In this document: in pieces, positions 1 to 64,000 of the stretch | How positions within the stretch are numbered: the stretch's first letter is position 1 | Layout: each line of letters begins with the position of its first letter | Origin: Desulfovibrio sp. | GTDB taxonomy: Bacteria > Desulfobacterota > Desulfovibrionia > Desulfovibrionales > Desulfovibrionaceae | Assembly: GCF_009712225.1 (NCBI RefSeq) | Contig: NZ_WASP01000019.1 | Coordinates: forward strand, 44,770 to 108,769 | Length of the DNA: 64,000 nt | Direction of reading: 5' to 3' | Position numbers and translations under genes: made by a program | The notes under the pieces: model-generated | What the model was told of the DNA's origin: nothing | Database searches by the model: none | What the model saw: only the letters and a program-made list of their open reading frames with translations

Positions 1-15
1 GCGGCTTTGCCGCGC
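1..15. repeat. Window-truncated partial copy of the GCGGCTTTGCCGCGC hairpin module of the repeat family at 8985-9263
   Basis: Bases 1-15 (gcggctttgccgcgc) are identical to 9055-9069 and differ at one base from 9243-9257. The following bases (agtgcgcc) resemble the copy-1 continuation (ccggaagtgagcgg) only loosely. Confidence 0.35.
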
Positions 16-321
16 AGTGCGCCTGTGATTTGCGAATTGCCGGTCTGATGCCCAGGGCGCAGATGGCTGCCCTGACACGCAGTACGAGGTCAGGCATGTG
101 GCTGCGTATCACGGTGCATGTCTGTCATGCATCGCCCATAAGCGTGAGAGAAGTGGAGTGGGCTTGCCAGCGGGAATAAACAGGAACAACAGGTGGACGG
201 CGAGCCTGCCCTGTGAGGCTGGGGCGGGCCTTGCAAAACCTGCCCGCCGGTCCCCGGTTGCACGGCAACAGCATGTGGCAGATCACAGGCTGCCTGTTGC
301 CGCAAATATTCTACACCCAGG

Positions 322-726
322 CTAGTGATTGCAACATTTCTTGGGCAGGCGCTTCCAGTACCACTGGCTCACAACGGTGTCGTCGCAGGCTGTCCATTCG
401 CCGGAGGTTTCAAAATACTCCAGCACTTCCTGTTCCGTGGCGCTGAGCTCTAGCTGCGGTTTGGCCATCTGACGCATGCGGATGAAGATAACCAGGCATT
501 CAAAAATGCAGAACAGCTCATCCACACCAATGTTATCCTGCTGCGAGCAGAGAGCAAATTCCCTGTAAAATGGATTTTTTTCATCCACGATCGAGTCGTA
601 AACCGCGCGGGATTCCAGAATTGCCAACAGGCTGGAACGAAAGATGTTTTCGAGAGGCCAGTTGTGTTCTTTTGCTGCTTTGGCGCATACGTGCTGAATC
701 CGGTCTAGGTGGTCAGAGAGAGGCAT
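322..726 (-). CDS. Hypothetical small cytoplasmic protein, no family recognised
   Basis: ORF 322..744, whose track start is TTG. The ATG at 726 is preceded by AGGAG about 7 nt upstream. Visibly lower GC than neighbours, with an AT-rich upstream region at 745-800. Confidence 0.5.
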   Translation of the reverse strand: MPLSDHLDRIQHVCAKAAKEHNWPLENIFRSSLLAILESRAVYDSIVDEKNPFYREFALCSQQDNIGVDELFCIFECLVIFIRMRQMAKPQLELSATEQEVLEYFETSGEWTACDDTVVSQWYWKRLPKKCCNH

Positions 727-802
727 GGCTTGCTCCTGAGGCAAATTGTTCTACCAGTGAATAGCTTAATATTTATAGATATTCAAATCAATAGATAACT
801 AA

Positions 803-831
803 AGAAAAAGCCCGCGCGCAAAGCACGGGCC
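803..831 (-). terminator. Rho-independent terminator after the 950..1519 gene
   Basis: On the minus strand, hairpin gcccgtgctttgcgcgcgggc is followed by tttttcttt. Confidence 0.6.
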
Positions 832-949
832 TTAAAGAACTGAATATAGTCGAAAGCCAGATGGAAATGCTGATAAGGGCTTAATCGGAAAGCTTCAGGC
901 CGTAACTGGTATGATGCTGGAGCTCAGGTAAAGCGGCAGTAGAGCGCTG

Positions 950-1519
950 CTAGCGCTGGTTGCGCCGGGGTTGGAGATACTGGGGCTGAAAGAGCAGACG
1001 GTACTGCTTTACAGTAGAAAGACGCTGCGGCGCGGTAACCTCGCCCTCAATGGAAAGCGCCTTGTCGGAAAGCCCAAAGGGCTGCAGCTGACCGGGCGGT
1101 ACATCCATACGCGAGAGCCCCTCGCCGCTTACATTAAAGACCGGCAGGCTGCTGGAAGAAGAGCCAGCCATAAGCACCGCCGTGGCATTGGCAGAGGGCG
1201 AAGCCGCCTTGCTGGCTGATGAGCGTTGCGAGGTGGCGTTGAGCAGGCTGGGCATGGAAACCTCTGCTCGACGCAGCACGTCGATAAAGTCGTTGCCAGT
1301 GCGCCCCACAAAAGTCACCAGAGAAGAACCATCGCCGTAAACCAGCAGACTAACTGGCATGGTTCCACCATGTATGCCGAAATAGGCCTGGCGCGCGCCA
1401 GCGGGCATGACTACCCAGCCCTGCTGCTGGTCAGCCTGGCTCTGGGTTTCTGTGCCCGATGCGGTCACCGGGGTCAACATGGCAAGCAGCAAACAGAACA
1501 AATATAGTGTGTTCCGCAT
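950..1519 (-). CDS. Secreted hypothetical protein
   Basis: ATG at 1519 with AGGAA RBS. N-terminal signal peptide MRNTLYLFCLLLAMLTPVTASG. Ser/Ala-rich middle. No family recognised. Confidence 0.65.
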   Translation of the reverse strand: MRNTLYLFCLLLAMLTPVTASGTETQSQADQQQGWVVMPAGARQAYFGIHGGTMPVSLLVYGDGSSLVTFVGRTGNDFIDVLRRAEVSMPSLLNATSQRSSASKAASPSANATAVLMAGSSSSSLPVFNVSGEGLSRMDVPPGQLQPFGLSDKALSIEGEVTAPQRLSTVKQYRLLFQPQYLQPRRNQR

Positions 1520-1648
1520 AGTTTCCTGTTCCGGATGGAAAAATTCGTCGTTTACGGTATTACTCTACCGCCATGACAAACCCTTTAGTGAGCAGGGGAA
1601 CAATTGTCAAGGCTGCTGCAAAGCCGCCTGCAGTATGTCTTTGCAGAC

Positions 1649-2773
1649 CTACCCGGGGCGACGCTTCTTGGGTTTTGACGTGGTCTGCGGCGCGGGTTCG
1701 GGCGTAACCTTGGGTTGCTGGGGCGTAAGGTCCGGCGGCGGCGGAATCTGGGGCAGATTTTGCGCATTGCCAAGATAGTGCAGAAAAAAATCGCCGAGGG
1801 CTTCGGTCATGCGCTTGTGGATGGCCGTGCGGGTTTCTGCAGAAACAGAGCGGCACAGCTCGGGCAGTTCCAGCGCCAGAGCTTCAGGGCAGGGCGCCAT
1901 GAGCGAGCCTGTGTCTGCCTGGGGCAGGGAGAGCCAGCGGGGCTTTTTGTCCATAAGCTCGTAGATGCGCCGCGCGTGCAGGGCCGGGGGATTGAGCACA
2001 TCGTTGGGTGCGGCCATGAGCAGCAGGGGCGGGTAAAACCAGTGGAACGACTGGCGAGAAAACAGCATGCCAAAGCCCGGAGCCACAGCGGCGATGGCGC
2101 GTATGCGCGGATCGGCAAGGCTGCGCGTGAGCGGCAGGCGCTTGCACAGGGCCTCCATGCGTTCGCGGGCCCAGGTGTTGCAATACATGTCGGTGGGCGC
2201 GGTGCGCGAGCAGTAGCTTGCCCAACCCTCGCAATCGGGCAGCGCGCCGCCCAGAAGCAGGGCAGAAGCGCCGCCAACGCCAAAGCCAACCACGCCGATG
2301 CGCGTGGCGTCAACACTTGGCTCTACTTCCGGATCGTGTAGGAGCAGATCAATGCTGCCAGAAAGTTCGTGCGTACGGTTTTCAAGCTGCTGCCAGGTCA
2401 GCAGGTTGTCCATGTTGTCCATATTGTCGCCGGGGTGGTTGGGCGCGGCCACCACAAAACCCAGCGATGCCAGCCAGGCAGCGGTATCGTGGTACGAAAA
2501 GCGCGTTCCGGCGGTATCGTGCGAGAGCAGCAAAAGGGGAAAACGCCCGTCCACAGCCTTGCCCGCACGCGATGCAGAAATTTCCCACGGGGCGTAATTG
2601 AGATCACGCGGGGGGCGTGATGAAGGATACCAGACGTTTACGTCCAGTCGCAGGCCGGTATCAGGCGACCACTGCCCAAGGGTACGAAAGCCCACCATGT
2701 AGGTGTCGGCGGCAAATGCCTGGGGAGTAACCAGCAGCAGGGCAAGAAGGGCAATGGTGGTGAATACGCGCAT
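1649..2773 (-). CDS. Secreted alpha/beta-hydrolase-fold protein (dienelactone hydrolase / PAF-acetylhydrolase-like) with an atypical nucleophile elbow
   Basis: Start re-set to the ATG at 2773, giving signal peptide MRVFTTIALLALLLVTPQAFA. Fold-typical strands (PLLLLSHDTAG, IGVVGFGVGGASALLLGG). Pro-rich C-terminal tail. Confidence 0.8.
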   Translation of the reverse strand: MRVFTTIALLALLLVTPQAFAADTYMVGFRTLGQWSPDTGLRLDVNVWYPSSRPPRDLNYAPWEISASRAGKAVDGRFPLLLLSHDTAGTRFSYHDTAAWLASLGFVVAAPNHPGDNMDNMDNLLTWQQLENRTHELSGSIDLLLHDPEVEPSVDATRIGVVGFGVGGASALLLGGALPDCEGWASYCSRTAPTDMYCNTWARERMEALCKRLPLTRSLADPRIRAIAAVAPGFGMLFSRQSFHWFYPPLLLMAAPNDVLNPPALHARRIYELMDKKPRWLSLPQADTGSLMAPCPEALALELPELCRSVSAETRTAIHKRMTEALGDFFLHYLGNAQNLPQIPPPPDLTPQQPKVTPEPAPQTTSKPKKRRPG

Positions 2774-2855
2774 GGCTGTGTTGTGCCACAAGCTGCCTTG
2801 GGGTACAAGAGCACACCGAAGGCGCGTCAGAGCGCCCAACTGGGAGAAAGCCTTT

Positions 2856-3497
2856 ATGGAACTGCTGAGCAATTTTGTTAGTTTTATTCTGCACATAGAC
2901 GTGCATTTGTTCGAGCTTGCCAACCAGTATGGTCTGTGGCTGTATGCCATACTGTTTGTTATTGTTTTTTGCGAAACCGGCCTTGTGGTTACGCCCTTTT
3001 TGCCAGGCGATTCCCTGCTGTTTGCATCCGGCGTGGTGGCAGGGGCTGGCCTGCTGGGCTATGGCGAGGTTATGGCCGTGCTGCTCGCGGCTGGCATACT
3101 GGGCGACGCGGTGAACTACTGTATCGGGCGGCATGTGGGGCCAGCCATATTCTCGCGCGAGAACAGGTTCATTAAAAAGTCCCACCTGATCAAGGCCCAC
3201 GATTTTTATGAACGCCACGGCGGCAAGGCCATTGTGCTGGCCCGCTTTGTGCCCATCGTGCGCACCTTTGCCCCCTTTGTGGCGGGCATTGCCCTCATGC
3301 ACCCGCCCACGTTCTTTCTGTTCAACATCACGGGCTGCATTTTGTGGGTGGGTGGGCTCGTTTCTGCCGGGTTCTTTTTGGGCAACCTTGAGTGGGCGCG
3401 GCAGAATTTCAGCCTGATCGTCTACGGCATCATAATCGTTTCGGTGCTTCCCGTGGTCATAGAAATTGTGCGGGGCCGCATGGGCAACAAGGGCTAG
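2856..3497 (+). CDS. DedA family inner membrane protein
   Basis: ATG at 2856. Motif FCETGLVVTPFLPGDSLLF and C-terminal RFVPIVRTFAPFVAG are typical of DedA/SNARE-associated proteins. Confidence 0.9.
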   Translation: MELLSNFVSFILHIDVHLFELANQYGLWLYAILFVIVFCETGLVVTPFLPGDSLLFASGVVAGAGLLGYGEVMAVLLAAGILGDAVNYCIGRHVGPAIFSRENRFIKKSHLIKAHDFYERHGGKAIVLARFVPIVRTFAPFVAGIALMHPPTFFLFNITGCILWVGGLVSAGFFLGNLEWARQNFSLIVYGIIIVSVLPVVIEIVRGRMGNKG

Positions 3498-3500
3498 ACC

Positions 3501-4979
3501 CTACTGCACCACGCGCAGTCTGCCGCCTTCCATATGCGCCTCCCTGTTTATGCACAGGGGGGCGTCTTCGTTATGGTGCGAAACAAAGACCATGTGAATG
3601 CCCTGCGCGGCCAGCTGGTCGAGCAGGTGCAGGTACTGGGCGCGGCTGGCCGCATCCAGGCCGGAGCACGGTTCGTCCAGCAGCAGAATGTCTGGTCCGC
3701 CCACCAGCGCACGCGCCAGAAACAGACGGCGCAGCTGACCTGTGGAAAGGTGACGGATGGACTGCTGGCCCAGCAGTTCGAGCCTTTCGGCAGATTCCTC
3801 GGGAAACATGAGCGCCATGCGGCCCTTGGCCTCCGCGCGTTCGGCTTCAGAAAAACGGCGGTACACGCCAATGCTGTTGTCAAAGCCGGTGCAGACCATA
3901 TCGAGCGCATTGAGCGAATAGCCATAAAGCGCCTGGGAAAGGTCAGAAACCAGCCGCACTCCCTTGCGCACGGCCTCAAGAGTGGTCACATGCCCGCCCT
4001 GGTTGGGCAGCCAGTGGTCAAGGCTACCGCCTGCAGCCACAAATTCGTCGCCCGCCAGCAGCCGCAGAAAAGTGGACTTGCCTGATCCGTTGGCCCCGGT
4101 GATGCGCCAGTTTTCACCCTGATGCATGCACCAGTTGATATTGTGCAGCACTTCCTGCCTTTCGATGAACACCGTTACATTGTCCAGATCAAGCATGATG
4201 TGCCCGCTGCCCTGCACGGGCTCCCCGGCGGCAGGCGCGCTGTTGCCCTGAGGCTTGTTTGCTTCGTCCGCCGCGTCGCCAGCAGGCGGTGCGGTAAGCA
4301 GCCGCCCGTTGCGCACATAGCGGCGGCCCGTGCACCAGTCGGGAATATTGGCCGCGCGGTGCGCAGTCATGATCACAGTGCAGCGGCTGGCATATTCGCC
4401 CAGGGTTTCAAAGAAAATCTGGCGGTAGCGTTCGTCGAGGCCTTCGTCGCATTCGTCCAGCAGAAGCAGGGTGGGTGCGCGCAGCAGGGCACGGCCAAGC
4501 AGCAGCAGACGCAGCTGCCCCTGCGAAAATGTGGGTACGGTGCGGTCAAGCAGGCCCTCTGCGTCAAGGCGGGCGGCCATGGCATCCACTGCCTGTTTAC
4601 GGAAGGCCGTGCTGTCGGTGTACACCAGAGGTGTATCTTCAAAGCCGGTAAGCAGCAGGTCGCGCCCTGTGAGATCCCAGGCCTGGCGCTGATAGTTTTC
4701 CTGTTGCGCAGGCGAAACAAGGGCGGTCATGGCCCTGCCAGCCAGAGGCGAATCTTCCGCGCCGTCAGGCCCATGCCACTGGATGCGCCCCTTGGCGGGC
4801 CACAGCTCGCCGCGCATGAGACGCAGCAGGGTAGACTTGCCGGAACCGTTGGGGCCGAGCAACGCACAGTGCGCGCCGCGTCGCACCTGCCAGTTTATGT
4901 TGTGCAGCACGTGCTGCTGGCTTGAATCGCCGGGCAGAAAAAGGCTTACGTCGTCAATGGATACGATAATTTCGGACAT
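3501..4979 (-). CDS. modF: ModF-like double ATP-binding-cassette protein (two fused ABC ATPase domains, no permease adjacent)
   Basis: Two Walker A sites (GPNGSGKST, GANGSGKST) and two signature/Walker B pairs (LSQGQLRL..LLLDE, LSTGQLRR..LLLDEP). C-terminal FVSHHNEDAP matches the E. coli ModF end. Confidence 0.8.
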   Translation of the reverse strand: MSEIIVSIDDVSLFLPGDSSQQHVLHNINWQVRRGAHCALLGPNGSGKSTLLRLMRGELWPAKGRIQWHGPDGAEDSPLAGRAMTALVSPAQQENYQRQAWDLTGRDLLLTGFEDTPLVYTDSTAFRKQAVDAMAARLDAEGLLDRTVPTFSQGQLRLLLLGRALLRAPTLLLLDECDEGLDERYRQIFFETLGEYASRCTVIMTAHRAANIPDWCTGRRYVRNGRLLTAPPAGDAADEANKPQGNSAPAAGEPVQGSGHIMLDLDNVTVFIERQEVLHNINWCMHQGENWRITGANGSGKSTFLRLLAGDEFVAAGGSLDHWLPNQGGHVTTLEAVRKGVRLVSDLSQALYGYSLNALDMVCTGFDNSIGVYRRFSEAERAEAKGRMALMFPEESAERLELLGQQSIRHLSTGQLRRLFLARALVGGPDILLLDEPCSGLDAASRAQYLHLLDQLAAQGIHMVFVSHHNEDAPLCINREAHMEGGRLRVVQ

Positions 4980-5012
4980 AAAAAATCCGTGTTTTCTAAG
5001 GCGGTTGTTGCT

Positions 5013-5840
5013 TTACAGTGGCAGAACGATGCGCTGCCCCCGGTCAAAAATGGTGTATTCGGCAAAACCGAAGGCACGGGCGTACGAGGCCAGCCGGGCA
5101 AAGCCGTAGCCCACATCTTCCGTGCTGTGGGCGTCTGAGGCAAAGCTGACTGGCAGGCCCATTTGCGCGGCCATCAGCATGATGGGCGGTGCGGGGTATA
5201 TCTCGCGGCACAGCTTGCGAATGCCGGCCGAGGATATCTCCATGCTCATGCCCATGTTTTTGATGGCGGCAAGGCCGCGTGCCACCAGAGCCTGGCTTTG
5301 CGGTTTTGCCAGCCAGATGTGAAACTGCTCTACCGAAAAAATCTTGATAAGGTCGGGGTGGGCGGCGATGTTGAACAGGCCGGAAAGGATCATGCGCTCC
5401 CAGGTTTCAAAGTATGCCTGATACTGCTTTTCGCATTCTTCCTGCGAGAACGCCTTCCACGGTTCCGCGCCGTCGTCAAAACCCCAGTTGCCGATGAAGT
5501 GGACGCTGCCCAGCAGATAGTCAAAATCAAAGGCGGCGCACGAGGCGCGGGTAAAGTCCTCCTGCCCTTCAAGCCAGTCCATTTCCATGCCAAAAAGCAC
5601 GCGGCACGGTCCATTGGCATTGGCAGTACGCAGGGCGCAGACCTCGCGCTCGTAGTCGGGCAGGTGCCGGGTGAGTTGCTCGCGGTATTCGTGGGTGTAA
5701 TCAAATCCCACGGGGCGGGGCGAGTGCTCGGTAAAGCCCATGAAGGCAAGGCCCCGTGCCTGGCCCGCCGCGAACATTTCGTCCGGGGTGTTGCCGCCGT
5801 GCGAATACTTGGTGTGCGTGTGCAAGTCTGCAAGAATCAT
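5013..5840 (-). CDS. PHP-family histidinol-phosphatase (HisJ/HisK type)
   Basis: N-terminal DLHTHTKYSHG metal-binding motif and later FTEHSP and SDAHS motifs. Sits 33 nt upstream of modF on the same strand. Confidence 0.85.
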   Translation of the reverse strand: MILADLHTHTKYSHGGNTPDEMFAAGQARGLAFMGFTEHSPRPVGFDYTHEYREQLTRHLPDYEREVCALRTANANGPCRVLFGMEMDWLEGQEDFTRASCAAFDFDYLLGSVHFIGNWGFDDGAEPWKAFSQEECEKQYQAYFETWERMILSGLFNIAAHPDLIKIFSVEQFHIWLAKPQSQALVARGLAAIKNMGMSMEISSAGIRKLCREIYPAPPIMLMAAQMGLPVSFASDAHSTEDVGYGFARLASYARAFGFAEYTIFDRGQRIVLPL

Positions 5841-5939
5841 GTTGTTTCCTGAATATGCTGAATATGCCGTTGCCCTTTTGCGAGTATGACCGTGAACCGG
5901 GCGTCTGGCAAGCCGCTGGGGCGGTGGGCGCGTGGTATG

Positions 5940-5971
5940 AAAAAAGGGAGCCCCCGTCTGGGAGCTCCCTT
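5940..5971 (-). terminator. Rho-independent terminator after nfnB
   Basis: 8-bp outer stem aagggagc/gctccctt plus inner ccc/ggg pairs, followed on the minus strand by tttttt. Confidence 0.6.
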
Positions 5972-5990
5972 GATATGCTGTTGGCTGCTA

Positions 5991-7409
5991 TCAGCCCACT
6001 ATTCTTCGGACTATTTCCTGCCCGGCCTTGCGGCCTGCGCCCATGGCCAGAATGACCGTGGCCGCGCCGGTGACGATGTCACCGCCCGCAAAGACGTTGG
6101 GAATGGAAGTTTCGCCCGTGTTTTCATCGGCTTCGATGTAGCCCCACTTATTAAGTTTGAGCTCGGGCGTGGCCTCAAGAAGGATGGGGTTGGAGCGCGT
6201 GCCAAGAGCCACGATGGCAAGGTCGGTGGGCAGATCGTATTCCGATCCTTCCACCGGCACGGGCCTGCGGCGGCCAGAGGCATCGGGTTCTCCCAGTTCC
6301 ATGCGCTGCAGAGTTACGGACTGCAGGCGCATTTCCGCATCGCCGTTGAAACGCAGCGGCGCGGAGAGCATGGCAAACTGCACGCCTTCCTCCTCTGCAT
6401 GTTCCAGTTCTTCAAGGCGGGCAGGCATTTCAGCGCGGGTACGGCGGTACACGACATGCACGCTTTCAGCGCCCATGCGCAGGGCGGTGCGGGCCGCGTC
6501 CATGGCCACATTGCCCGCGCCAAATACGGTTACGTGCTTGCCGGGATAGGCCGGGGTATCCTGCGTGGGGAAGTTGTAGGCGCGGCCAAGGTTGACGCGG
6601 GTGAGGTACTCGTTGGCCGAGAAAACGCCCACGAGGTTCTCGCCGGGAACGCCCAGAAAGACGGGCAGGCCAGCGCCCACGCCGATGAACACGGCGTCGT
6701 ATTCCTTGCGCAGGTCGGCAATATCAATGGTGCGGCCACCAACGGAGTTGAGGTGGAAGTCCACACCGGCCTGCCGCAGGCCGTTGATTTCGGTGGCAAC
6801 CACGTTCTTGGGCAGACGGAAGGCGGGAATGCCGTAAATAAGCACGCCGCCGGGTTCGTGCAGGGCTTCAAACACGTCCACCTTGATGCCCGCAGTAGCG
6901 CACACGCCAGCACAGGTCAGGGCCGAGGGGCCGGAGCCGATGCAGGCCACCTTTTTGGCCCCAAGGGGCAGGGCACAGGCATTGGTGCCGGTTACCTGTT
7001 CACAGGCAGTGGTGGCAATGTAGGTGTCGGCCACAAAACGTTCAAGGCGGCCAATGGCCACGGGCTGGCCCTTGGCCTTGAGCACGCACTTGCCTTCGCA
7101 CTGGTGTTCCTGCGGGCACACGCGACCGCAGACGGCGGGCAGGCTGTTGGTGGTCTTGATGATACGGTAGGCCGCATCCATGTTGCCTTCGGCAACCTGA
7201 TGGATAAAGTCGCGGATGGGCACTTCGACCGGGCAGCCGGTGACGCACAGGGGCTTTTTGCACTGAAGGCAGCGGCTAGCCTCAGCCTTGGCCATTTCCT
7301 TGGTGTAGCCGAGCGCAACTTCTTCAAAGTTGGCGCGGCGTACCTTGGCAGGCTGACAGGGCATGTCCACGCGGGGAGCCACGGTCTTTTTGGGCTTGCT
7401 ATTCTCCAT
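5991..7409 (-). CDS. nfnB: NADPH-dependent glutamate-synthase-small-subunit-like oxidoreductase (NfnB / SudA type)
   Basis: Start re-set to the ATG at 7409 (MENSKPKK). Two Cys clusters (CLQCKKPLCVTGCP; CGRVCPQEHQCEGKC). Dinucleotide-binding GSGPSALTCAG and VFGAGNVAMD. Overlaps the upstream nfnA stop by 11 nt. Confidence 0.85.
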   Translation of the reverse strand: MENSKPKKTVAPRVDMPCQPAKVRRANFEEVALGYTKEMAKAEASRCLQCKKPLCVTGCPVEVPIRDFIHQVAEGNMDAAYRIIKTTNSLPAVCGRVCPQEHQCEGKCVLKAKGQPVAIGRLERFVADTYIATTACEQVTGTNACALPLGAKKVACIGSGPSALTCAGVCATAGIKVDVFEALHEPGGVLIYGIPAFRLPKNVVATEINGLRQAGVDFHLNSVGGRTIDIADLRKEYDAVFIGVGAGLPVFLGVPGENLVGVFSANEYLTRVNLGRAYNFPTQDTPAYPGKHVTVFGAGNVAMDAARTALRMGAESVHVVYRRTRAEMPARLEELEHAEEEGVQFAMLSAPLRFNGDAEMRLQSVTLQRMELGEPDASGRRRPVPVEGSEYDLPTDLAIVALGTRSNPILLEATPELKLNKWGYIEADENTGETSIPNVFAGGDIVTGAATVILAMGAGRKAGQEIVRRIVG

Positions 7410-8241
7410 GGCTGACTCTCCGGTATTCTTCAATGGAAACAGTCTCCTGCTCGCGGTATGCGGCCAGGCGGCGGCGCAGCTCGGGAAAGTCCACTTCGTG
7501 GCCGTCAAATTCGGGGCCGTCAACGCAGGCAAACTTGGTTTTGCCGCCCACGGTAACGCGGCAGGCGCCGCACATACCAATACCGTCAACCATGATGGGG
7601 TTGAGGCTGACCGTGGTTTTAACGCCAAAAGGACGGGTGGTTTCGGCCACGGCGGCCATCATGGGCACGGGGCCGACGGCAACTACTTCAAACACGTCCT
7701 TGTCTGTTTCAAGCCTGTTGCGCAGAAGTTCGGTAACAAGACCCTTGTGCCCGTAGCTGCCATCGTCGGTAGAGATGAGCAGTTCGTCCACAAAGGATTT
7801 AAGTTCGTTTTCAAAGAGCAGCAGATCCTTGCTGCGAGCGCCAATGACGCCCACAACCTTGTTGCCGATTCGGGCGTGGCCCTTGGCAATGTGGTGCATG
7901 GCGGCAATGCCCGTGCCGCCGCCAACGCACACGACCGTGCCGCGTTTTTCGATATGGGTGGGGTGCCCTAGGGGGCCGCAGACGTCGAGAATGGAGTCTC
8001 CGGCGCCAAGGGCTTCAAGCATGGCGGTACTCTTGCCCATAACCAGGTAAACTATAGTGATGGTGCCGTTGTCCCGGTCAGTATCAGCAATGGTGAGTGG
8101 AATGCGTTCGCCCTGTTCGCTCATGCGCAGCATGACGAAATGGCCGGGGCGCGCTTTTTGCGCGATTTGCGGCGCATGGAGCACCAGTTTGCTGGTTTTG
8201 CCCGGGATCAGGCTTTCCTTGTGCAATATAGGTGTTGGCAT
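7399..8241 (-). CDS. nfnA: PyrK-like FAD/[2Fe-2S] subunit (NfnA / SudB type)
   Basis: 280 aa with GGGTGIAAM nucleotide-binding motif and C-terminal CGACRV..CVDGPEF 2Fe-2S motif. Directly paired with the GltD-like subunit. Confidence 0.85.
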   Translation of the reverse strand: MPTPILHKESLIPGKTSKLVLHAPQIAQKARPGHFVMLRMSEQGERIPLTIADTDRDNGTITIVYLVMGKSTAMLEALGAGDSILDVCGPLGHPTHIEKRGTVVCVGGGTGIAAMHHIAKGHARIGNKVVGVIGARSKDLLLFENELKSFVDELLISTDDGSYGHKGLVTELLRNRLETDKDVFEVVAVGPVPMMAAVAETTRPFGVKTTVSLNPIMVDGIGMCGACRVTVGGKTKFACVDGPEFDGHEVDFPELRRRLAAYREQETVSIEEYRRVSHGE

Positions 8242-8535
8242 AGGTTCTCCTCGTCAGGCATGTGAGTTGCTGCATGGTAGCTGTGTGCGACCTTACTTGC
8301 AAGCAACAGTTTTTTTGTGGTTCTTTTACATGGCTGATATGATTTATTGTTTGCGCAGATTTGGCACAAACCGGCTTGTATGGCCCAATTTTTGGGGTAT
8401 TGCCCTAAAGCCCGGGCCTATTGTACCGATAAGCTCAATGACAGGTGGGGAAGGGGAGTCGGTACAACTAATAAGGAGGCGGACAGGGCCAACCCCTTTG
8501 CAAGGAAGCAGTGATCCATTCATGGAGGAATGGTC

Positions 8536-8820
8536 ATGTCGCAACACCTCGGTGACGTTTTCCAGACGGGATCATCGCCGCCCGAAGTGGCAGAAGACCC
8601 GACCCGAAGTCGGAATCTGCTGCTCATTGAGCGGTATCTTGTTGTACTGGAAGAAAACAAGAAGGCCTGCCGCGCAGATGTAACTGATGCGGATATGGCC
8701 TTGGACATGGCGGGTTTTGTGAAGCGCCAGCTGCGCAGACCAGCCGAAATGCCCAGAATGTCTCCGGCCTTGCTGGCCCTGGCTCTTGTGAGGCGCATTA
8801 TTGATGCGCCGGAACAGTAA
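8536..8820 (+). CDS. Orphan small hypothetical protein (about 94 aa)
   Basis: GGAGGA at 8524-8529 lies 6 nt before the ATG at 8536 (alternative ATG at 8530). Codon third positions are moderately GC-rich. No family recognised. Confidence 0.35.
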   Translation: MSQHLGDVFQTGSSPPEVAEDPTRSRNLLLIERYLVVLEENKKACRADVTDADMALDMAGFVKRQLRRPAEMPRMSPALLALALVRRIIDAPEQ

Positions 8821-8984
8821 ACCGGACGGTCTCCAAAGTGGAGATCCGGACCGGATGCAGAAAGACCATGCGTTCCCAGTGCAGGGCTAGGCCCGCACTG
8901 CAGAACACAAACCACTAGCATCACTTTTCCGTGACATGATAGGGGGCATGGCAGTCCGCAATCCATAACGAATTCTCCACCTAA

Positions 8985-9075
8985 GAGAGGCGGGGGCGTG
9001 GGGCCTCCGCCTCTCGTGCTGCCAAGGGGCAGCACCGAAAACAGCGAGCCGGTTGCGGCTTTGCCGCGCCGGAAG
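8985..9075. repeat. Structured intergenic repeat, copy 1 (modules A+B contiguous)
   Basis: Module A is gcgggggcgtggggcctccgcctctcgt (8990-9017). Module B spans 9007-9075 with hairpins gtgctgcc-aagg-ggcagcac and ccgg-ttgcggc-ttt-gccgc-g-ccgg. An extra hairpin gagaggcgg/ccgcctctc spans 8985-9015. Confidence 0.8.
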
Positions 9076-9126
9076 TGAGCGGTTTTCGTGCCCTTCCGCG
9101 CCCATGCGCGGGCATGCGGTTTTGTA

Positions 9127-9263
9127 GCGGGGGCGTGGGGCCTCCGCCTCTCGTCTTTATCTCATGCCTCAGTTGTCTTTCCGTCAGTGATTGCCCGCCT
9201 CTCGTGCTGCCAAGGGGCAACACCGAAAACAGCGAGCCGGTTGCGGCTTTGCCGCACCGGAAG
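9127..9263. repeat. Structured intergenic repeat, copy 2 (module A and module B split by a 40-nt insert)
   Basis: 9127-9154 is identical to 8990-9017. 9195-9263 matches 9007-9075 with 2 mismatches over 69 nt. The 11-mer ccgcctctcgt occurs at both 9144-9154 and 9195-9205, flanking the insert at 9155-9194. Confidence 0.8.
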
Positions 9264-9280
9264 ATACTCGTCCCACAGAT

Positions 9281-9306
9281 AAAACGGCCCCTTTCGGGGC
9301 CGTTTT
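9281..9306. terminator. Bidirectional rho-independent terminator (ends the aldehyde dehydrogenase transcript)
   Basis: aaaacggcccc-tttc-ggggccgtttt: a perfect GC stem with A-run and T-run flanks. Confidence 0.8.
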
Positions 9307-9351
9307 GGTTATGCGGTAAACTTCATGTGTTTGCCGCATGCGGGGGAGTGG

Positions 9352-10833
9352 TTAGGGGTAGAATCCAGTGGGTTTTTCGGAAAGATTTATGAGAATGTTT
9401 TTTTGCTGCGTGTAGTGCTCAAGGATAATCTTGTGTGTTTCACGCCCGATGCCAGATTCCTTGTGCCCGCCAAAGGGCGCACCCGCCGGGATGCTGTTGT
9501 AAGTATTGACCCACATGCGGCCAGTTTCAATTGCCCTGCTCACGCGTATGGCCCTGTTGATGTCACGCGTCCACACCGCGCCGCCAAGGCCATAGAGGCT
9601 GTCGTTGGCCATAGCCACAACTTCCTCTTCTGTCTTGAACCTGATGATGACCGCCACCGGTCCGAATATTTCTTCCTGCGCCACACGCATATTGTTGGTG
9701 ACATTGCCGAGAAGGGTTGGTCGCATAAAGCAGCCTTTTGCCAGTTCGCCTTCGGTGATGCGCTCACCCCCGCAGAGCAGGGTTGCACCTTCGGCCTTGG
9801 CCTGCGTAATGCAATGCTGGATGGCCTTGAGGTGCGATTCGTAAATCTGCGAGCCCATCTGGGTTGCAGGGTCCCACGGCAGGCCAACCTTGACGCGGTT
9901 GAAGCGTTCCACGGCATCGGCAACAAATCTGTCGTAGATGCTATCATGCACAAAAACGCGCGAACCAGCGCAACACACCTGCCCTTGATTGAACAGAATG
10001 CCAAGCTGCAGACCGTCCATAGCCAGATCCCACTGGCAGTCAGGAAAATAGATGTTGGCCGATTTGCCCCCCAGCTCCAGGGTCGAGGGAATAAGGCGTT
10101 TGGCTGCTGCCAGGCCCACTTGACGGCCCACTTCGGTGGAACCGGTGAAGGCCAGTTTGCGAAAGCCGGGGTGCTCAAGCATGAACTGGCCGGAACGCGA
10201 ACCGCGCCCGGTAATAACGTTGAACACACCCTTTGGCAGCACATCGGCGATCAGTCGCGCCAGCTCCAGAACGGAAAGGGATGTGTGGTTTGACGGCTTG
10301 AAAACGGTGCAGCAGCCAGCGGCAAGCACAGGCGCCAGCTTCCATGCGGCCATGAGAAAGGGGAAGTTCCACGGTACAATCTGCCCCACCACGCCGATGG
10401 GTTCACGAAACACCAGCGACATGGTGTTTTCGTCCAGCATTACAGCCGTGCCTTCGTCAGCGCGCACAACACCTGCAAAATAACGGAAGTGGTCGGCGGC
10501 AAAGGGAATATCCACATTCATGGTTTCCCGAATGGGCTTGCCGTTGTCCATGGTTTCCACCATGGCCAGGTGCTCTTTGTTGGCGTCAATAAGGTCGGCG
10601 ATTTTCAGCAGCAGGTTGGCGCGCTCAATGGGGTCTACCTTTTTCCAGCTGTGCCATGCAGTGGTGGCAGCTGTAACGGCGTCGTCCACATCCTGGCTGG
10701 TGGCTTCGGCGCAGGTGGCAAGGCGTTCGCCGTTGGCAGGGCAGTATGTGTCAAAAGTGCCGCCGTCAGAGGCTGGTTTCCACTGGCCGTTGATGAAAAG
10801 GGAGTACGAATCCTGAATGTCTGGTTTGTTCAT
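9352..10833 (-). CDS. NAD(P)+-dependent aldehyde dehydrogenase
   Basis: 493 aa with ALDH catalytic motifs ELGGKSANI (Glu) and GQVCCAGSR (Cys), plus VPWNFP and FTGSTEVG cofactor motifs. Confidence 0.92.
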   Translation of the reverse strand: MNKPDIQDSYSLFINGQWKPASDGGTFDTYCPANGERLATCAEATSQDVDDAVTAATTAWHSWKKVDPIERANLLLKIADLIDANKEHLAMVETMDNGKPIRETMNVDIPFAADHFRYFAGVVRADEGTAVMLDENTMSLVFREPIGVVGQIVPWNFPFLMAAWKLAPVLAAGCCTVFKPSNHTSLSVLELARLIADVLPKGVFNVITGRGSRSGQFMLEHPGFRKLAFTGSTEVGRQVGLAAAKRLIPSTLELGGKSANIYFPDCQWDLAMDGLQLGILFNQGQVCCAGSRVFVHDSIYDRFVADAVERFNRVKVGLPWDPATQMGSQIYESHLKAIQHCITQAKAEGATLLCGGERITEGELAKGCFMRPTLLGNVTNNMRVAQEEIFGPVAVIIRFKTEEEVVAMANDSLYGLGGAVWTRDINRAIRVSRAIETGRMWVNTYNSIPAGAPFGGHKESGIGRETHKIILEHYTQQKNILINLSEKPTGFYP

Positions 10834-10860
10834 GAATCACTCCTTTTTTAAAAACCATGA

Positions 10861-10909
10861 TTGTCATAATGACAAATAGAGAGAAATATGGACTGCAAAT
10901 CCATATTTC
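10861..10909. promoter_or_regulatory. Two perfect palindromes in the AT-rich leader of the aldehyde dehydrogenase gene (candidate operators or 5-prime UTR hairpins)
   Basis: TTGTCAT-a-ATGACAA at 10861-10875. GAAATATGGA-N7-TCCATATTTC at 10883-10909. Both lie 28-76 nt upstream of the ATG at 10833. Confidence 0.45.
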
Positions 10910-11089
10910 AAACAGTAGTTTTTAGATAAAATGCGTCCTGTAGATCTTTATGTGAAAAAATATACAAACGCGCATTTTCTAAAACACTGCAACATATGAA
11001 TCGATTCACTTCGTAAATCAATTAATAACAGTGCAAATATTTTTTACAAACGTGTCACGATAATGTTGTGTATCAGGATGGCAGTGACA

Positions 11090-11139
11090 GAAAAAGAATG
11101 AAATTCAGGCAGGATACAACGGGGTATCCTGCCTGAATT
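11090..11139 (-). terminator. Rho-independent terminator after cobM
   Basis: 16-bp perfect stem aattcaggcaggatac/gtatcctgcctgaatt with a 6-nt loop, followed on the minus strand by tcattcttttt. Confidence 0.75.
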
Positions 11140-11169
11140 CATGATGCGGAAAGATTTGTGTGGAAGAAA

Positions 11170-11958
11170 TCAGCTTTGGGCGGGGCGGTAGCCGTGGGCA
11201 AAGTCGGCGGCGTAGAGCCGTGATGGGGCACCCTGGCTGTTTTCTGCAGGCAGCACGAGAAAGACCGTCTGCCGGGTGAGGTTGTGGCTGGTGATGCACT
11301 GGGCAAGTTCACCCAGGGTGGTCCAGTAGAGCTGCTCTTCTGGCCAGCTGACCATGTGGGCGCAGAATACCGGGGTTTCTGGCGGCAGGCTGCGCGACAG
11401 CTCGTCTTGCAGCGCCTGCGCCGAAGCGGCGGAAAGGTACACGGCCATGGAGGCCTTGTGCTCGGCCAGCAGGTGCAGGTGCTCGCGCGCGGGAACCGGG
11501 GTGCGGCCCTCAAGCCTGCTGATGATGAGGCTTTGCGTCACTTCCGGCACGGTAAATGTAATGCCGGCGGCGGCTGCGGCAGCGCAGGCGGCGGTGACGC
11601 CCGGTATCACCCGCCAGGGGATGCCGTCCGCATCCAGCAGGGCGGCCTGTTCGCGCAGCGCGCCGTACAGCGAGGGGTCGCCCGTATGCACTCGGGCCAC
11701 GGGGCGTCCTTCAAGGGCGGTGGCCCGCACCAGTGCGTGGCACTGCTCGAGCGTCAGCGGTGCGGAATCCACTACCATGGCCGGAGGCGCGGCGCAGGCC
11801 ACAACCTCGCGTGGAACCAGCGAACCTGCGTAGAGCACGAGAGCTGCCTGTTCAATGGCCTTGCGGCCCTTGATTGTCATGAGATCCGGATCGCCGGGGC
11901 CAGCTCCTACAAATGTGACTGTGCCGGGTGCAACCCCGGCGCGCGCTGCGTCATCCAT
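11170..11958 (-). CDS. cobM: Precorrin-4 / cobalt-precorrin-4 C11-methyltransferase (CobM/CbiF)
   Basis: N-terminal VTFVGAGPGDPDLMTIKG tetrapyrrole-methylase motif and a length typical for CbiF. Starts 3 nt after the cobL stop. Confidence 0.9.
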   Translation of the reverse strand: MDDAARAGVAPGTVTFVGAGPGDPDLMTIKGRKAIEQAALVLYAGSLVPREVVACAAPPAMVVDSAPLTLEQCHALVRATALEGRPVARVHTGDPSLYGALREQAALLDADGIPWRVIPGVTAACAAAAAAGITFTVPEVTQSLIISRLEGRTPVPAREHLHLLAEHKASMAVYLSAASAQALQDELSRSLPPETPVFCAHMVSWPEEQLYWTTLGELAQCITSHNLTRQTVFLVLPAENSQGAPSRLYAADFAHGYRPAQS

Positions 11959-11961
11959 GGC

Positions 11962-13923
11962 TTACCTGCTTTCAGGTTGTGCGCCGGACTGGATTGGGGA
12001 GGGCGCGGGTTTTTGGGCGGCCAGCAAAAATACCGGGTTCATGGCAGAGAGATGCACGTCGCCGCCCAGCGTTTTGCCCTCGGCCGCGGATATCTGCAAA
12101 ATTTCCACAGGCCATGCCATGTCTTCAAAAAAGCGGCGGCAAAGGCTGAAGCTGTCGAGCAGCACACAGCTGACCACCACACGCCCGCCCACGGGCAGGC
12201 GCAGGCACACATGGCCCAGAATGTCATCGCCGTCATCGCCCGAAAGGCCGCCGCCAATAAAGACCCGCTGGGGATCAGGCAGGCCGGGCAGGCATTCCGG
12301 GGCCTGTCCCAGTCGCACCTCCACATTGGCGGCACCAAAGCGGCGGCGGTTTTCCTGAATGCCCATGGCGCGGCCAGCGGAACGCTCTACCGCGATAACG
12401 CGGCCCTCGTGCGCCAGCACCGACGCCTCAAGGGCCACCGCGCCAGAGCCAGAGCCCAGATCCCACACCACATGCCCGGCCTCTATGCGCAGCAGGGACA
12501 AGGCCGCTGCCCGCACGGGTTTCTTGGTGATCAGGCCCCGGTCAACTGCAAGCTGGTCGGCATCGAGGCCCAGATGCGGGCGGCGTGCGGGTGCGGCAGG
12601 CACCAGAACCATGGTGCAGGCGGGGCCAAATTCACGGCTGGCGGCATCGGCCAGGCTCAGATGGCTTACTGTTTCGTCGGCTGCGCCCATGCGTTCAAAA
12701 ATGTGCGCGTCAAACCAGTCAACGCCCCTGTCGAGCAGGTGGCGGGCCAGTACGTCGGGCGACATGCGCGCGTCGGTAAGGATGCAGAGCGGCGCGTTTT
12801 TGCCGCAGGCTACATTGAGGGGGCGCAGGTCGTCGCGACCGTGCAGCGACAGGCAGATGACCTTGTGCCACGGCAGTGAGAGGCGCGCGCAGGCCTGTTG
12901 CAGCGAGCTGACCGCAGGCAGCAGCCGCACCGCTGTGGAGCCAAGACGGCGCACAAGCGTTGCACCAATGCCAAAAAGCAGGGGATCGCCGTCGGCAAGC
13001 ACCAGTACGCGTTCGCCAGCGGCCCGCAACTGGCTGAGGCGGGTGAGCAGCGGTTCAAGTGGTGTGCTGAGGGGCAGCAGGCGTGCCTTGAGGGTCGTGC
13101 CTTCGATAGTGGGCGTCGTGGCAGGCGATTCTCCGCCCGTGGTTTCACTGCCCGCAAGGCTGAGGCCAGAAAATTCTTCAAGCAGCAGGCGGCCTGCGCA
13201 GATAACGTCGGCCTGTTCCGCAAGCTGGCGCTGTGCTTCGGCAAGCCCCGCCAGACCGCGCGGGCGGGCGCAGTCGATCCCCATGACCGTGATGGGTTCG
13301 GGCGTTGCAATGGTGGGCTCGAACACAAAGAAAGACTGCAACATCTCCGACATGGGCGGCCAGTCGTCCTGCTCGGACATGCCGCCAGCCGCGGGGCCAG
13401 CCATGGTGCTGGGCGTCTGGGGCTGTGGGGCATTTGATGCGGGAGTGCTGTCAGGAGCTTCAGTTGCCGGTGCACCATGCAGGTAAGGCGAAGCTTCTGC
13501 TGCGAGTGCAGAAGCAGAATCAGGCGCATCTTCAGAAACTACAGGCTCAAAAGCAGGGGCTGATGCGGGTTCAGGCGCGGATTCCGGGCTTTCATTTTCA
13601 TGAAAAAGCGGAGTTTCTTCCGTTTTTGCGGGCGGCTCCTCGGTCGCTTCATTTGCATCAGCGACATCAGGAGCAGCATCGGCAGCGATGGTGGATTCTT
13701 CTGCGGTAGCGGGCTGCTCGGTGGCGGTTTCTGGGGCGACCTCTGTGGGCAGTTTGGCAGACAGTTCTGCGGGCAACAGTTCAGCAGGCTCAGGGATGCT
13801 GGCCGATTCCGCCAACAGCGTGTGCGTAGTGCCCGTAGCGAGGCCCGCCTCATGCTCCTGTGCCGGAACTGTGGGCGTATGGGATGGCACGGCAATGCCG
13901 GGCAGTGATACCTGTTGTTTCAT
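11962..13923 (-). CDS. cobL: Fused precorrin-6Y C5,15-methyltransferase / decarboxylase (CbiE+CbiT = CobL) with a roughly 200-aa low-complexity N-terminal extension
   Basis: CbiE-like region begins at ITVMGIDC (about residue 211). CbiT SAM-binding motif VWDLGSGSGAVALE. The ATG at 13923 overlaps the cbiD stop (ATGA). Confidence 0.85.
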   Translation of the reverse strand: MKQQVSLPGIAVPSHTPTVPAQEHEAGLATGTTHTLLAESASIPEPAELLPAELSAKLPTEVAPETATEQPATAEESTIAADAAPDVADANEATEEPPAKTEETPLFHENESPESAPEPASAPAFEPVVSEDAPDSASALAAEASPYLHGAPATEAPDSTPASNAPQPQTPSTMAGPAAGGMSEQDDWPPMSEMLQSFFVFEPTIATPEPITVMGIDCARPRGLAGLAEAQRQLAEQADVICAGRLLLEEFSGLSLAGSETTGGESPATTPTIEGTTLKARLLPLSTPLEPLLTRLSQLRAAGERVLVLADGDPLLFGIGATLVRRLGSTAVRLLPAVSSLQQACARLSLPWHKVICLSLHGRDDLRPLNVACGKNAPLCILTDARMSPDVLARHLLDRGVDWFDAHIFERMGAADETVSHLSLADAASREFGPACTMVLVPAAPARRPHLGLDADQLAVDRGLITKKPVRAAALSLLRIEAGHVVWDLGSGSGAVALEASVLAHEGRVIAVERSAGRAMGIQENRRRFGAANVEVRLGQAPECLPGLPDPQRVFIGGGLSGDDGDDILGHVCLRLPVGGRVVVSCVLLDSFSLCRRFFEDMAWPVEILQISAAEGKTLGGDVHLSAMNPVFLLAAQKPAPSPIQSGAQPESR

Positions 13924-15146
13924 AATGCCAATAATTCCCTGCCATCAGTATGAAAAAGGTGCAGGCCCACGGCCTGCCCCGCAAAATTTCGGGCTGTATG
14001 CATTGCCTGCCGGGCTACATGCTCAAGCACCTGTGGGCCAGCGGCGTCTGGCAGCAGCAATTCAAGCGCATGCGCTGCAGTAATGCACCGGGCAATCTCG
14101 CTGCCGCAGGCGGCTCCGGTGGCATCGGCCTGTTGCGCCAGCGCCTGCATGTCGAGGGTGGAGTCCTTGGCGTGGGTGTAGGCATGGCCCTGGGCGAGCT
14201 TGACCAGCTTGCCAAAAAAACAGCCCCACACAATACGCTCAAAGCCCATGGCTCCAGCCGCTTGCAGCGAAAATTGCGCAAAGTCGGCAACCTGCACAAA
14301 ACAGCGTTCGGGCAGTTGCGGATAGCGTTCCATAAGCAGTCTTTCCGAACGCCTGCCCGTTGTCAGGCATACCGTGTGGCATCCCGTGGCGGCTGCAACT
14401 GCCAGCCCCTGCTCAATGGTGGCCTTCCATGCGGCATGGCTGAATGGCCGTACCGTGCCTTGTGTTCCCAGTATGGAAATACCGCCTTCAATGCCCAGCC
14501 GGGGATTGAAGGTCTTTTGCGCCAGGGCTGTGCCTTGCGGCACGCTGACAAAAACGGTCAGCACTGTTTTGGCCGCATTTGCGGTGCCGTGGATATGCCC
14601 GCACGCCTGTTCTCGCAGGGCGAGGCTGATCTGCTGGCGCGGCACCGGGTTTATGGCTGCTTGCCCCACCGGCACAGGCAGGCCCGGCAGGGTGACGCGT
14701 CCGACCCCCGGCCCTCCCTTTATAATGATGTTGCCGGGGTCTGCAAGCTCCGCGCCGTCAAAGGGCAGGGCGCTTTCAACCACAGTGGCGCTTATGCACG
14801 CGCCCGACGTGGCATCGGGATCATCCCCGCCATCCTTGATAATGCTGGCGTGTGCAGAGCGTATGATGCCCTGCGGCGGTGGGTCGCAGTGCCTAAAATC
14901 TTTGGTGTTCCAGCATTCGGCCAGTTCTGGCGCTGGCCCCGGCTGGCAGTTTGCAACCTGCAGGTCAAGCCAGCCGCGCGGTACTGGTTGCCCGACGTTA
15001 TCTGCTTGGGGTGTGCTTGCAAAAGGCGGCAGCGGCACGCGCACACGGGCTGGTGCGCATTCATGGCGCAGCAGATGCAGCGCTGCAAGCGCCGCACCAG
15101 TGGCAGCACTGCCTGTGGTAAAGCCCTCGCGCAGCTTGCCGGGCAT
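13920..15146 (-). CDS. cbiD: Cobalt-precorrin-5B (C1)-methyltransferase CbiD
   Basis: N-terminal LREGFTTGSAATGAALAA is the CbiD signature. 408 aa with an apparent internal insertion. Confidence 0.9.
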   Translation of the reverse strand: MPGKLREGFTTGSAATGAALAALHLLRHECAPARVRVPLPPFASTPQADNVGQPVPRGWLDLQVANCQPGPAPELAECWNTKDFRHCDPPPQGIIRSAHASIIKDGGDDPDATSGACISATVVESALPFDGAELADPGNIIIKGGPGVGRVTLPGLPVPVGQAAINPVPRQQISLALREQACGHIHGTANAAKTVLTVFVSVPQGTALAQKTFNPRLGIEGGISILGTQGTVRPFSHAAWKATIEQGLAVAAATGCHTVCLTTGRRSERLLMERYPQLPERCFVQVADFAQFSLQAAGAMGFERIVWGCFFGKLVKLAQGHAYTHAKDSTLDMQALAQQADATGAACGSEIARCITAAHALELLLPDAAGPQVLEHVARQAMHTARNFAGQAVGLHLFHTDGRELLAL

Positions 15147-15149
15147 GGT

Positions 15150-16055
15150 TCAGGCCTGACTGGGGCGGGTGCGGGCTTCTGGCTCTGGCAGCCATATCTT
15201 GCCCCGGGCCACAAGGGACACCGGGCCGTCCACGCCAGCCATCTCCGCGCCGTTTTCTGTAAACAGCCGTACATCAAGGGCAGATCCACCTGGCTGCATG
15301 ATGGAAAAAGCGCGGCGCGGGCCAGAACGCGCAAGACGCAGAGCAAGGGACAATGCGCCGGACCCGCAAGCGTTTTCAAGAAAAGTGGTGCCCGCATCGC
15401 GCACATGCACGAGCGGCAGCATGTCGAGCTGCCCCTGGCATTCACGCCACCAGATGACCCCGGCGGCTGGCTCGTTTTCAAGATTATGCCGCTGGCGCAT
15501 CTGGGCGGCAACGGCATAAGAGTCGTCGGGCAGTGGATGCACTGGCCCGCCGAGCAGCAGGTGGCAGATGCCCGGCAGACGCACCAGTTGCGCGCCTTCT
15601 TCTACAGTGGTGATGGAATACGAGGGCAGCCGCAGCAGGGCTTCTACCTGCCAGAGCGGGGCCGTGCCTCTGGTGCGCAGTCGCACAGGGCTGTTCCAGC
15701 CGGAAACCTGAATTTCGTCGGTGCGTTCGGGATATTCTGCGTGAACGTCGCCTGCTGGTTGCGCGGTACCGGCGGTCATGCCCTCGAGCACGCCCTGTTC
15801 CGGGCCTGCACTTTGCGCGGTGTACGCGAGCAGAGCGCCCACGGCGCGGCTTGCGTTGACGCAGAATTCACCGCCAGCCATGCGCAGTTTGCCCTGCGCC
15901 AGATGCACAAAGCCCGCCTGCTCTCCGCCAAGCATTGCCGGATCAAGCGCGAGGGCCGCAAGCCGCGTCTGTTCGGCGGGGCGTTGCCCGCTGTCGGGGA
16001 AAAGCAGTGTGGTGTTGCCCCCTGGGCTCCACTTGGAAAAAGTCAGTGCAGGCAT
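15150..16055 (-). CDS. DapF-fold (diaminopimelate-epimerase-like) two-cysteine epimerase/racemase-family protein, first gene of the cobalamin operon
   Basis: Start re-set to the ATG at 16055 (AAGGA RBS 8 nt upstream). Motifs GGEFCVNASRA and ENACGSGALSLAL parallel the DapF motifs QCGNGARC and ETQACGSGACA. The stop lies 3 nt before the cbiD start. Confidence 0.7.
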   Translation of the reverse strand: MPALTFSKWSPGGNTTLLFPDSGQRPAEQTRLAALALDPAMLGGEQAGFVHLAQGKLRMAGGEFCVNASRAVGALLAYTAQSAGPEQGVLEGMTAGTAQPAGDVHAEYPERTDEIQVSGWNSPVRLRTRGTAPLWQVEALLRLPSYSITTVEEGAQLVRLPGICHLLLGGPVHPLPDDSYAVAAQMRQRHNLENEPAAGVIWWRECQGQLDMLPLVHVRDAGTTFLENACGSGALSLALRLARSGPRRAFSIMQPGGSALDVRLFTENGAEMAGVDGPVSLVARGKIWLPEPEARTRPSQA

Positions 16056-16388
16056 GGAAAATCCTTGGTTCACGGCCAAGTATGCCTTAGCCCCGGCGGG
16101 CTGTCCAGCATTGGCGTGCGGGGCGCGCTGGAGGCGCGCAACAGCAGGGCAGGGGGCCGCGCAAAAAAATATGCGGGCAGATGTCATCAGTATATCATTT
16201 AAGGAGTCGCGCAAAACCGAAAGAGTCTTTCCTATTTACAACTTGCGGTTTTTCGCAAACGCGGGTATGTCAAAAGCAGTTGCCGTCTCCAAGGCCCATG
16301 GCTGTGAGTGAGCCGGTAACGTGGCGGGCACACCGCGATTTACTGTTGTGACGGTAATCGACGACACAAACAACGTTTGGGAGGCAGT

Positions 16389-17384
16389 ATGAAATCGTTT
16401 CGTCTTCTTGCTCTTGCGGCCGCTCTTGTTCTGAGCTTCGCCGTGGCCGCTGCGGCCGCTCCGGCGTGCAACAAGAAAATTGAAAGCTTCGACTTCGTCG
16501 TGGACTACTCTGGTTCCATGATGATGAAGAACGACAAGCTCAAGCAGGACAAGATCATTGTGGCCAAAAACGTGCTGACGCGCGTTAACGCCGCTATTCC
16601 CGCTCTGAGCTACAACGGTGGCTTGCACACCCTTTCGCCCAACGGCGCCATCGTCGCCCAGGGCCCCTGGGATCGCGCCGCCATGGCCGCCGGCCTTAAG
16701 AAGCTGAGCAGCAACTTTGATATTTTTGGTCGTATGACCAGCATGGGTAACGGCCTTCAGGCTTACGAACCCTTCATCTCCAGCATGAAGCGCGACGCCG
16801 CCCTGATCCTCGTGACCGACGGTGACAACAACCGCGGTAACGACCTCGTGCAGGTTGTGAGCCAGATGTACGCCAGCCAGCGTAACCTGGTTGTGCATGT
16901 GATCTCCCTGGCCGACACCCCCAACGGTGAAGCCAACATCAAGAAGATCGCCGCCCTGAACTCCAACGCCGTTGTGGTGCGCGCTGAAGAGCTCGCCACC
17001 AGCGACGCCGCTGTTGAACGTTTCGTGCTTTCCGTGTTCTGCAAGGATGAAGACGTCATCGTGCTGCGCGGCGTGCATTTTGCCTTCAACTCCTTCGCCC
17101 TTGACGGCAAGGCCATGGGCATCCTGAACGAAGCCGCCACCCTGATCAAGAACAACCCCAACAAGCGCGTTGTTCTCTCTGGCTGGACCGACTACGTGGG
17201 TTCCGACTCTTACAACATGAAGCTTTCGCAGGAACGCGCCAGCGCGGTTAAGAACTACCTTGCGAAGCAGGGCATTCCTGCCAGCCGCATGACCGCCATC
17301 GGTCGTGGCAAGTCCTTCAAGTATGACAACAAGACCGACGAAGGTCGCGCCATGAACCGGCGCACCGAAGTGTCCTTCGAGTAA
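16389..17384 (+). CDS. Exported vWA-domain / OmpA-C-like peptidoglycan-binding fusion protein
   Basis: GGAGG RBS and signal peptide MKSFRLLALAAALVLSFAVAAAAA. MIDAS motif DYSGS and LILVTDGDNN. C-terminal OmpA-like motifs (GWTDYVGSDSYNMKLSQERASAV, NRRTEVSF). Confidence 0.85.
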   Translation: MKSFRLLALAAALVLSFAVAAAAAPACNKKIESFDFVVDYSGSMMMKNDKLKQDKIIVAKNVLTRVNAAIPALSYNGGLHTLSPNGAIVAQGPWDRAAMAAGLKKLSSNFDIFGRMTSMGNGLQAYEPFISSMKRDAALILVTDGDNNRGNDLVQVVSQMYASQRNLVVHVISLADTPNGEANIKKIAALNSNAVVVRAEELATSDAAVERFVLSVFCKDEDVIVLRGVHFAFNSFALDGKAMGILNEAATLIKNNPNKRVVLSGWTDYVGSDSYNMKLSQERASAVKNYLAKQGIPASRMTAIGRGKSFKYDNKTDEGRAMNRRTEVSFE

Positions 17385-17418
17385 TCGCGGACCTTCGCTT
17401 CAGTCGAATTAAAGCAAA

Positions 17419-17448
17419 AGCCGGGTGGTGTATGCCGCCCGGCTTTTT
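17419..17448 (+). terminator. Intrinsic terminator/attenuator between the vWA-OmpA gene and the next lipoprotein gene
   Basis: Stem agccggg..cccggct followed by ttttt. The next ATG is only 17 nt downstream. Confidence 0.75.
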
Positions 17449-17464
17449 ATGAGGTGCATTGCAC

Positions 17465-18043
17465 ATGCGTAAGATTTTGGCACTTATTCTCGCGATGGGC
17501 CTGGCCACCGGCGGTTGCGCCTGGTTTGGCGGTTCTTCTTCCGAAGAAGTTAAACCCGCTCAGCCCCAGGAACAGACTGCCGCCCCTGAACCGGCTCCGG
17601 CTCCTGAAGCCCCTGCCAAGGACGTAAAAGGCAAGGGCAAGGCCAAGACCAAGGCCGAAAAACCGGCTGAAGTCAAACCCGCTGCCTCTAAAAAGGTTGT
17701 AAAGACCGAGGCTCAGGTCGCCGCCGAGCTTACCATGGTGGGTAACAAGCTTGCCGCCCAGGCCGCACGCACTGTTATGCCTTCCAAGGCATCCAGGGAA
17801 GTGCGCCAGGACAGCAAGGGCTTCGTTGCCAGCTACATTGAAGTGGACGCGTCCAACGTGACCACCGAATTGCGGCCCAGCGCCACCGGTCAGTACGTGG
17901 GCTTTATCCGTTATCAGGAAAAGGTGATGGAATGCCGCGGAAAAACCAAGCAGGAAGCCACCACTACTGCCTCGTGCGAACAGGTTAAGGCTCGTAACCT
18001 TAACGAACTGATCCGTTACGACGGCAGCACCTGGCAGTACTAG
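17465..18043 (+). CDS. Lipoprotein, unknown function
   Basis: GAGGTG RBS 8 nt before the ATG at 17465. Lipobox LATGGC. Pro/Ala/Lys-rich linker followed by a globular C-terminal part. Confidence 0.75.
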   Translation: MRKILALILAMGLATGGCAWFGGSSSEEVKPAQPQEQTAAPEPAPAPEAPAKDVKGKGKAKTKAEKPAEVKPAASKKVVKTEAQVAAELTMVGNKLAAQAARTVMPSKASREVRQDSKGFVASYIEVDASNVTTELRPSATGQYVGFIRYQEKVMECRGKTKQEATTTASCEQVKARNLNELIRYDGSTWQY

Positions 18044-18148
18044 TACGCAAGCAAAAGATGCCGCTCTGGCCGTGCGCTGCGTAAAGCTGCGTTATGCCGG
18101 AGCGGGTGTTCTTTGCCGGGCGACACTGCTTTGGGCGAAGGAATTTTG

Positions 18149-18173
18149 GCGGGGCCTCGGCCCCGCTTTTTTT
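18149..18173 (+). terminator. Rho-independent terminator
   Basis: gcggggcc-tcg-ggccccgc followed by ttttttt. Confidence 0.8.
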
Positions 18174-18207
18174 GGTCTACGCATATGCGTGAAAACGCAA
18201 GATGACA

Positions 18208-18246
18208 GAAGCGGCCAGAACCACAGGTTCTGGCCGCTTCTATTTT
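18208..18246. terminator. 15-bp perfect hairpin, probable second or bidirectional terminator in a convergent intergenic region
   Basis: gaagcggccagaacc-aca-ggttctggccgcttc followed by tatttt. Confidence 0.65.
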
Positions 18247-18450
18247 GAATATACAAATCTGCTGACTCCGCCGTGCCATGCGAGTGGTTTGCACTGGCTG
18301 GCTGTAACGTTAAATTTCAGGCGCAAGCGACTGTATTGCTTGCCAGCCCCGCAGATATTCTGGCGGTTTATGCGTGCTTGACGAAATGAACTTATAGAAT
18401 TTTCAGAAACTATGCCCGGCTGTTTTGTCCAAGTCGTTGACCTCTACTGA

Positions 18451-19020
18451 CTAGCCTTGTCCGCCGTCATTACGCAAAAAATCCTTGGGGAGATGTTCAC
18501 GTATCCAGCGTGCGCACTGCGCGGGATTCTTGCCCTCCGCTGGGCAGCGCAGGTTGGCGTAGTGGGTGTAAAGGGCAAGACGTTCATTAAAAATGTCTTC
18601 AAGCTTTTCACCCGGGTTCATGGCAATGCCGCGTTCCGGATTGCGGGCAATACGCTCCTCAATAAGGCGAAAGGGCACATCAATAAAAACAATGGGGCCC
18701 AGGGTGGCAAGGTGATTCATGGCAGAATCGCGATAAATGACGCTGCCGCCAGTGGCAATGACCGTGCGATGCGCCTTGATGGCGGCAATAACCTTGGCTT
18801 CAGTATCCAGAAAAGCGAATTTGCCAAGGGAATCTGTAATGTCCTGAAGGCGTGCGCCGTACACAGCCTCAATCAGATGGTCGCTGTCAACGAGTGCCCA
18901 GCCAAGTTCCTGGGCCAGTGCGTATCCAACGGTAGACTTACCCGCGCCGGCCATGCCGATAAGAGTAATGCAGGGGGCTGGCGCAGAAGGTGCGGCGGTA
19001 AGTTCCGGCTTGGTAGGCAT
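18451..19020 (-). CDS. aroK: Shikimate kinase
   Basis: Walker A GMAGAGKSTVG, followed by DSD and GGSVIY motifs. AGGAG RBS. Confidence 0.9.
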   Translation of the reverse strand: MPTKPELTAAPSAPAPCITLIGMAGAGKSTVGYALAQELGWALVDSDHLIEAVYGARLQDITDSLGKFAFLDTEAKVIAAIKAHRTVIATGGSVIYRDSAMNHLATLGPIVFIDVPFRLIEERIARNPERGIAMNPGEKLEDIFNERLALYTHYANLRCPAEGKNPAQCARWIREHLPKDFLRNDGGQG

Positions 19021-19247
19021 GCTGGCTCCTGATTGTTGCCTGAAAAAATGACAGATGCACTCGCAAGTGCGCGGCGGCGAATTTGCAACTATCTGATATA
19101 GAGCTGAATGTGCCGAAGCCAGAGCGACCTGTCAATGACCCGCCGCCAGAAGGGTGGTTTCATTGGATGCGCGAATGGCTAACGGCTCGTATCAAGGGCT
19201 AAAGTTTGTGTGGCTTTGTGCCGATAAGCGCAGTAGAGGTGAGTTCC

Positions 19248-19925
19248 ATGTGCAAGTCAGTTGTATTGCCGTTACTTGCGGTGTTGGCGATTTCTGTCTG
19301 TCCGGTTTCGGCGGCCGTGGCCGCTGAAGTTGACCCCCTGCCGCCACAGGTTCCCGCACGCACAGCGTCGGGGGCTACAAATATCAACGATGTGTGGCTG
19401 CACAACGGTGGCGGACGTTTGTACCAGAATACGCTTGTGGCTCCACGGCAGATTGCCCTGGAAGGGGCGCGTTTTGTGGATCCTGCTGCCGTGCCTGAAC
19501 TGTCCCTGACCCCGCCCGCAGACAAAAAGGCCCCCGTGCGGCATACCCGCAAGGCAAAGGTTGCAAAATCCGCTCCCGCTGGCGCCGCATCCAGCACCGA
19601 ACCCGGTACGCCTCCCAAGGGTGTCGGTAAGACATCCCTCAAGGCTCCGGATAAAACCCCCGCCAGCACATCAGCCAAAACTCCTGCCGGTGATGCTGGC
19701 AGTATACCCCCGTTGAGCGCGGCAGGCACAGGTTCTACGTCTGCCGCCAGCGGTGTTGGCGGGGTGGATTCGCCTTATTCCTCTGCCGCCGCATCACCGG
19801 TAGGCGGGGTGGGTGGAAGCGCCACTACGCCCGTAGCCCCAATGCCCGGCTTGGGCAGTAGTAGTGCGCCTGTGTCCGCTGTTTCTGCCGACGATATTTT
19901 GCCGCGCGCCAACGCCAGACCCTGA
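19248..19925 (+). CDS. Secreted Pro/Ala/Ser-rich low-complexity protein
   Basis: ATG at 19248 with signal peptide MCKSVVLPLLAVLAISVCPVSAAVA. The rest is P/A/S/G/T-rich. Confidence 0.6.
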   Translation: MCKSVVLPLLAVLAISVCPVSAAVAAEVDPLPPQVPARTASGATNINDVWLHNGGGRLYQNTLVAPRQIALEGARFVDPAAVPELSLTPPADKKAPVRHTRKAKVAKSAPAGAASSTEPGTPPKGVGKTSLKAPDKTPASTSAKTPAGDAGSIPPLSAAGTGSTSAASGVGGVDSPYSSAAASPVGGVGGSATTPVAPMPGLGSSSAPVSAVSADDILPRANARP

Positions 19926-19977
19926 CCATACATATAGCACTTTTTGTCAGGGCACGGCAAAACCCGCGCCGAATTTT

Positions 19978-20012
19978 GGGCCGCAATGATGGTTGCGGCC
20001 CCAATATTTTTT
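19978..20012 (+). terminator. Rho-independent terminator
   Basis: gggccgcaa-tgatgg-ttgcggccc followed by caatatttttt. Confidence 0.75.
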
Positions 20013-20238
20013 ACCCAGAGGCAACTGTCAGCGGCTGATGCGATTTCAGTCATTCGTCCGTATTTTCGCTGCTCGTCTGTACGCTGTGCCCTTAGGGGTG
20101 AATGCTTCAGGGCTGTTTGCCTGTGATGTGCAGGCTGTCGTCTGCTCGGAAATTTTATTGAGGACAAGGTGTTATTGCCCTTGCGCCCCCGCGCTTACAT
20201 GGGCATGATAGTCGCGCGCTGAATAGGGCAACTGGCGC

Positions 20239-20267
20239 TTGACGGAGCCCGTGCTGGCGTGTATGTA
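20239..20267 (+). promoter_or_regulatory. Sigma70-like promoter candidate for the rpmH operon
   Basis: TTGACG (20239-20244), 17-nt spacer, TATGTA (20262-20267). Confidence 0.45.
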
Positions 20268-20412
20268 GCTTGTTCCATATATTTTAACGCCAGGGCAATG
20301 CCGCTCTCCGCGCTTAAAAGCCGGGGGTAGCCCCAAACCGCTCAGGCCCGGCGTGCCGCATCGATCCGGTGTCGGCCCAAGGCCCTGCCGGAAATTTTTT
20401 AAGGAGTCTGCC

Positions 20413-20547
20413 ATGAAAAGAACATATCAGCCGAGCAAAATCAGAAGGGCCCGCACCCACGGGTTCCGCACCCGCATGGCCACCCCCAGCGGGCGCGCCA
20501 TCATTCGTCGCCGCCGCGCCAAGGGCCGTAAGGTTCTGAGCGCCTAG
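20413..20547 (+). CDS. rpmH: 50S ribosomal protein L34
   Basis: [53 protein letters not shown]. Confidence 0.97.
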
Positions 20548-20571
20548 CGGGGCGGGCTTGCCCCGTTCTAC

Positions 20572-20976
20572 ATGGGTATTCCCATGCATCAGAATGGTCT
20601 GCCGCAGCATCTGCGGATACGCCGTAGGGCGGAATTCGTGGCGTGCTATGAGCGGGGCAGGCGTCTGCACACCGAGCATTTTCTTGTATTTGTGCTGTCG
20701 GGCAATTGTCCCGGTCTAGCTGCGCGCACTGGCATGGCTGTTTCCCGCAAGGTTGGCAATGCTGTTGTGCGCAATCGCGTCAAAAGGCTTTTGAGGGAGT
20801 TTTATCGTTTGCACCGCAGCGATCTGCCCACAGAGGCCGACATCGTTACCGTTGCCAAAAAGCATGCCGGAGAGGCTGCGCTGGATTTGGCCAGCGTGGC
20901 CGCCGAGCTTTTGCCGTTGATGCGGCGTTTGGTTCGGCGTGAGCCGGGCCGCCCGGCATTGGATGGGCTGCCATGA
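20572..20976 (+). CDS. rnpA: RNase P protein component
   Basis: Follows rpmH. Motifs LRIRRRAEF and [20 protein letters not shown]. Confidence 0.9.
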
Positions 20977-21236
20977 GTCATTTGCTGCGTAAGCTATGCA
21001 TCTTACCTATACGCGTTTACCAGCTTTGCATCTCGCCAGTGCTTCCCCCCGCCTGTCGGTATTATCCCACCTGTTCCGCCTATGCCGCAGAGGCCATCAT
21101 GACCCACGGCATCTTTCGGGGCGGCTGGCTTGCGCTTAAGCGCCTTGCCCGCTGTCACCCCTGGGGCGGCTCAGGTTACGACCCTGTTCCACCACCAAGG
21201 CGTCCTCGTGACGTCCCGCCACTGTCCCAGGAGTGA
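20973..21236 (+). CDS. yidD: Membrane protein insertion efficiency factor YidD
   Basis: [15 protein letters not shown] motif. ATGA overlap with rnpA. Confidence 0.92.
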
Positions 21237-21244
21237 ACGCCCTC

Positions 21245-22894
21245 ATGCAAGACGGAAAAAATCTGATCATCGCCATCCTTTTGTGCCTCGTCGTTATTGT
21301 GGGCTGGAGTTACCTGTCCGAATACATGGGCTGGGTTCGCAAGCCTGATCCGGCCGTTGTTGCGCAGCAACAGCAGGCGCAGCAGGCCGCCCAACAGCAG
21401 CAGGCGCAGCAGCAGGCCGCTGCCGTAGCCCAGCAGGCTCTGCCTGTGTTTACCCCCGCCCCCGGACGCGACCTCAAGGTCGATTCTCCCCTTTACGAAG
21501 CCGTTTTTCATACCGGCGGCGGAGCTCTGCGCTCTTTCAAGCTCAAGCAGTACCAGACCGGTCTCGCCTCTGATTCTCCTCTGGTCAATCTTGTGGATCC
21601 CCAGACCGCCACTGTTGCCCCGCTTGGCCTTGTGGTTAACAGCCAGCCTTCGTGGAGCACCGGCCAGTGGTCTGTTGAAAGCAACGAAAACGGCCTGAAT
21701 ATTGCTGCCGGCCAGCAGGGTGTGCTGCGTTTTAACGGTGAAGTGGACAACCTGCGTGTTGTGCGCGAAATGACTTTCAGCTCTGATACCTATCTGATCC
21801 GCGAAAAAATCCGCGTGGTTAATACCACCGATCAGGCCCGCAGCGTGCGCGTGAGCTACACCGTTGCCGCCGACGCCAGCAACGCGGCAGGCGGTCGCTA
21901 TGACGCTATGCGCCTTGCCTGGGATAACGACGGAAGCCTTGGCGAAGAATCTTCGGCAAGCACTCTTGAAACCACGGGCGTACAGGTTGCTGGCAAGGTT
22001 TACTGGGCCGGTACCATGAGCACCTATTTTCTGGCGGCGGTGCTGCCGGGCGATACCAGCAATGTGATCGTCAAGGGCCGCATGCAGCAGAACGTGTTTC
22101 GCGCTGCAATTGAAGAGCCCGAAGTGATGCTTGGCCCCGGGCAGGAACGGGAACTGACCGTTTCTTACTGGCTTGGACCCAAGGAACGCGCCAAGCTTGC
22201 CGCTGTTTCCGACCAGCTGGCCAAAAGTATCGACCTTGGCATGTTCCACGTTATCGCCAAGGGTCTGCTGTGGCTGCTCGAATTTTTCCAGAAGTACGTC
22301 AACAACTGGGGCGTTGCCATCATTCTGCTGACGGTCTTCATCAAGGCCCTGTTCTGGCCGCTTACGGCCAAGAGCTACGCCTCCATGGAAAAGATGAAGA
22401 AGCTTCAGCCCCACATGACGGCCATCCGCGAAAAGTACAAGGACGACAAGGAGCTCATGAACAAGGAAGTCATGGCGCTCTACAAGACCTATGGGGTAAA
22501 CCCGGCCAGCGGCTGCGTGCCCATTCTTATCCAGATGCCCGTGTTCTTTGGTCTGTATCAGGCGCTGCTCACCTCTATCGAACTGCGTCACGCTCCTTTC
22601 ATCACTTACGTGCCCGGCACGGATATCCTGTGGCTGGCTGACCTTTCGGCCAAGGATCCTTTCTACATCACGCCCGTTATCATGGGCCTGACCATGTTTA
22701 TCCAGCAGAAGATGAGCCCCCCGGCCTCTGACCCCACACAGCAGAAGATCATGATGTTCCTGCCCCTGATCTTTACCGCCATGTTCCTGAGCTTCCCCTC
22801 TGGTCTGGTGGTGTACTGGCTGGTCAACAACATCCTTTCCATTGCGCAGCAGAGGATGATGGCGAAGAAGTTCTCTACAGTCGCAGCGAAGTAG
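21245..22894 (+). CDS. yidC: Membrane protein insertase YidC
   Basis: Conserved C-terminal core (ILLTVFIKALFWPLT, MQPHM.., GCVPILIQMPVFFGLY). ATG at 21245 lies after AGGAG; the alternative GTG at 21233 overlaps the yidD stop. Poly-Q/A tract near the N-terminus. Confidence 0.92.
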   Translation: MQDGKNLIIAILLCLVVIVGWSYLSEYMGWVRKPDPAVVAQQQQAQQAAQQQQAQQQAAAVAQQALPVFTPAPGRDLKVDSPLYEAVFHTGGGALRSFKLKQYQTGLASDSPLVNLVDPQTATVAPLGLVVNSQPSWSTGQWSVESNENGLNIAAGQQGVLRFNGEVDNLRVVREMTFSSDTYLIREKIRVVNTTDQARSVRVSYTVAADASNAAGGRYDAMRLAWDNDGSLGEESSASTLETTGVQVAGKVYWAGTMSTYFLAAVLPGDTSNVIVKGRMQQNVFRAAIEEPEVMLGPGQERELTVSYWLGPKERAKLAAVSDQLAKSIDLGMFHVIAKGLLWLLEFFQKYVNNWGVAIILLTVFIKALFWPLTAKSYASMEKMKKLQPHMTAIREKYKDDKELMNKEVMALYKTYGVNPASGCVPILIQMPVFFGLYQALLTSIELRHAPFITYVPGTDILWLADLSAKDPFYITPVIMGLTMFIQQKMSPPASDPTQQKIMMFLPLIFTAMFLSFPSGLVVYWLVNNILSIAQQRMMAKKFSTVAAK

Positions 22895-22934
22895 GCCGCC
22901 CCGGCGGGTTCGCAAGACACAGCAAGGGGTTCTT

Positions 22935-24401
22935 ATGGAAGGGTTTAAGGAGTTCCAGGGCAAGGATCTTGATGGCGCCATAGAGGAAGCCTGCGGCTAC
23001 TTCAATACGGCGCGGGAAAAGCTTGAGATCGAAATTGTGCAGGATGCCAAATCCGGCATATTCGGCATCGTGGGGGCGCGCAAGGCCAAGGTGCGCGCCC
23101 GCCGCGTGCAGCTGCGTGAAACTGTAGAGAGCATACTGGGCAGAAAGGGCGGCGATGGAGCTGCTGTCCAGACGGCTAGCCAAACTTCTGCTCAGGCCTC
23201 TGGTCAGGCTGCGGGTGACAATGCCCCGGCCGAAGGCGAACAGCGCAAAAACGGCGGCAGACAAGCCCCCGTGACAGCGGTGTCCGCTCCTGCCGCAGAA
23301 GCCGCCGCAGAGCCTGCTCAGAAGGCAGCCGAAGCTCCTGCAGAAAAGGGTCGAGACGAAAATCGTGACCGTTCGCGGCAGGATTCTCGTGGGGCAGACC
23401 AGCGTGGGCAGGACCAGCGCTCGAATGAAGGCCGTCCGCCGCGCGGGCAGCAGGACGACCGCCGTAACCGTGGCCGCAACCGTAACAAGCCCCCGTCGCT
23501 TGATTCCTATGAAAGCGAAGAGGCTCTGGATGCTGCCTGTAATGGCAATGTGCTGGAAAAACCTGCCGATAAGCCCTTTGATCGTCGCAATGACCGCAAC
23601 GGCAAGCAGGACAGGAACGGCAACAAGCCTTCTGGCCGGAATGGCAGAAACGACCGCCGTGAACGCGCAGGCAGAAATGCCGAGGGCGATGAGGCTGTGG
23701 AATCTGGCAATGTGACTGAAGCCGCGCAGCGCGAACCGCGTGGCCGCCGCAACGATTCCCGTGCTGAAGGCAGAAACAACGGAAACGGCAGGGGTGATGC
23801 CCGTGCCGCCCACCGCGAAGGAACCCGCCCGGAGCGTGCCCCCAAGACTGACGCAGCACTTGATGGTCTTGAAGATGATTTTGAAGCCGCAGGCGAGGGC
23901 CTGCCGGTCACGCCGCTTGAGCAGCTTGATGCCGCCAAGCTTGAAGCCCTGGTCGACGACACCGTGCGCAAGCTCATTCGGCCCATCACGGGCGACGAAG
24001 TGGGCATCGCCGTCAAGATCGGTGGTGGCAGGGTGTATGTGGGCATTGAGTGCGATGAGGATTCCGGCCTGCTGATCGGGCGCGAGGGGCAAACCCTCGC
24101 GGCATTGCAGTACATGATTTCGCGCATTGTTTCGCGCGGCATGAACGCTGCCGTGCGCGTTCAGCTTGATGCGGGTGAATACCGGCGCCGTCAGGACGAA
24201 AAGTTGCGTGAAATGGCGCTGGCCCTGGCAGAGAAAGTTCGCCAGAGCGGGCGTTCGTACTCGACCCGGCCGCTTTCGTCCTACCACAGGCGCATTGTGC
24301 ATGTGTGCCTGCAGGAAGCGGTTGATGTGCAAACCCGCAGCACGGGCGACGGCCCCATGAAGCGCGTGGTCATCATGCGCAAGAAGGGAGAACGCGCCTA
24401 G
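22935..24401 (+). CDS. jag: Jag/KhpB-type RNA-binding protein (Jag_N + KH + R3H) with a very long disordered linker
   Basis: N-terminal FQGKDLDGAIEEACGYF.. (Jag_N). C-terminal KH-like (LIGREGQTLAALQYM) and R3H-like (SYHRRIVHVCLQ) motifs. Canonical position after yidC. Confidence 0.85.
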   Translation: MEGFKEFQGKDLDGAIEEACGYFNTAREKLEIEIVQDAKSGIFGIVGARKAKVRARRVQLRETVESILGRKGGDGAAVQTASQTSAQASGQAAGDNAPAEGEQRKNGGRQAPVTAVSAPAAEAAAEPAQKAAEAPAEKGRDENRDRSRQDSRGADQRGQDQRSNEGRPPRGQQDDRRNRGRNRNKPPSLDSYESEEALDAACNGNVLEKPADKPFDRRNDRNGKQDRNGNKPSGRNGRNDRRERAGRNAEGDEAVESGNVTEAAQREPRGRRNDSRAEGRNNGNGRGDARAAHREGTRPERAPKTDAALDGLEDDFEAAGEGLPVTPLEQLDAAKLEALVDDTVRKLIRPITGDEVGIAVKIGGGRVYVGIECDEDSGLLIGREGQTLAALQYMISRIVSRGMNAAVRVQLDAGEYRRRQDEKLREMALALAEKVRQSGRSYSTRPLSSYHRRIVHVCLQEAVDVQTRSTGDGPMKRVVIMRKKGERA

Positions 24402-24473
24402 CGTTCAGCCGCACGGCACATGCGCGTTTACGCGTCATCGCAAGCGGGCTGCACGGCCTTGAGAGCTTGTTAC

Positions 24474-24522
24474 GTTGCCGGAGAAAAGGCCCATCTGGGG
24501 CATATCTCCGGCAACGCTTTTT
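24474..24522 (+). terminator. Rho-independent terminator after jag
   Basis: 11-bp stem gttgccggaga/tctccggcaac followed by gcttttt. Confidence 0.7.
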
Positions 24523-24612
24523 ACGGGCGCTGGTTGACGAAAATTCGCCCGGCGACCAGCGCACACCGCAAACCGGGCCAATCAGAATTCAGGGTAAAAA
24601 GCAGGGAAAGTA

Positions 24613-26037
24613 ATGGAAACAGCAATGCAGCCAGAGCGCAACGACACCATCGCTGCCATCGCAACGCCGCCGGGTTCTGGGGGCATTGGCATTGTACGTA
24701 TTTCCGGGCCGCGCGCCAAAGAGGTACTGGCCCGCATGTTCCTGCCCATGTCGGCTCTGGTGGAAAATTTTACGCCCTGGCATCTGCACCGGGGGCGGGT
24801 TATCGACTGGAACGGCGAGGCTCTTGATGATGCGCTGGCCGTGTTCATGCCCGGGCCGCGCACCTTTACCGGTGAGGATGTGGCTGAAATTCACAGTCAT
24901 GGCGGCGCGTATCTGGTCCAGGCTGTGCTTGAGAGCGCCATTCGCTACGGGGCGCGTCAGGCAGAACGTGGTGAATTCTCGCGTCGTGCCTTTGTGAATG
25001 GCCGCATGGATCTCAGCCAGGCCGAAGCCGTGGCCGAGCTCATTGCCGCTCCCTCCCGCGAGGCTCTGCGCTATGGTTTCAACCGGCTGGACGGGCTGCT
25101 TGGACAGCGAACCCTTGAGCTGCGGGACGAGCTTGAAATACTGCGTGCGCAGATGTGCCTTGCCGTGGACTTTCCCGATGAGGAAGTGGAAGGCATGGAG
25201 CCCGCGGCGCTGTGCGAGGTGCTGGACAGCGTCATGCTGGCCGTGCGCCGCCTGCTGGCGGGCAGCCGTCGCGCGCAGATTGCGCAGCAGGGCGCGCAAG
25301 TGGTGCTGGCCGGGGCCGTCAATGCGGGCAAATCAAGTCTGCTCAACGCCCTGCTGGGGCGCGAACGTGCGCTTGTGACCGACATTCCCGGTACGACCAG
25401 AGATTTTCTGGAAGAAACCTGCCTGCTCGACGGACTGCCCGTGCGCCTTACCGATACTGCGGGACTGCGCGATGCGGAGGAAACCGTCGAGCAGTTGGGC
25501 GTAACCCGCAGCCGCGAAAAACTTTCTCACGCCGATCTTGTGGTTCTGGTGCTTGATGGAGCCAGGCTGGGCGATGAGGGCGCGGCCGCTGATGCGTGTC
25601 CCGACCCCGCCGCCTGCGAGGTTCTGGAAGCGGTTGGCGATACCCCTCTGCTTGTGGTATGGAACAAATGCGACATTTGCATGCCAAAAGTTTTTCCTCC
25701 ACGGTGGATTGGCTCCAGAACATGTTGCGCTGTAAGCGCACTTTCCGATACATATGTCGAGGAGCTTGCCGCGACATTGCGTGCAGTGTTGCTTGGGGGC
25801 AGCGCTGAAGCCGCGCCGGAAGACGGCCTTGCGCCCAACGCGCGCCAGTCGCTGGTGCTCGAGAACGCCTTGAGAGAGCTTGAAGGGCTGCGTGCGGATG
25901 TGGTCGCTGGGCAGCCTTATGATTGTTGTGCGGTCAGGCTTGATTTGGCCGCCTCGTATCTGGGGGAAGTTACCGGGCTTTCAAGCCCGGCTGAAGTGCT
26001 GAACAGCATATTTGCCCAATTCTGCATTGGTAAGTAA
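24613..26037 (+). CDS. mnmE: tRNA modification GTPase MnmE (TrmE)
   Basis: IAAIATPPGSGGIGIVRISG N-terminus, G-domain GAVNAGKSSL and DTAG, C-terminal CIGK tetrapeptide. Confidence 0.95.
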   Translation: METAMQPERNDTIAAIATPPGSGGIGIVRISGPRAKEVLARMFLPMSALVENFTPWHLHRGRVIDWNGEALDDALAVFMPGPRTFTGEDVAEIHSHGGAYLVQAVLESAIRYGARQAERGEFSRRAFVNGRMDLSQAEAVAELIAAPSREALRYGFNRLDGLLGQRTLELRDELEILRAQMCLAVDFPDEEVEGMEPAALCEVLDSVMLAVRRLLAGSRRAQIAQQGAQVVLAGAVNAGKSSLLNALLGRERALVTDIPGTTRDFLEETCLLDGLPVRLTDTAGLRDAEETVEQLGVTRSREKLSHADLVVLVLDGARLGDEGAAADACPDPAACEVLEAVGDTPLLVVWNKCDICMPKVFPPRWIGSRTCCAVSALSDTYVEELAATLRAVLLGGSAEAAPEDGLAPNARQSLVLENALRELEGLRADVVAGQPYDCCAVRLDLAASYLGEVTGLSSPAEVLNSIFAQFCIGK

Positions 26038-26040
26038 CCT

Positions 26041-26700
26041 ATGGATATGGACGTCTTGCGCCGTCGGCTGAGTTGCGAAGAAATCAACGCCATGCCCCTT
26101 TGTCATTACGAAGGGCAGGTACAGGTTATTCGCTCTCTGGACGACTGGAAAAATGCGTTGCCTGATCTGCGCTCTGCCGATCTGCTTGGTTTTGATACGG
26201 AAACGCGGCCTTCTTTCCGCAAGGGGCGGCGCAATTCTCCGGCTCTTATCCAGCTGGCCACAGCCAATGCCGTGTACCTGGTGCAGCTGGCATTTCTGCC
26301 GTTTGGCCCGCACATTGTCGAGATTCTGGCCAATCCCGATCAGGTCAAGGCCGGTGTGGGTATTCGCGACGATATGCGCGACCTTGCCAAGGTGTATGAT
26401 TTTGAACCTGCCGGGCTGGTTGATCTTGGCGGTGTTGCGCGCGCGCACAAGCTGCCCAGCCAGGGGCTGCGCACCCTTGCCGCAAACTTTTTTGGCTGGC
26501 GTATTTCCAAGGGTTCGCAGTGCTCCAACTGGAGCCTCATGGAACTGACCCCTCGCCAGATTGCCTATGCCGCCACGGATGCCTGGATAGGCCGACTGAT
26601 CTTTTTACGTATGTGCGAGATGGGGCTTATTCCCTCCTGTCGCAACCTTTGCGAAACCCTGCCCGAAGGCGACTTTCTGGCCGCAGGGAGCCCGGTGTGA
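26041..26700 (+). CDS. DEDDy-type 3-prime-5-prime exonuclease domain protein (RNase D / WRN-exo-like)
   Basis: ExoI motif GFDTETRP and ExoIII motif YAATDAW. Starts 3 nt after the mnmE stop. Confidence 0.85.
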   Translation: MDMDVLRRRLSCEEINAMPLCHYEGQVQVIRSLDDWKNALPDLRSADLLGFDTETRPSFRKGRRNSPALIQLATANAVYLVQLAFLPFGPHIVEILANPDQVKAGVGIRDDMRDLAKVYDFEPAGLVDLGGVARAHKLPSQGLRTLAANFFGWRISKGSQCSNWSLMELTPRQIAYAATDAWIGRLIFLRMCEMGLIPSCRNLCETLPEGDFLAAGSPV

Positions 26701-27896
26701 GCGAAAACTCTTCGCCTTTCTGTTTTCCGCCTCTTGGTCCACGACTGGTTTTTTTTACGGGCGGCACGGCCCTGCGCGACCTGAGCCGCGAACTGATCCA
26801 CTACACGCATAATTCCGTACATCTGGTGACGCCCTTTGATTCCGGCGGCAGTTCTGCCGCCCTGCGGCGTTCATTTGCCATGCCCGCCGTGGGAGACATT
26901 CGTAACAGGTTGCTGGCCCTGGCCGACAGCGCTGTTGTGCCCGCCGCCGTCATGGCCTTCTGCGCCAGCAGATTGCCGGACAAAGGCGAAGAACATGCCG
27001 ATCCCGAGCCGCTGCGTGAGCATTTGCGAAGCATGGGCAGTGAATCGCACCCCGTGTGGGCAGACATGCCCCCCCTGTTTGCCGATGCGCTACGCCTGCA
27101 CTTCAAGTTCTTTTTGCAGCGCATGCCAGACGATTTTGATCCTTTCAGGGCCTGTATGGGCAATCTGATTCTGGCGGGCGGATATCTGCACCACAAGCGC
27201 GTTTTTGGGCCTGTAATGGCATTTCTGAGCCGCCTGTTGCAGACGCGCGGAGTGGTTTTGCCCATTGTGAGCGAGAGCCTGCACCTGGCGGCAGAGCTTG
27301 AAGACGGCTCGGTTGTGGTGGGGCAGCACCACTTCAAAAATCTGAGCGTTGCCGTGCGGCGGCTGTTTTTGACCGTGCACGAGCCGGACCGTAATCAGGA
27401 CGGATCAAAAAAGCCGCAAACACCGTGCCGCCCGCCGCTTGCGCCAGCATCTGCGGCCTATCTGAGGTCTGCGGGGGCCATCTGTTACCCCATGGGCAGT
27501 TTTTACACCAGCGTGCTGGCCAATCTGCTGCCTCAAAACGTGGGCAAGTGCATTGCCGGAATTTCGTGTCCCAAAATTTTTATTCCCAACACTGGTACAG
27601 ACGCTGAACTGCACGGTCTTACGGTGTCGGGGCAGGCGGCCATGATTTTGCGCCATTTGCGCGAAGACGCGCCCGACGCGCCGGGTGAAGCCCTGCTGCA
27701 TGACGTGCTGGTCGATACCCGGCATGGCCGTTATGAGGGCGGGCTTGATACAGACGAACGCGCGGCTCTGGCCCGCATGGGCGTGCGGCTGGTGGAAAAG
27801 GATCTGGTGAATGAAAATGATCCTCAGAGACATGTGCCGGAACTAACCGCCAAAGCCCTGCTGGAGCTCGTGCCCGGCAGTTCGGTGACCCTGTGA
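26697..27896 (+). CDS. CofD/YvcK-like (UPF0052) family protein
   Basis: The GTG start at 26697 overlaps the upstream stop (GTGA). N-terminal FFTGGTALRDLS...VTPFDSGGSSAALR...GDIRNRL resembles the CofD/YvcK nucleotide-binding N-terminus. Confidence 0.7.
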   Translation: MSENSSPFCFPPLGPRLVFFTGGTALRDLSRELIHYTHNSVHLVTPFDSGGSSAALRRSFAMPAVGDIRNRLLALADSAVVPAAVMAFCASRLPDKGEEHADPEPLREHLRSMGSESHPVWADMPPLFADALRLHFKFFLQRMPDDFDPFRACMGNLILAGGYLHHKRVFGPVMAFLSRLLQTRGVVLPIVSESLHLAAELEDGSVVVGQHHFKNLSVAVRRLFLTVHEPDRNQDGSKKPQTPCRPPLAPASAAYLRSAGAICYPMGSFYTSVLANLLPQNVGKCIAGISCPKIFIPNTGTDAELHGLTVSGQAAMILRHLREDAPDAPGEALLHDVLVDTRHGRYEGGLDTDERAALARMGVRLVEKDLVNENDPQRHVPELTAKALLELVPGSSVTL

Positions 27897-29023
27897 ACAA
27901 CGACATCTCACATACAGAACCCGCCTCTTCCAAATTTGCATCAGGCCAGTTTGAGGCAGAAAGTCAGGGAATGACTGGCCAGCGGCTTGATTTTTCCCTG
28001 AGCGTGCTCTTGCCGCACATGGGCCTGCGTGGTCGTAAGCGCTGCATTGAAAACGGACTGGTGCGGGTAAATGGCCGCGTCTGCACAGCGGCGCAACGCC
28101 TGCGCAAGGGCGATGTGGTTGTACTGCAGGAGGCCGCGCAGGAAGTGGCGCAAGATTCAACGCAGCAGACCGCTCCCGTGCGGGGGGAACAGGTGGAAGC
28201 CTGCGGACAGGCCGCCGCATGCGCCCCCGGAATGGACAGCGACCAGTGCGAGCCGCGTCTTCTGGGCGTACAGGGTGATCTGTGCTTTTTTTTCAAACCA
28301 GCAGGGTTGCACACGGCCGCGCTGGTGGGCGGCACCGCTCCCAGTCTTGAGGGTATGCTGCCGCAACTTTTGCGGGGCAGGGGCGCGCACACCGGGCGTG
28401 CAGAAAGTGCCTCGGGGGCAGCGGCGTCTCCAATCCCACAGCTGCTCCAGCGGCTTGACCACGGTACATCGGGGCTTGTGTGCGGGGCCTTCAGCCTTGA
28501 AGCAGCGGATGACTTTCGGCGGTTCGAAGCCGGTGGCCACTGTGAAAAGCGCTATGTGGCCCTGCTGGCAGGGCGGCTTGAGGAAGATTTTACGGTCAGG
28601 CGGGCCTTGCGCACAGACAAGCGCAACAAAAGCCGTGTGCTGGAGTGTGACACTGGCCGTACACGCTGGACGGAATTTTTGCCCCTGTACTACTTTGACG
28701 GGCCAGAGTTGAACCTGCCCGCGTTTACCGAAGATTCACAGTTCCACCGCGTGGGTCTGACCCTCGCGGGCTGCCGCATCCGCCGCGGCGCGCGACACCA
28801 GATACGCGCCCACGCGGCCTCTTTCGGGCATCCTTTGTGGAATGACCCCCTTTACGGTTTCGCCAGCCCCGATGATGACTCTGGCGCGGATTCCCCGGTA
28901 TTTTTTCTGCATCATGGCTGCCTGACCCTGCCGGGAGCAACCTGTGTGGTGCCGCCCCCCTGGACGTTTTTGCCAGAACCAGCCGCACTTCGCGCGATGG
29001 AGTGGCTCGACACGGGTTACTGA
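27893..29023 (+). CDS. RluA-family pseudouridine synthase with an S4-like N-terminus and an internal insertion
   Basis: The GTG start at 27893 overlaps the upstream stop (GTGA). Catalytic motif LQRLDHGTSGLV and RHQIRAHAAS.GHPLWNDPLYG. Confidence 0.85.
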   Translation: MNNDISHTEPASSKFASGQFEAESQGMTGQRLDFSLSVLLPHMGLRGRKRCIENGLVRVNGRVCTAAQRLRKGDVVVLQEAAQEVAQDSTQQTAPVRGEQVEACGQAAACAPGMDSDQCEPRLLGVQGDLCFFFKPAGLHTAALVGGTAPSLEGMLPQLLRGRGAHTGRAESASGAAASPIPQLLQRLDHGTSGLVCGAFSLEAADDFRRFEAGGHCEKRYVALLAGRLEEDFTVRRALRTDKRNKSRVLECDTGRTRWTEFLPLYYFDGPELNLPAFTEDSQFHRVGLTLAGCRIRRGARHQIRAHAASFGHPLWNDPLYGFASPDDDSGADSPVFFLHHGCLTLPGATCVVPPPWTFLPEPAALRAMEWLDTGY

Positions 29024-29389
29024 TAGCGTTCGGCAGCAGAGGCGGGAGGTTATGGGTTTTTGGGGCACAAGGCTTGTTTTAGCTATGGATTGATTGCTCA
29101 ATCCGTTGATTGTCAAGTGGCCAAAAACCTGCGGTTGCAGCCAAAAAAACGCAAAAATCACTTCTCATAACATACTATCATGATTTGATTTATTTTTGAA
29201 AAGTTGAAAAGTTTAATTTGCCCCCGTGTTTTCTCTTGGCACAAAGTTCTGGCCGGTATAAATGGATTAGGTCAAACAGGATGGCGAAGCAGTGTTGTAT
29301 TCGCCACGGCTGAGCAGCGCAGGTCGCCTGTGCGGAGCAGCTGCTATTCGTTGGCGCCCTGCGCCCGCAACCCGTTTTAAGGAGAAGGG

Positions 29390-30019
29390 ATGTTTCCTGC
29401 TCTATTGCCCAAATCCGCACCGTTTTTTTCCATGCTGACAGAGCAGAATGATCTGCTGCGCCGCATGGCCGCCCTGCTGGTAAACATGCTGGAAGACGTT
29501 TCCAACATGGACCACGTGCACAAGGAAATCGCCTTTCTGGAAGAAGAGGCCGACCTGCTGCACAGCAAGATCATCCGGGCACTTTCGCAGACATTCATCA
29601 CGCCCATTGACCGCGAGGACATCCTGCGTATCAACCAGGAACAGGAAGAGTGCATGGACTGCCTGCACAGCCTGAGCACGCGGTTGCATATTTTTGAATT
29701 CGCCTCCATCCGTTTTCCTGCCCTGCAAATGGCGCGCACCATCAGTGCCATGCTTGACCTTACCCGTGAAATGCTTGAGGGCCTGGCCAGCAGGCGTGAT
29801 TGCCACAAAACCCGTGCCTTCCGTACCCTGCGCAGCGAATGCGACATGGTGCTGGCCGTAGGCCTGGCAGAATTGATGGACGAGCATCAGGAACTTACAA
29901 GCAAGGCTCTCATGCGGGTGCTCAAATGGAGCCAGGCGTACGAGCGCATGAACATTCTGCTTGAGCAGGTCAATGCCCTGGCGGAAACCATTGAGGAAGC
30001 GGTGCTGAAAAATGTTTGA
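29390..30019 (+). CDS. DUF47 / PhoU-like phosphate-transport regulator associated with Pit
   Basis: GGAGAAGG RBS. Helical protein with EADLLHSKIIRAL..TPIDREDI motifs. 8-nt overlap with the pit gene. Confidence 0.85.
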   Translation: MFPALLPKSAPFFSMLTEQNDLLRRMAALLVNMLEDVSNMDHVHKEIAFLEEEADLLHSKIIRALSQTFITPIDREDILRINQEQEECMDCLHSLSTRLHIFEFASIRFPALQMARTISAMLDLTREMLEGLASRRDCHKTRAFRTLRSECDMVLAVGLAELMDEHQELTSKALMRVLKWSQAYERMNILLEQVNALAETIEEAVLKNV

Positions 30020-31016
30020 TATCCCCGTGCTGCTGGCGCTCATTGTGCTGGTGGCCCTGGTGTTCGACTTCACCAACGGCGCGCACGACTGCGCCAATGC
30101 CATTGCCACCGTGGTTTCCACCAAGGTGGTCACGCCGCGCTTTGCGGTGGGGGCAGCGGCCTTGCTGAATCTCGGCGGGGCGTTGCTGGGTACGGAAGTG
30201 GCCAAAACCCTTGGCAGCGGTATTGTCTTGCCGCAGGTTGTTGAGGGCAGCCATGTTCTCGTGCTGGCGGCACTGGTGGGGGCTATCAGCTGGAACTGTA
30301 TTACCTGGTATTTCGGCATCCCCTCGTCATCGTCGCACGCACTTATTGGCGGGCTGATCGGCGCGGCAGTGGCCGATGCGGGCTTCGGTGCTCTCAACGG
30401 CAAGGGCATCTGGGACAAGGTGCTTGTGCCTCTCGTAGCTTCGCCCATGGCCGGTTATGTGATGGGTTTTGGCTGCATGTGGCTTATTTACTGGATCTGC
30501 GGGCGCATTCACCGGCGTACGGTCAACGCCTCGTTCCGGCGTTTGCAGCTTGTGTCTGCCGCCTTTATGGCCACAAGCCACGGCCTCAACGACGCGCAAA
30601 AGACCATGGGTATTGTCACGCTCGCCCTGCTGATTTTTGGCAAGATCGACACCGTGGAAGTGCCCATGTGGGTCAAGCTTTCCTGCGCGGGTGCCATGGC
30701 TCTGGGCACTGCCGTAGGCGGCTGGAAGATTGTCAAAACCATGGGGCACCGTATCTTCAAACTTGAGCCGGTGCACGGTTTTGCGGCTGAAAGTGCCGCT
30801 GCCATGGTAATTACCGGGGCCTCGCTCATGGGCGCGCCGGTCAGCACCACGCACACCATCTCGGCCTGCATTTTTGGCGTGGGTTCCACCAAGCGGCTTT
30901 CGGCCGTGCGCTGGAATGTGGCCGCCAATCTGGTGACGGCGTGGGTGCTCACCCTGCCCGCTGCGGCGGGTATTGGCTACATCTCTTACTGGCTGCTGCA
31001 CTTTATCTGGAACTGA
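30012..31016 (+). CDS. Inorganic phosphate transporter, PiT family
   Basis: FDFTNGAHDCANAIAT and C-terminal GAPVSTTHTISACIFGVG duplicated PiT signatures. Polytopic membrane protein. Confidence 0.93.
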   Translation: MFDIPVLLALIVLVALVFDFTNGAHDCANAIATVVSTKVVTPRFAVGAAALLNLGGALLGTEVAKTLGSGIVLPQVVEGSHVLVLAALVGAISWNCITWYFGIPSSSSHALIGGLIGAAVADAGFGALNGKGIWDKVLVPLVASPMAGYVMGFGCMWLIYWICGRIHRRTVNASFRRLQLVSAAFMATSHGLNDAQKTMGIVTLALLIFGKIDTVEVPMWVKLSCAGAMALGTAVGGWKIVKTMGHRIFKLEPVHGFAAESAAAMVITGASLMGAPVSTTHTISACIFGVGSTKRLSAVRWNVAANLVTAWVLTLPAAAGIGYISYWLLHFIWN

Positions 31017-31059
31017 CCCCGGTCAGTTCGCCTGCGCTGTAGTCTGCGTGCTGATTATG

Positions 31060-31095
31060 CGCCCTGTCCGAAATTTGCGGGCAGGGCGTTTTTTT
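31060..31095 (+). terminator. Rho-independent terminator after pit
   Basis: cgccctgtccg..cgggcagggcg followed by ttttttt. Confidence 0.8.
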
Positions 31096-31181
31096 GCGCA
31101 AGGAGTGGCCGTTGGCCGTAATGAGGACGGCTAGAGCCGTGAAGAAGCCAGGTACTGATTTTTGCAGCCTGATTATGGGCG

Positions 31182-31211
31182 AAAAAAAAGGCCCTGCCGT
31201 CTGGCAGGCCC
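31182..31211 (-). terminator. Rho-independent terminator after the TraR/DksA-family gene
   Basis: GC stem ggcctgcc/ggcagggcc-like with one bulge, followed on the minus strand by 8 T. Confidence 0.6.
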
Positions 31212-31402
31212 TGGGGGCGTGGTAAGCCGGTTGCGCGGAGCAAGGGCGTGCGTAGACGGTTGGGCTTGTGCCTGAAGCCAGCAGCCTGTGCAGCAATGCC
31301 GCGCAGGTATGCCCGGTTTGGGGGCTGGTGAGCTGTCAGGGCACGGAACCCCAAATGTCGCGGCCATCAATGCTGGGCCAGTGGCACGTCAGCGCGGGCT
31401 GT

Positions 31403-31624
31403 CTAGTCGCGGCTGCCTTCGCGCTCTTCCTGGCAGGCGCGGCACAGGCCGACACCGGGCAGAGCTTCAAGGCGCTTGGCGGGGATGGGGTCGCCGCATT
31501 CACGGCAGCAGGCCACGCCGTTGATCCATTCGGGGCCGCCACGGTCCACTGCGGCACGCGCACGCATGAGGGCCGATTCGCGGTCAAGACGCTCCAGTTC
31601 GGTAGCCTGGTCAAAAACGTCCAT
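31403..31624 (-). CDS. TraR/DksA-family C4 zinc-finger protein
   Basis: 73 aa with CCRECGDPIP..(17)..CRACQ four-Cys finger. AAGGAG RBS. Confidence 0.85.
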   Translation of the reverse strand: MDVFDQATELERLDRESALMRARAAVDRGGPEWINGVACCRECGDPIPAKRLEALPGVGLCRACQEEREGSRD

Positions 31625-31650
31625 TTTTTCAACTCCTTGTGTAAAGCAAG

Positions 31651-31689
31651 CGGCAACCCCGCAGAGCGGGGTTGCCGTATGTTTTTGCA
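31651..31689. terminator. 12-bp perfect hairpin terminator (serves argD; possibly bidirectional)
   Basis: cggcaaccccgc-aga-gcggggttgccg, followed by tatgttttt on the plus strand and cttgcttt on the minus strand. Confidence 0.7.
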
Positions 31690-31757
31690 GAATATTTCAG
31701 GAAGCACTTTTTAGTGTACAATTGTGCTTCTGTAAAGCCCCGTGGAGGGCGATTTTT

Positions 31758-32957
31758 TTAAAAAGCCTTCAGGATATCCTCAAGCGTGGCCACAAAACCA
31801 TCCAGATCAGCCTGGTCGATGTTCAGCGGCGGCAAAAGGCGCAGGGTCACGCCGTGGCTCAGGTTGCATATGTAGCCCCGGCGCAGCAATTCTTCCCACA
31901 CATCCTTGCCCGAAACAGTCAGCTCGATGCCCAGCATGAGGCCCAGCCCGCGTACCTCGCGGATTTTGCCGGGTACGCGCTGCTGCAGTGCGGCCAGCTG
32001 TTCCTTCATGTGTTCGCCAAGCGCTCCTGCACGTTCGGACAGGTGGTCGCGCAGCATGATTTCCACGGTTTTGGCCGCAACGGCAGAAACAAGCGCGCCG
32101 CCGCCAAAGGTGGTGGCGTGGCTGCCAGCTTCAAAGCCCTGCGCAACTTCGTCTGTCGCCAGCATGGCACCCATGGGCAGGCCGTTGGCCAGCGACTTGG
32201 CCATGCTGATGATGTCGGGCGTGAGGCCGTAGTTCTGGAATGCCCAGAACTTGCCGGTGCGGCACAAACCCGCCTGAACTTCGTCGCACATCAGCAGTAT
32301 GTCGTGCTTGCGGCACAGGGCCTCAACGCCGTGCAGGTAGTCTGCGGGCAGGGGCACAATGCCGCCTTCGCCCTGGACCACTTCAACCAGCACCGCGGCC
32401 GTGGCCGGGGTGATGGCAGCTTCAAGCGCTGCCAGATCGCAGGCCGGAACCTGCTTGAAGCCTTCTGGCAGGGGGGTGAAGCCCTGGCTCAGGCTTTCGC
32501 GTCCGGTGGCTGCCAGCGCGCCCAGGGTACGGCCATGAAAGCAGCCGCCCAGGGTGATGATTTCATAGGCATCGCGCTTTTTCACGCTGCGCATGTAGCG
32601 ACGCGCCAGCTTGATGCAGGCCTCGTTGGCTTCTGCGCCAGAATTGCAGAAAAAGGCCTTGCCGTGGTGGCCGGTGGAGAGCAGCAGCGTTGCCAGCTCC
32701 AGCTGTTCTTCCTGATAAAACAGGTTGCTCACGTGCCAGAGCTTGCGGGCCTGGGTTTCCAGAGCCGCACAGATTTCATCATTGCAGTGCCCAAGAGCTG
32801 TTACGGCAATGCCAGCCAGCAGGTCGACATATTCCTTGCCGTCCACGTCCCAGAGTCGCGAGCCCTTGCCTCGGACGATAGCCAGCGGGTAACGGCTGTA
32901 GGAACGGCAGAGCAGGCTCTCTTCCCCGGCTTTCACGGCGGCAAAAGCTTGTGACAT
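31758..32957 (-). CDS. argD: Acetylornithine aminotransferase
   Basis: The track start at 32963 is TTG; the ATG at 32957 has AAGGAG 7 nt upstream. Class-III aminotransferase motifs (FFCNSGAEANE, DEVQAGLCRTG, MAKSLANG with the PLP Lys). Confidence 0.92.
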   Translation of the reverse strand: MSQAFAAVKAGEESLLCRSYSRYPLAIVRGKGSRLWDVDGKEYVDLLAGIAVTALGHCNDEICAALETQARKLWHVSNLFYQEEQLELATLLLSTGHHGKAFFCNSGAEANEACIKLARRYMRSVKKRDAYEIITLGGCFHGRTLGALAATGRESLSQGFTPLPEGFKQVPACDLAALEAAITPATAAVLVEVVQGEGGIVPLPADYLHGVEALCRKHDILLMCDEVQAGLCRTGKFWAFQNYGLTPDIISMAKSLANGLPMGAMLATDEVAQGFEAGSHATTFGGGALVSAVAAKTVEIMLRDHLSERAGALGEHMKEQLAALQQRVPGKIREVRGLGLMLGIELTVSGKDVWEELLRRGYICNLSHGVTLRLLPPLNIDQADLDGFVATLEDILKAF

Positions 32958-33031
32958 GGACAAACTCCTTCTCGGTGAACGTATGAATGGTGGAATGGAT
33001 GAAAGACACCGGCGGTGGCCAGTGCAGAGTA

Positions 33032-33556
33032 TCAGCGCCCGGTGTGACCGAAACCGCCGGAACCGCGCTCTGTAGCAGACAGTTCCGAAACTTCACGCCA
33101 TCGGGGTCGCACGTAGGGCTGAAAAATAAGCTGGGCCACGCGCTCTCCGTTTTGGATACGTCGCTCGTGACCAGAGGTGTTCAGAAGGAACACCAGAATT
33201 TCACCGGTATAGTCCGGGTCGATGATGCCAACACCCTGAGCCACGGTGATGCCGTCGCGCGCTCCAAGGCCGCTGCGTGAGTAGACAAAACCGGCAATGC
33301 CAGCGGCGCGGGGTTGCACGCTTATGCCCGTGCGTACCTTGAGCCTGCCCCCGACGGGGATAACAGCATCAGGACCCTCAAGGCAGGCGCGCAGGTCCAT
33401 ACCTGCCGACTGGCTGGTGGCAGGGGCCAGAAAGTCGTCCTGCCCCTGAGCGTAGAGCTCACGCGCACCTGCGCGCACAAAGGCAATGTCCACGGGGGCC
33501 ATGCCTGTTTCGTGCGCCTGGTTGGCGGTGTGCTGTGCTGAAAGATCGTCGTGCAT
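33032..33556 (-). CDS. dut: dUTP diphosphatase
   Basis: Motifs SRSGLG, GIIDPDYTGE and C-terminal RGSGGFGHTG. The true start may be the internal ATG at 33502. Confidence 0.9.
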   Translation of the reverse strand: MHDDLSAQHTANQAHETGMAPVDIAFVRAGARELYAQGQDDFLAPATSQSAGMDLRACLEGPDAVIPVGGRLKVRTGISVQPRAAGIAGFVYSRSGLGARDGITVAQGVGIIDPDYTGEILVFLLNTSGHERRIQNGERVAQLIFQPYVRPRWREVSELSATERGSGGFGHTGR

Positions 33557-33716
33557 CAGTTGTTAGTAGCGCAGGTTTTCAGCGGGGGCAAGCGCGGTGT
33601 TGAGGCCAGAAGTCGTTGACGGCCAGTGGCGGCCAGTATAAAAATAGATATTCACAAACAACTAACAGGGATGCTGGATGAACACTTATAAGGATTCTGC
33701 CTGTTGTGCTTAGCAG

Positions 33717-33756
33717 GGGCTATTGCATAACAGCTTGAATGTTTAGGCAATAGCCC
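33717..33756. promoter_or_regulatory. 10-bp perfect inverted repeat upstream of the CD3324-family gene
   Basis: GGGCTATTGC (33717-33726), N20, GCAATAGCCC (33747-33756). Ends 36 nt before the ATG at 33793. Confidence 0.4.
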
Positions 33757-33792
33757 TTGCTCCGTCCTGAATTGTCAGCAGGAGGAAGCACC

Positions 33793-34077
33793 ATGGGCTA
33801 TAAAAAGGCCACACATGTTTTGCCGCAGCATCTGCTGCAGGCCATACAGGAATATGTTGACGGGGAGTACCTGTACATTCCCCGTAAGGAAGAAAACAGA
33901 AAGCAGTGGGGCGAGGTTGCCCCCTGCCGTGCGCAACGTGCGGCCAGAAACCGCGAAATGGTCGCGTGCCGCAATGCGGGCTGGACTGTTCCGCAACTGG
34001 CGGAGCGGTATTTTCTTTCGGAAAAAGCGGTTTACAAGATTCTTGCACGTTGTGGGCAAGCCGACAGGGCTGGCTGA
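33793..34077 (+). CDS. CD3324-family small helix-turn-helix protein (Mor-like)
   Basis: GGAGGA RBS. MGYKKATHVLPQHLLQAIQEYVDGEYLYIPRKEENRKQWGE...YFLSEKAVYKIL matches the family pattern. Confidence 0.8.
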   Translation: MGYKKATHVLPQHLLQAIQEYVDGEYLYIPRKEENRKQWGEVAPCRAQRAARNREMVACRNAGWTVPQLAERYFLSEKAVYKILARCGQADRAG

Positions 34078-34290
34078 TGCCGTGTCCATTGGCTCAGTAC
34101 GCGCAGAAATGTCAGAGCCGGATTATGCCAGCGCCCCGAGAGATCGGGGCGCTTTGCGTTTTTTTACAGGGGCTTTGCCATGCCGCGGGGCGGGTATTCT
34201 GCCATAACCATGCTGATGCTTTGCAGACTGTTGGGGCCAGCCCTTGCCAACAGCCGGGTTTTCTTACAAGCTGCGCGGCAAGGAGAATGT

Positions 34291-35658
34291 ATGCAAACCA
34301 TGTCCATAGCAGTGGTGGGCGGTGGCCTTGCCGGGTGCGAATGTGCCCTGTATCTGGCTCGCGCCGGTCACTCCGTAACCCTGTTTGAACAAAAGCCGGC
34401 CCACAGGTCGGCTGCCCATATCAGCGATCATCTGGCCGAACTTGTGTGTTCCAATTCACTGCGTTCAGACGAGCTTACCTCTGGCGTGGGTCTGCTCAAG
34501 GCCGAAATGCGTGCCCTTGGCAGCGATTTTATGGCGCTGGCCGACGCGCACCGCGTGCCTGCGGGCAAGGCGCTGGCCGTTGACCGCGAGGCCTTTGCCC
34601 GCGCCATGACGGAGCGCGTGGCAGGCCAAGCCAATATCACGCTGGTGCACCATCAGGTGGAATCGCTCGACGATCCCGTGCTTGCGCCTTTTTACGGCGA
34701 GGGCAGAGCAGTGGTGCTGGCCGCCGGGCCCATGGCCTCGGAAGGTATTTCCGCCTCGCTGGCCGAGACCCTGAGCGCCAGGCACTGTTATTTTTACGAT
34801 GCCATCGCGCCTATCGTGTGGACGCATTCCCTTAATATGGATGTCGTGTTCCGCGCCTCGCGCTACGGGCAGGAAAACGGCGAGGGCGAAGGCGAGGGCG
34901 ACTACCTCAACTGTCCCATGAGCCGCGATGAATACGACGCATTTTATGCAGCCCTGCTGGAAGCGCAGAAGGTTTCGCCCCACGAATTTGAGCAGGAAAA
35001 GCATTTTGAGGGCTGCATGCCCATCGAGGCACTTGCCGAGCGCGGCCCCCGCACGCTGACCTTTGGGCCGCTCAAGCCCGTGGGCTTTGTAGACCCGCGC
35101 ACGGGCCGCCGCCCGTGGGCAATTCTGCAATTGCGGGCTGAAAACGCCAACAGCGAAACCTGCAATCTCGTAGGCTGCCAGACCAAGCTCACCCAGGGCG
35201 AACAGGCCCGCGTGTTCCGGCTGGTTCCCGGTCTGGAGAACGCGGAATTCGCGCGTTTTGGCAGCATGCACCGCAATACCTATGTGAATGCGCCAGAGGT
35301 TCTTGCGCCCGATCTTTCCCTGCGGGCGCGCCCCGGCGTGTATCTGGCGGGGCAGATCACCGGCGTGGAAGGCTATGTGGAGTCTGCCGCCAGCGGCCTG
35401 TGGCTGGGCATGCTGCTTGACGCCCGTGCCCGTGGGCACGAGCTGCCCCCCCCGCCTGTGGAGAGCGCCCTTGGCGGTCTGCTCAACCACCTGCGTACGC
35501 CGGTCAAGCATTTTCAGCCGTCCAATGCGCACTTTGGTCTTGTGCCAGAGCTGGGCGAAAAGGCCCGCAAAAAAGACCGCAAGGCCCTGTATTCTGCCCG
35601 CGCGCAGGAATGCTTTGCCACGTGGCTGGCAGAACTGCGTCAGACTGGGGCTTTCTAG
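34291..35658 (+). CDS. trmFO: Methylenetetrahydrofolate--tRNA-(uracil54-C5)-methyltransferase TrmFO
   Basis: AAGGAGA RBS before the ATG at 34291. FAD motif VVGGGLAGCECA. Conserved LVCSNSLR and GQITGVEGYVES. Confidence 0.93.
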   Translation: MQTMSIAVVGGGLAGCECALYLARAGHSVTLFEQKPAHRSAAHISDHLAELVCSNSLRSDELTSGVGLLKAEMRALGSDFMALADAHRVPAGKALAVDREAFARAMTERVAGQANITLVHHQVESLDDPVLAPFYGEGRAVVLAAGPMASEGISASLAETLSARHCYFYDAIAPIVWTHSLNMDVVFRASRYGQENGEGEGEGDYLNCPMSRDEYDAFYAALLEAQKVSPHEFEQEKHFEGCMPIEALAERGPRTLTFGPLKPVGFVDPRTGRRPWAILQLRAENANSETCNLVGCQTKLTQGEQARVFRLVPGLENAEFARFGSMHRNTYVNAPEVLAPDLSLRARPGVYLAGQITGVEGYVESAASGLWLGMLLDARARGHELPPPPVESALGGLLNHLRTPVKHFQPSNAHFGLVPELGEKARKKDRKALYSARAQECFATWLAELRQTGAF

Positions 35659-35779
35659 TGCCCTGATCGGGTTTTTGGGGGCGGTGCGCCAGCCAAAAAT
35701 ATTGGGCGGAAAAACTGGCGGCTCAAGCGGTTTTGAAAGATTGTTTTGCAATAAATTGCGGCAATGTGACAAAAAAGTG

Positions 35780-35808
35780 TTGACGGGGGCATGGGGAGTA
35801 GCTATATA
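35780..35808 (+). promoter_or_regulatory. Sigma70-like promoter for tRNA-Val
   Basis: TTGACG (35780-35785), 17-nt spacer, TATATA (35803-35808). The tRNA begins 16 nt downstream. Confidence 0.6.
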
Positions 35809-35823
35809 GCCTCTTGCCCATGT

Positions 35824-35900
35824 AGGAGCGTAGCTCAGGTGGCTAGAGCACTTCCTTGACACGGAAGGGGTCAACAGTTCAAGTCTGTTCGTTCCTACCA
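35824..35900 (+). tRNA. tRNA-Val (anticodon GAC), CCA encoded
   Basis: Hand-folded cloverleaf: acceptor AGGAGCG/CGTTCCT (one G-T), D arm GCTC/GAGC, anticodon stem CTTCC/GGAAG with loop TTGACAC, T arm AACAG-TTCAAGT-CTGTT. Confidence 0.95.
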
Positions 35901-35998
35901 AATGACTCTTCGGGGATAGTTCCCCTTAACGGCGGAAGGCCTTGGCCCCGCCCATAGCACAGGTCGCAGCAAGCGACCCGAAGACCGGATTCGGCGCA

Positions 35999-36028
35999 GT
36001 GGGGAGGTTTACCTCCCCACTTTGTTTT
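35999..36028 (+). terminator. Rho-independent terminator after tRNA-Val
   Basis: gtggggagg-ttta-cctccccac followed by tttgtttt. Confidence 0.8.
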
Positions 36029-36062
36029 ATGTGCCTCCGGATGTTTTTGTAAGGAGTTTCTC

Positions 36063-37994
36063 ATGGAAGTCCGCGTGGAAGGGCAGATGGTGGAGGCCGG
36101 TGATTCTGTAGCCTCTGCCCTGCAGAAAGCCTTGAGCGGTAAAAAGTTCAAGGCGGTCGTGGCCGCTCGTGCCGACAACGGCGCGCTGCTGGATCTTTCC
36201 GCACCCCTGCCTGCTGGCTGCGCCGAGCTTGCGCCCGTGTATGCCGACTCGGCCGAAGGTCTGCAGATGATCCGTCACTCTACCGCCCATGTGATGGCTG
36301 CGGCGGTCAAGCGTCTCTTCCCCACGGCCAAGGTCACTATTGGCCCCTCCATTGATACTGGCTTTTACTACGACTTTGACGTGGAAAAGCCTTTTTCCAG
36401 CGAAGATTTTCCCGCTATCGAAGCGGAAATGCAGCGCATTGCCGATGCGCGCGAGCCCTTTACCTGCAAGGTGCTGCCCAAGGCCGAAGCCGTTGAGGTT
36501 TTTCGCGCCATGGGCGAATCGTACAAGGTAGAGCTGATTGAAAGCATCGACGCCGATACGGTGTCGCTCTACACCTGCGGCGATTTCACCGACCTGTGCC
36601 GTGGCCCCCACGTGCCGCACACGGGCTTTGCCAAGGCGGCCAAGCTCATGAGCGTTGCCGGTGCCTACTGGCGTGGCGATGAAAAAAATCGCATGCTTTC
36701 GCGTATTTATGGCACGGCCTTTGCCGACCAAAAGGCGCTGGACGCCTACCTGAAACAGCTTGAAGAAGCCAAGCGCCGCGACCACCGCAAGCTGGGCCGC
36801 GAGCTCAACCTCTTTACTTTCAAGGAAGATGTTGCGCCCGGCATGGTTTTCTGGCTGCCCCGCGGCATGATGGTTCGCACCATACTTGAAGACTTCTGGC
36901 GGCGCGAGCACCTGAAGCGCGGTTACGAAATCGTGCAGGGCCCGCAGTTGCTGCGCGTGGAAACGTGGCAGAAATCCGGCCACTACGACCACTACCGCGA
37001 AAATATGTATTTTACGCAGATCGAGGAAGACGCTTACGGCGTCAAGCCCATGAACTGCATCTCGCATATGCTTATTTACGGCAACGAGCTGCACAGCTAC
37101 CGCGATCTGCCCCAGCGCTATTTTGAACTGGGCGTCGTGCACCGCCACGAAAAAAGTGGTGTGCTGCACGGGCTTTTGCGCGTGCGTCAGTTTACCCAGG
37201 ACGATGCGCATATTTTGTGCGCGCCAGAGCAGCTTGAAGGCGAAATTCTTGAGGTCATTCACCTTATCCGCGACCTCATGAATTTGTTTGGCTTCCAGTA
37301 CAAGGTGGCCGTATCTACCCGCCCCGAAAGCAGCATTGGTACCGACGAAGCCTGGGAACTGGCTACCAACGCCCTTACCAAGGCTGTTGAAAAAGCCGGG
37401 TTGCCCTACGAGATAAATGCGGGCGATGGCGCGTTCTACGGCCCCAAAATTGACGTGCGCCTGCTTGACTGCATCGGCCGTGAATGGCAATGCTCGACTA
37501 TTCAGGTTGATTTCACCCTGCCGGAGCGTTTTGACCTCACCTACGTGGGGCAGGACGGCGAACGGCACAGGCCGGTCATGGTGCACCGTGCCATCATGGG
37601 CTCGCTCGAGCGGTTCATCGGCATACTTGTTGAGAACTTCGCCGGTGCGCTGCCCACGTGGCTTGCGCCCGAGCAGGCTCGCCTGCTCACGGTGACAGAT
37701 GCCGGTGATGAGGCTACCCTGAAGATGTGCGACGAGCTGAAGGCGCTGGGTATCCGCGCCACGGCCGACACGCGCAACGAGAAGCTGGGCTTCAAGGTGC
37801 GCGAAGCGCAGCTTGCCAAGGTTCCGTTTATTCTGGTGGTGGGTGAAAAAGAAGTGCAGGCGGGCGGCGCCAATGTGCGCCTGCGCAATGGGGATAATCT
37901 GGGGCTCAAGTCCGTAGCGGAAATCGCCGCGCTTATCCGGGCGGACGCCGAGGAGCCTTTCAAACAAGGAGGGATGCGCTATAGCTTCGCCTAA
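36063..37994 (+). CDS. thrS: Threonine--tRNA ligase
   Basis: 643 aa with TGS N-terminus, editing-domain HSTAHV motif, class II core ([20 protein letters not shown]) and anticodon-binding C-terminus. Confidence 0.97.
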
Positions 37995-37995
37995 T

Positions 37996-38526
37996 ATGAG
38001 ATTCCGTCGCGACATGCCGCAAGACGGTGTGCGTCGCAACGAGATGATCCGCGCCCGCGAAGTGCGCGTGATCGCCGCCGATGGCGAACAGCTTGGAATT
38101 CTGCAACGCAATGATGCTATTGCCCTGGCCAAAGAAGCCGGCATGGATCTTGTGGAGGTGGCTTCCACTTCTGAACCGCCCGTTTGTCGCATAATGGACT
38201 ACGGTAAGTTCAAGTACGAGCAGCAGAAAAAGAAGCAGGAAGCCAAAAAGCGGCAGGCCGTGGTGCAGATTAAGGAAATCAAGGTTCGCCCCAAGACGGA
38301 CGACCACGATTACGAAACCAAGGTCCGCCACATCCGCCGTTTTCTTGAAGACGGCGACCGCTGCAAGATTACTGTGTTTTTCAGGGGCCGCGAAATTGTC
38401 CACAAAGATCGCGGTATGGCCATTCTTGAACGGGTTGTGCAGGACCTTGCCGATATCGCCAAGGTTGATCAGGAAGCCCGCGCCGAAGGCCGCACTCTGC
38501 AGATGATGCTGGTTCCAAAAAAGTAG
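37996..38526 (+). CDS. infC: Translation initiation factor IF-3
   Basis: NEMIRAREVRVIAADGEQLGI.. and C-terminal domain KEIKVRPKTDDHDYETK. The candidate start is an ATG 1 nt after the thrS stop, not the AUU common in other bacteria. Confidence 0.93.
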   Translation: MRFRRDMPQDGVRRNEMIRAREVRVIAADGEQLGILQRNDAIALAKEAGMDLVEVASTSEPPVCRIMDYGKFKYEQQKKKQEAKKRQAVVQIKEIKVRPKTDDHDYETKVRHIRRFLEDGDRCKITVFFRGREIVHKDRGMAILERVVQDLADIAKVDQEARAEGRTLQMMLVPKK

Positions 38527-38652
38527 CCGTGTGACATCTGTGCAAGGGGACGAATTTTCCCTTGCGCGGTACGGCGCTTTGGGGCATTATGCCCTTCCCT
38601 TGGTGCGCCCGTAAAACGGCGGCCAAGTGTATACGTTTTTAAGGAGTACGCC

Positions 38653-38850
38653 ATGCCCAAGATCAAAACCCGGCGTTCCGCCGCCAAGCGTTTTTCGCAG
38701 ACCGGCAGCGGTAAGTTCAAGCGTCGCCGCCAGAACTTGCGCCACATTCTGACCAAGAAGGCCGCCAGCCGCAAGATGCGCTTGGGTCAGTCCACCACCG
38801 TGGATCAGACCAACGAGAAGGCTGTGCGCCGGATGCTGCCCAACGGCTAG
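38653..38850 (+). CDS. rpmI: 50S ribosomal protein L35
   Basis: [36 protein letters not shown]. Confidence 0.96.
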
Positions 38851-39218
38851 CTGACTTGCCCATTCGCCCGTTGGCTTTGTCAGCCTGCGGGGCGCGCCTC
38901 GGTCACATAGGTCTAACTATGCTCCGCTCGGCGCTTCCCTTGGCTTCCGAGTCAACGAACGAATTAGCTGCGTCAGCCGTTTGCATTGCAGACAGCAGAA
39001 ACAGCAGAGCAAGATATTGCGCAAATCACGGCAAGCGCTGTGAAATCGCAAGGCAAATTCTGTAGGGACTTAGGTAAATCAGCGCGATGCTACGGCATCG
39101 GCGGCGCATGCGGAGCCGCGACTGACGTTCAATCCGCGTCTCTCATTTGAGAGTCTGGAGTTTTTTACGCTCCCCAACGGGCATTCCTCCGCCTGGTTGG
39201 GAGAAGGAGGCAGCGCAT

Positions 39219-39572
39219 ATGCGTGTAAAGAGAGGTCTTGCAAGTCATCGTCGTCACAAAAAATATTTGACCGCAGCCAAGGGTTTCCGCGGCGGCCGCA
39301 GCCGTCTGTATCGCACCGCGCGCGAGGCTGTGGAACGCTCGATGCAGTATTCTTATGTGGGCCGCAAGCAGAGGAAACGCGATTTCCGCACTCTGTGGAT
39401 TCTCCGCATCAACGCCGGCGCGCGTTTGAGCGGTCTGTCCTACAGCCGCTTCATGCACGGCCTCAAGCAGGCTGGCATTGAGCTGAACCGTAAGGTTCTG
39501 GCTGACCTTGCCGTGTATCACAAGGACGACTTCGCCAAGATCGTCGATCTGGCCAAGGCCGCTCTGAAGTAA
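39219..39572 (+). CDS. rplT: 50S ribosomal protein L20
   Basis: The ATG at 39219 follows [42 protein letters not shown]. Confidence 0.96.
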
Positions 39573-39669
39573 GAGTGGCGCTCCCCGCGCCGGAGGGCAG
39601 CCTCCTGGCAGCGACGCATGATTCCTGGCGGAACAGTGCGGCTTGCGGGAGCGGGGCCTTGCATGGTAT

Positions 39670-39714
39670 AAGGCGCGGGCGGTGCACAAGCGCCGTCCGC
39701 GCCTTGATTTTTTT
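39670..39714 (+). terminator. Rho-independent terminator after rplT
   Basis: 13-bp stem aaggcgcgggcgg/ccgtccgcgcctt (one G-T) followed by gattttttt. Confidence 0.8.
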
Positions 39715-39889
39715 GTGTTGCCGGTAAACCCGGCAGGCAGGGCGAATTCATGCCGTGAGGAAGCGTGGGCGCAGAATTGGCATGCTGCCGCAAGGGCGGG
39801 TCTGATAGCAGGCCACCCCGCAGCTCTCCCTTTCAGCAACCGCGCCTCCCTTAACAAAAGCCGCACCACGCGGCATTGGGATATCCGCT

Positions 39890-40927
39890 ATGGATCTGAT
39901 TTCTGCACTGGAAAGCCTGGTTCCTGAACTTGAAAAAGGTCTGGGCCAGGCTTCTTCGTTGGATGCCCTTGAGGCTTTGCGCGTGGATGTTCTGGGTCGC
40001 AAGGGCCGCATAGCCCAGATCATGGCCCAGTTGCCTTCGCTTGCCCCGGCAGACCGTCCCGCCGTGGGCCAGACTGCCAACAGCGTCAAAGAACGCTGCA
40101 ACGCCCTGTTTGAAGCCCGCAAGGCCGCCCTTGAGGCTGGTCGCGAGGCCGAAGCGCTGCGCCGTTTCGATCCCTCCGTGCCCGGTCGCGCCCCCTGGCG
40201 CGGCAGCCTGCACCCCACCACACTGGTGACCGAAGAAATCTGCCAGATCTTTCAGGGGCTGGGCTTTGACGTTGCCTCCGGCCCGGAAGTGGAAATCGAC
40301 TACTACAATTTTGAGGCGCTCAACATGCCGCCCGAACACCCCGCCCGCGACATGCAGGATACCCTGTACGTCACCGAAAAGGTGCTCATGCGCACGCATA
40401 CTTCGCCCGTGCAGGCCCGCACCATGCTGGCGCGCAAGCCTCCCCTGGCTGTTATCGCCCCCGGCAAGGTCTACCGCCGCGACAGCGACATTACCCACAC
40501 CCCCATGTTCCATCAGATTGAAGGTCTCATGGTGGGCGAGGGTATCAGCATGGCCCATCTGCGCGGCACGCTTACGGCATTTGTGCGCGCGGTGTTTGGC
40601 GCTGAAACCCAGGTGCGTTTTCGCCCCAGCTTCTTCCCCTTTACCGAGCCTTCGGCAGAAGTGGACATTTCGTGCTGCATGTGCGGCGGCAAGGGCCACA
40701 TTGGCGATGCCCCGTGCCGCGTGTGCAAAACCACCGGCTGGGTTGAAATTCTGGGCTGCGGCATGGTTGACCCGGCAGTGTTCGAGGCCGTGGGTTACCC
40801 CGCCGACGTCAGCGGTTTTGCCTTTGGCATGGGCGTGGAACGCGTGACCATGCTCAAGTACGGCATTGGCGATCTGCGCATGTTTTTTGAAAACGACGTG
40901 CGCTTTTTGGGCCAGTTTGCCCGGTAG
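39890..40927 (+). CDS. pheS: Phenylalanine--tRNA ligase alpha subunit
   Basis: Class II motifs ([28 protein letters not shown]). Confidence 0.96.
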
Positions 40928-40933
40928 GTCAGT

Positions 40934-41374
40934 ATGCCCAGTGTTGTCAGTTGCATAGCACGCAGTGTCATGCCTGCCCGGTTGCGCCGCCAGCGTGCGG
41001 TGTTGCCGCTCGCTTTTGTATTACTTGCGTTGCTGTCCGCGGTTTCGCTTGCACCTTGCAGCCCGCAGTGGCTGGCTGCGCCTTCGGCTCTGGCGGCCTC
41101 TGCCTACAGCGCGCGCAATTCGGGTATGGATCCGCCCGGTGAGCCAAAACGCATTGAGGCCCTGCCAAGCAAGAGCGCCGGGCGCACCGCCGAGGGTGGC
41201 ATGGGGTATACCGATGCCTACGGCAACACCATTGACGACCGCCAGCCGGAAGAAAAGCCCGAACGCAAGCGCCCTCTGCCGGGAGCCTATGGACCGGGCG
41301 CGGGCCAGGGCGGCCACTACGAGCGCCCTCTGCCCAACCCGCAAAATCAAACTCCTGCCTGGAGTTTCAAATAA
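40934..41374 (+). CDS. Small exported hypothetical protein inserted between pheS and pheT
   Basis: ORF begins 6 nt after the pheS stop (alternative ATG at 40970). Arg-rich n-region plus hydrophobic core (RRQRAVLPLAFVLLALLSAVSLA). Gly/Pro-rich C-terminal part. Confidence 0.5.
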   Translation: MPSVVSCIARSVMPARLRRQRAVLPLAFVLLALLSAVSLAPCSPQWLAAPSALAASAYSARNSGMDPPGEPKRIEALPSKSAGRTAEGGMGYTDAYGNTIDDRQPEEKPERKRPLPGAYGPGAGQGGHYERPLPNPQNQTPAWSFK

Positions 41375-41404
41375 CCACGCCAAGGCGCGGAAACAGGACG
41401 AACT

Positions 41405-43816
41405 ATGCTGCTCTCACTTTCATGGCTGCGTGAATTTACTCCGTATGAAGGAACGGCCGAGGCGCTGGGCGACCGCCTGACCATGCTCGGCCTGGAGCTG
41501 GAAGACATCAGGCGACCCTACGATGCCATCGGCTCCATTGTGGTGGGGCATGTGGTTTCGTGCGACAACCACCCGGAATCTGACCACCTGCATGTGTGCA
41601 AGGTGGACGCCGGGCAGGGCGAGCTGCTGGATATCGTTTGCGGTGCGCCCAACGTGGCAGCCGGGCAAAAGGTTCCTGTGGCTCTGGTTGGCACAAAAAT
41701 GCCCGACGGCCTGGTGATCAAAAAGGCCAAGCTGCGCGGCGCGCCTTCCTTTGGCATGATTTGCTCTGAACGCGAGCTGGGCCTGACCGAAGACCACACC
41801 GGCATCATGGTGCTGCCCGAAAGCTTTGTGGTGGGCAAGCCCCTGGTGGAACAGCTTGAGCTGGACAGGGAAGTGCTCGATATTTCCATTACGCCCAACC
41901 GTGCGGACTGCCTCTCGGTGCTGGGCCTCGCCCGTGAAACCGCCCTTGCGTGCAGCCTGCCACTTTCCATCCCTGATCTGCCGCTCGAACTTGACGCAGC
42001 AGGGTCTGAGGTGCTGGTTCCCATTGATATTGAAGACCCCGAACACTGCTGGCTGTATTCTGGCCGAGTGATTACGGGCGTCAAGATCGGGCCTTCGCCC
42101 ATGCGCCTGCGTCACCGCCTGCATGCCGTGGGTGTGCGCCCCATTTCCAATATCGTGGACGTGACCAACTACATTCTTTTTGAATGCGGTCAGCCCCTGC
42201 ACTCCTTCGACATGGACAAGCTCGAGGGTGGCCGCATTGTGGTGCGCCGCGCGCAGGAAGGCGACAAGTTCACCACCCTGGACGGACAGGAACGCACGCT
42301 TACCGGTGCCGACCTGTACATACGCGACGGAGCCCGCGCCGTGGCACTGGCCGGTGTTATGGGCGGCCTGAACAGCGAGATTTCCGATGCAAGCACCAAC
42401 GTGTTTCTGGAAAGCGCCGTGTTCAAGCCCGCCACCATCCGCAAAACTTCGCGCCGTCTGGGCCTTTCGTCCGAAGCTTCGTACCGCTTCGAACGTGGCA
42501 TTGACCAGCAGCGCACCGTGTGGGCGCTTGACCGCGCCTGCGCCATGATGGCCGCCGTGAGTGGCGGACGCGTGCAGCGTGGCCTTTCCATCAGTGAACC
42601 CTGCCCCTTCAAGGGCGCGAGCATCGAATTCCGCCCCGCTCGTGCCGATTCTCTGCTGGGTGTGCACCTCACCAACGAGTTTGACGAAAGGGTGCTGACC
42701 GGCATGGGCTGCAACGTGGACAAGGGCGAAAACAGCCCCGTGTGGCGCGTGAGCCAGCCTTCGTGGCGGCCCGATCTCACCCGCGAGGCCGATCTTATTG
42801 AAGAAGTGGGCCGCGTGCACGGGCTCGATACCATCGCTCCCGTGCTGCCCGCCGTTGCCCGCAATCTTGACCGCGCTGGCGAGCCGGAATCCCGCTATGG
42901 TTTCTGGTCGCGCCTGAAGCACTGGGGTGCCGGTCTTGGCCTCAACGAAGCTGTGAACTACAGCTTTGTGGGCCACAAGGACATGGACCACCTGAGCCTG
43001 CCCCGCGAGGGCCGCATCTCCATCATGAACCCCCTGTCGGCAGAACAGGATGCCCTGCGCACCGCGCTGGCCCCTGGCCTGCTGTACGATCTGCGCAACA
43101 ACCTTGCCCAGGGTGCTCAGGGGCTGCGACTGTTTGAACTGGCCAATATTTTTGAGGCCGATGCCGCTTCTGAAACCACTGCCCGTGAAACGGGCATGCT
43201 GGGCGTGCTGCTGTACGGCGCGCGTTACGACACTGCCTGGCCCCAGGCAGAAGGCGATATGGACTACGCCGACCTCAAGGGCGTGGTGGAAAACCTGCTG
43301 CACTACCTGCACCTTGAAGCTCCCACCTACGAGCTTGCGCAGCAGCACGCCTTTTTGCTGCCCTGCGTCAACATCTTTGTGCAGGGCCGCGCCGTGGGCT
43401 TCATGGGCCGGGTCAAACCCGCCATGGCCGACGAATATCATGCGCGCAAGGACGTGTGGGTGGCCGAGATGAACCTCGAAATCCTGCGCGAGCTTCACGA
43501 TGCGGCCACGGTGCGCTTTGCGCCCCTGCCCGTATACCCGCCCGTACGACGCGATATTACGGTTACCACTGGTACCGGTCTCAAGGTGGCCGACATTATT
43601 GCCCATGTGCAGGGCCTCAAGGTTGCCCTGCTGGAAGACGTGGCCCTGGTCGACTGCTTTGAACCCAAGGTGGAGCAGGACGAAGAGCCCGTGCGCAACC
43701 TTACCTTCCGGCTTACCTTCCGCCATGCGGAGCGTACCCTGAAGGATACGGAAGTGGACAAAGAGCGGGAGAAGGTGGCACAGTCACTGGTGAGCGCTCT
43801 GGGCGTAAAGATCTAG
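41405..43816 (+). CDS. pheT: Phenylalanine--tRNA ligase beta subunit
   Basis: 803 aa. N-terminal MLLSLSWLREF.., tRNA-binding domain, B3/4 and B5 domains, FDX-ACB C-terminus. Confidence 0.96.
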   Translation: MLLSLSWLREFTPYEGTAEALGDRLTMLGLELEDIRRPYDAIGSIVVGHVVSCDNHPESDHLHVCKVDAGQGELLDIVCGAPNVAAGQKVPVALVGTKMPDGLVIKKAKLRGAPSFGMICSERELGLTEDHTGIMVLPESFVVGKPLVEQLELDREVLDISITPNRADCLSVLGLARETALACSLPLSIPDLPLELDAAGSEVLVPIDIEDPEHCWLYSGRVITGVKIGPSPMRLRHRLHAVGVRPISNIVDVTNYILFECGQPLHSFDMDKLEGGRIVVRRAQEGDKFTTLDGQERTLTGADLYIRDGARAVALAGVMGGLNSEISDASTNVFLESAVFKPATIRKTSRRLGLSSEASYRFERGIDQQRTVWALDRACAMMAAVSGGRVQRGLSISEPCPFKGASIEFRPARADSLLGVHLTNEFDERVLTGMGCNVDKGENSPVWRVSQPSWRPDLTREADLIEEVGRVHGLDTIAPVLPAVARNLDRAGEPESRYGFWSRLKHWGAGLGLNEAVNYSFVGHKDMDHLSLPREGRISIMNPLSAEQDALRTALAPGLLYDLRNNLAQGAQGLRLFELANIFEADAASETTARETGMLGVLLYGARYDTAWPQAEGDMDYADLKGVVENLLHYLHLEAPTYELAQQHAFLLPCVNIFVQGRAVGFMGRVKPAMADEYHARKDVWVAEMNLEILRELHDAATVRFAPLPVYPPVRRDITVTTGTGLKVADIIAHVQGLKVALLEDVALVDCFEPKVEQDEEPVRNLTFRLTFRHAERTLKDTEVDKEREKVAQSLVSALGVKI

Positions 43817-43894
43817 CAACGTGCGCGCCGGCCCGGCTTTTTCGGGCCTGCGCATTTCCAGCACATGGTCAGAGAGTTTCAGGAGGGGTATAGC

Positions 43895-44248
43895 ATGTCG
43901 GACCACACGCCCGACAATACCTATCGCATAGGCGAGGTTGCGGAACTGCTCGACCTCAAGACCCATGTGCTGCGCTTCTGGGAAACGGAGTTTCCCCAGC
44001 TGGCGCCGTTGCGCACCGGTAAGGGCCAGCGCCTGTACACAGAAGAAAACGTGGCCCTGTTGCGCCGTATCCAGCAGTTGCTGCACGAGCAGGGCATGAC
44101 CATTGAAGGCGCGCGTCGCGTGCTTGCGGGCAGTGCGGTGGTGGATGACAGCCTGCCCGAAAGGGTGGCGGCCGTGCCCGACCCGAATTTTATGCGCATG
44201 CTTCAGCGCGAGCTGATCTCGCTGCGCCGCCTGCTCAGCGAAAAGTAG
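43895..44248 (+). CDS. MerR-family transcriptional regulator
   Basis: AGGAGG RBS. YRIGEVAELLDLKTHVLRFWETEF helix-turn-helix. Confidence 0.88.
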   Translation: MSDHTPDNTYRIGEVAELLDLKTHVLRFWETEFPQLAPLRTGKGQRLYTEENVALLRRIQQLLHEQGMTIEGARRVLAGSAVVDDSLPERVAAVPDPNFMRMLQRELISLRRLLSEK

Positions 44249-44395
44249 GCAGCCTTGGCAGCTGCAAGCCAGACCCGGCTTGCGTAAATAACTGATGCGG
44301 CAGTACGCCTGCCGAAAATTTCAGGGAAGGGACGCGGGGGAGGCGACCCTTTCTGTTGGTGGTCCTCCCCCGCAAAACGACCCCCCGATATAATC

Positions 44396-45115
44396 ATGAT
44401 TTTATCGCCCTCATTGCTGTCTGCCGATTTCGCCCGACTGGCCGAAGAGCTTGCCGCTCTTGAAGCAGCTGGCGTCACCTGGTTGCATCTGGACGTAATG
44501 GATGGGGCCTTTGTGCCCAACATTACCTTTGGTCCCCCGTTGATTAAGGCCTTGCGGTCTGTCAGCGGGCTTTTTTTTGACGTGCACCTCATGGTGAATG
44601 ATCCGGCCCGGTACATTGCTGATTTTCACAAGGCCGGGGCAGACATGCTGGTTATCCACGCCGAGGCCGACAGGCACCCCCAGCGCACCCTCACGGCCAT
44701 ACGGGCCATGGGTTGCAAGGCGGGCCTTGCCCTCAACCCCGGCACGGATATCAGCGCGGCACGGTGGCTGGCGGCAGATATGGACATGCTGCTGCTCATG
44801 AGCGTGAACCCTGGTTTTTCGGGGCAGGCTTTTATTCCCGCCACGTTTGACAAAATCCGCGCCGCCCGCCAGATGCTCGACGCCAACGGCGGAGCCGACG
44901 CGCTTATCCAGATCGACGGCGGCGTGTGCCCCGAAAACACGGCCCAGCTTGTGGATGCCGGAGCAGAAGTTCTTGTGTCCGGTTCGGCCTTTTTTGGCCA
45001 CAAACCATACGACAAGCGGCTTGCCGCCTTCATGGCTCCCTTGGCGGGCAGAACACCCCGCTCTGCGGAAGAAGCCCTGAAACGACGCGCCGCCAACAAT
45101 ATCACGCAAAAGTAG
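44396..45115 (+). CDS. rpe: Ribulose-phosphate 3-epimerase
   Basis: [38 protein letters not shown]. Confidence 0.93.
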
Positions 45116-45126
45116 AGGAAAGAGTC

Positions 45127-47133
45127 ATGCCCACCCGCAGACAGTGCGCCAATGCCATCCGCGCCCTTGCCATGGACGCCATTGAAAAAGCCCGCTCCGG
45201 TCACCCCGGCGCACCTCTGGGAATGGCCGACATGGCCGAAGCCCTGTGGCGTCACGGTTTCAAGCACAACCCCGCCAACCCCCGCTGGTTTGACCGCGAC
45301 AGGTTTGTGCTTTCCAACGGCCATGCTTCCATGCTGCTGTACGCCCTGCTGCACCTCACAGGCTACGATCTGCCCATGGAAGAGCTGCGCAACTTCCGCC
45401 AGTGGGGAGCCAAAACCGCAGGCCACCCGGAATACGAACCCGATCTGGGCATTGAAATGACCACCGGCCCTCTGGGGCAGGGCATTTCTTCCGCCGTGGG
45501 CATGGCGCTGGCCGAAAGCATGCTGGCCGCCCGTTACAATACGCCTGAACACAAGATTGTGGACCACCACACCTATGTGTTCACCGGCGACGGCTGCCTG
45601 ATGGAAGGAGTCTCGCACGAAGCCTGCTCTCTGGCGGGCACCTGGGGCCTCGGCAAGCTCATCACCCTCTATGATTCCAACGGTATTTCCATCGACGGCA
45701 AGATCGACGGCTGGTTCAACGAAGACGTGGCCGCGCGCTTCCGCGCCTATCACTGGCAGGTCATCGGCCCCATCAACGGGCACGACGCTTCGGCCCTGGA
45801 CGCAGCCATTGCCGAGGCCAAGTCCGACCACAGCCGTCCCAGCCTTATCATCTGCCGTACCCACATTGGTTTTGGTTCGCCCAAGGCCGATTCGTCCTCC
45901 TGCCATGGCTCGCCTCTTGGCGACGAGGGTATTGCCGCCACCCGCGCTGCCCTTGGCTGGACAGAGGAACCCTTCAGCGTTCCCCAGGATCTGTACAAGG
46001 CGTGGGACGCGCGCGAAAAGGGCAAGGCCGACGAGGCCGCCTGGGAACACACCTTTGCGGAATACGCCACTGCCAACCCCGAGCTGGCTGCCGAATTTAC
46101 CCGCCGCATGCGCGGCGAACTGCCCGGCGGCTGGGCGACCATTGCCCAGAACATGGTGGCCGACGCCGTGAGCAAGGCCGAAACCACGGCAACCCGCGTG
46201 GCCTCCAAAAAAGCGCTGGAATGCCTTGTGCCCTATCTGCCCGAACTGGTGGGCGGCTCTGCTGACCTCACCGGCTCTGTAGGCACGCTCACCAGCTCTT
46301 CCGAGCACATGGACGTGCAGACCCACGAGGGCAACTATGTTTCCTACGGCGTGCGCGAATTCGGCATGAGCGCCATCATGAACGGCTTTGCCCTGCACGG
46401 CGGTTTTATTCCTTACGCCGGTACGTTCATGTCTTTTGCCGATCAGGCCAAAAACGCCCTGCGTCTTGCCGCCATCATGGGTATCCGCTCTGTGTGGGTG
46501 CTGACGCACGACTCCATCGGCGTGGGCGAGGACGGCCCAACCCACCAGCCAGTGGAGCAGCTCGGCATGCTGCGCCTGATGCCCAATTTCAACGTGTGGC
46601 GTCCCTGCGACACGGTGGAAACCGCCGTGGCCTGGCGCTGCGCCCTCGAGAACGCCCACACGCCTACCGGTCTTTCACTTTCGCGCCAGAATCTGCCTTT
46701 CTGCCAGCGTACCGATGCACAGGTAGAGGCCATTGAGCGCGGCGGCTATGTACTGCGCGACTGCAAGGGTACGCCCGAGATCATCCTTATGGCCACCGGT
46801 TCCGAAGTGGGTCTGGCCCTTGAGACGGCAGAGCAGCTGAACGCCAATGGCCGCAAGGCCCGCGTGGTTTCCATGCCCTGCACCGAGATTTTTGACGCGC
46901 AGGACGCGGCCTACAAGGAAAGCGTGCTGCCCCGTGGCGTGCGCGCCCGCATTGCCATTGAAGCCGCAGCGGCGGACTACTGGCGCAAGTATGTGGGCCT
47001 TGACGGCGCAGTGGTCGGCATGGAGCGCTTTGGCGCCTCCGCGCCTGCCAAGGTACTTTTTGAGCGCCTGGGCTTTACCGTGGCGCATGTGCTGGAACTG
47101 GCGGAAGAGCTTTTGCAGCAGGGTACGAAGTAG
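45127..47133 (+). CDS. tkt: Transketolase
   Basis: Start re-set to the ATG at 45127. [23 protein letters not shown], ThDP motif GDGCLMEG, and transketolase signature 2. Confidence 0.96.
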
Positions 47134-47177
47134 CCCCTCTGCCAAACCGGGCCAATCCTCTGACAGGGAGAACACAT

Positions 47178-48347
47178 ATGCCTATCAAGAAAATGCAGGA
47201 TCTGGAGCTGGCGGGTAAGACCGTTGTGATTCGTGAAGACCTCAACGTTCCCATGAAGGACGGACAGGTCACCAACGACAAGCGCATCCGTGCGTCCTTG
47301 CCCACCATCCGCACCGCTCTGGAAAAGGGCGCGGGCGTGGTGCTGATTTCGCATCTGGGGCGGCCCACCGAGGGCCAGTATGAAGAACAGTTTTCGCTCA
47401 AGCCCGTGGCGGCCCGTCTTTCAGAACTGCTGGAACTGCCCGTGGCTCTTGCCCCCACGCTCGACGAGGCCAAGGCGGCCCCCGGTGCCGTAACCCTTCT
47501 TGAAAACGTGCGTTTTCTCAAGGGTGAAAAAAAGAATGATCCCGCCCTGGCCGCTCAGCTGGCCGCTCTGGGCGATGTATATGTGATGGACGCCTTTGGC
47601 GCTGCCCACCGCGCGCATGCCTCCACCGAGGGCGCGGTGCGCGTGGCCAAGGTGGCCTGCGCCGGGCCTCTGCTGCGGGCCGAGCTGGATGCCTTCGCCA
47701 AGGTGCTGAATAATCCCGCCCGTCCGCTGGCAGCCATCATCGGCGGTTCCAAGGTTTCCACCAAGCTGGCCCTGCTCGAAAATCTGCTTGACAAGGTGGA
47801 TGTGCTCATCGTGGGCGGCGGCATTGCCAATACGTTTCTGGCTGCTGCCGGGTACATGGTGGGCAAGTCGCTGTACGAGGAAGACCTCGTGCCCGACGCC
47901 AAGCGCATCATGGAGCAGGCCAAGAATCTCAACAGGGAACTGCCCCTGCCCATGGATGTCGTGACCGCTGAAGAACTGGCCCCCGGTCAGGCGGCGACCA
48001 CCCGCGCCGTAGGCGACGTGCCCGCCGACCAGATGATTCTGGACATCGGCCGAGACACCGTCATGCAGTACAAAAAGCTGCTCTCCAAGGTTGCCACCGT
48101 GGTGTGGAACGGTCCCGTGGGCGCTTTTGAAACCGACCCCTTCGGCGAGGGAACCAAGGCACTGGCGCACTATCTTGCCGATTCCAAGGCCTTTGTGGTG
48201 GTGGGCGGAGGTGATTCTGTGGCTGCTGTGGAAAAGTACGGCCTGTCTGAAAAAATGGGCTATATCTCCACTGGCGGCGGTGCGTCGCTTGAGCTGCTTG
48301 AAGGCAAGGTTCTGCCTTCGGTGGCCGCGCTGGAAGACAGGGGCTAG
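47178..48347 (+). CDS. pgk: Phosphoglycerate kinase
   Basis: [20 protein letters not shown] motifs. Confidence 0.96.
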
Positions 48348-48534
48348 AGGGTCTGTTAACACCATGGCTCTTTTTTCCCCTGCCTGCGTCAGGAAGCCCT
48401 TTGATTCCGGTCGAGTACCAAAGAGTACACTGCCTTCATAAAAAGGCTTCCTTCCTTGGCAGGGAACAAGATTTCTCATAGTGTTAACAAACCCACGTCC
48501 ATGCCGCCTTACAACTGGTAGATGGCTGATTCAG

Positions 48535-48566
48535 ACCCCCGGATTTTCTGATCCGGGGGTTTTTTG
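48535..48566 (+). terminator. Rho-independent terminator, about 190 nt downstream of the pgk stop
   Basis: acccccgga-ttttctga-tccgggggt followed by ttttt. Confidence 0.85.
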
Positions 48567-48721
48567 CGCTTTGTATCAGGCATTCGTGCTGGTTCTGGCA
48601 AAGAAATGAAACGCGCTAAAATTTTATAAGCGTAACATGCTTGTTTTTTCACAAGCGTTGCGTATGCTGAAGTTGAAAGCATTTTTCAGCATAAAGCATA
48701 TCCAAAACCAGGAGGAAACTC

Positions 48722-49798
48722 ATGAGCAAATTGCGGATTGCCCAGTATGGTTGTGGAAAAATGTCAAAGTATTCGATGCGCTATGTATATGAGAAAGGCG
48801 CGGAAATCGTGGCAGCCTTTGATGTGAACCCGGCGGTAGTGGGCCACGATATCGGCTCTATCATTGGCGGCCCAGACCGGGGCGTGGTAGTGCAGCACGC
48901 GAGCGAGGCCGACAGGGTGCTTGCTGCCATCAAGCCCGATGCCTGCATCATCACCACCATGAGCCTGATGCGCGATATCGCCGAGGCCCTCATGGTCTGC
49001 GCCAGAAACGGCGTCAACGCCATTACCACCAATGAAGAAGCCATCTTTCCCATGAACTCATCACCCGCGCTCACCCGGCAGGTGGACGCCATGGCAAAGC
49101 AGACCGGCTGCACCATCTGCGGTTCGGGGTATCAGGATGTTTTCTGGGGCAATCTTATTGCCACTCTGGCTGGTGCCATGCACAGCATTACGCGCATCAA
49201 GGGCAACTCGAGCTACAATGTGGAAGACTACGGCATCGCACTGGCCAAAGCCCACGGCGCAGGCCTCGATCTGTCGGCATTTGAAAGGGAAATTGCCTCG
49301 GCAGACGCTATCTCGCCCGCAGAGCGGCAGCAGCTCATCGAAAAGGGCGAGTTTTTGCCCTCGTATATGTGGAACGTCAACGGCTGGCTGGCCGAACGGC
49401 TGGGTCTCACGGTAAAAAGTCAGGTGCAGAAGTGTGTGCCGCAAACCCACGGGGCCGAGCTGCGTTCTGAAACCCTGGGCATGACCATACCGGCCGGGCA
49501 TGCCACGGGCATGTCTGCCGTGGTCACCACTGAGACGGAAGAGGGCATAGTCATCGAGAGCGAGTGCGTGGGTAAGGTCTACGCCCCCGGCGAGGTTGAC
49601 CGTAACGACTGGACGCTCATGGGCGAACCAGACACTCAGGTCGTCATTTCACGGCCCGCCACGGTAGAGCTGACCTGCGCCACCATAGTCAACCGCATTC
49701 CTGACCTCATCAACGCCGCGCCCGGTTACGTGACCACCGATCTCATGCCGGTCAACAGCTACCGCGTCAAATCTCTTGACCATTACGTGAACAAGTAA
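48722..49798 (+). CDS. DapB-like NAD(P)-binding oxidoreductase (2,4-diaminopentanoate dehydrogenase / native amine dehydrogenase family)
   Basis: AGGAGG RBS. N-terminal Rossmann motif IAQYGCGKM. Overall length and the GSGYQDVFW region fit the DapB-like amine-dehydrogenase family. The functional call is tentative. Confidence 0.65.
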   Translation: MSKLRIAQYGCGKMSKYSMRYVYEKGAEIVAAFDVNPAVVGHDIGSIIGGPDRGVVVQHASEADRVLAAIKPDACIITTMSLMRDIAEALMVCARNGVNAITTNEEAIFPMNSSPALTRQVDAMAKQTGCTICGSGYQDVFWGNLIATLAGAMHSITRIKGNSSYNVEDYGIALAKAHGAGLDLSAFEREIASADAISPAERQQLIEKGEFLPSYMWNVNGWLAERLGLTVKSQVQKCVPQTHGAELRSETLGMTIPAGHATGMSAVVTTETEEGIVIESECVGKVYAPGEVDRNDWTLMGEPDTQVVISRPATVELTCATIVNRIPDLINAAPGYVTTDLMPVNSYRVKSLDHYVNK

Positions 49799-49833
49799 TT
49801 CATTCTTCCCCCCCAACCGCCATTGGCGGAGTT

Positions 49834-49877
49834 TCCGCCGCATGCAGCAACTGGCTGGTGCGGCGGATTTTATTTTT
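49834..49877 (+). terminator. Rho-independent terminator
   Basis: 9-bp stem tccgccgca/tgcggcgga followed by ttttattttt. Confidence 0.75.
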
Positions 49878-49883
49878 ATCTGC

Positions 49884-49911
49884 TTGACAATTTGTCGCGT
49901 GGGATTATGCT
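49884..49911 (+). promoter_or_regulatory. Sigma70-like promoter for the NifX/MinD-Fd cluster
   Basis: TTGACA (49884-49889), 16-nt spacer, TATGCT (49906-49911). Lies 30 nt upstream of the ATG at 49941. Confidence 0.55.
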
Positions 49912-49940
49912 CATTTGAGCAAAAACAAGGGAGCGAGCAG

Positions 49941-50291
49941 ATGAAAGTTGCCGTCTCAAGCGAAGGCCCGGGGCTGGAATCGCAGGTTGATCCGCGATTC
50001 GGCAGGGCTGGCGGATTTGTCATTGTGGATATGGAAACCATGCGGGCCGACTATGTGGATAACGGCGCGTCACAGGCTGCTGCTCAGGGGGCTGGCATCC
50101 AGACTGCCGAGCGTCTGGCCGGGCTGGGTGTGCAGGCTGTCATGAGCGGCTATGTGGGGCCCAAGGCTTTTATGGCGCTTAAGGCTGCAGGGCTGGACGT
50201 GTATCAGGACATGGACAACCGCAGCGTGGCAGATGCCGTGCGCTGCCTTGCGGATGGCTCGGTGAGCCCCGCCACTGCTCCCAACAAGTAG
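49941..50291 (+). CDS. NifX/NifB-C-terminal-like (dinitrogenase FeMo-cofactor-binding fold, MTH1175-like) small protein
   Basis: AAGGGAG RBS. MKVAVSSEG...DPRFGRAGGFVIVD is the family-typical N-terminus. Confidence 0.8.
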   Translation: MKVAVSSEGPGLESQVDPRFGRAGGFVIVDMETMRADYVDNGASQAAAQGAGIQTAERLAGLGVQAVMSGYVGPKAFMALKAAGLDVYQDMDNRSVADAVRCLADGSVSPATAPNK

Positions 50292-50297
50292 GTTCAT

Positions 50298-51203
50298 ATG
50301 CGCATTGTTATTGCCAGTGGCAAGGGCGGCGCGGGAAAAACCACGGTAACCGCCTGCCTTGCCTCACAGTGGACAGGCGACCTCATGCTGGCCGACGCCG
50401 ATGTGGAAGCGCCCAACCTGCATCTTTTGCTGCACCCAAGCCTTGCAGAGCCTGAAACGGTCTGCCTTGAAGTGCCGGAACTGCTGGCAGAAAGATGCAC
50501 TGGCTGTGGCGCTTGCCGCCCCATGTGTTCCTATGGCGCTATTGCCATGCTGGGCGCAAAGCCCATGTATTTTCAGGATATGTGTCACGGCTGCGGCGGC
50601 TGTTTTGCGGTGTGTCCGGAACAGGCGCTGCGCGTGGCACAGCGCGAGCTGGGCGCGTTGCTGCTGGGCACGGCCCGGGCTGGCGAACGAAGCGTGCCAT
50701 TTCTTATGGGGCGCACCCGTGTGGGTGAGGCCATGACCCCGCCGTTGCTGCGCGCGCAAGAGCGCAGGCTGGCGGCAGAGCTCATGGCCCACCCCGCGGA
50801 TGTACTTATGGATGCGCCACCCGGCGTGAGCTGCCCGGCCATGACCGCTGCCCGCAACGCCGATGCCGTGCTGCTGGTGGCGGAACCCACACCCTTTGGT
50901 CTGTACGATTTCAAGCTGGCCCATGCGGCTTTTGCACAGCTGGGGCGACCTGTTGCCTTGGTTATCAACCGCGTGGGCATGCAGGGCAATGCTGCGTGCG
51001 AGGAAGAGATGCGCGCCTGGTGCGCCGGGGCCAAACTGCCTGTTTTGGCAGAACTGCCCTTTGAGCGCGAGGCCGCCGAGGCCTATGCGCACGGCGTACC
51101 TCCCACAGAGGACCAGGGCGCCACTGGGCAGCAGTGGCGGCAGAGTTTTGCCGAGCTTGCGGCAAAGCTGCGGAATTTTGCGGAGGGTGCGCGCCATGCA
51201 TGA
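50298..51203 (+). CDS. MinD/ParA-superfamily P-loop ATPase with an inserted 2x[4Fe-4S] ferredoxin domain (paralog 1)
   Basis: Deviant Walker A SGKGGAGKTT. Cys motifs CTGCGACRPMC and CHGCGGCFAVCP. Confidence 0.85.
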   Translation: MRIVIASGKGGAGKTTVTACLASQWTGDLMLADADVEAPNLHLLLHPSLAEPETVCLEVPELLAERCTGCGACRPMCSYGAIAMLGAKPMYFQDMCHGCGGCFAVCPEQALRVAQRELGALLLGTARAGERSVPFLMGRTRVGEAMTPPLLRAQERRLAAELMAHPADVLMDAPPGVSCPAMTAARNADAVLLVAEPTPFGLYDFKLAHAAFAQLGRPVALVINRVGMQGNAACEEEMRAWCAGAKLPVLAELPFEREAAEAYAHGVPPTEDQGATGQQWRQSFAELAAKLRNFAEGARHA

Positions 51204-52107
51204 GATTGTAGTTGTTAGCGGCAAGGGCGGCACAGGAAAGACAACGGTTTGCGCCGCATTTGCCGCGCTGGCGCATGCACGTGGGCAAAAGGCCGTGCTC
51301 TGCGATCTGGATGTGGACGTGCCTGACATGCACATTCTGCTGAACCCGCAGATACAGCAGCGCGAGGCCTTCATATCGGGCAACACGGCCCGCATCAATC
51401 CTGATCTCTGCACCGCATGCGGACGTTGTGCCGAGTTGTGCCGCTTTGACGCGGTGCACCTTGCCGACGGCGTATACAGCATTGACGAATTGGGCTGCGA
51501 GGGCTGCGGTGTGTGCCACAAGCTATGCCCGGCGGGGGCCGTGGAATTTCCTGAGCGGCGCTGCGGTGAGTGGTACATGAGCGATACACGCCTTGGCCCC
51601 TTCGTGCATGCCCAGCTTGAACCGGGACAGGAAAATTCCGGTCGGCTCGTGTCGCAGATCAAGCGTCAGGCCCGCGAAAAGGCTGCCAGCCTGGGGGCAG
51701 ACCTTGTGCTCTGCGATGGTTCGCCCGGCGTAGGTTGCCCTGTTATCAGCTCTCTTTCCGGCGCGGCGCTGGCCGTGGCGGTGGTGGAACCCACCCCTTC
51801 GGGGCGGCACGACTTTGGCCGGGTGGCCGAGCTGTGCGCGCATTTTCGTATTCCCGTAACGGTACTCATCAACAAGGCCGACTTGAACGCGCAGGAAACA
51901 GCCCGTATCCACGCCATGATTGAAGAGGGGGGGCACCACCTGCTGGGCGAGCTGCCTTTCAGCTCACTGGTAACGCAGACCATGGTGCGGCGTCAGGCCC
52001 TTACGGAAGAAAATTCAGCCCTTGCCGAAATACTGGCCGCAGCCTGGGAGCGCGCGTGCGCCCTTGCTGCTCAGCCGGGGCGGCGGGGCGCAAAAAACAG
52101 TCTGTAA
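51196..52107 (+). CDS. MinD/ParA-superfamily P-loop ATPase with an inserted 2x[4Fe-4S] ferredoxin domain (paralog 2)
   Basis: The ATG at 51196 overlaps the upstream stop by 8 nt (ATGCATGA). SGKGGTGKTT; CTACGRCAELC; CEGCGVCHKLCP. Confidence 0.85.
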   Translation: MHEIVVVSGKGGTGKTTVCAAFAALAHARGQKAVLCDLDVDVPDMHILLNPQIQQREAFISGNTARINPDLCTACGRCAELCRFDAVHLADGVYSIDELGCEGCGVCHKLCPAGAVEFPERRCGEWYMSDTRLGPFVHAQLEPGQENSGRLVSQIKRQAREKAASLGADLVLCDGSPGVGCPVISSLSGAALAVAVVEPTPSGRHDFGRVAELCAHFRIPVTVLINKADLNAQETARIHAMIEEGGHHLLGELPFSSLVTQTMVRRQALTEENSALAEILAAAWERACALAAQPGRRGAKNSL

Positions 52108-52119
52108 AAGGAAAGCATC

Positions 52120-52497
52120 ATGAGCAAGACTATTCTGGCAATTCCTTCGCAAATGCCCGGCGGCCTGGATTCCGGCATGGGCATGCATTTTGGTCATTGC
52201 GATATTTACACCATTGTTGAGCTGGAAAACGGGCAGGTGGCTGGTCAATCCACCCTCGCCTCCATTCCTCATCAGCAGGGCGGCTGTCTTGCTCCGGTAC
52301 AGTACCTTGCCGCCCACGGTGTAAACGCGCTGTTGGCTGGCGGTATGGGCATGCGCCCCCTGATGGGTTTCAACCAGATGGGCATCAGCGTGTACTACGC
52401 TGGCAACCAGCCCACAGTGGGCATGGCCGTACAGGCTTTTTGCCAGGGCAAGCTGACAGAATTTACGCCCGACCAGACCTGCGGCGGCGGTCACTAG
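52120..52497 (+). CDS. NifX-like FeMo-cofactor-binding-fold protein with a Cys/His C-terminal tail
   Basis: MHFGHCDIYTIVELENG, LLAGGMGMRP, C-terminal TCGGGH. Confidence 0.8.
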   Translation: MSKTILAIPSQMPGGLDSGMGMHFGHCDIYTIVELENGQVAGQSTLASIPHQQGGCLAPVQYLAAHGVNALLAGGMGMRPLMGFNQMGISVYYAGNQPTVGMAVQAFCQGKLTEFTPDQTCGGGH

Positions 52498-52503
52498 GTC
52501 GCC

Positions 52504-52869
52504 ATGAAGCGCTCCATCTTGTTGCAGACGGGCAGACCGGCCGTTTTTGCCCCCTTTGTGCGGGAGCTCGAGCGGCAGGGCTGCACCGTAACCACGGTTG
52601 CAGATGCCGCAGCCTGCAAGGATTGCGTGCAGCGACAGGCCCCGCAGCTGGTGGTGGTTGACGCGCCCACGCACGGGCAGGCACGGCAGGATGTTATAGG
52701 CATCATGCGTGTAAACGCGCTGGTGCATACAGCGGTTGTTACTGACATGGCGGCTGATGCCTTTCATGACGCCATGGAGGGGCTTGGCATTCTGACCTCG
52801 CTGCCGCCCGCACCCGGGGCGGATGACGCACGCCGCCTGTTGCAACTGCTGAACGACGTGATGGCCTGA
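52504..52869 (+). CDS. Small hypothetical protein, possibly a degenerate receiver (REC)-like fold
   Basis: 121 aa, starting 6 nt after the upstream stop. The alternating pattern ILL...LVVVD...AVVTD resembles CheY strands, but the N-terminal acidic pair and the conserved Lys are not evident. Confidence 0.55.
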   Translation: MKRSILLQTGRPAVFAPFVRELERQGCTVTTVADAAACKDCVQRQAPQLVVVDAPTHGQARQDVIGIMRVNALVHTAVVTDMAADAFHDAMEGLGILTSLPPAPGADDARRLLQLLNDVMA

Positions 52870-53188
52870 GCGCTGGGCCACAGGCCCGGCAGCGCACAGG
52901 TTTTACATTGGCGCAGGCCCGTATTCACGCTGGGCCGCGCACCTTGGGCCACTGATACGCGTCCCGTACAGGCGCGATTGCCGGGCGGCCCGCGAAAACA
53001 TGGCCGGATCTGAAACAGGTTTACCCCTCCTGTTTCAGGTTCGGCCATGCCCGATCTGTTTTTGTTGCCATGCCGCACACCGCGAGGTGTCGCGCAATAT
53101 CCCCAATGCCGCATCAGCCGTGACTGCGCCCCTTGCGCATGCCAGTTCATTGGCTTATTCTCAAATAAAACCATATTGCTGGGAAATT

Positions 53189-53920
53189 ATGCCAAGACCT
53201 TGCCATTGCAGGCGCGTAAGCGCGCTGCCCAAAAACAGCTGTTTCAAACCCAACGGGGTTCCCCTGCACGAGCTTGAAGAAGTGGTGCTGTCGCTGGATG
53301 GCCTGGAGGCCTTGCGGCTGGCCGACTTTGAAGACCTGAACATGGATGAGGCCGCCGCCCGCATGGGTGTTTCGCGGCATACCTTTGGCAGGCTCTTGCG
53401 TCGCGCTCGTCGCAGTGTGGCGCAGGCCCTTGTGCTGGGGCAGGCCCTGCGCATTGAGGGCGGCGTGTGCGCGGTGGATGCCCCTGAGGGGCACGATGCA
53501 GGGGCAACTGCCAAGGGGGCAGAATCCGCAGCGGGCGACCTGCTGGTGGCTGTTCCCAGTCTGATGCCGGGTGGCCCTGAGGCTGCGCCCAATGCGCATT
53601 TTGGCAGATGCCAGGTCTATACGCTGGCCCGGGTGGAAAATGGAAAGATAACAGAGATGGGTGTGCAGCCCAACCCCATGCATCAGGGTGGCGACTGCGG
53701 CGGGCCGGTGCAGGCCCTCTTGCGGCTGGGGGTAAATACCCTGCTGGCTGGCGGCATGGGCATGCGCCCCTTGCAGGCTTTGCAGGCGGCGGGCATTGCC
53801 GTGTACTATAATGCCAGTCTGCCCACGGTGGCCGACTGTCTCAACGCCTTTGCCGCGGGCAGGCTTGTGCCTTTCGGCCCCGGGCATCTGTGCCAGGGCG
53901 GCTGCGCTTCCAAACGGTAG
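53189..53920 (+). CDS. DUF134 (UPF0251, putative DNA-binding) domain fused to a NifX-like domain
   Basis: Start re-set to the ATG at 53189. MPRPCHCRRV..FKPNGVPL..LEEVVLSLDGLEALRLAD...MGVSRHTFGRLL is DUF134-typical. C-terminal half has AHFGRCQVYTL, LLAGGMGMRP and a terminal CQGGC. Confidence 0.8.
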   Translation: MPRPCHCRRVSALPKNSCFKPNGVPLHELEEVVLSLDGLEALRLADFEDLNMDEAAARMGVSRHTFGRLLRRARRSVAQALVLGQALRIEGGVCAVDAPEGHDAGATAKGAESAAGDLLVAVPSLMPGGPEAAPNAHFGRCQVYTLARVENGKITEMGVQPNPMHQGGDCGGPVQALLRLGVNTLLAGGMGMRPLQALQAAGIAVYYNASLPTVADCLNAFAAGRLVPFGPGHLCQGGCASKR

Positions 53921-54015
53921 ACTCATGCAGGCCGCGGCAATGACCCGCAAGAGTCTACACGTTTAGAAAGCGCCTTGTTTGTAAGCCCGGCGTGCAACTC
54001 CACCGGGAACATTCG

Positions 54016-54792
54016 CTAGAATGCGTACAAAAAGCCCCCGCTCAGCGAGTACTTGCTGCTGTGCTCAACCATGGGGCTGTTACTGACCTCTTCACCCAGA
54101 AACAGAGCCTTGCCACTGGCAAAGGCGCTCCAGCTTTCCGAAAGGCCCACCCGCAGGGTAAGCTCTCCGTAAGGGGCAAGGGTTGCCTGAGGCGAGTAGT
54201 GGCTCAGCCCGCTGGCCTGAGCCTCGCTCTTGCTCACACCGTAGTAATAGTCGTTGTAATTCTCGTCGGTCCACTGCACTCCAAGCGTGGGAATAAGTGA
54301 CATGTTGGCAAAGCGGACTGGATAGGAATATGACGCAACTGCCATTACACCGTTATTCACACCCAGAGCATCGGTAGAAAGCGTGGCCGCAAGCATGCCC
54401 AGATCGGTGTGCAGCCGGTAGTTGATACCCACCATGGCCGATGCATACCGGTCATCAAGCTTTTTCATGGCCGAGCTGTCGCTCCACGAGGCGAAGAAAT
54501 TCTGCGGCAGATACGAAAGCTGCACGTTGAATTCGTGGTTTTCGTTTTTGAATACATGCACGCCGCCACTCAGCCCTCGCAGATACAGCCTGTCTCCCTC
54601 ATAACCCAGCAGGGGCAGGGCTGTTCCCAGCCGTTCCACTCCCCGGTATTCAGACGTTGAAACCGTGCCGCCAATGCCGAGGTCGAAGCCCCAGCGGTTG
54701 TCGGTGTTTTTGTTTTCTTCTGCCTGCACTGCAAACACAGACCCTATAAGAATGGTTACTGCTGCAATACACGACAGCACCTTTTGACGCAT
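54016..54792 (-). CDS. MipA/OmpV-family outer-membrane protein
   Basis: The ATG at 54792 follows GGAGGA. Signal peptide, then beta-strand-rich sequence (RWGFDLGIGG, ALPLLGYEGDRLYLRG) ending in aromatic YAF. Confidence 0.85.
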   Translation of the reverse strand: MRQKVLSCIAAVTILIGSVFAVQAEENKNTDNRWGFDLGIGGTVSTSEYRGVERLGTALPLLGYEGDRLYLRGLSGGVHVFKNENHEFNVQLSYLPQNFFASWSDSSAMKKLDDRYASAMVGINYRLHTDLGMLAATLSTDALGVNNGVMAVASYSYPVRFANMSLIPTLGVQWTDENYNDYYYGVSKSEAQASGLSHYSPQATLAPYGELTLRVGLSESWSAFASGKALFLGEEVSNSPMVEHSSKYSLSGGFLYAF

Positions 54793-54804
54793 GGTTCCTC
54801 CTGC

Positions 54805-54848
54805 GCAACAAAAATGTTGCACTTTCCATAGAAAATAGGTAACCGGTT
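54805..54848. promoter_or_regulatory. Candidate operator palindromes in the mipA/tetR divergent intergenic region
   Basis: GCAACA-aaaa-TGTTGC at 54805-54820. AACCGGTT at 54841-54848. Confidence 0.35.
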
Positions 54849-54908
54849 GATTACACGAAAGCCTAGCTCTAATCTTGGAGCCATGTCAAGCAGCAACAAG
54901 TACAGAGG

Positions 54909-55517
54909 ATGAACGCAATGGTTTCTGATCGTAAGAAAGTTTCAGCCCCACAGCAAAAGCGCAATGCTGCAGCAACGCGTAACCGTTTACTGCAAGCAGC
55001 AAGAAGGCTCTTTGCCGGAGCCAACTATGTCAGTGTTGGTATTCGAGAAATCGGTGCAGAAGCAGGAGTAAACCCGGCTTTGATCAGTCGCTATTTTGGC
55101 TCGAAACGGAACCTTTTTCTTGAGGTGGCATCCATACTCAATGAAGAGGGCAATGCTGCCCTGCCCGATGCTCCCCCCGCAGAAAGAACCAAGCTGGCCA
55201 TGAACAGTATTCTGTGCGACGGCGCGCACAGCGCGTGGGTGACGGATTTTCGCATCACGGCGCTTTCTGCGCTTGATCCCAATGTTTCGGATGTAATGAC
55301 GGCTACGTATGACAAGGTGCGTGAGCAGATCATGGGTGTGCTGTCGGACGAACAGGCGGCAACCCGTGCAGAGCTGATACTTGCGCAGCTTATGGGCGCC
55401 GCTCTGGTGGTAAACCTGCTGCGCGGCGACAAGTCGCCAAAGATTGATCTGGAATTTATGAAGCAGTTTTATGCCCGGCAGATGGAAGAGCTCTTTGCCG
55501 GCAGCGTGCAAGGCTAG
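54909..55517 (+). CDS. TetR/AcrR-family transcriptional regulator
   Basis: TRNRLLQAARRLFAGANYVSVGIREIGAEAGVNPALISRYFGSKRNLF helix-turn-helix. The ATG at 54918 has better RBS spacing than the one at 54909. Confidence 0.88.
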   Translation: MNAMVSDRKKVSAPQQKRNAAATRNRLLQAARRLFAGANYVSVGIREIGAEAGVNPALISRYFGSKRNLFLEVASILNEEGNAALPDAPPAERTKLAMNSILCDGAHSAWVTDFRITALSALDPNVSDVMTATYDKVREQIMGVLSDEQAATRAELILAQLMGAALVVNLLRGDKSPKIDLEFMKQFYARQMEELFAGSVQG

Positions 55518-55527
55518 CGAAAGACAA

Positions 55528-55571
55528 GGCCCTGCGTCTGGAAGTTGCGCAGGGCCAGCCCGAATTTTTTT
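55528..55571. terminator. Hairpin terminator between convergent tetR and yccF
   Basis: ggccctgcg/cgcagggcc stem, with ttttttt 8 nt downstream on the plus strand. Confidence 0.55.
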
Positions 55572-55574
55572 CTG

Positions 55575-56042
55575 CTAGAAGCGGCCCTCGCGAAAGCCGC
55601 GCTCTGCGGCTACACGTTCTGCTGCATCGGCCAGCGGGGCGGGTACAATGGTCTTGCCGATGGGGCAGAGCGCCAGAGCCGCCAGTTTGACGTGCTGCCA
55701 CGCAAAGGGAATGCCGATGATGGTCACCGCGCACATGATGGCCGAAAGCAGATGGCCCATGGCAATCCACACGCCAGCCAGCACAAGCCAGATGATATTG
55801 CCCACCGTGCCCCAAATGCCCGTGCCCACATCCTGCCTGCCAGTCAGCACATCACGCGCCACCGGCATTTTGCCAAAGGGAAAAAAGGCAAAGCTGCCCA
55901 TGACAAAGCAGGCCCTGCCCCACGGAATGCCCACAATGGAAACAAAGCAGAGCAGGCCGTAAAGCCACCACACAAGCCCCATAAGAATGCCACCGCACAA
56001 AAACCATATGGCATTGCCAAGGCAGCTGATGGTGCTGTTCAT
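55575..56042 (-). CDS. yccF: YccF-domain inner membrane protein
   Basis: The ATG at 56042 follows AGGAGG. Duplicated YccF motifs (GNAIWFLCGG, IVGIPWG and GNIIWLVLAG, IIGIPFA). Confidence 0.88.
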   Translation of the reverse strand: MNSTISCLGNAIWFLCGGILMGLVWWLYGLLCFVSIVGIPWGRACFVMGSFAFFPFGKMPVARDVLTGRQDVGTGIWGTVGNIIWLVLAGVWIAMGHLLSAIMCAVTIIGIPFAWQHVKLAALALCPIGKTIVPAPLADAAERVAAERGFREGRF

Positions 56043-56255
56043 GAAAGCCTCCTGAGCGTACTGGCGGCAAATGCCGCACACAGGCAAAAATATTGTGGAT
56101 CATGCTGGTGCAAGATTTTGCGCCAGATCAGCAGGTATAACAAACCGCCCGGTATTTATGCGCGCCTGCTCATTGAGGCACCACGCAGGTTCCGCAGGGT
56201 GGGGTTTGTCATAGACAAGGGCCGCCCGGTATCTCCAGGCGGCCCTTCTTACAGA

Positions 56256-57314
56256 CTAGAAGTTGATGATGACCTGTTCCTGGGCGTCATCCTTGGAGCG
56301 GCGGGCTATGTCGCCTATGCACCAGGCCCGCAGTTTGAAGGCCTGGATGCGGCTGATGGCTTCCTCGGCCTGATCGGCGGGCACAACCAGCACAAAGCCG
56401 ATGCCGCCGTTGAAGATTTGCAGAATTTCAGGCCAGCTGAGGTTGCCCGCTTCCTTGAGCCAGTTGAAGACCGGGGCCATCTGCCAGCTGCCAAAATTAA
56501 TGCGCGCTTCCACCTGTGCGGGCAGCACACGGGGAATATTGTCGTAAAAGCCGCCGCCCGTGATGTGGGCCATGCCCTTGACGTTCATGTCGCGCAGCAG
56601 GGGACGCACCGCTTCCACATAGATGGTGGTGGGTGTCAGCAACACATCGCCAACGGTTGCTCCGTCCGCTCCAGGGAAGGGATCGGTAAGGGCAAGGCCG
56701 CTCTGTTCAAGCACCTTGCGGGCCAGGGAGTAGCCGTTGGAATGCAGGCCGGACGAGGCAATGCCGATGATCTTGTCGCCCACCTGAATGCCGGAGCCGT
56801 CGATAAGCTTGGCATTGTCCACAATACCCACGCAGAAACCGGCAAGGTCGTATTCACCGGGCGCGTACATGTCGGGCATTTCGGCGGTTTCGCCGCCGAG
56901 CAGCGCGCAGCCAGCCTGACGGCAGCCTTCGGCCACGCCGCCAATGACGGTCTGGGCCGTTTCTACATCAAGCTTACCGGTGGCAAAATAGTCTAGAAAA
57001 AACAGGGGGTTTGCGCCCTGAACCAGAATGTCGTTGACACTCATGGCCACAAGGTCGATGCCCACGGTATCGTGTTTGTTGCAGGCAAAAGCCACCTTGA
57101 GCTTGGTTCCCACACCGTCGGTGGAAGAAACAAGCACAGGCTCGGTCATGCCGTTGAGGTCAGGCCGGAACAGGCCGCCGAAGCCGCCAATGTCGGAAAT
57201 GACGCCTCTGGTCTGCGTGCTCTGAACCATGCCTTTGATGCGCGAAACAAGTGAGTTTCCCGCCTCGATATCAACGCCTGCCTGGGTGTAGGCTTTTGCG
57301 CGGTCGCTGGACAT
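56256..57314 (-). CDS. purM: Phosphoribosylformylglycinamidine cyclo-ligase (AIR synthetase)
   Basis: Start re-set to the ATG at 57314 after AGGAGG. YTQAGVDIEAGN, STDGVGTKL, DYFATGKL. A strong 10-bp hairpin at 56216-56246 follows the stop. Confidence 0.95.
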   Translation of the reverse strand: MSSDRAKAYTQAGVDIEAGNSLVSRIKGMVQSTQTRGVISDIGGFGGLFRPDLNGMTEPVLVSSTDGVGTKLKVAFACNKHDTVGIDLVAMSVNDILVQGANPLFFLDYFATGKLDVETAQTVIGGVAEGCRQAGCALLGGETAEMPDMYAPGEYDLAGFCVGIVDNAKLIDGSGIQVGDKIIGIASSGLHSNGYSLARKVLEQSGLALTDPFPGADGATVGDVLLTPTTIYVEAVRPLLRDMNVKGMAHITGGGFYDNIPRVLPAQVEARINFGSWQMAPVFNWLKEAGNLSWPEILQIFNGGIGFVLVVPADQAEEAISRIQAFKLRAWCIGDIARRSKDDAQEQVIINF

Positions 57315-57457
57315 CCGATGCCTCCTTTGAATCTGCGCTACATAACACAGCTTCGGCCAAACCCCAAGCGACTTTTTGAGGCTCTTCCCGCGAGTTTTTT
57401 CATAGACCGCCCTTGTCACCGCTGGTAGAATGGGACCGGAGGGGAAAGGAGCGTGCC

Positions 57458-58555
57458 ATGCGTGGATATGCCAGTCTGTATTTTTTCTGCGCCGTACTGA
57501 CGTTCGTTTCTCCTGCTGCGCCCAATGCGGCAGAAAACGCAGCAGAATACCGCGCGCCTGTTGCCGGGGCAAAGCTTGGGCCTGTTGCGCCTGTGCAGCC
57601 TGCCCCGCAAGCCCAGCCAGGCCAACAGGGCAACGCCGCCGCACAGGCGGCGGGGCAACCGTCTCAGGCAGGCGGTTTGGCTGCTGCCCAGAACCAGAAT
57701 GCCCCTTACACCGGCGGGCAAAATCCGCCGTCCGGCCAACCTTCGGCCCCCATGCAGCCCGGCACGGCAGGTGCGCCTGCGCCGTGGCCTTCCGGGGGCA
57801 TGATGCCCTATTCATCCATTGGCGGGCTGCCAGCGACGGCCCCACAGCCCGATGCTTCCGGTATGCCTGCTGCGGCCCAGGCTCCCGATACGCCAGCCGC
57901 ACCCGGCTATGACCCCGGTTACGCGCCGTACCCGCCTGCCCCATATCCCGCGAACCCGTATCCGGCGGGCCAGTACCCCGCTGCTCCATACCCTTCTGCA
58001 CCGTATTCAGGCGGGCAGGGGGGCGATGCCGTGTACGGCACAAGCCAGCTACAGGGCGAAAATTTCAACGACAGGGGCCTCGCTACCCAGTATCGTGACC
58101 CACAAACTGGCGATATTGTTACTTCTGTTGTTCCACCCAGCCCGCCAGAGCAGCAGAACTACGGTACCATCTTTGTGGCCCCCCAAATTTACCCCGATGG
58201 CAACAACTGGGGCGGCAACCCCTATGGCCCCATGCCCAGACCCGGCCAACCCTACATGCAGCCCCCGGTCATGTGGCAGCCGCCCCCGCAGTATGTCAGA
58301 CCAGCCGACCCTGACCGGCATCGGCATTCTGACCGCAGGCATGATGACCGCCGACATGACGACAGGTATGATGGCCGTTACAATGGCACGCCACCGCCTC
58401 CGCCTCCGAACCAGGGCCAGTATCCGGGCCAGTACCCGGGGCAGCATGATTTCCGCGGCGGAGACAGGTACGACTCTCGGCAGGGCCCGCAGGGCAATTC
58501 AACGTATGACCAGCGCGATGCAGACAGAAGCCGCGATGGAAGGGAGAGGCGGTAA
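57458..58555 (+). CDS. Exported proline/glutamine/tyrosine-rich protein with a His/Asp/Arg-rich C-terminus
   Basis: The ATG at 57458 follows GGAAAGGAG. Hydrophobic N-terminus MRGYASLYFFCAVLTFVSPAAPNA. PYP-type repeats. C-terminal DRHRHSDRRHDDRRHDDRYDGRY. Confidence 0.65.
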   Translation: MRGYASLYFFCAVLTFVSPAAPNAAENAAEYRAPVAGAKLGPVAPVQPAPQAQPGQQGNAAAQAAGQPSQAGGLAAAQNQNAPYTGGQNPPSGQPSAPMQPGTAGAPAPWPSGGMMPYSSIGGLPATAPQPDASGMPAAAQAPDTPAAPGYDPGYAPYPPAPYPANPYPAGQYPAAPYPSAPYSGGQGGDAVYGTSQLQGENFNDRGLATQYRDPQTGDIVTSVVPPSPPEQQNYGTIFVAPQIYPDGNNWGGNPYGPMPRPGQPYMQPPVMWQPPPQYVRPADPDRHRHSDRRHDDRRHDDRYDGRYNGTPPPPPPNQGQYPGQYPGQHDFRGGDRYDSRQGPQGNSTYDQRDADRSRDGRERR

Positions 58556-58557
58556 GC

Positions 58558-59562
58558 ATGCTTGCAGCTCTGTGGGATAGCCAGCCTGACGGTTCCGTAT
58601 TGTGCCGCCTGTGCGCGCACCGCTGTCGCATACGCAATGGTGCCAAGGGCATTTGCGGGGTGCGTGTAAACATGCGCGGCAAGCTGGTTTCGCTGGTCAG
58701 TCAGGTTGTGACGGCCGCGGCCATGGATCCGGTGGAAAAAAAGCCCCTGTACCATTTTTTGCCCGGTACCAGAATTTTTTCTGTGGGCAGTGCCGGATGT
58801 AATTTTTCCTGCAAATTTTGTCAGAACAGCAACATAGCGCATGTGCCCGAAAACGGCATGGTTCCGGGCAAGCGGGCCGCCCCGGAGGATCTGCTGCTGC
58901 TTGCCCAGAGCAATCACGCCCAGTCCATGGCCTTTACCTACAACGAACCCACGGTTTTTTTTGAGCTGCTGTACGAAACAGCGGGCATGGCCCTCAAAAA
59001 GGGCATTCGCAGCGTTCTGGTGACCAACGGCTACATGTCCAAGGATTGTCTGGCGGCCCTGAGCCGATGTATATGCGCGGCCAATGTGGATCTGAAGTCG
59101 TTTCGCGATGATTTTTACCGCAAGTATTGCGGGGCGCGCCTGCAACCTGTGCTTGAAAGCCTGAAGACCATCAAGAAAATGGGCTGGTGGCTTGAGGTTA
59201 CAACTCTGATTATTCCCGGTGTCAACGACGGAGCGGAAGAGCTGGCGGAGCTGGCAGCGTTTATTCGCGACGAGCTCGGGCCCGATACTCCTTGGCATGT
59301 TTCGGGTTTTCATGGCGCGCACTTGATGATCGACCACCCGGACACGCCTCTGGCCACACTGGAGAAAACCTGGAGCATCGGGCGTCAGGCCGGTTTGCAG
59401 TATGTGTATATTGGTAATGCCCGCAGCGCTCTTGGCAGCAACACGTTTTGCCCCGCTTGTGGGGCTGTGGTTGTGGAACGCGACATGTATGACACGCGAC
59501 TACGCTCGGTGGAGGGAAAATGCCCCTCGTGCGGCGTGCAGATTCCGGGAGTCTGGAAATAA
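58558..59562 (+). CDS. AmmeMemoRadiSam-system-type radical SAM enzyme (PflA-like activase fold)
   Basis: N-terminal CRLCAHRCRIRNGAKGICGVR, DPVEKKPLYHFLPG, and radical SAM cluster CNFSCKFC (Cx3Cx2C). Starts 2 nt after the upstream stop. Confidence 0.88.
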   Translation: MLAALWDSQPDGSVLCRLCAHRCRIRNGAKGICGVRVNMRGKLVSLVSQVVTAAAMDPVEKKPLYHFLPGTRIFSVGSAGCNFSCKFCQNSNIAHVPENGMVPGKRAAPEDLLLLAQSNHAQSMAFTYNEPTVFFELLYETAGMALKKGIRSVLVTNGYMSKDCLAALSRCICAANVDLKSFRDDFYRKYCGARLQPVLESLKTIKKMGWWLEVTTLIIPGVNDGAEELAELAAFIRDELGPDTPWHVSGFHGAHLMIDHPDTPLATLEKTWSIGRQAGLQYVYIGNARSALGSNTFCPACGAVVVERDMYDTRLRSVEGKCPSCGVQIPGVWK

Positions 59563-60065
59563 TGATTCTTGTGTACACAGGTGACGGCAAAGGTAAAACA
59601 AGTGCCTGCGTGGGCCAGACCGTGCGCGCCCTTGGACAGAATATGACGGTGGCTTTTGGGCAGTTCATGAAGCGCGACGGGCAGGCGGGCGAACAGGCAA
59701 TGCTGGCGCGACTGCTGGGTGACCGTTTTCTGGCTGGCGGGCTGGGTTTTTTGCGCAACGATGCGGATCGACCCTCGCACCGGCAGGCGGCCCTGCGTGT
59801 GCTTGAATGGGCGCAGGCGCAGCTTGAGCAGGTGGATATGCTGGTGCTGGACGAAAGCCTGTATGCGCTTGGTTCTGGCATTGTTGAAAGGCAGGAACTG
59901 GAGCAGCTCATGGCGGCGGCGCGCTCCCGGAGGCGGCATCTGGTGCTCTCTGGCCGCAATGCGCCCGACTGGCTGGTGGAGGCGGCGGATCTGGTCACCT
60001 CCATGACGGAGATCAAACATCCCTGGCGCACGGGCGTAAAGGCCGCGCCGGGCATAGAATTTTAG
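59562..60065 (+). CDS. cobO: Cob(I)yrinic acid a,c-diamide adenosyltransferase (CobO/BtuR type)
   Basis: The ATG shares one base with the upstream TAA (TAATG). VYTGDGKGKTSA P-loop, MLVLDE, and C-terminal KHPWRTGVKAAPGIEF parallel E. coli BtuR. Confidence 0.92.
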   Translation: MILVYTGDGKGKTSACVGQTVRALGQNMTVAFGQFMKRDGQAGEQAMLARLLGDRFLAGGLGFLRNDADRPSHRQAALRVLEWAQAQLEQVDMLVLDESLYALGSGIVERQELEQLMAAARSRRRHLVLSGRNAPDWLVEAADLVTSMTEIKHPWRTGVKAAPGIEF

Positions 60066-60096
60066 GCTGCCCGCATCTGCAAAGGAACACCATCCA

Positions 60097-60600
60097 ATGG
60101 CCCAGTTGACCATTTACGTTGCCGGATCGTTCAAACACAAACATGGGGTGCGCCTGTTGGGGCGCGAATTGCGGGCCATGGGCTGCCGCATGCTGGACTG
60201 GACAGACAAGGCCGTGCCGCCGCCGGGGCTTACCCCTGCCGAGCGGCGTATCTGGATGGATACCGACCGCGACGGCGGCGAAGTGTACGCCTTTTGCCAC
60301 CACGCCTGCCTGACGGCGGACATGGTGATTTATTACGGCGCTTCGGGACAGGATGCCGGAGTTGAGGTGGGGCTGGCCGCCGGTGCCGGGGTGCCCCTGC
60401 TGGGCATACGCGGGCCGCTCGAGGGCCCTGGGCTCATGCTGCACGGCGCGGTAAACGGCTGGGTCGACAGCGTGGAAGATGCGCTGGAAACTGTGGCAGC
60501 CCTGCTGGCCTACGCGACTAACGGCTGGAAGGGCTTTGAGGCCGAGAGCAACCCCGTGCTGTGCCGGCTTGGCGCAAAACTGCGGGAGCGGCTGGCCTGA
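60097..60600 (+). CDS. Hypothetical protein, tentatively nucleoside 2-deoxyribosyltransferase-like fold
   Basis: N-terminal IYVAGSF and later GASGQDAGVEVGLAAGAGVP resemble the YxAGPxF ... E-containing pattern of the deoxyribosyltransferase-like superfamily. Weak call. Confidence 0.45.
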   Translation: MAQLTIYVAGSFKHKHGVRLLGRELRAMGCRMLDWTDKAVPPPGLTPAERRIWMDTDRDGGEVYAFCHHACLTADMVIYYGASGQDAGVEVGLAAGAGVPLLGIRGPLEGPGLMLHGAVNGWVDSVEDALETVAALLAYATNGWKGFEAESNPVLCRLGAKLRERLA

Positions 60601-60725
60601 CCTGACACCACATTGCTCATGCCTGCGCGGCCCCAAGTGTTCTCATCATATTTTTTTCAGCGCATGACAAAGCCCCCAAAACAGTTTCTGTCTTGGGGGC
60701 TGATTTGTTTATGCAAAAGGGTTTG

Positions 60726-61415
60726 CTACGGCAGGTCGCGCGATTCCACGTCGCCCGATTTACCGCCACTGCTGGCAGGTTTGCCATAGCTTGGCGTGCT
60801 GCCACCCGAGGGTTCCATGCTGCCGTCCATGGGGCTAACCCCCGATGCGTGTTCTGGTCGCATGTTGTCAAGCTGGCCTGCCTTCTGGGGCAGCATGAGG
60901 TAACTTGTAACCGCAGTTACGCCAGCAACTCCACGCGCGGCCTGTATGGCAAGCTGTTTTTCCGACTCATCCTTGACCACGCCCAGCAGAACAACGCGGC
61001 CCGAATTGACCTCTGTGTCAATGCGGGTGGACGAAAGCCCCTTGGTGCCAATGAGGTCTTTACGCAGCTTGGTAGCCAGCACAAAATTGCTGGTGTCGCT
61101 GGTGGCGGGGGTAAACCAGTGCGTGGTGACCGAGCGGGGTTTGTAGCGGTTGGCGATGGTCACAGCCTTGCCCTGCATGTGATCGGGCACTTCGCCCACT
61201 AGGAACACGTGGCCGTAGAAGCTGTATACTGCCACAGACCAGCCGCCAGAGAAGCTTTCATCCAGCAGGGCTGTTTTGATTTTTGCGGAGAGTTCCTTAT
61301 CGTCCGACATGGTTCCCATAAGCCGCTGGTCGTCATAGATGGAATATCCGGTGTAGGCGCAACCGTTAATAAGCGTCATGGAAAGCAGCAGCAAAAGAAG
61401 AGCAAGTCGTTTCAT
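60726..61415 (-). CDS. BON-domain lipoprotein (OsmY/DolP-like)
   Basis: The ATG at 61415 follows AGGAGG. Lipobox LINGC. Two BON-like segments (..VYSFYGHVFLVGEV.., ..VNSGRVVLLGVV..). Disordered Ser/Gly/Pro tail. Confidence 0.8.
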   Translation of the reverse strand: MKRLALLLLLLSMTLINGCAYTGYSIYDDQRLMGTMSDDKELSAKIKTALLDESFSGGWSVAVYSFYGHVFLVGEVPDHMQGKAVTIANRYKPRSVTTHWFTPATSDTSNFVLATKLRKDLIGTKGLSSTRIDTEVNSGRVVLLGVVKDESEKQLAIQAARGVAGVTAVTSYLMLPQKAGQLDNMRPEHASGVSPMDGSMEPSGGSTPSYGKPASSGGKSGDVESRDLP

Positions 61416-61508
61416 GGAACCCTCCTGAGGCCCGCATTGCGGGCGAAACATCATTAACGAACCTGTCGGGCTGCATCCCGGGGTGGGGGCAGCATGTATC
61501 CACCCGGC

Positions 61509-62759
61509 TTACTCGTGTTCACGCCGAATGCGCGCGCCAACGGCATTCAGCTTGTGCTCGATGCTTTCGTAGCCACGGTCAAGGTGGTAGATGCGGCGCA
61601 CTTCTGTAACGCCCTTGGCCGCAAGGCCCGCAAGCACCAGCGAAGCGCTGGCGCGCAGGTCAGAGGCCATTACGGGCGCGCCAGTGAGCTTTTGTACGCC
61701 GCGCACCATGGCAGTGTGACCAGAAACCTTGATCTGTGCGCCCATGCGCATGAGCTCAAGCACATGCATGAAGCGGTTTTCAAAAATACTTTCTTCCACC
61801 ACGCTGGCTCCTTCTGCCAGGCACATGAGTGCCATGAGCTGGGCCTGCATATCGGTGGGGAAGCCGGGGTAGGGCTGGGTTTTTACGTCCGTGCCGCGCA
61901 AGGGGCCTGCACAGCGCGCCAGCACTCCTTCGGGGGTGCTGGTTATTTCCATGCCCATGCTACGCAGCTTGAGAATGACAGCTTCCAGATCCTTGAAGGG
62001 ACAATTGCGCAGCATCAGCTCGCCGCCGGTAATGCCCGCTGCAACCAGAAAGGTGCCAGCTTCTATACGGTCGGGCATGACGGGGTATTCACCATCGTGC
62101 AACGAGGTGACGCCCTGAATGCGGATGACAGATGTGCCGTGCCCTTCGATTTTTGCACCGCAGGCACGCAAAAAGTTGGCAAGGTCCACAATTTCTGGTT
62201 CGCGCGCGGCGTTTTCGAGCACAGTTTCGCCCTCGGCAAGGGCTGCGGCCATGAGCAGGTTTTCCGTGCCGCCCACGGTGGGCATATCAAAAGAAATATG
62301 CGCGCCCTTGAGTTTGCGGCAGCGGCCAATGATGTAGCCTTCTTCAAGCTGAAAGCTCGCGCCCATGAGTTCAAGGCCCTTGAGGTGCTGGTCTACCGGG
62401 CGTGCGCCAATGGCGCAGCCGCCGGGCAGGGCCACGCGGGCCTGACCAATGCGCGCCAGCAGCGGGCCAAGGCACAGCACCGAGGCGCGCATTGTGCGCA
62501 CCAGATCATAGGGAGCCTCCGGCAATAAATTGCCGGGCTGCACCTGCACCCGATGGTCGGCGTATTCGCAGGTGCAGCCCAACATGTTCAGGAGCTTGAT
62601 GGTGGTGTGAATGTCTCGCAGGTTGGGCACATTGGTGATGGTGACCGGCTCTGACAGCAGTATGCATGCAAAAAGAATGGGCAGGGCCGCATTTTTTGAG
62701 CCGCTGACCTCAATGCCGCCAGTAAGCGGAACGCCGCCTTCAATAACCAGTTTGTCCAT
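61509..62759 (-). CDS. murA: UDP-N-acetylglucosamine 1-carboxyvinyltransferase
   Basis: Start re-set to the ATG at 62759. [28 protein letters not shown] and the active-site region [13 protein letters not shown]. Confidence 0.95.
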
Positions 62760-62950
62760 GTGTGTCCCCGAAATATGTTTGTCGCTGAGATATGTTGCCA
62801 GCGCCCGTATTCGTGAAAGGCGCTGCTGGCTTGCAAATATGAAGATTTTTTGAAGGCTGCGGAGCGGCATTTTTCTGCGCGCCGGGCAACTTTTGGGAGT
62901 GTAGTTATTTTCCTAGATAAAATCCAGGTGGAGCTATGTGGAAAAAATGC

Positions 62951-62979
62951 TTGCAAAAGAAAAAATACCTGCGTATATG
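62951..62979 (+). promoter_or_regulatory. Sigma70-like promoter for tRNA-His
   Basis: TTGCAA (62951-62956), 17-nt spacer, TATATG (62974-62979). The tRNA begins 12 nt downstream. Confidence 0.55.
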
Positions 62980-62990
62980 AATCTTCCCGT

Positions 62991-63067
62991 GGCGGAAGTA
63001 GCTCAGTAGGTAGAGCACCTGGTTGTGGCCCAGGTGGCCGTGGGTTCAAGTCCCATCTTTCGCCCCA
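62991..63067 (+). tRNA. tRNA-His (anticodon GTG) with encoded G-1 and CCA
   Basis: G-1 pairs with C73. Acceptor GCGGAAG/CTTTCGC, anticodon stem CCTGG/CCAGG with loop TTGTGGC, T loop TTCAAGT. Confidence 0.95.
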
Positions 63068-63074
63068 CAATTTT

Positions 63075-63103
63075 CCCGCGCCGCAATGGCGCGGGTTTTT
63101 TTT
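63075..63103 (+). terminator. Terminator-like hairpin plus T8 between tRNA-His and tRNA-Pro
   Basis: cccgcgcc-gcaat-ggcgcggg followed by tttttttt, which ends at the base before tRNA-Pro position 1. Confidence 0.8.
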
Positions 63104-63180
63104 CGGAGCGTGGCGCAGCCTGGTAGCGCACCTGCTTTGGGAGCAGGAAGTCGCTGGTTCGAATCCAGTCGCTCCGACCA
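63104..63180 (+). tRNA. tRNA-Pro (anticodon TGG), CCA encoded
   Basis: Acceptor CGGAGCG/CGCTCCG, D arm GCGC/GCGC, anticodon stem CCTGC/GCAGG with loop TTTGGGA (G37), T loop TTCGAAT. Confidence 0.95.
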
Positions 63181-63186
63181 TATATC

Positions 63187-63223
63187 AAGGCATCGCCGTC
63201 TTTTTGACGGCGATGCCTTTTTT
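63187..63223 (+). terminator. Rho-independent terminator after tRNA-Pro
   Basis: 14-bp perfect stem aaggcatcgccgtc/gacggcgatgcctt followed by tttt. Confidence 0.85.
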
Positions 63224-63420
63224 CGTGCGACGCTCGTGCGACGCGGCTATCGCTCATCGCGCAGCCGCTACCCCTTCAATTGCATCCGTGATCCAGAGCC
63301 CTGCGGGCATGACTCGTCTGGTATGGGGTTTTTGGGAGGTATTGGTTCAATCGAGCTATAATTTCCCCATGGCATACAGTGCGGATAGCAGGATTGTGGG
63401 GTTGCTGCATGATCAAATGC

Positions 63421-64000
63421 TTATGCCATGCTGCAGTCCTCATCACTCCATTGTGCAGACCGGTTTCTACCATTCTTTTTGGCCGTATACATGGCGCAGT
63501 CTGCTGCGCGAATACCGTCCTCCAGTGCTGTGCTGCATGCCTGGATTTCATGCGAAAGTTCCGCGACGCCAATGCTTGCCGTGATGTTAAATGTGATGGA
63601 ATCGTATGTGACTGGAGTCGCTTCAACTTCCCTGCGAATCTTTTCAGCAAGGTACATTGCAGCCTCTGCCGTTGTTGAAGACGCCAGTATCGTGAATTCC
63701 TCTCCACCAAAGCGGGCGCATATATCGGATGATCTGGTATGATTTTTCAAAATGGCACTGACGGTTTGCAGGGCTGTATCGCCAGCCTGATGCCCAAATG
63801 TGTCGTTGACGCTTTTAAAGTGATCCAGATCCAGCACCAGACATGTGCAGCTGACTCCACTGCGGCGGCAAATTTCAATAACTTTGCATCCGTCTTTTTC
63901 AAGACTTCGCCTGTTCGCAAGGCCTGTAAGAGGATCTGTAAGATTGCTCAGTTCCAGTTCCTGTACGTATGAAGATATTTTTTTGGCCATATCGCAGAAG
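63421..64000 (-). CDS. GGDEF-domain diguanylate cyclase, N-terminus outside the window (partial)
   Basis: DPLTGLANRR, LDLDHFKSVND, active-site RFGGEEF, YTAKKNGRN. The reading frame stays open to the window edge. Confidence 0.85.
   Translation of the reverse strand, partial: FCDMAKKISSYVQELELSNLTDPLTGLANRRSLEKDGCKVIEICRRSGVSCTCLVLDLDHFKSVNDTFGHQAGDTALQTVSAILKNHTRSSDICARFGGEEFTILASSTTAEAAMYLAEKIRREVEATPVTYDSITFNITASIGVAELSHEIQACSTALEDGIRAADCAMYTAKKNGRNRSAQWSDEDCSMA

Follow-up and report, generated by a model that had tools for sequence, protein, structure and literature searches.

To our knowledge, the histidine racemases characterized so far that work without a cofactor number just two: HisR from Fusobacterium nucleatum (FN1732; PDB 9CR1/9CR6; NF052224), and CntK, which is encoded in the staphylopine cluster of Staphylococcus aureus (PDB 6JIS/6JIW; NF033599; PF26317). 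Staphylopine is a metallophore for cobalt, nickel and zinc. In HisR, Glu49, Glu65 and Glu206 were proposed to bind the imidazole and Gly68, Asn69, Ala210 and Ser211 the carboxylate, the glycine that follows the first cysteine in both HisR and CntK being proposed to contact the carboxylate through its backbone (PMC11602996).

The gene that we compare with these systems lies on the minus strand of a 64,000-nucleotide stretch of Desulfovibrio sp. DNA, hereafter the window, where it runs from an ATG at position 16055 to a TGA at positions 15152-15150 and encodes a two-cysteine, HisR/CntK-type protein of 301 amino acid residues assigned to the CntK_N family. The coordinates 15150-16055 given in an initial annotation of this DNA were right; the strand had been left unstated, and translation identified it as the minus strand, the plus-strand frame of the same interval encoding no sensible protein. 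A Shine-Dalgarno-like AAGGA (16062-16066, minus strand) is found 6 nt upstream of the ATG, and this start was confirmed by an alignment of 53 relatives, in which the N-termini of the homologues align at residue 1. Since homologues of the 301-residue protein number in the hundreds and its AlphaFold2 model is confident, the minus-strand ORF is a real gene.

A Pfam-A scan of the protein, performed with a library that did not include PF26317, returned no family at E ≤ 1, and the PF01678, PhzF, PrpF and proline racemase models, the checking of which had been recommended in the initial annotation, were thus all without a match at this threshold. Nor did TIGR00652 (DapF) match in a search of NCBIfam, the sole matches being two histidine racemase equivalog models that were both significant and both far below their cut-offs, namely NF052224 (HisR; 74.6 bits for a cut-off of 400) and NF033599 (CntK; 53.6 bits for a cut-off of 300). 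The best match of a phmmer search against the PDB was F. nucleatum HisR, aligned over its full length (9CR6/9CR1, E 2e-16), CntK scoring more weakly, and precomputed Pfam matches to PF26317 (CntK_N) were found on close homologues, which share at most 93% identity with the protein. An AlphaFold2 model based on the 53 relatives (mean pLDDT 92.5, pTM 0.91), confident except for a loop at about residues 81-110, predicts together with Foldseek a pseudo-symmetric, two-domain α/β fold of the DapF type. HisR was the top Foldseek match (E 5e-22, target TM about 0.8), followed by CntK, with the O-ureidoserine racemase DcsC and DapF at least 9 orders of magnitude worse. The initial annotation was right in proposing a duplicated fold of the DapF type that carries two catalytic cysteines, and right about the large distance of the protein from canonical DapF. 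The motifs on which that proposal relied, GGNTT (residues 12-16), GGEFCVNASRA (around Cys65) and ENACGSGALSLAL (around Cys230), were all found. Although the motifs described as altered from DapF are indeed present, they are not aberrant, GN-T-T and C-x-N-A being the normal signature of HisR and CntK (CntK_N). As judged by sequence comparisons and by the predicted model, the gene is a relative of the HisR/CntK histidine racemase family that represents an uncharacterized subfamily, and is not a DapF.

Across the 53 relatives, whose identity extends down to 33%, N14, T16, E45, Q46, E63, C65, N67 and A68 are invariant, as are H165, E227, C230, G231, S232, Q254 and P255. HMMER alignments place Cys65 and Cys230 on the catalytic Cys67 and Cys209 of HisR, and Glu45, Glu63, Glu227, Asn67 and Ser232 on HisR Glu49, Glu65, Glu206, Asn69 and Ser211, residues that were proposed in the HisR and CntK studies to participate in catalysis and histidine binding (PMC11602996). 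The position of HisR Gly68 is occupied by Val66 in the protein under study and by Val, Leu or Ile in 42 of the 53 relatives. Because the residue replaced next to Cys65 is the glycine proposed to contact the carboxylate, the specificity of the subfamily could differ from that of HisR and CntK. By analogy with HisR, CntK and DapF, Cys65 and Cys230 would be positioned at the N-termini of two central helices and would work as a thiolate/thiol pair, one taking the α-proton and the other returning it on the opposite side. The carboxylate would be held by Asn67 and Gly231-Ser232, and a basic side chain such as imidazole by the acidic trio of Glu45, Glu63 and Glu227. The loop at about residues 81-110 is disordered and corresponds to a clade-specific insertion, which amounts to about 35 residues over the stretch of residues 78-113 compared to a median of 14.

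The gene had been described as heading a cbiD-cobL-cobM operon, with its stop codon 3 nt from the cbiD start, and both points agree with the sequence. The racemase stop codon is followed by the trinucleotide acc and then by the ATG of cbiD at position 15146, and cbiD, cobL and cobM follow in this order, all on the minus strand: cbiD at 13920-15146 (408 aa; PF01888, E 1.4e-77; TIGR00312, 331 bits), cobL, a cbiE+cbiT fusion, at 11962-13923 (653 aa), the ATG of which overlaps the cbiD stop codon, and cobM/cbiF, encoding the precorrin-4 C11-methyltransferase, at 11170-11958 (TIGR01465, 285 bits). A terminator-like hairpin of 17 pairs followed by a T-run, detected by scanning just 3′ of cobM (11101-11140, minus strand), closes the four-gene unit. 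CobL carries an N-terminal extension of about 200 residues (window 13323-13923, minus strand), such that its methylase domain begins near residue 229, and its 653 residues compare with 429-489 in relatives. Upstream of the racemase gene, a scan combined with an alignment of relatives from the clade yielded a sigma-70-like promoter candidate, TGGACA-17-CATACT (16079-16107, minus strand), that is conserved in these relatives. As two clade members that have lost the adjacency and are devoid of cbi genes downstream retain it, this candidate promoter is, on sequence grounds, the racemase gene's own. Transcripts starting from it would have a leader of some 17 nt, too short for a riboswitch; no cobalamin riboswitch was found at gathering score in the whole window or at E ≤ 1 in the interval 15900-16500, RNA-family searches of these regions returning only chance-level matches to unrelated families. 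Given the 3-nt spacer, the racemase gene is likely co-transcribed with cbiD-cobL-cobM, from this promoter, in the Desulfovibrio clade described below. Within the coding region of the racemase are a promoter-like match (15483-15511, minus strand) and a weak terminator-like hairpin (15315-15332, minus strand), each at the chance frequency of the scan; they are a caveat to co-transcription and nothing more.

To place this gene order in context, neighboring genes were mapped by homology at 80 further loci from named genomes in addition to the window, all from Desulfovibrionales except for a few metagenome bins labeled otherwise. Directly downstream of the racemase gene was cbiD at 19 of these loci and cobL at 2, whereas a gene encoding a protein of about 1020 residues came first, with cbiD 3-7 kb away, at 7; this gene only was seen at 10 loci, neither at 35, and 8 were too short to tell. 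In a maximum-likelihood tree of the racemases, all of the cbiD- and cobL-adjacent cases fell in one clade (clade A; 29 rows, SH-aLRT 99) corresponding to Desulfovibrio sensu stricto (D. desulfuricans, D. piger, D. fairfieldensis). Adjacency was kept in 7 of 9 other genomes of the window's own genus, and the five clade members without it still have CbiD elsewhere in their genomes, every clade A genome checked being CbiD-positive. Three distinct branches of the tree show linkage to cbiD-cobL-cobM, whether adjacent or within 3-7 kb. Conservation of the cbi linkage in other genomes, the lack of which had been named as evidence against a cobalamin connection, is thus partial, direct adjacency to cbiD being conserved only within one Desulfovibrio clade.

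The gene most commonly found next to the racemase gene, among those queried by tblastn, encodes a VWA-OmpA protein and is divergently oriented in the window (16377-17384, plus strand). Together with the next gene, encoding a protein of about 190 residues (window 16377-18043, plus strand), it adjoins the racemase gene across many genera, and a second conserved block, GAAAAACCGCAAG...TATAAT, is present in the intergenic region that the racemase and VWA-OmpA genes share. Genes for a Liv-type amino-acid ABC transporter adjoin the racemase gene in divergent orientation in one lineage resembling Nitratidesulfovibrio, and in Desulfomicrobium its neighbors are bacA and flgE; there is no universal partner gene, as is likewise the case for HisR in Fusobacterium. 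The protein of about 1020 residues is conserved 3′ of the racemase gene in many Desulfovibrionaceae (for instance at L046:5043-8111, minus strand; L042:5273-8323, minus strand, where its frame overlaps the racemase frame by 4 bases; and L111:9141-12200, plus strand), and the window's genome, G000, encodes three paralogues (C2:113490-116447, C13:122158-125133 and C5:220097-223000). It matched no Pfam or NCBIfam family; by fold, one of its domains is a metal-dependent phosphoesterase of the PHP-like type, in which the HPH and DHHVHD motifs are invariant, and its C-terminal half is helical and partly hydrophobic. The overall pattern fits an old neighborhood consisting of the VWA-OmpA gene, the divergent racemase gene, the gene for the protein of about 1020 residues, and, further along, cbiD-cobL-cobM, that has been eroded differently in each lineage, and does not fit repeated recruitment of the racemase gene to cbi genes. 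Adjacency to cbiD would then be an inherited gene order, probably resulting from the loss of the intervening gene for the protein of about 1020 residues.

What the analysis shows directly is the family to which the protein belongs and its fold, the residues of its active site and pocket, the order of the genes and their phyletic distribution. We consider it probable that the protein is a cytoplasmic, cofactor-independent, two-base racemase of the HisR/CntK branch that most likely interconverts L- and D-histidine, and we infer that it has no role in corrin synthesis and owes its place to inherited gene order. That the gene might serve cobamide biosynthesis was suggested by its position at the head of the compact cbiD-cobL-cobM unit, from which just 3 nt separate it, and by a gap in the pathway. 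CbiJ, the cobalt-precorrin-6A reductase, acts exactly between CbiD and CbiET, which makes the racemase gene a tempting candidate for this step. CbiJ (PF02571) was not found in the window's 100%-complete genome, where CbiC and CbiG are present. Of 151 Desulfovibrionaceae genomes, a single one yielded CbiJ although 117 have CbiD; for Desulfovibrio and Geobacter, the hole had been described as early as 2004 (PMC545781; see also PMC3543383). A general substitute for CbiJ was rejected, however, for the gene occurs in only 34 of the 117 CbiD-positive genomes (one of the 34 retaining a CbiD remnant only) and is missing from the other 83. Of the 52 Desulfovibrionaceae genomes in which the racemase gene was found, 18 lack detectable CbiD, 13 of these being at least 90% complete, and no match to the gene was obtained at E ≤ 1e-8 in 389 genomes from other families of Thermodesulfobacteriota. 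The cobalamin-pathway role implied by the initial annotation is not supported by these counts, nor by adjacency, which is confined to one clade. A more restricted proposal, in which the protein is a clade-specific accessory that supplies D-histidine as a cobalt-handling ligand or replaces CbiJ, draws on the recurrence of cbi linkage in several branches and on the retention of CbiD by all five clade A genomes that have lost adjacency. We deem it improbable: besides the 83 CbiD-positive, CbiJ-negative genomes without the gene and the 18 that keep it in the absence of CbiD, the pocket has the residues expected of a racemase of amino acids, and no cobalamin riboswitch accompanies the gene, while neither CntL (NAS, PF03059) nor CntM homologues were found for a metallophore route. 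No longer, fused forms (528-2000 aa), fusions with cbi enzymes included, were detected at E ≤ 1e-10, which is weak evidence, and the literature searched yielded no paper connecting diaminopimelate epimerase with cbiD. It is likewise decidedly improbable that the recurrent linkage, together with CbiD in all clade A genomes checked, betrays a clade-specific functional tie, and highly improbable that a Desulfovibrionales-specific C-[V/L/I]-N-A subfamily was recruited to cobamide biosynthesis in the D. desulfuricans/piger/fairfieldensis clade, where it would provide a D-amino acid for cobalt handling or catalyze the step that falls between CbiD and CbiET and for which this lineage has no CbiJ. The operon position is a clade-level feature that by itself is no sign of a new cobalamin step. 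A staphylopine-like metallophore role was also rejected, as the 100%-complete genome yielded no match to CntL or CntM (PF10100), with the reservation that the PF10100 control matched in 0 of 14 reference genomes.

As to the substrate, histidine is most likely by analogy with HisR and from the conservation of most pocket residues, even though the protein is no more than about 25% identical to HisR and scores far below the equivalog cut-offs, both of which count against a histidine racemase. The same fold and two-cysteine chemistry could act on another, probably basic, amino acid or derivative, the C-[V/L/I]-N-A motif reshaping the pocket. This is possible but rather unlikely. The substitution of Val, Leu or Ile for Gly beside Cys65 in 42 of 53 relatives speaks for such a shift, as do the sub-threshold scores against both histidine racemase equivalog models, the Liv-type transporter adjacent in one clade, and the weak lanthionine epimerase activity of HisR itself (PMC11602996); yet the three acidic residues and the Asn and Ser proposed for histidine recognition are all invariant, and no other characterized racemase is closer in sequence or fold. 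That the gene might instead be a redundant or degenerate paralogue of diaminopimelate epimerase is scarcely credible. The DapF superfamily fold and the label 'diaminopimelate epimerase' carried by relatives in some database entries would be in keeping with it, but PF01678 and TIGR00652 failed to match at E ≤ 1, the Foldseek ranking places DapF structures far behind HisR and CntK, and, as had been anticipated, a canonical dapF is found elsewhere in the genome, on another contig (G000:C13:674583-675395), with both of its PF01678 domains above cut-off.

The probable histidine racemase stands for an uncharacterized subfamily, the relatives of which number in the hundreds among Desulfovibrionales of the gut and the environment and which has a characteristic substitution beside a catalytic cysteine. 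Its correct placement removes the mis-annotations 'diaminopimelate epimerase' and 'hypothetical'. The locus is also a warning that position in a cbi operon should not be read as a new B12 step; the long-standing CbiJ gap of the Desulfovibrionaceae apparently remains, as this racemase-like gene does not fill it generally.

Among the known systems, HisR is the closest, aligning over its full length and providing the best fold match. The two proteins share both catalytic cysteines, the equivalents of Glu49, Glu65, Glu206, Asn69 and Ser211, and the motifs GN-T-T, EQ-GF, GI-H and QP-G, and each is a stand-alone cytoplasmic enzyme of about 260-300 residues without CntL or CntM partners in the genome. 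They differ in that the first cysteine is followed by Val instead of Gly and that the disordered loop of the N-terminal domain is 20-25 residues longer in the Desulfovibrio protein; HisR, moreover, is encoded in an 'orphan operon' near pab genes, whereas the gene described here heads cbiD-cobL-cobM. With CntK, the protein shares the fold, the ENxCGSG sequence around the second cysteine and, via close homologues, the Pfam family; in contrast to CntK, to which it is about 20% identical, it is associated with no metallophore cluster and with no CntL or CntM in its genome. DapF, finally, has in common with it the superfamily fold and the two-cysteine, two-base mechanism, but its models do not match the protein, its GNDF and CGNG motifs are absent, and the window's genome encodes a separate canonical dapF.

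Follow-up and report, generated by a model that had tools for sequence, protein, structure and literature searches.

The closest described counterpart of this locus is the orp gene cluster of Desulfovibrio, whose products form the "ORange Protein complex". Orp3, Orp4, Orp8 and Orp9 have been purified and partly characterised (PMC6345978, PMC8359166). [quoted passage not shown] Purified ORP of D. gigas is cited in the same paper as holding [S2MoS2CuS2MoS2]3-, a Mo/Cu cluster that may form adventitiously in sulfide-rich cells. Loss of orp expression leads to morphological defects, and MrpORP is localised at the poles; this cell-morphology defect is the sole published orp phenotype and was read by its authors as a role in cell division (PMC6345978, PMC8359166). 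Expression of orp is confined to low redox potential, and the role of the ORP complex was described in 2021 as "still unclear" (PMC8359166).

An earlier note on this DNA had proposed a metallocluster handling and sensing system without naming it. The general idea fits both the literature and the gene neighbourhood, but the system is orp. The note had also allowed that a role might already be published, which is only half the case: what is known is the cluster, the complex and its Fe-S.

The six-gene unit and its boundaries

Six genes, g1 to g6 (Table 1), constitute an orp gene cluster in the 64-kb stretch of Desulfovibrio DNA analysed here (the window). All six open reading frames of the earlier note are present on the + strand, and Pfam matches agree with its domain calls (NifX-like, Fer4-MinD ATPase, DUF134). 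The g2 and g3 frames share 8 nt, and 319 nt separate g5 from g6. No further paralogues of the six genes were found in the window.

Table 1. Predicted genes and sequence elements of the orp locus, in window coordinates
Feature	Position	Strand	Details
Stem-loop, then U-rich tract	49834..49867	+	RNA fold
Sigma-70-type promoter-like site	49884..49911	+	TTGACA 49884-49889, 16 nt, TATGCT 49906-49911
Predicted DUF134 operator TTATGCTCATTTGAGCAAAA	49905..49924	.	PWM, conservation
g1, orange protein (ORP/Orp8 orthologue)	49941..50291	+	116 aa, PF02579, PDB 2WFB
g2, MinD/Mrp/NifH-class ATPase "ATPa", Orp3/Orp4 type	50298..51203	+	301 aa, Pfam CbiA, ParA, Fer4 families
g3, paralogous ATPase "ATPb"	51196..52107	+	303 aa, Pfam CbiA/ParA and Fer4 families
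g4, free-standing "Di-Nase" NifX-like protein	52120..52497	+	125 aa, PF02579, NF041136
g5, pseudo-receiver, CheY fold	52504..52869	+	121 aa, AF2 and Foldseek
Long hairpin in g5-g6 gap	52999..53049	+	-45.1 kcal/mol, z -6.2
Promoter-like site for g6 alone	53133..53161	+	TTGCGC, 17 nt, TATTCT, read from sequence
g6, DUF134 helix-turn-helix and Di-Nase fusion	53189..53920	+	243 aa, PF02001, PF02579

The terminator-promoter pair described earlier is real as sequence. The upstream stem-loop (-33.5 kcal/mol, z -4.67 vs shuffles) is followed by AUUUUAUUUUUAU; as an intrinsic terminator it likely ends transcription of the dehydrogenase gene that lies upstream, and it forms the 5' boundary of the orp unit. 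The promoter-like site behind it matches the consensus at 10 of 12 positions, and its location is conserved in the related loci L081, L084, L085, L087 and L001; neither a sigma-54 -24/-12 consensus nor an OrpR palindrome was found near it. The long hairpin between g5 and g6 probably terminates the g1-g5 transcript or affects the stability of this RNA. Its loop, GGTTTACCCC, recurs in L081 and L087 on different stem sequences, and the hairpin has no match in Rfam. The promoter-like site of g6 is identical in L081.

The ATPase pair and its partner proteins

Both ATPases carry a deviant Walker A motif (SGKGGAGKTT in g2, SGKGGTGKTT in g3) and an inserted 2x[4Fe-4S] ferredoxin domain with two CxxCxxCxxxC motifs each, at residues 67 and 96 in g2. 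A switch II cysteine, Cys179 in g2 and Cys181 in g3, stands seven residues past the Walker B Asp, as does Cys132 in NifH, and aligns within the switch II of MinD. Of the 75 g2 (ATPa) and 82 g3 (ATPb) orthologues scored, 97-100% retain the signature Lys, the Walker B Asp, all eight ferredoxin Cys and the cysteine in switch II. At the putative interface there is just one invariant Cys per subunit, which alone is too few for a [4Fe-4S] cluster. The AF2 model of g3 (pLDDT 92.7) matches MinD, FleN and FlhG best among PDB folds, followed by ApbC, Cfd1, NifH and HypB; further matches include BchL and Fe proteins of methylthio-alkane reductase, and the ferredoxin insert was found in no solved structure. 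The g2 and g3 proteins have the published Orp3/Orp4 architecture, a MinD-like ATPase in which a deviant Walker A goes with two [4Fe-4S] motifs; equivalence to Orp3, Orp4, Orp5 and Orp7 is judged here from domain architecture and published descriptions, not from alignment with DVU2103/DVU2104.

The g1 protein, which contains DPRFGRAGGFVIVD, consists of one NifX-like domain, of the kind that lacks Cys ligands (PF02579 Nitro_FeMo-Co, 1.4e-20). Its match to D. gigas ORP (PDB 2WFB; E 2.1e-36, 65 of 115 residues identical, ungapped) assigns it as an orthologue of the orange protein. In g4 (PF02579, 1.5e-16), the conserved Cys/His motifs HFGHC, GGC and C-terminal CGGGH agree with the CxHFGHCE/CDH motifs of the [3Fe-4S]-binding domain of MrpORP (PMC6345978). 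Moreover, g4 matches positions 275-365 of the NCBIfam family NF041136 MrpORP (2.9e-14) and is assigned as the free form of the MrpORP C-terminal domain. Both g1 and g4 match MTH1175, and anionic metal-sulfide species are described as general ligands of the IPR003731 domain (PMC5524996).

The fifth protein has no Pfam match, and its relatives give weak Response_reg matches. Its AF2 model (pLDDT 93.8) has a CheY-like fold, with a Foldseek TM of 0.80 to Spo0F. Asp53 is retained, but the other phospho-acceptor residues are missing. Read by eye against canonical receiver motifs, the sequence has no acidic pair and no conserved Lys, so the earlier label of degenerate receiver holds. The family shares the motif FH(D/E)..EGLG(I/V)L..LP..P, and at 16 of the 58 loci a homologue lies beside the two ATPase genes. 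TadZ, in which a pseudo-receiver is fused to a MinD-like ATPase, is among the fold matches.

The earlier claim of co-occurrence in anaerobes is borne out by a census of 58 related loci flanked by 3 kb or more. The ATPa paralogue is present in 57 loci, at least one NifX-like gene is present in all 58, and both NifX types occur in 49. Two ATPases with ORP-type and Di-Nase-type NifX-like proteins are the core, co-located across many anaerobic phyla, non-sulfidogenic ones included. The 150 neighbouring ORFs at 75 loci gave 80 families, of which 25 were listed. The Fe-S assembly families NifU_N (IscU-like, 13) and Mrp/NUBPL (8) head this list, and no nitrogenase or Mo-transport family is among the 25. 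In Solidesulfovibrio, Mrp and NifU_N stand immediately upstream of ORP.

A predicted palindromic operator and the DUF134 fusion

In g6, residues 3-92 match PF02001 DUF134 (2.3e-22) and residues 134-222 match PF02579 (1.6e-15). The helix-turn-helix is sigma-70 region-4-like (Sigma70_r4_2, 1.1e-5), with the recognition-helix motif VSR-H64-TFGR. The C-terminus resembles g4 (E 1e-31) and bears the motifs HFGRC, GGDC and CQGGC; like g4, it is a Di-Nase domain, the Cys/His-bearing unit that MrpORP carries in fusion with Mrp. The NifX-like domain was correctly recognised before; CQGGC lies 4 residues short of the protein end. The DUF134-Di-Nase architecture occurs in 60 of the 150 top representative clusters.

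In 25 of 80 loci, DUF134 and orp genes are preceded by a general 20-bp palindrome, TTATGAGCATATGCTCATAA, a finding that is new here. It yields 37 sites of at least 20 bits, 20 of them outside the training set, against 0.05 expected from shuffles. The genes downstream encode DUF134, ORP, ATPase, DUF5320, ARMT1-like and Zn-ribbon proteins. At 8 of the 25 motif-bearing loci, no DUF134 gene lies within the ~20 kb compared. The predicted operator in the window is a variant of this palindrome and overlaps both the -10 box and the point where transcription is expected to begin. Its core, 49908-49921, is the perfect palindrome TGCTCATTTGAGCA, the sole perfect core match in the window; the full site scores 15.2 bits and is the only PWM match of at least 8 bits in the 64 kb. 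The palindrome is conserved at this position in 6 species of Desulfovibrionaceae.

The operator variant goes with a His in the DUF134 motif VSRxTFGR (6/6 vs 0/24), a covariation that reflects one or two events in the evolution of the Desulfovibrionaceae. If g6 reads the operator through His64, a His64Gln exchange would shift its preference towards TGAGCATATGCTCA. The neighbouring TetR orthologue is missing at three operator-bearing loci (L084, L085 and L001), which we count in favour of regulation by DUF134. Comparison of related genomes suggests that the cluster encodes its own DNA-binding regulator in the DUF134 protein, and g6 is a predicted cluster-sensing repressor of the operon. The earlier view of the fusion as a sensing regulator gains real comparative support from the palindrome and the covariation. 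However, the DNA target that the note placed in the g5-g6 gap holds no operator copy; the PWM scan found no full copy at g6's own promoter, and the predicted operator is the one ahead of g1.

Proposed mechanism and alternatives

We infer, at about even chances, an ATP-driven complex for metal-sulfur cluster handling and its repression by a cluster-sensing DUF134 fusion. The operon would be transcribed from the sigma-70-type promoter. The g2 and g3 proteins would pair as a heterodimer that depends on ATP, like those of the NifH/MinD/Mrp class, with Cys179 opposite Cys181 at a nucleotide-controlled interface and low-potential electrons supplied through the ferredoxin inserts. The NifX-like proteins, g1 lacking Cys ligands and g4 bearing Cys/His ones, would dock and carry an anionic metal-sulfur species, either Fe-S or the Mo/Cu sulfide of purified ORP, and g5 may serve as adaptor of the ATPase pair. 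A complex so composed would build, reduce or pass on a metal-sulfur cluster when conditions are strongly reducing. A g6 dimer would repress by placing its helix-turn-helix on the palindrome over the -10 box, and its Di-Nase domain would act as the load sensor for the same cluster or cofactor.

A role in cell division or positioning, in which the ATPases and ORP partners place the septum or a polar structure in anaerobes without MinCDE and the metal centres only confer redox responsiveness on the system, is unlikely. The closeness of g3 to MinD, FleN and FlhG, the published morphology defects with polar MrpORP, and the TadZ-like pseudo-receiver speak for it. However, the 25 listed census families include no MinC/MinE-like or divisome gene and are dominated by Fe-S scaffold and carrier genes. 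The invariant ferredoxin and switch II cysteines are absent from MinD, the g3 C-terminus is a low-confidence tail in AF2 with no obvious amphipathic membrane helix, and a morphology defect can follow from failed metalloprotein maturation.

We hold it for rather improbable that the pair is an ATP-coupled low-potential electron donor ("activator") for some reductase, as are NifH, BchL and CfbC, with the NifX-like proteins as adaptors instead of carriers. The Fe proteins among the fold matches, the presumed NifH Cys132 position, two ferredoxin clusters per subunit and expression at very low redox potential only are consistent with this, but the neighbourhood holds no conserved NifDK/BchNB-type catalytic partner, and no equivalent of NifH Cys97 conserved across both paralogues was found.

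Less probable again is handling or detoxification of thiomolybdate, thiotungstate or copper in a sulfidic cytoplasm, where ORP would sequester spontaneous Mo-S-Cu species and the ATPases would load or unload it. The cluster cited for D. gigas ORP and the copper-type HMA/P-type ATPase genes beside the L086 cluster point this way, but L086 is a single, transposon-flanked locus, no Mo/W transport or Moco genes are among the listed families, and the cluster also occurs in non-sulfidogenic phyla. That the genes are accessory to a nitrogenase, or to a system resembling one, at another place in the genome is very improbable: PF02579 is common to NifX, NafY and NifB, but no nif family was found among window ORFs of at least 250 aa (as the earlier note had said of nifHDK, nifEN and nifB) or among the listed neighbour families, the g1 orthologue is a characterised non-nif protein, and MTH1175 falls in the IssA clade of the IPR003731 cladogram, apart from NifX and NafY (PMC5524996).

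The unit is a gut-type Desulfovibrio form of the known ORP cluster of anaerobes. In contrast to the D. vulgaris model, and with neither sigma-54 promoter, OrpR site nor Mrp gene, orp in the window is a single sigma-70-type operon.

Gene content and surroundings of the orp cluster

The six genes of the cluster (49941-53920) are present as open reading frames (ORFs) where the earlier note had placed them, and its family assignments were borne out by Pfam (see the table). The C-terminal half of g6 (g6-C), g1 and g4 each exceed the 26.3-bit gathering score of PF02579 (IPR003731), and residues 3-92 of g6 match PF02001 (UPF0251, DUF134) with 79.8 bits against a cut-off of 27. A helix-turn-helix is recognized in g6 (Sigma70_r4_2, 1.1e-5 over residues 40-75), with conserved MPRP...VSRxTFGR. 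The ATPases g2 and g3, which are 30-31% identical, carry two CxxCxxCxxxC motifs each. The terminator-promoter pair described upstream of g1 is also real as sequence: it comprises a hairpin with a U-tract (-33.5 kcal/mol, z -4.7) and a promoter-like TTGACA-16-TATGCT. No nitrogenase family was found in window ORFs of at least 250 aa, as the note had claimed. There are no further paralogues of the six genes within the 64-kb window, and no Rfam element matches 49500-54300 at E values up to 1.

Features of the cluster, its surroundings and related loci. L-numbered loci come from other genomes or contigs; their listed genes, apart from L086, are of the DUF5320 (MPR.DGTGP...), ARMT1-like/DUF89 and FmdB-type Zn-ribbon kinds.
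Feature	Position	Strand	Description
Upstream gene	48722-49798		distant 2,4-diaminopentanoate dehydrogenase relative (DAP_DH_C 8.7e-9; NCBIfam Ord 112 bits, below the 400-bit cut-off)
Predicted operator	49905-49924		TTATGCTCATTTGAGCAAAA
g1	49941-50291	+	Nitro_FeMo-Co (Pfam)
g2	50298-51203	+	CbiA/ParA and several Fer4 families (Pfam)
g3	51196-52107	+	CbiA/ParA and several Fer4 families (Pfam); 8-nt overlap with g2
g4	52120-52497	+	Nitro_FeMo-Co (Pfam)
g5	52504-52869	+	no Pfam match
g6	53189-53920	+	N-terminal half DUF134, C-terminal half Nitro_FeMo-Co (Pfam); preceded by a 319-nt gap
Antisense ORF opposite g2-g3	50364-51662	-	432 aa
Antisense ORF opposite g4-g5	52015-52881	-	288 aa
Hairpin in g5-g6 gap	52999-53049		-45 kcal/mol, z -6.2
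Promoter-like site of g6	53133-53161		
MipA/OmpV gene	54016-54822	-	outer-membrane protein family
Inverted repeat	54864-54883		TAGCTCTAATCTTGGAGCCA, upstream of the TetR gene
TetR gene	54909-55517		
Repeat ORF	57413-58555	+	380 aa; Pro/Ala/Tyr/Gln repeats, RHDDR-repeat tail; no Pfam match
L009	8169-8477		preceded by the palindrome
L020	3632-3988	-	preceded by the palindrome
L050	5371-5931		preceded by the palindrome
L057	3927-4499		preceded by the palindrome
L055	8787-9056		preceded by the palindrome
L086	1-20576		Pseudodesulfovibrio-like marine contig with whole orp operon

The proposal that these genes form a putative metallocluster handling and sensing system is partly supported; what it missed is that the cluster is of a known kind, orp. 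By its alignment with the Desulfovibrio gigas orange protein (PDB 2WFB; E 2.1e-36, 57% identity, no gaps, residues 2-116 to 6-120), g1 is the orthologue of that protein. The C-terminal Di-Nase part of NCBIfam NF041136 (MrpORP) is matched by g4 (2.9e-14, 53 bits) and g6-C (1.2e-9, 38 bits), which are close paralogues of each other (E 1e-31) and retain the family's Cys/His motifs: HFGHC, GGC and CGGGH in g4, and HFGRC, GGDC and CQGGC in g6. Neither is an MrpORP, since both lack the Mrp/NBP35 P-loop domain and score far below the 450-bit family cut-off. No Mrp/NBP35-like gene occurs in the 64-kb window; thus, the Di-Nase domain is either free (g4) or fused to DUF134 (g6).

The wider surroundings are housekeeping genes (cbi/cob methylases, yidC-jag-mnmE, mnmG, thrS-infC, pheST, tkt, pgk, purM, aroA), and the cluster itself is flanked by genes for an Ord-like dehydrogenase, MipA and TetR. 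The dehydrogenase gene is syntenic with the orp operon in the metagenomic relatives L081-83 and is separated from it by the terminator. Although otherwise syntenic, L081-83 lack the MipA/OmpV gene that lies here between the g6 and TetR genes; this gene is hence a lineage-specific insertion or loss. Next to purM, the position of the repeat ORF is kept in L081 by a 373-aa gene without a Pfam match. The long antisense ORFs, whose GC3 equals that of the sense genes, are shadow frames of the kind common at 60% GC, sharing the wobble position; a naive gene caller takes them instead of g2-g5. The loop of the hairpin between g5 and g6, GGTTTACCCC, is kept in L081 and in the D. desulfuricans-like contig L087, with differing stems in the three sequences compared, and the element could be more than a terminator, e.g., a protein-binding RNA or DNA element. 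A dispersed repeat was rejected as an explanation of GGTTTACCCC, as its other copies in the window are not hairpins.

Co-conservation of the cluster among anaerobes

The ORP system is among the most widespread "anaerobe-only" gene sets and has no known job, although ORP has been named since 2011 and a crystal structure has existed since 2009. The present host seems to belong to a gut-associated lineage of Desulfovibrio, a group that is medically relevant for its sulfide production. In a scan with one genome per species, the best 80 loci came from Desulfobacterota, Planctomycetota, Spirochaetota, Synergistota, Chloroflexota, Bacillota, Atribacterota, Elusimicrobiota, Ignavibacteria, Calditrichota, Acidobacteriota, Verrucomicrobiota and one Thermoplasmata archaeon; the D. 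vulgaris locus is neither among these nor among the best 120 homologues of g3, g5 and g1. Co-conservation was counted in the 58 loci whose flanks measured at least 3 kb each. A second ATPase paralogue is present in 57 of the 58, and every locus has at least one NifX-like gene, with the ORP and Di-Nase types occurring together in 49. An Mrp-like gene is found in 18 of the 58 loci (fused to a NifX-like domain in 5 of those 18), a g5 homologue in 16 and DUF134 in 15.

The commonest extra neighbours of orp are Fe-S scaffold and carrier genes. In a Pfam census of 150 flanking or interspersed ORFs, NifU_N (13) and Mrp/NUBPL (8) precede further Nitro_FeMo-Co (7), DUF5320 (5) and methyltransferases (5), while no nitrogenase, Mo-transport, hydrogenase or Min families, including MinC and MinE, are among the 25 families listed of the 80 found. 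In Solidesulfovibrio, genes for Mrp and a NifU_N protein lie directly upstream of ORP. Together with the head of the census, this arrangement makes Fe-S assembly and trafficking the strongest genomic link of the system.

The six-gene order itself recurs in L081-83 (89% identity) and in Desulfovibrio sp. 3_1_syn3 (L084), and L087 has the same layout with no g5-like gene called. In other Desulfovibrionaceae, DUF134 stands at the operon start, either fused to an ORP-type domain (L085, and L001 from Mailhella) or free (L086). On L086, a Tn3-family transposase on one side and a Tn7-like TnsA/TnsB/TniB/TniQ set on the other enclose the complete orp operon, which adjoins genes for an HMA/P-type ATPase (copper-type) and rubrerythrin. 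This context suggests that the orp cluster can travel on mobile elements, there beside metal-resistance genes.

A predicted operator and its putative regulator

The main outcome of the analysis is a regulator-operator prediction, together with a sharper list of universal ORP parts; the operator motif and its covariation with DUF134 are new, whereas the orp cluster as a kind was already known. The g1 promoter region is conserved far beyond its hexamers. The predicted operator holds a perfect palindrome, TGCTCATTTGAGCA, over the -10 box, which is the only perfect match in the window. The palindrome is found again at this position in L081-83, L084, L085, L087 (one mismatch) and L001 (TGCTCAAAAGAGCA). 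Upstream of DUF134 genes in the best 80 loci, a related 20-bp palindrome with the consensus TTATGAGCATATGCTCATAA is found; in many cases it overlaps a TTGACA-type promoter at its -10 box and spacer. When 17 such sites were combined into a symmetrised weight matrix, this retrieved 37 sites of at least 20 bits from 1.23 Mb, compared with 0.05 in shuffled sequences; 20 of the 37 had played no part in training, among them four copies, perfect or nearly so, that come from different phyla. The sites directly precede DUF134 genes as well as ORP-type, ATPase-pair, DUF5320, ARMT1-like and Zn-ribbon genes, the last three of which would be further members of the predicted regulon. Eight of the 25 motif-bearing loci have no DUF134 gene in the DNA examined. 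The window operator scores 15.2 bits, the only match of at least 8 bits in the 64 kb; the promoter-like site of g6 itself lacks a full operator.

Several other explanations of the control region were considered. Since the palindrome covers both the -10 box and the expected start of transcription, it is unlikely to act as a 5' hairpin of the mRNA. TetR was rejected as the common operator-binding factor, since its orthologues occur only in L081-83 and L087, whereas the operator is also found in L084, L085 and L001. The inverted repeat that precedes the TetR gene, and that in L081 is a perfect AGCTCT-N6-AGAGCT, is probably an autoregulatory operator of TetR; its half-sites resemble those of the orp operator, but the spacing differs. 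Control by a sigma-54 promoter and an OrpR site was rejected as well: the window contains no sigma-54 consensus (TGGCAC-N5-TTGCW) and no OrpR gene, and the OrpR palindrome GGGCGYRTTTTGCGCCC occurs there only at chance level, far from the cluster.

The window site differs from the general motif in that each half-site has its two inner bases exchanged (TGAGCA..TGCTCA to TGCTCA..TGAGCA), and this exchange is accompanied by a change in DUF134. All six loci with the exchanged operator encode a DUF134 with His in the predicted recognition helix (VSR-H-TFGR; His64 in g6), and Gln, Pro, Ala or Ser stands at this position in all 23 DUF134 proteins of the other loci and in the L086 protein, which has a general-type operator, a covariation that corresponds to one or two evolutionary events within one family. 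His also occurs in four more Desulfovibrionaceae fusion fragments. DUF134-NifX fusions are present in 60 of the best 150 representative clusters, 38 with an ORP-type and 22 with a Di-Nase-type domain. The N-terminal cysteines of g6 (C5, C7, C18) were rejected as a metal site, as they are not conserved across DUF134. In the papers searched, DUF134 (UPF0251, COG1342, PF02001) was mentioned only in passing.

From the motif, its genomic distribution and the covariation with DUF134, we infer that DUF134 controls the transcription of orp operons, most likely by repressing them; in g6, dimerisation and a signal that depends on the cluster would both come from the fused Di-Nase domain. A broader reading is put forward tentatively, as one that falls somewhat short of probable: DUF134 proteins, so far of "unknown function", may be dedicated transcription factors of orp-type metallocluster operons across all anaerobic bacteria and in some archaea. 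DUF134 would bind the 20-bp palindrome overlapping the core promoter, and the residue that follows Ser-Arg in the recognition helix (His64 in g6) would determine which two inner base pairs are preferred, AG or CT. The NifX-like domain would be the sensor in the frequent DUF134-NifX fusions, and the motif would define a regulon of ORP, the ATPase pair, Di-Nase, DUF5320, ARMT1-like and Zn-ribbon proteins. If this reading of DUF134 is true, it would be the first use of this cofactor-carrier fold as the ligand-binding module of a one-component regulator, and the palindrome-defined regulon would delimit the orp pathway. The operator motif and the recognition-helix covariation make the regulator-operator prediction directly testable and the regulon, hence the pathway, readable from genomes.

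ATPases, pseudo-receiver and relation to known systems

The AlphaFold2 (AF2) model of g3 (pLDDT 92.7) has MinD, FleN and FlhG as its nearest solved folds, followed by ApbC, Cfd1, NifH and ATPase-type HypB; the structure search found the ferredoxin insert of g2 and g3 in no solved structure. Among 82 g3-type and 75 g2-type orthologues, conservation reaches 97-100% for the signature (K9/K10) and P-loop lysines of the deviant Walker A motif GKGGxGKT, the switch I aspartates, the Walker B Asp, all eight ferredoxin cysteines and the Cys of "D-x-x-P-G-x-x-C-P" (Cys179 in g2, Cys181 in g3). In the alignment with MinD, the latter falls within switch II; it follows the Walker B Asp by seven residues, the spacing that also separates Asp125 from Cys132 in Azotobacter vinelandii NifH. 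From this Cys we infer a nucleotide-controlled site at the putative g2/g3 heterodimer interface. As each subunit has only one invariant Cys at this interface, further ligands would have to come from elsewhere, e.g., from the Cys/His tails of Di-Nase proteins. The parts universal to the ORP system are the ATPase pair, each member with an invariant Cys in switch II, and NifX-like carriers of two kinds.

The small protein g5 is a pseudo-receiver: its AF2 model (pLDDT 93.8) has a CheY fold (TM 0.80, rmsd 2.6 Å to Spo0F), and of the phospho-acceptor pocket (acidic pair, Asp, Thr/Ser, Lys) it conserves only the invariant Asp53; read against canonical receiver motifs, its sequence has neither the beta1 acidic pair nor the Lys. 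The g5 family has the signature FH(D/E)..EGLG(I/V)L..LP..P and no conserved Cys, for which reason a Cys-ligated [2Fe-2S] protein was rejected. An 84-aa Zn-ribbon protein is encoded beside g5 in L085. In other loci, too, a g5-type gene adjoins the ATPase pair, in either order. For g5 as a possible Orp5, the order g5-like, ATPa (g2-type), ATPb (g3-type), seen in several loci, agrees with that in which PMC4641369 gives DVU2105-DVU2103 as transcribed; the Cys-rich [2Fe-2S] protein to which Orp5 is said to be related, however, differs from the g5 family in its cysteines.

Outside nitrogen fixation, the IPR003731 domain of g1 and g4 is also found in IssA, the thioferrate storage protein of Pyrococcus furiosus, and in MTH1175 (PMC5524996), which matches g1 at 5.6e-15. 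Neither g1 nor g4 has the cationic, Gly-rich tail that IssA carries at its C-terminus, and IssA is not reported with an ATPase pair. The closest solved folds for g3, MinD, FlhG and FleN, differ from g2 and g3, which have a ferredoxin insert, a switch II Cys and no evident membrane-targeting helix, and which score 35-65 bits against the MinD families TIGR01968 and TIGR01969 (cut-offs above 200). TadZ combines an atypical receiver with a MinD-like ATPase, and the window likewise has a receiver-like partner, g5.

Nitrogenase maturation (NifH with NifX/NafY/NifB-C) and the window have two folds in common: a dimeric-type ATPase with a deviant Walker A and a Cys in switch II, and the IPR003731 domain, a carrier of anionic metal-sulfur clusters. 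In the NifH Fe protein, an inter-subunit [4Fe-4S] cluster is held by two Cys per subunit, Cys97 and Cys132 (A. vinelandii numbering). The position equivalent to Cys132 is an invariant Cys in both paralogues, but Cys97 has no conserved equivalent, and Fer4_NifH scores 21.9 bits, below its cut-off of 25. Moreover, the NifH cluster bridges the dimer, whereas the [4Fe-4S] clusters of g2 and g3 are predicted in the inserted ferredoxin domain, and the window has no nitrogenase genes. The D. gigas orange protein, to which g1 aligns end to end, was studied in isolation, without operon partners.

The closest comparison is with orp1/orp2 of Desulfovibrio (Nitratidesulfovibrio) vulgaris Hildenborough (DVU2103-DVU2109, Orp3/4/5/8/9 and OrpR), with which the window shares clustered genes and an anaerobe-specific setting. 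The ORange Protein complex of that organism contains Orp3 and Orp4, each with two [4Fe-4S] ferredoxin motifs, and Orp5 (PMC6345978), a small protein reported as homologous to a Cys-rich, [2Fe-2S]-binding protein. Orp8 is the orange protein, homologues of which hold a non-covalent [S2MoS2CuS2MoS2] cluster, and Orp9/MrpORP joins an Mrp/NBP35 domain to a dimeric Di-Nase domain, which binds [3Fe-4S] via CxHFGHCE and CDH motifs (PMC6345978). Orp3, Orp4 and Orp8 co-purify and receive Fe-S from MrpORP (PMC6345978). Judged by this published description and by domain architecture, g2 and g3 resemble Orp3 and Orp4 as adjacent, paralogous MinD-like ATPases with two [4Fe-4S] motifs each, and the window shares HFGHC and a C-terminal Cys/His motif with the Orp9 Di-Nase domain. 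In D. vulgaris, the genes are arranged as two divergent operons of the sigma-54 type, which OrpR activates when the redox potential is low, whereas the window has one sigma-70-type operon and a separately promoted g6. The window copy shows that the ORP system does not depend on the sigma-54/OrpR/MrpORP layout found in the model organism.

Follow-up and report, generated by a model that had tools for sequence, protein, structure and literature searches.

A conserved gene block pairing an AmmeMemoRadiSam-type radical SAM enzyme with a predicted secreted, mostly disordered protein in Desulfovibrio-type bacteria

Here we analyse a 64-kb stretch of Desulfovibrio DNA (the window, 64,000 nucleotides) that carries a radical SAM enzyme of the AmmeMemoRadiSam system (rSAM) and, directly upstream of it, a gene for a proline-rich protein (X), which a first-pass annotation had put forward as a possible substrate or partner of the enzyme. 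The pairing itself is real and conserved in the Desulfovibrio-type lineage; nothing in the data shows X to be a substrate of the rSAM. We consider it reasonably probable that the two genes belong to an operon inherited within the lineage, which would bring together a housekeeping rSAM and a clade-specific secreted, disordered protein. What the annotation had said about the sequence itself (coordinates, the 2-nt gap between the genes, the embedded ribosome-binding site, the repeats, the tail and the overlap with cobO) re-read as correct throughout.

Results

The rSAM gene (58558..59562, + strand) encodes 334 aa, and its assignment to the AmmeMemoRadiSam type held up in an HMM check: TIGR04337 covers residues 5-333 of 334 at 345.9 bits (E of 2e-103; NCBIfam cutoff 220), while the PflA-type models TIGR02494 and TIGR02493 and the YjjW activase model stay at 46.8-50 bits (E of 1e-13 to 1e-12), below their cutoffs of 174-250. 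The radical SAM core, which is PflA-like, is matched by PF04055 (72.5 bits, 5.9e-20), and its CX3CX2C motif, CNFSCKFC (C81/C85/C88), is invariant in 77/77 homologues, as are an N-terminal (C16/C19/C23/C33) and a C-terminal (C298/C301/C322/C325) four-Cys site; residues 295-328 additionally give weak zinc-ribbon Pfam matches, and the protein also has a Fer4_12 match. Since all 11 Cys of the three sites are invariant in the 77 homologues, nothing in the enzyme appears specialised to its lineage. By its sequence the rSAM is an ordinary cytoplasmic TIGR04337 member, alike in length and in the three Cys sites to 76 homologues from several phyla; its locus differs in having X upstream and usually cobO downstream, with no AmmeMemoRadiSam partner gene within the 64 kb. 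The wider family includes Aquificota, Campylobacterota, WOR-3 and other members, at 42-49% identity and without X. In Campylobacterota the gene next to the rSAM often resembles a protein-isoaspartyl methyltransferase, a hint that the rSAM family has protein substrates.

Two more specialised identities for the enzyme were considered and rejected. PflA-type activases, which act on protein substrates, are its nearest characterised relatives by sequence, and the nearest solved structure is that of PflA (PDB 3C8F, at only E of 5.6e-4). A role as a glycyl-radical-enzyme activase is nonetheless contradicted by the sub-cutoff scores and by the lack of any glycyl radical enzyme among the neighbours; the rSAM also differs from these activases by its extra N- and C-terminal four-Cys sites, and X has no glycyl-radical motif. 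The second identity is that of a RiPP- or SPASM-type peptide modifier. In the anSME/AtsB-sulfatase, QhpD-QhpC and RiPP pairs the genes for enzyme and substrate are adjacent and modification precedes export, and these enzymes carry SPASM/twitch auxiliary-cluster domains, often with a peptide-recognition element. None of these was detected on the window rSAM: Pfam gave no SPASM, twitch or RRE-type domain, and the StsB model reached only 18 bits (cutoff 625). Furthermore, RiPP precursors are short cytoplasmic leader peptides, whereas the neighbour here is a 365-aa protein with a predicted Sec-type signal, from a family whose members span 109-436 aa. Pfam likewise gave no B12-binding domain on the rSAM.

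Gene X (57458..58555, + strand; ATG at 57458, TAA at 58553-58555) encodes a 365-aa product rich in Pro (18%), Ala (13%), Gly (12%), Gln (10%) and Tyr (7%), predicted to be exported and largely disordered. Repeats occupy aa 156-181 (APYP..NPYP..GQYP..APYP) and aa 320-329 (GQYPGQYP), a stretch of ordinary composition lies at aa 191-255, and a His/Asp/Arg-rich tail segment (DRHRHSDRRHDDRRHDDRY; aa 286-308, 58313..58381, + strand) proves in the alignments to be clade-specific and unconserved across the family. The N-terminus is signal-peptide-like (aa 1-25, MRGYASLYFFCAVLTFVSPAAPNAA; 57458..57532, + strand), made up of MRGY, ASLYFFCAVLTFVSPAAP and NAA, with a hydrophobic window of 1.8-2.4; residues 3-17 form a helix in the AF2 model, and nearly all of 36 aligned homologues have an N-terminal hydrophobic segment after R/K, the exceptions (e.g., P0027 and P0160) being apparent N-terminal truncations.

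The length of this frame says little in itself, because in this 60% GC DNA the other frames over the same stretch hold overlapping ORFs of 132-595 aa. Evidence that X is a genuine, fast-evolving gene comes instead from comparison of homologous sequences: four pairwise comparisons give X a dN/dS of 0.18-0.21 (0.06-0.10 for the rSAM), the indels are all in frame (27-77 in-frame gap columns), and the reading frame is maintained in ~35 loci. The earlier view of the upstream ORF as a true exported-protein gene is therefore upheld, by dN/dS, the conserved N-terminal hydrophobic segment and the AF2 helix together. In metatranscriptome contigs X is covered at 57681-57930 (99% identical) and the X/rSAM junction is spanned at 58478-58622; these contigs are few and of low depth, with DNA carry-over possible, which makes the RNA support weak. 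Searches with X in Pfam, NCBIfam and PDB returned 0 matches, and the exact window protein was absent from the gene-position index.

A single segment of X is conserved family-wide in the alignments, namely the core at aa 191-255 (58028..58222, + strand), the same stretch as the ordinary segment above. Its ~45-aa motif, G..[WY]RDPxTGDI[IV]TSVx[PA]P ... [IV][FY][VI]xPQ[IV]xP, was aligned in 37 sequences; residues D, G, D, P and P are invariant, T, V and G are nearly so, and the alignment has 0 conserved Cys, Tyr or His. An example core peptide is GLATQYRDPQTGDIVTSVVPPSPP. AF2 places a predicted beta-hairpin here (58079..58132, + strand), with strands at aa 208-213 and 220-225 flanking the invariant DPxTGD turn. 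This block reaches pLDDT 85-91, and nothing else in the mature protein has a confidently predicted structure; the whole model (mean pLDDT 52) consists of the signal helix, the one hairpin and otherwise unstructured chain.

We defined the X family by an N-terminal signal peptide, the core motif and a place between purM and the rSAM gene, a definition that includes the window protein. A core HMM recovers family members with E-values as low as 4.5e-35, with the window protein as best scorer, and among 1.84 billion (1.84e9) protein representatives it finds just 37 clusters. Judged from sequences and models, X belongs to a small, undescribed, Desulfovibrionaceae-restricted family whose members are predicted to be secreted and mostly disordered. 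They range from 109 to 436 aa; those of 109-116 aa almost lack a tail, and D. piger-type members have RPPRPPHWDQG repeats in place of the His/Asp/Arg tail. The Pro/Tyr repeats and this tail, which had been suggested as sites of modification, are apparently variable, lineage-specific filler: they are unconserved, and the shortest members do almost without the tail.

At the edge of the family, Salidesulfovibrio-type proteins of 117-119 aa are missed by the long-member X HMMs (E of 0.53 and 1.3; hhalign probability of 2% to the long-member core), but align with the short X members at an hhalign probability of 87% (E of 4e-6), so that they are probably diverged X homologues. The first profile search with the X core alignment was partly circular, as locus L020 was inside the profile.

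Upstream and divergent from X lies purM (AIR synthetase; 56256..57314, - strand, with its start codon as CAT at 57312-57314), whose orthologues at related loci have AIRS/AIRS_C Pfam matches. The 143-nt purM/X intergenic region contains a sigma-70-like promoter match (57403..57431, + strand), TAGACC and TAGAAT spaced by 17 nt with a TG, which is a consensus match only. The rSAM ATG (58558) follows the X stop by 2 nt, and its Shine-Dalgarno-like GGGAGAGG (58542..58549, + strand) is within the last codons of X. Downstream, the rSAM TAA (59560-59562) and the ATG (59562) of a cobO/cobA-type ATP:corrinoid adenosyltransferase gene overlap by 1 nt, the last A. This gene (59562..60065, + strand) is matched by PF02572 (1.9e-49, 168.6 bits, positions 4-172 of 172); we treat it as a family member short of an equivalog-level call, because TIGR00708 scores 127.4 against a cutoff of 167.75. 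The operon probably ends with p167 (60097..60600, + strand), a gene for 167 aa with no family assignment and with 76-98% identity in relatives, and 3' of it there is a terminator-like hairpin with a T-run (60682..60702, + strand), again a consensus match only. No Rfam family, the cobalamin riboswitch included, was found in 56900-60900.

The annotation had left open whether the X-rSAM adjacency extends to relatives; it does. The order purM (- strand), X, rSAM recurs in every X context examined, with cobO next in most, and X is directly upstream of the rSAM gene in all ~35 loci with a readable X context and never elsewhere. The two genes are spaced by -4 to +3 nt in every clade except the D. piger group, in which 114-180 nt (with no terminator match) separate them, and adjacency persists down to 51% rSAM identity. 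Genes farther out, past purM (YccF, TatD, Asp/Glu racemase) and past cobO, differ among loci. The most persistent neighbour is purM, found beside the rSAM locus wherever a Desulfovibrionaceae locus has sufficient flank, and cobO lies 3' of the rSAM gene, overlapping or abutting (0-11 nt), in all Desulfovibrio-type loci. Salidesulfovibrio-type loci have no cobO and carry the probable X homologue 8-19 nt upstream of the rSAM gene. The rSAM gene also occurs beside purM in the absence of X: in L016 (Desulfovibrio, 59% rSAM identity) purM is followed, across a 150-nt intergenic region, by rSAM-cobO-p167, and in L050 purM likewise adjoins the rSAM gene directly. The purM/X/cobO neighbourhood was unseen in other phyla among the related loci compared.

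The tight coupling had been taken as a pointer to a partner, an argument that is weakened here: purM and cobO are equally adjacent, the D. piger clade has its 114-180-nt gap, and L016 does without X. Because purM and cobO stay beside the rSAM gene just as persistently, synteny alone does not mark X as the partner, and the block therefore behaves as inherited synteny.

The enzyme had also been called an orphan. The window indeed holds no AMMECR1 or Memo gene (tblastn at E<=1 with verified TIGR04335/TIGR04336 proteins as queries), but this is nothing special, since of 80 related genome loci 75 have neither gene within 6 kb. One or both occur within that distance in the other five (L022, L023, L025, L035 and L054), where they were confirmed as TIGR04335/TIGR04336. 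Separately encoded partners are, on this sequence comparison, the usual arrangement, as seen in relatives and as we infer for the source genome. A protein search with verified AMMECR1 proteins gave Aquificota and Campylobacterota relatives only, and no Desulfovibrio, among the 120 matches listed. A scan of viral contigs for partners turned up one unrelated Memo+AMMECR1 locus of 66% GC (L103), with which the source run's contigs shared only chance matches of 18-22 nt, and a codon-biased DNA pattern for LRGCIG hit 49 loci, all irrelevant. In a paper on D. piger (PMC12724379) an 'AmmeMemoRadiSam system protein' is listed next to a prophage, which is only suggestive as to the presence of partners.

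Discussion

The explanation we prefer is that X-rSAM-cobO-p167 would form a four-gene operon, divergent from purM and inherited in Desulfovibrio-type sulfate reducers. Its rSAM most likely does what its orthologues do across many other phyla, and most likely works with AMMECR1 and Memo proteins that would be encoded elsewhere in the genome. X, for its part, would most likely be exported by Sec and act in the cell envelope through its ~45-residue hairpin motif, which might for example dock on a partner by strand addition. Co-expression of X and the rSAM would follow from the 2-nt gap and from the ribosome-binding site inside X; like the 1-nt rSAM/cobO overlap, this coupling would reflect a compact operon architecture and not an enzyme-substrate relation. 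Among known envelope proteins, X recalls disordered or periplasm-spanning Pro-rich ones, such as the TonB linker, in its N-terminal hydrophobic segment, long Pro-rich low-complexity stretches and predicted disorder; it differs in showing no sequence or domain relationship to them and no TonB C-terminal domain, and its hairpin motif is novel.

Several observations sit uneasily with an ordinary operon. X is always directly upstream of the rSAM gene in the ~35 loci and never elsewhere, the pair is kept while the outer genes change (down to 51% rSAM identity), and Salidesulfovibrio-type genomes keep the probable X homologue though cobO is absent. The searches for AMMECR1 and Memo, moreover, gave no Desulfovibrio partner gene. 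Finally, the location of X outside the cytoplasm is no obstacle in principle, as cytoplasmic radical SAM enzymes do modify proteins that are exported later, anSME acting on sulfatases and QhpD on QhpC.

These same observations feed the best-surviving alternative, which we nevertheless regard as unlikely: X would be a lineage-specific substrate or obligatory partner, its hairpin modified by the rSAM before Sec export. Strict co-localisation across the whole X family, mostly at -4 to +3 nt, a family never seen apart from the rSAM, and a pair that outlasts cobO in the Salidesulfovibrio-type genomes are all what such a relation would produce, and the kinship of the enzyme to protein-activating PflA-type enzymes, along with the isoaspartyl-methyltransferase-like neighbour in Campylobacterota, fits as well. 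Should X be a client, the target must be the core (WRDPxTGDIxTSV...PQIxP, with the invariant DPxTGD hairpin) and not the Pro/Tyr repeats. That core, however, offers no conserved Cys, Tyr or His, and the enzyme has neither a peptide-recognition nor a SPASM domain and no lineage-specific changes at its invariant sites. The rSAM family, unlike X, is universal; L016 keeps the enzyme without X, a gap of 114-180 nt uncouples the two genes in the D. piger clade, and purM and cobO are just as syntenic.

A cis-acting role for X appears quite improbable. X would then be mainly a long upstream ORF whose translation sets the coupled expression of rSAM-cobO, by way of polyproline runs that require EF-P (e.g., PPPPPPP at aa 312-318). 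The 2-nt stop-start spacing, the ribosome-binding site within X, the many PP and PPP motifs and the freely evolving tails would suit this role, but clear protein-level constraint acts on both the signal peptide and the core of 45 aa; short members without Pro-rich tails are coupled just as tightly, and coupling is absent from the D. piger clade. We give a similarly small chance to the idea that the meaningful link is between the rSAM and cobO, in corrinoid metabolism and possibly with purM, X being a passenger. The genes overlap or abut by 0-11 nt in all Desulfovibrio-type loci and purM is always adjacent, yet the rSAM gene has no cobO beside it in the Salidesulfovibrio-type loci, nor in any other phylum, and the lack of a B12-binding domain on the enzyme and of a cobalamin riboswitch also speaks against it. 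That X is merely a frame left open by chance in GC-rich DNA, as long overlapping ORFs in other frames and the lack of Pfam or NCBIfam matches might suggest, is refuted by a dN/dS of ~0.2, exclusively in-frame indels, a signal peptide and aligned core motif conserved in 37 clusters, and metatranscriptome contigs that cover X.

The AMMECR1/Memo/rSAM system extends from archaea to bacteria, with human homologues of two components and no known chemistry. One account predicts AMMECR1, the rSAM and a dioxygenase-like protein to act in one pathway, perhaps in RNA base modification (PMC2034487), and where this source and PMC7159879 (the latter citing Burroughs 2019) touch on the function of the system, they offer predictions only. 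If X did turn out to be a client, the system would have its first concrete protein substrate, and X is worth a check because a neighbour with such strict conservation and translational coupling could point to a substrate. What is new in itself is of modest value: a small, undescribed family of predicted secreted proteins whose 45-residue hairpin motif is sharply conserved. The conserved purM/X-rSAM-cobO block of Desulfovibrionaceae also lends itself to a cheap genetic test for any action of the enzyme on a protein encoded next to it. Carriers of the block include human-gut D. piger and relatives of D. desulfuricans.

Gene layout and expression

The gene for the exported Pro-rich protein X runs on the forward strand from an ATG at 57458 to a TAA at 58553-58555 (365 aa), and the radical SAM gene (rSAM, + strand, 334 aa) begins 2 nt later with an ATG at 58558 and ends at 59562, with GGGAGAGG at 58542-58549 (+) ahead of it, inside the last codons of X. 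The ATG of cobO, the corrinoid adenosyltransferase gene (PF02572 match, 1.9e-49), lies at 59562 and takes its A from the final A of the rSAM TAA, a 1-nt overlap; this spacing, the position of GGGAGAGG and the overlap can all be read in the sequence as the first-pass annotation described them. Two spurious ORFs overlap X: one of 595 aa at 56256-58043 (-), in which the frame of the divergent AIR synthetase gene purM stays open 730 nt 5' of its real start, and one of 253 aa in another forward frame (57819-58580, +). Such ORFs are typical for DNA of 60% GC and could be a trap for gene callers.

By consensus matching, a sigma-70-like site (57403-57431, +) lies ahead of X and a terminator-like hairpin (60682-60702, +) past p167, the gene 3' of cobO; no Rfam elements were found in the X-p167 region. 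X is covered at 57681-57930 (2 differences) by low-depth contigs from wastewater and sludge metatranscriptome assemblies, and one such contig crosses the X/rSAM junction (58478-58622), weak evidence of a common transcript. The p167 gene itself (60097-60600, +, 167 aa) is kept 3' of cobO in Desulfovibrio relatives at 76-98% identity and has no match in Pfam, NCBIfam or PDB; its N-terminus, TIYVAGSFKHKH, bears what we take to be a vague likeness to nucleoside 2-deoxyribosyltransferase-like folds. Farther along, just past murA, lie tRNA-His(GTG) at 62992-63067 (+) and tRNA-Pro(TGG) at 63104-63180 (+).

A small family with a conserved core and variable tails

X is rich in Pro (18%), Ala (13%), Gly (12%), Gln (10%) and Tyr (7%), and the features first ascribed to it are present: the APYP and GQYP repeats, the non-repetitive segment at aa 191-255, the charged DRHRH...RRHDDRRHDDRY tail, and an N-terminus that looks like a Sec signal peptide in that it starts basic, continues as a hydrophobic helix (residues 3-17) and has a c-region of small residues. 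Compared with four relatives, X has a dN/dS of 0.18-0.21 (0.06-0.10 for rSAM), and its 27-77 gap columns are in frame throughout; by these measures X is a genuine, fast-evolving gene. A word-indexed search returned 25 relatives, and an exhaustive search with an HMM of the 64-aa core returned only 37 proteins at E<=1e-3 among 1.84 billion representatives. Family members span 109-436 aa, plus one marginal match of 2656 aa, and nearly all of those aligned have a signal-peptide-like start, a few being apparently truncated N-terminally. With no match of X in Pfam, NCBIfam or PDB, the family appears hitherto undescribed; it is small, lineage-restricted and mostly disordered.

A single motif is common to the family, G..[WY]RDPxTGDI[IV]TSVx[PA]P followed after 8-14 residues by [IV][FY][VI]xPQ[IV]xP, and in the AlphaFold2 model built on the family alignment a single beta-hairpin (aa 208-213 and 220-225, pLDDT 85-91) is predicted besides the signal helix, the remainder falling below confidence. 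Outside the core the sequence is variable and of low complexity: D. desulfuricans-type proteins carry PQAGY repeats and an H/D/R tail, D. piger-type proteins RPPRPPHWDQG repeats and other members G/W/P-rich tails, and P0177 (109 aa) and P0183 (116 aa) are nearly tail-less. The Pro/Tyr repeats and His/Asp/Arg tail, put forward in the first-pass annotation as modification sites, therefore lie outside the conserved part, which leaves that proposal unsupported.

The D. piger-type tails (L011, L013-L015, L017; e.g. L013:5111-5884) comprise 6-9 tandem RPPRPP[HY]W[DN]xGx units, whose His/Trp/Pro repeats presumably bear a loose likeness to metal-binding octarepeats. On one metagenome contig (L091:1258-2427, protein P0022) X is frameshifted just past the core, and the shifted frame extends 32 nt into rSAM. 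Either the contig contains a sequencing error or the variant is natural and lacks the normal tail; the latter, if true, would be consistent with a dispensable tail.

The radical SAM enzyme and its usual partners

HMM classification places rSAM with the AmmeMemoRadiSam type (TIGR04337, 345.9 bits; curated cutoff 220) rather than with PflA or other activases, as had been suggested; the runner-up models, glycyl-radical activases, score only 46.8-50 bits where 174-250 would be required. When rSAM is aligned with 76 homologues taken from related genome loci, all eleven Cys of three sites prove invariant: C16/C19/C23/C33, the CX3CX2C site C81/C85/C88, and C298/C301/C322/C325. A Pfam search detected no SPASM, twitch or peptide-recognition domain, and PflA comes closest among solved structures, with an E-value of only 5.6e-4. 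Judged by its sequence, the Desulfovibrio enzyme is a canonical AmmeMemoRadiSam protein with no sign of specialisation, an additional member of a known family.

AMMECR1, this radical SAM enzyme and a Memo-type dioxygenase-like protein have been treated as a single predicted pathway of unknown chemistry (PMC2034487; PMC7159879). Neither AMMECR1 nor Memo has a homologue inside the 64-kb window (tblastn, E<=1), and in this the description of rSAM as an "orphan" holds; it is not unusual, as 75 of the 80 rSAM loci collected with 6-kb flanks from Desulfovibrio and other Thermodesulfobacteriota, Aquificota, Campylobacterota, WOR-3 and others likewise have no partner nearby. Memo and/or AMMECR1 occur near rSAM in only five (L022, L023, L025, L035, L054), and the probes are valid, since the neighbours in L054 exceed the TIGR04335 and TIGR04336 cutoffs. 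An rSAM without adjacent partners is the norm for the family. An "AmmeMemoRadiSam system protein" has been named beside a D. piger prophage (PMC12724379), which is suggestive at most. Memo and AMMECR1 homologues also sit side by side on an IMG/VR contig of 66% GC that is classed as viral (L103:87-1431), probably the host flank of a provirus.

Conservation of the X-rSAM adjacency and its interpretation

The order purM(-)|X(+)|rSAM(+) was found in every X-family locus with sufficient flanking sequence (rSAM shares the contig in about 25, and partial contigs bring the total to about 35; among them L001-L008, L010, L011, L013-L015, L017, L019, L084, L085, L087 and L090-L102), which bears out the co-occurrence in related genomes that the first-pass annotation had proposed as a check. 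It is kept down to 51% rSAM identity and persists while the genes past purM (YccF, TatD or Asp/Glu racemase) and past cobO differ; cobO lies 3' of rSAM in Desulfovibrio-type loci. The X stop and the rSAM start are separated by -4 to +3 nt in every clade but the D. piger group, where a gap of 114-180 nt holds no terminator match; the frameshifted contig is a further exception. On Salidesulfovibrio-type contigs (L020, L081, L083), a 117-119-aa Thr-rich signal-peptide protein fills the X slot, ending 8-19 nt before rSAM, with unrelated genes downstream. Its homology to profiles of long X members is not significant, whereas hhalign against short members gives a probability of 87% (E 4e-6), so it is probably a diverged X homologue.

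The most economical account, towards which we lean, is an inherited operon without an enzyme-substrate relation, in which the housekeeping AmmeMemoRadiSam enzyme would be encoded together with a clade-specific secreted disordered protein, the cobO adenosyltransferase and the small p167 protein, and the 2-nt spacing and 1-nt rSAM/cobO overlap would reflect general operon compaction. A client or partner role of X towards rSAM seems unlikely: the co-localisation of the two is notably invariable, but purM and cobO, between which no functional tie is evident, adjoin rSAM just as faithfully, and one Desulfovibrio locus (L016, 59% rSAM identity) runs from purM through a 150-nt spacer to rSAM-cobO-p167 with no X. 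Another locus, L050, reads purM|rSAM, also without X. Cytoplasmic radical SAM enzymes are known to mature proteins that are exported afterwards, a precedent for such a role; against it, the enzyme family is broad, rSAM keeps its invariant residues unchanged and has no substrate-recognition domain, and the X core conserves no redox-type residue. Beside the inherited operon, we give very little credence to X as a cis-acting upstream ORF, or to rSAM-cobO as a meaningful functional link.

For the AmmeMemoRadiSam question the finding gives only modest purchase at present. In 18 Campylobacterota loci (L035, L040, L043, L052, L056, L058, L060, L061, L064-L066, L068, L071, L072, L077-L080; e.g. L065:6978-7598), a protein-L-isoaspartate O-methyltransferase-like gene (about 155 bits, under the PCMT equivalog cutoffs) adjoins rSAM, upstream, downstream or once on the opposite strand. 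Because the adjacency persists through these changes of order, it is a stronger hint of a functional link than fixed synteny would be and a possible pointer to protein substrates of the AmmeMemoRadiSam system.
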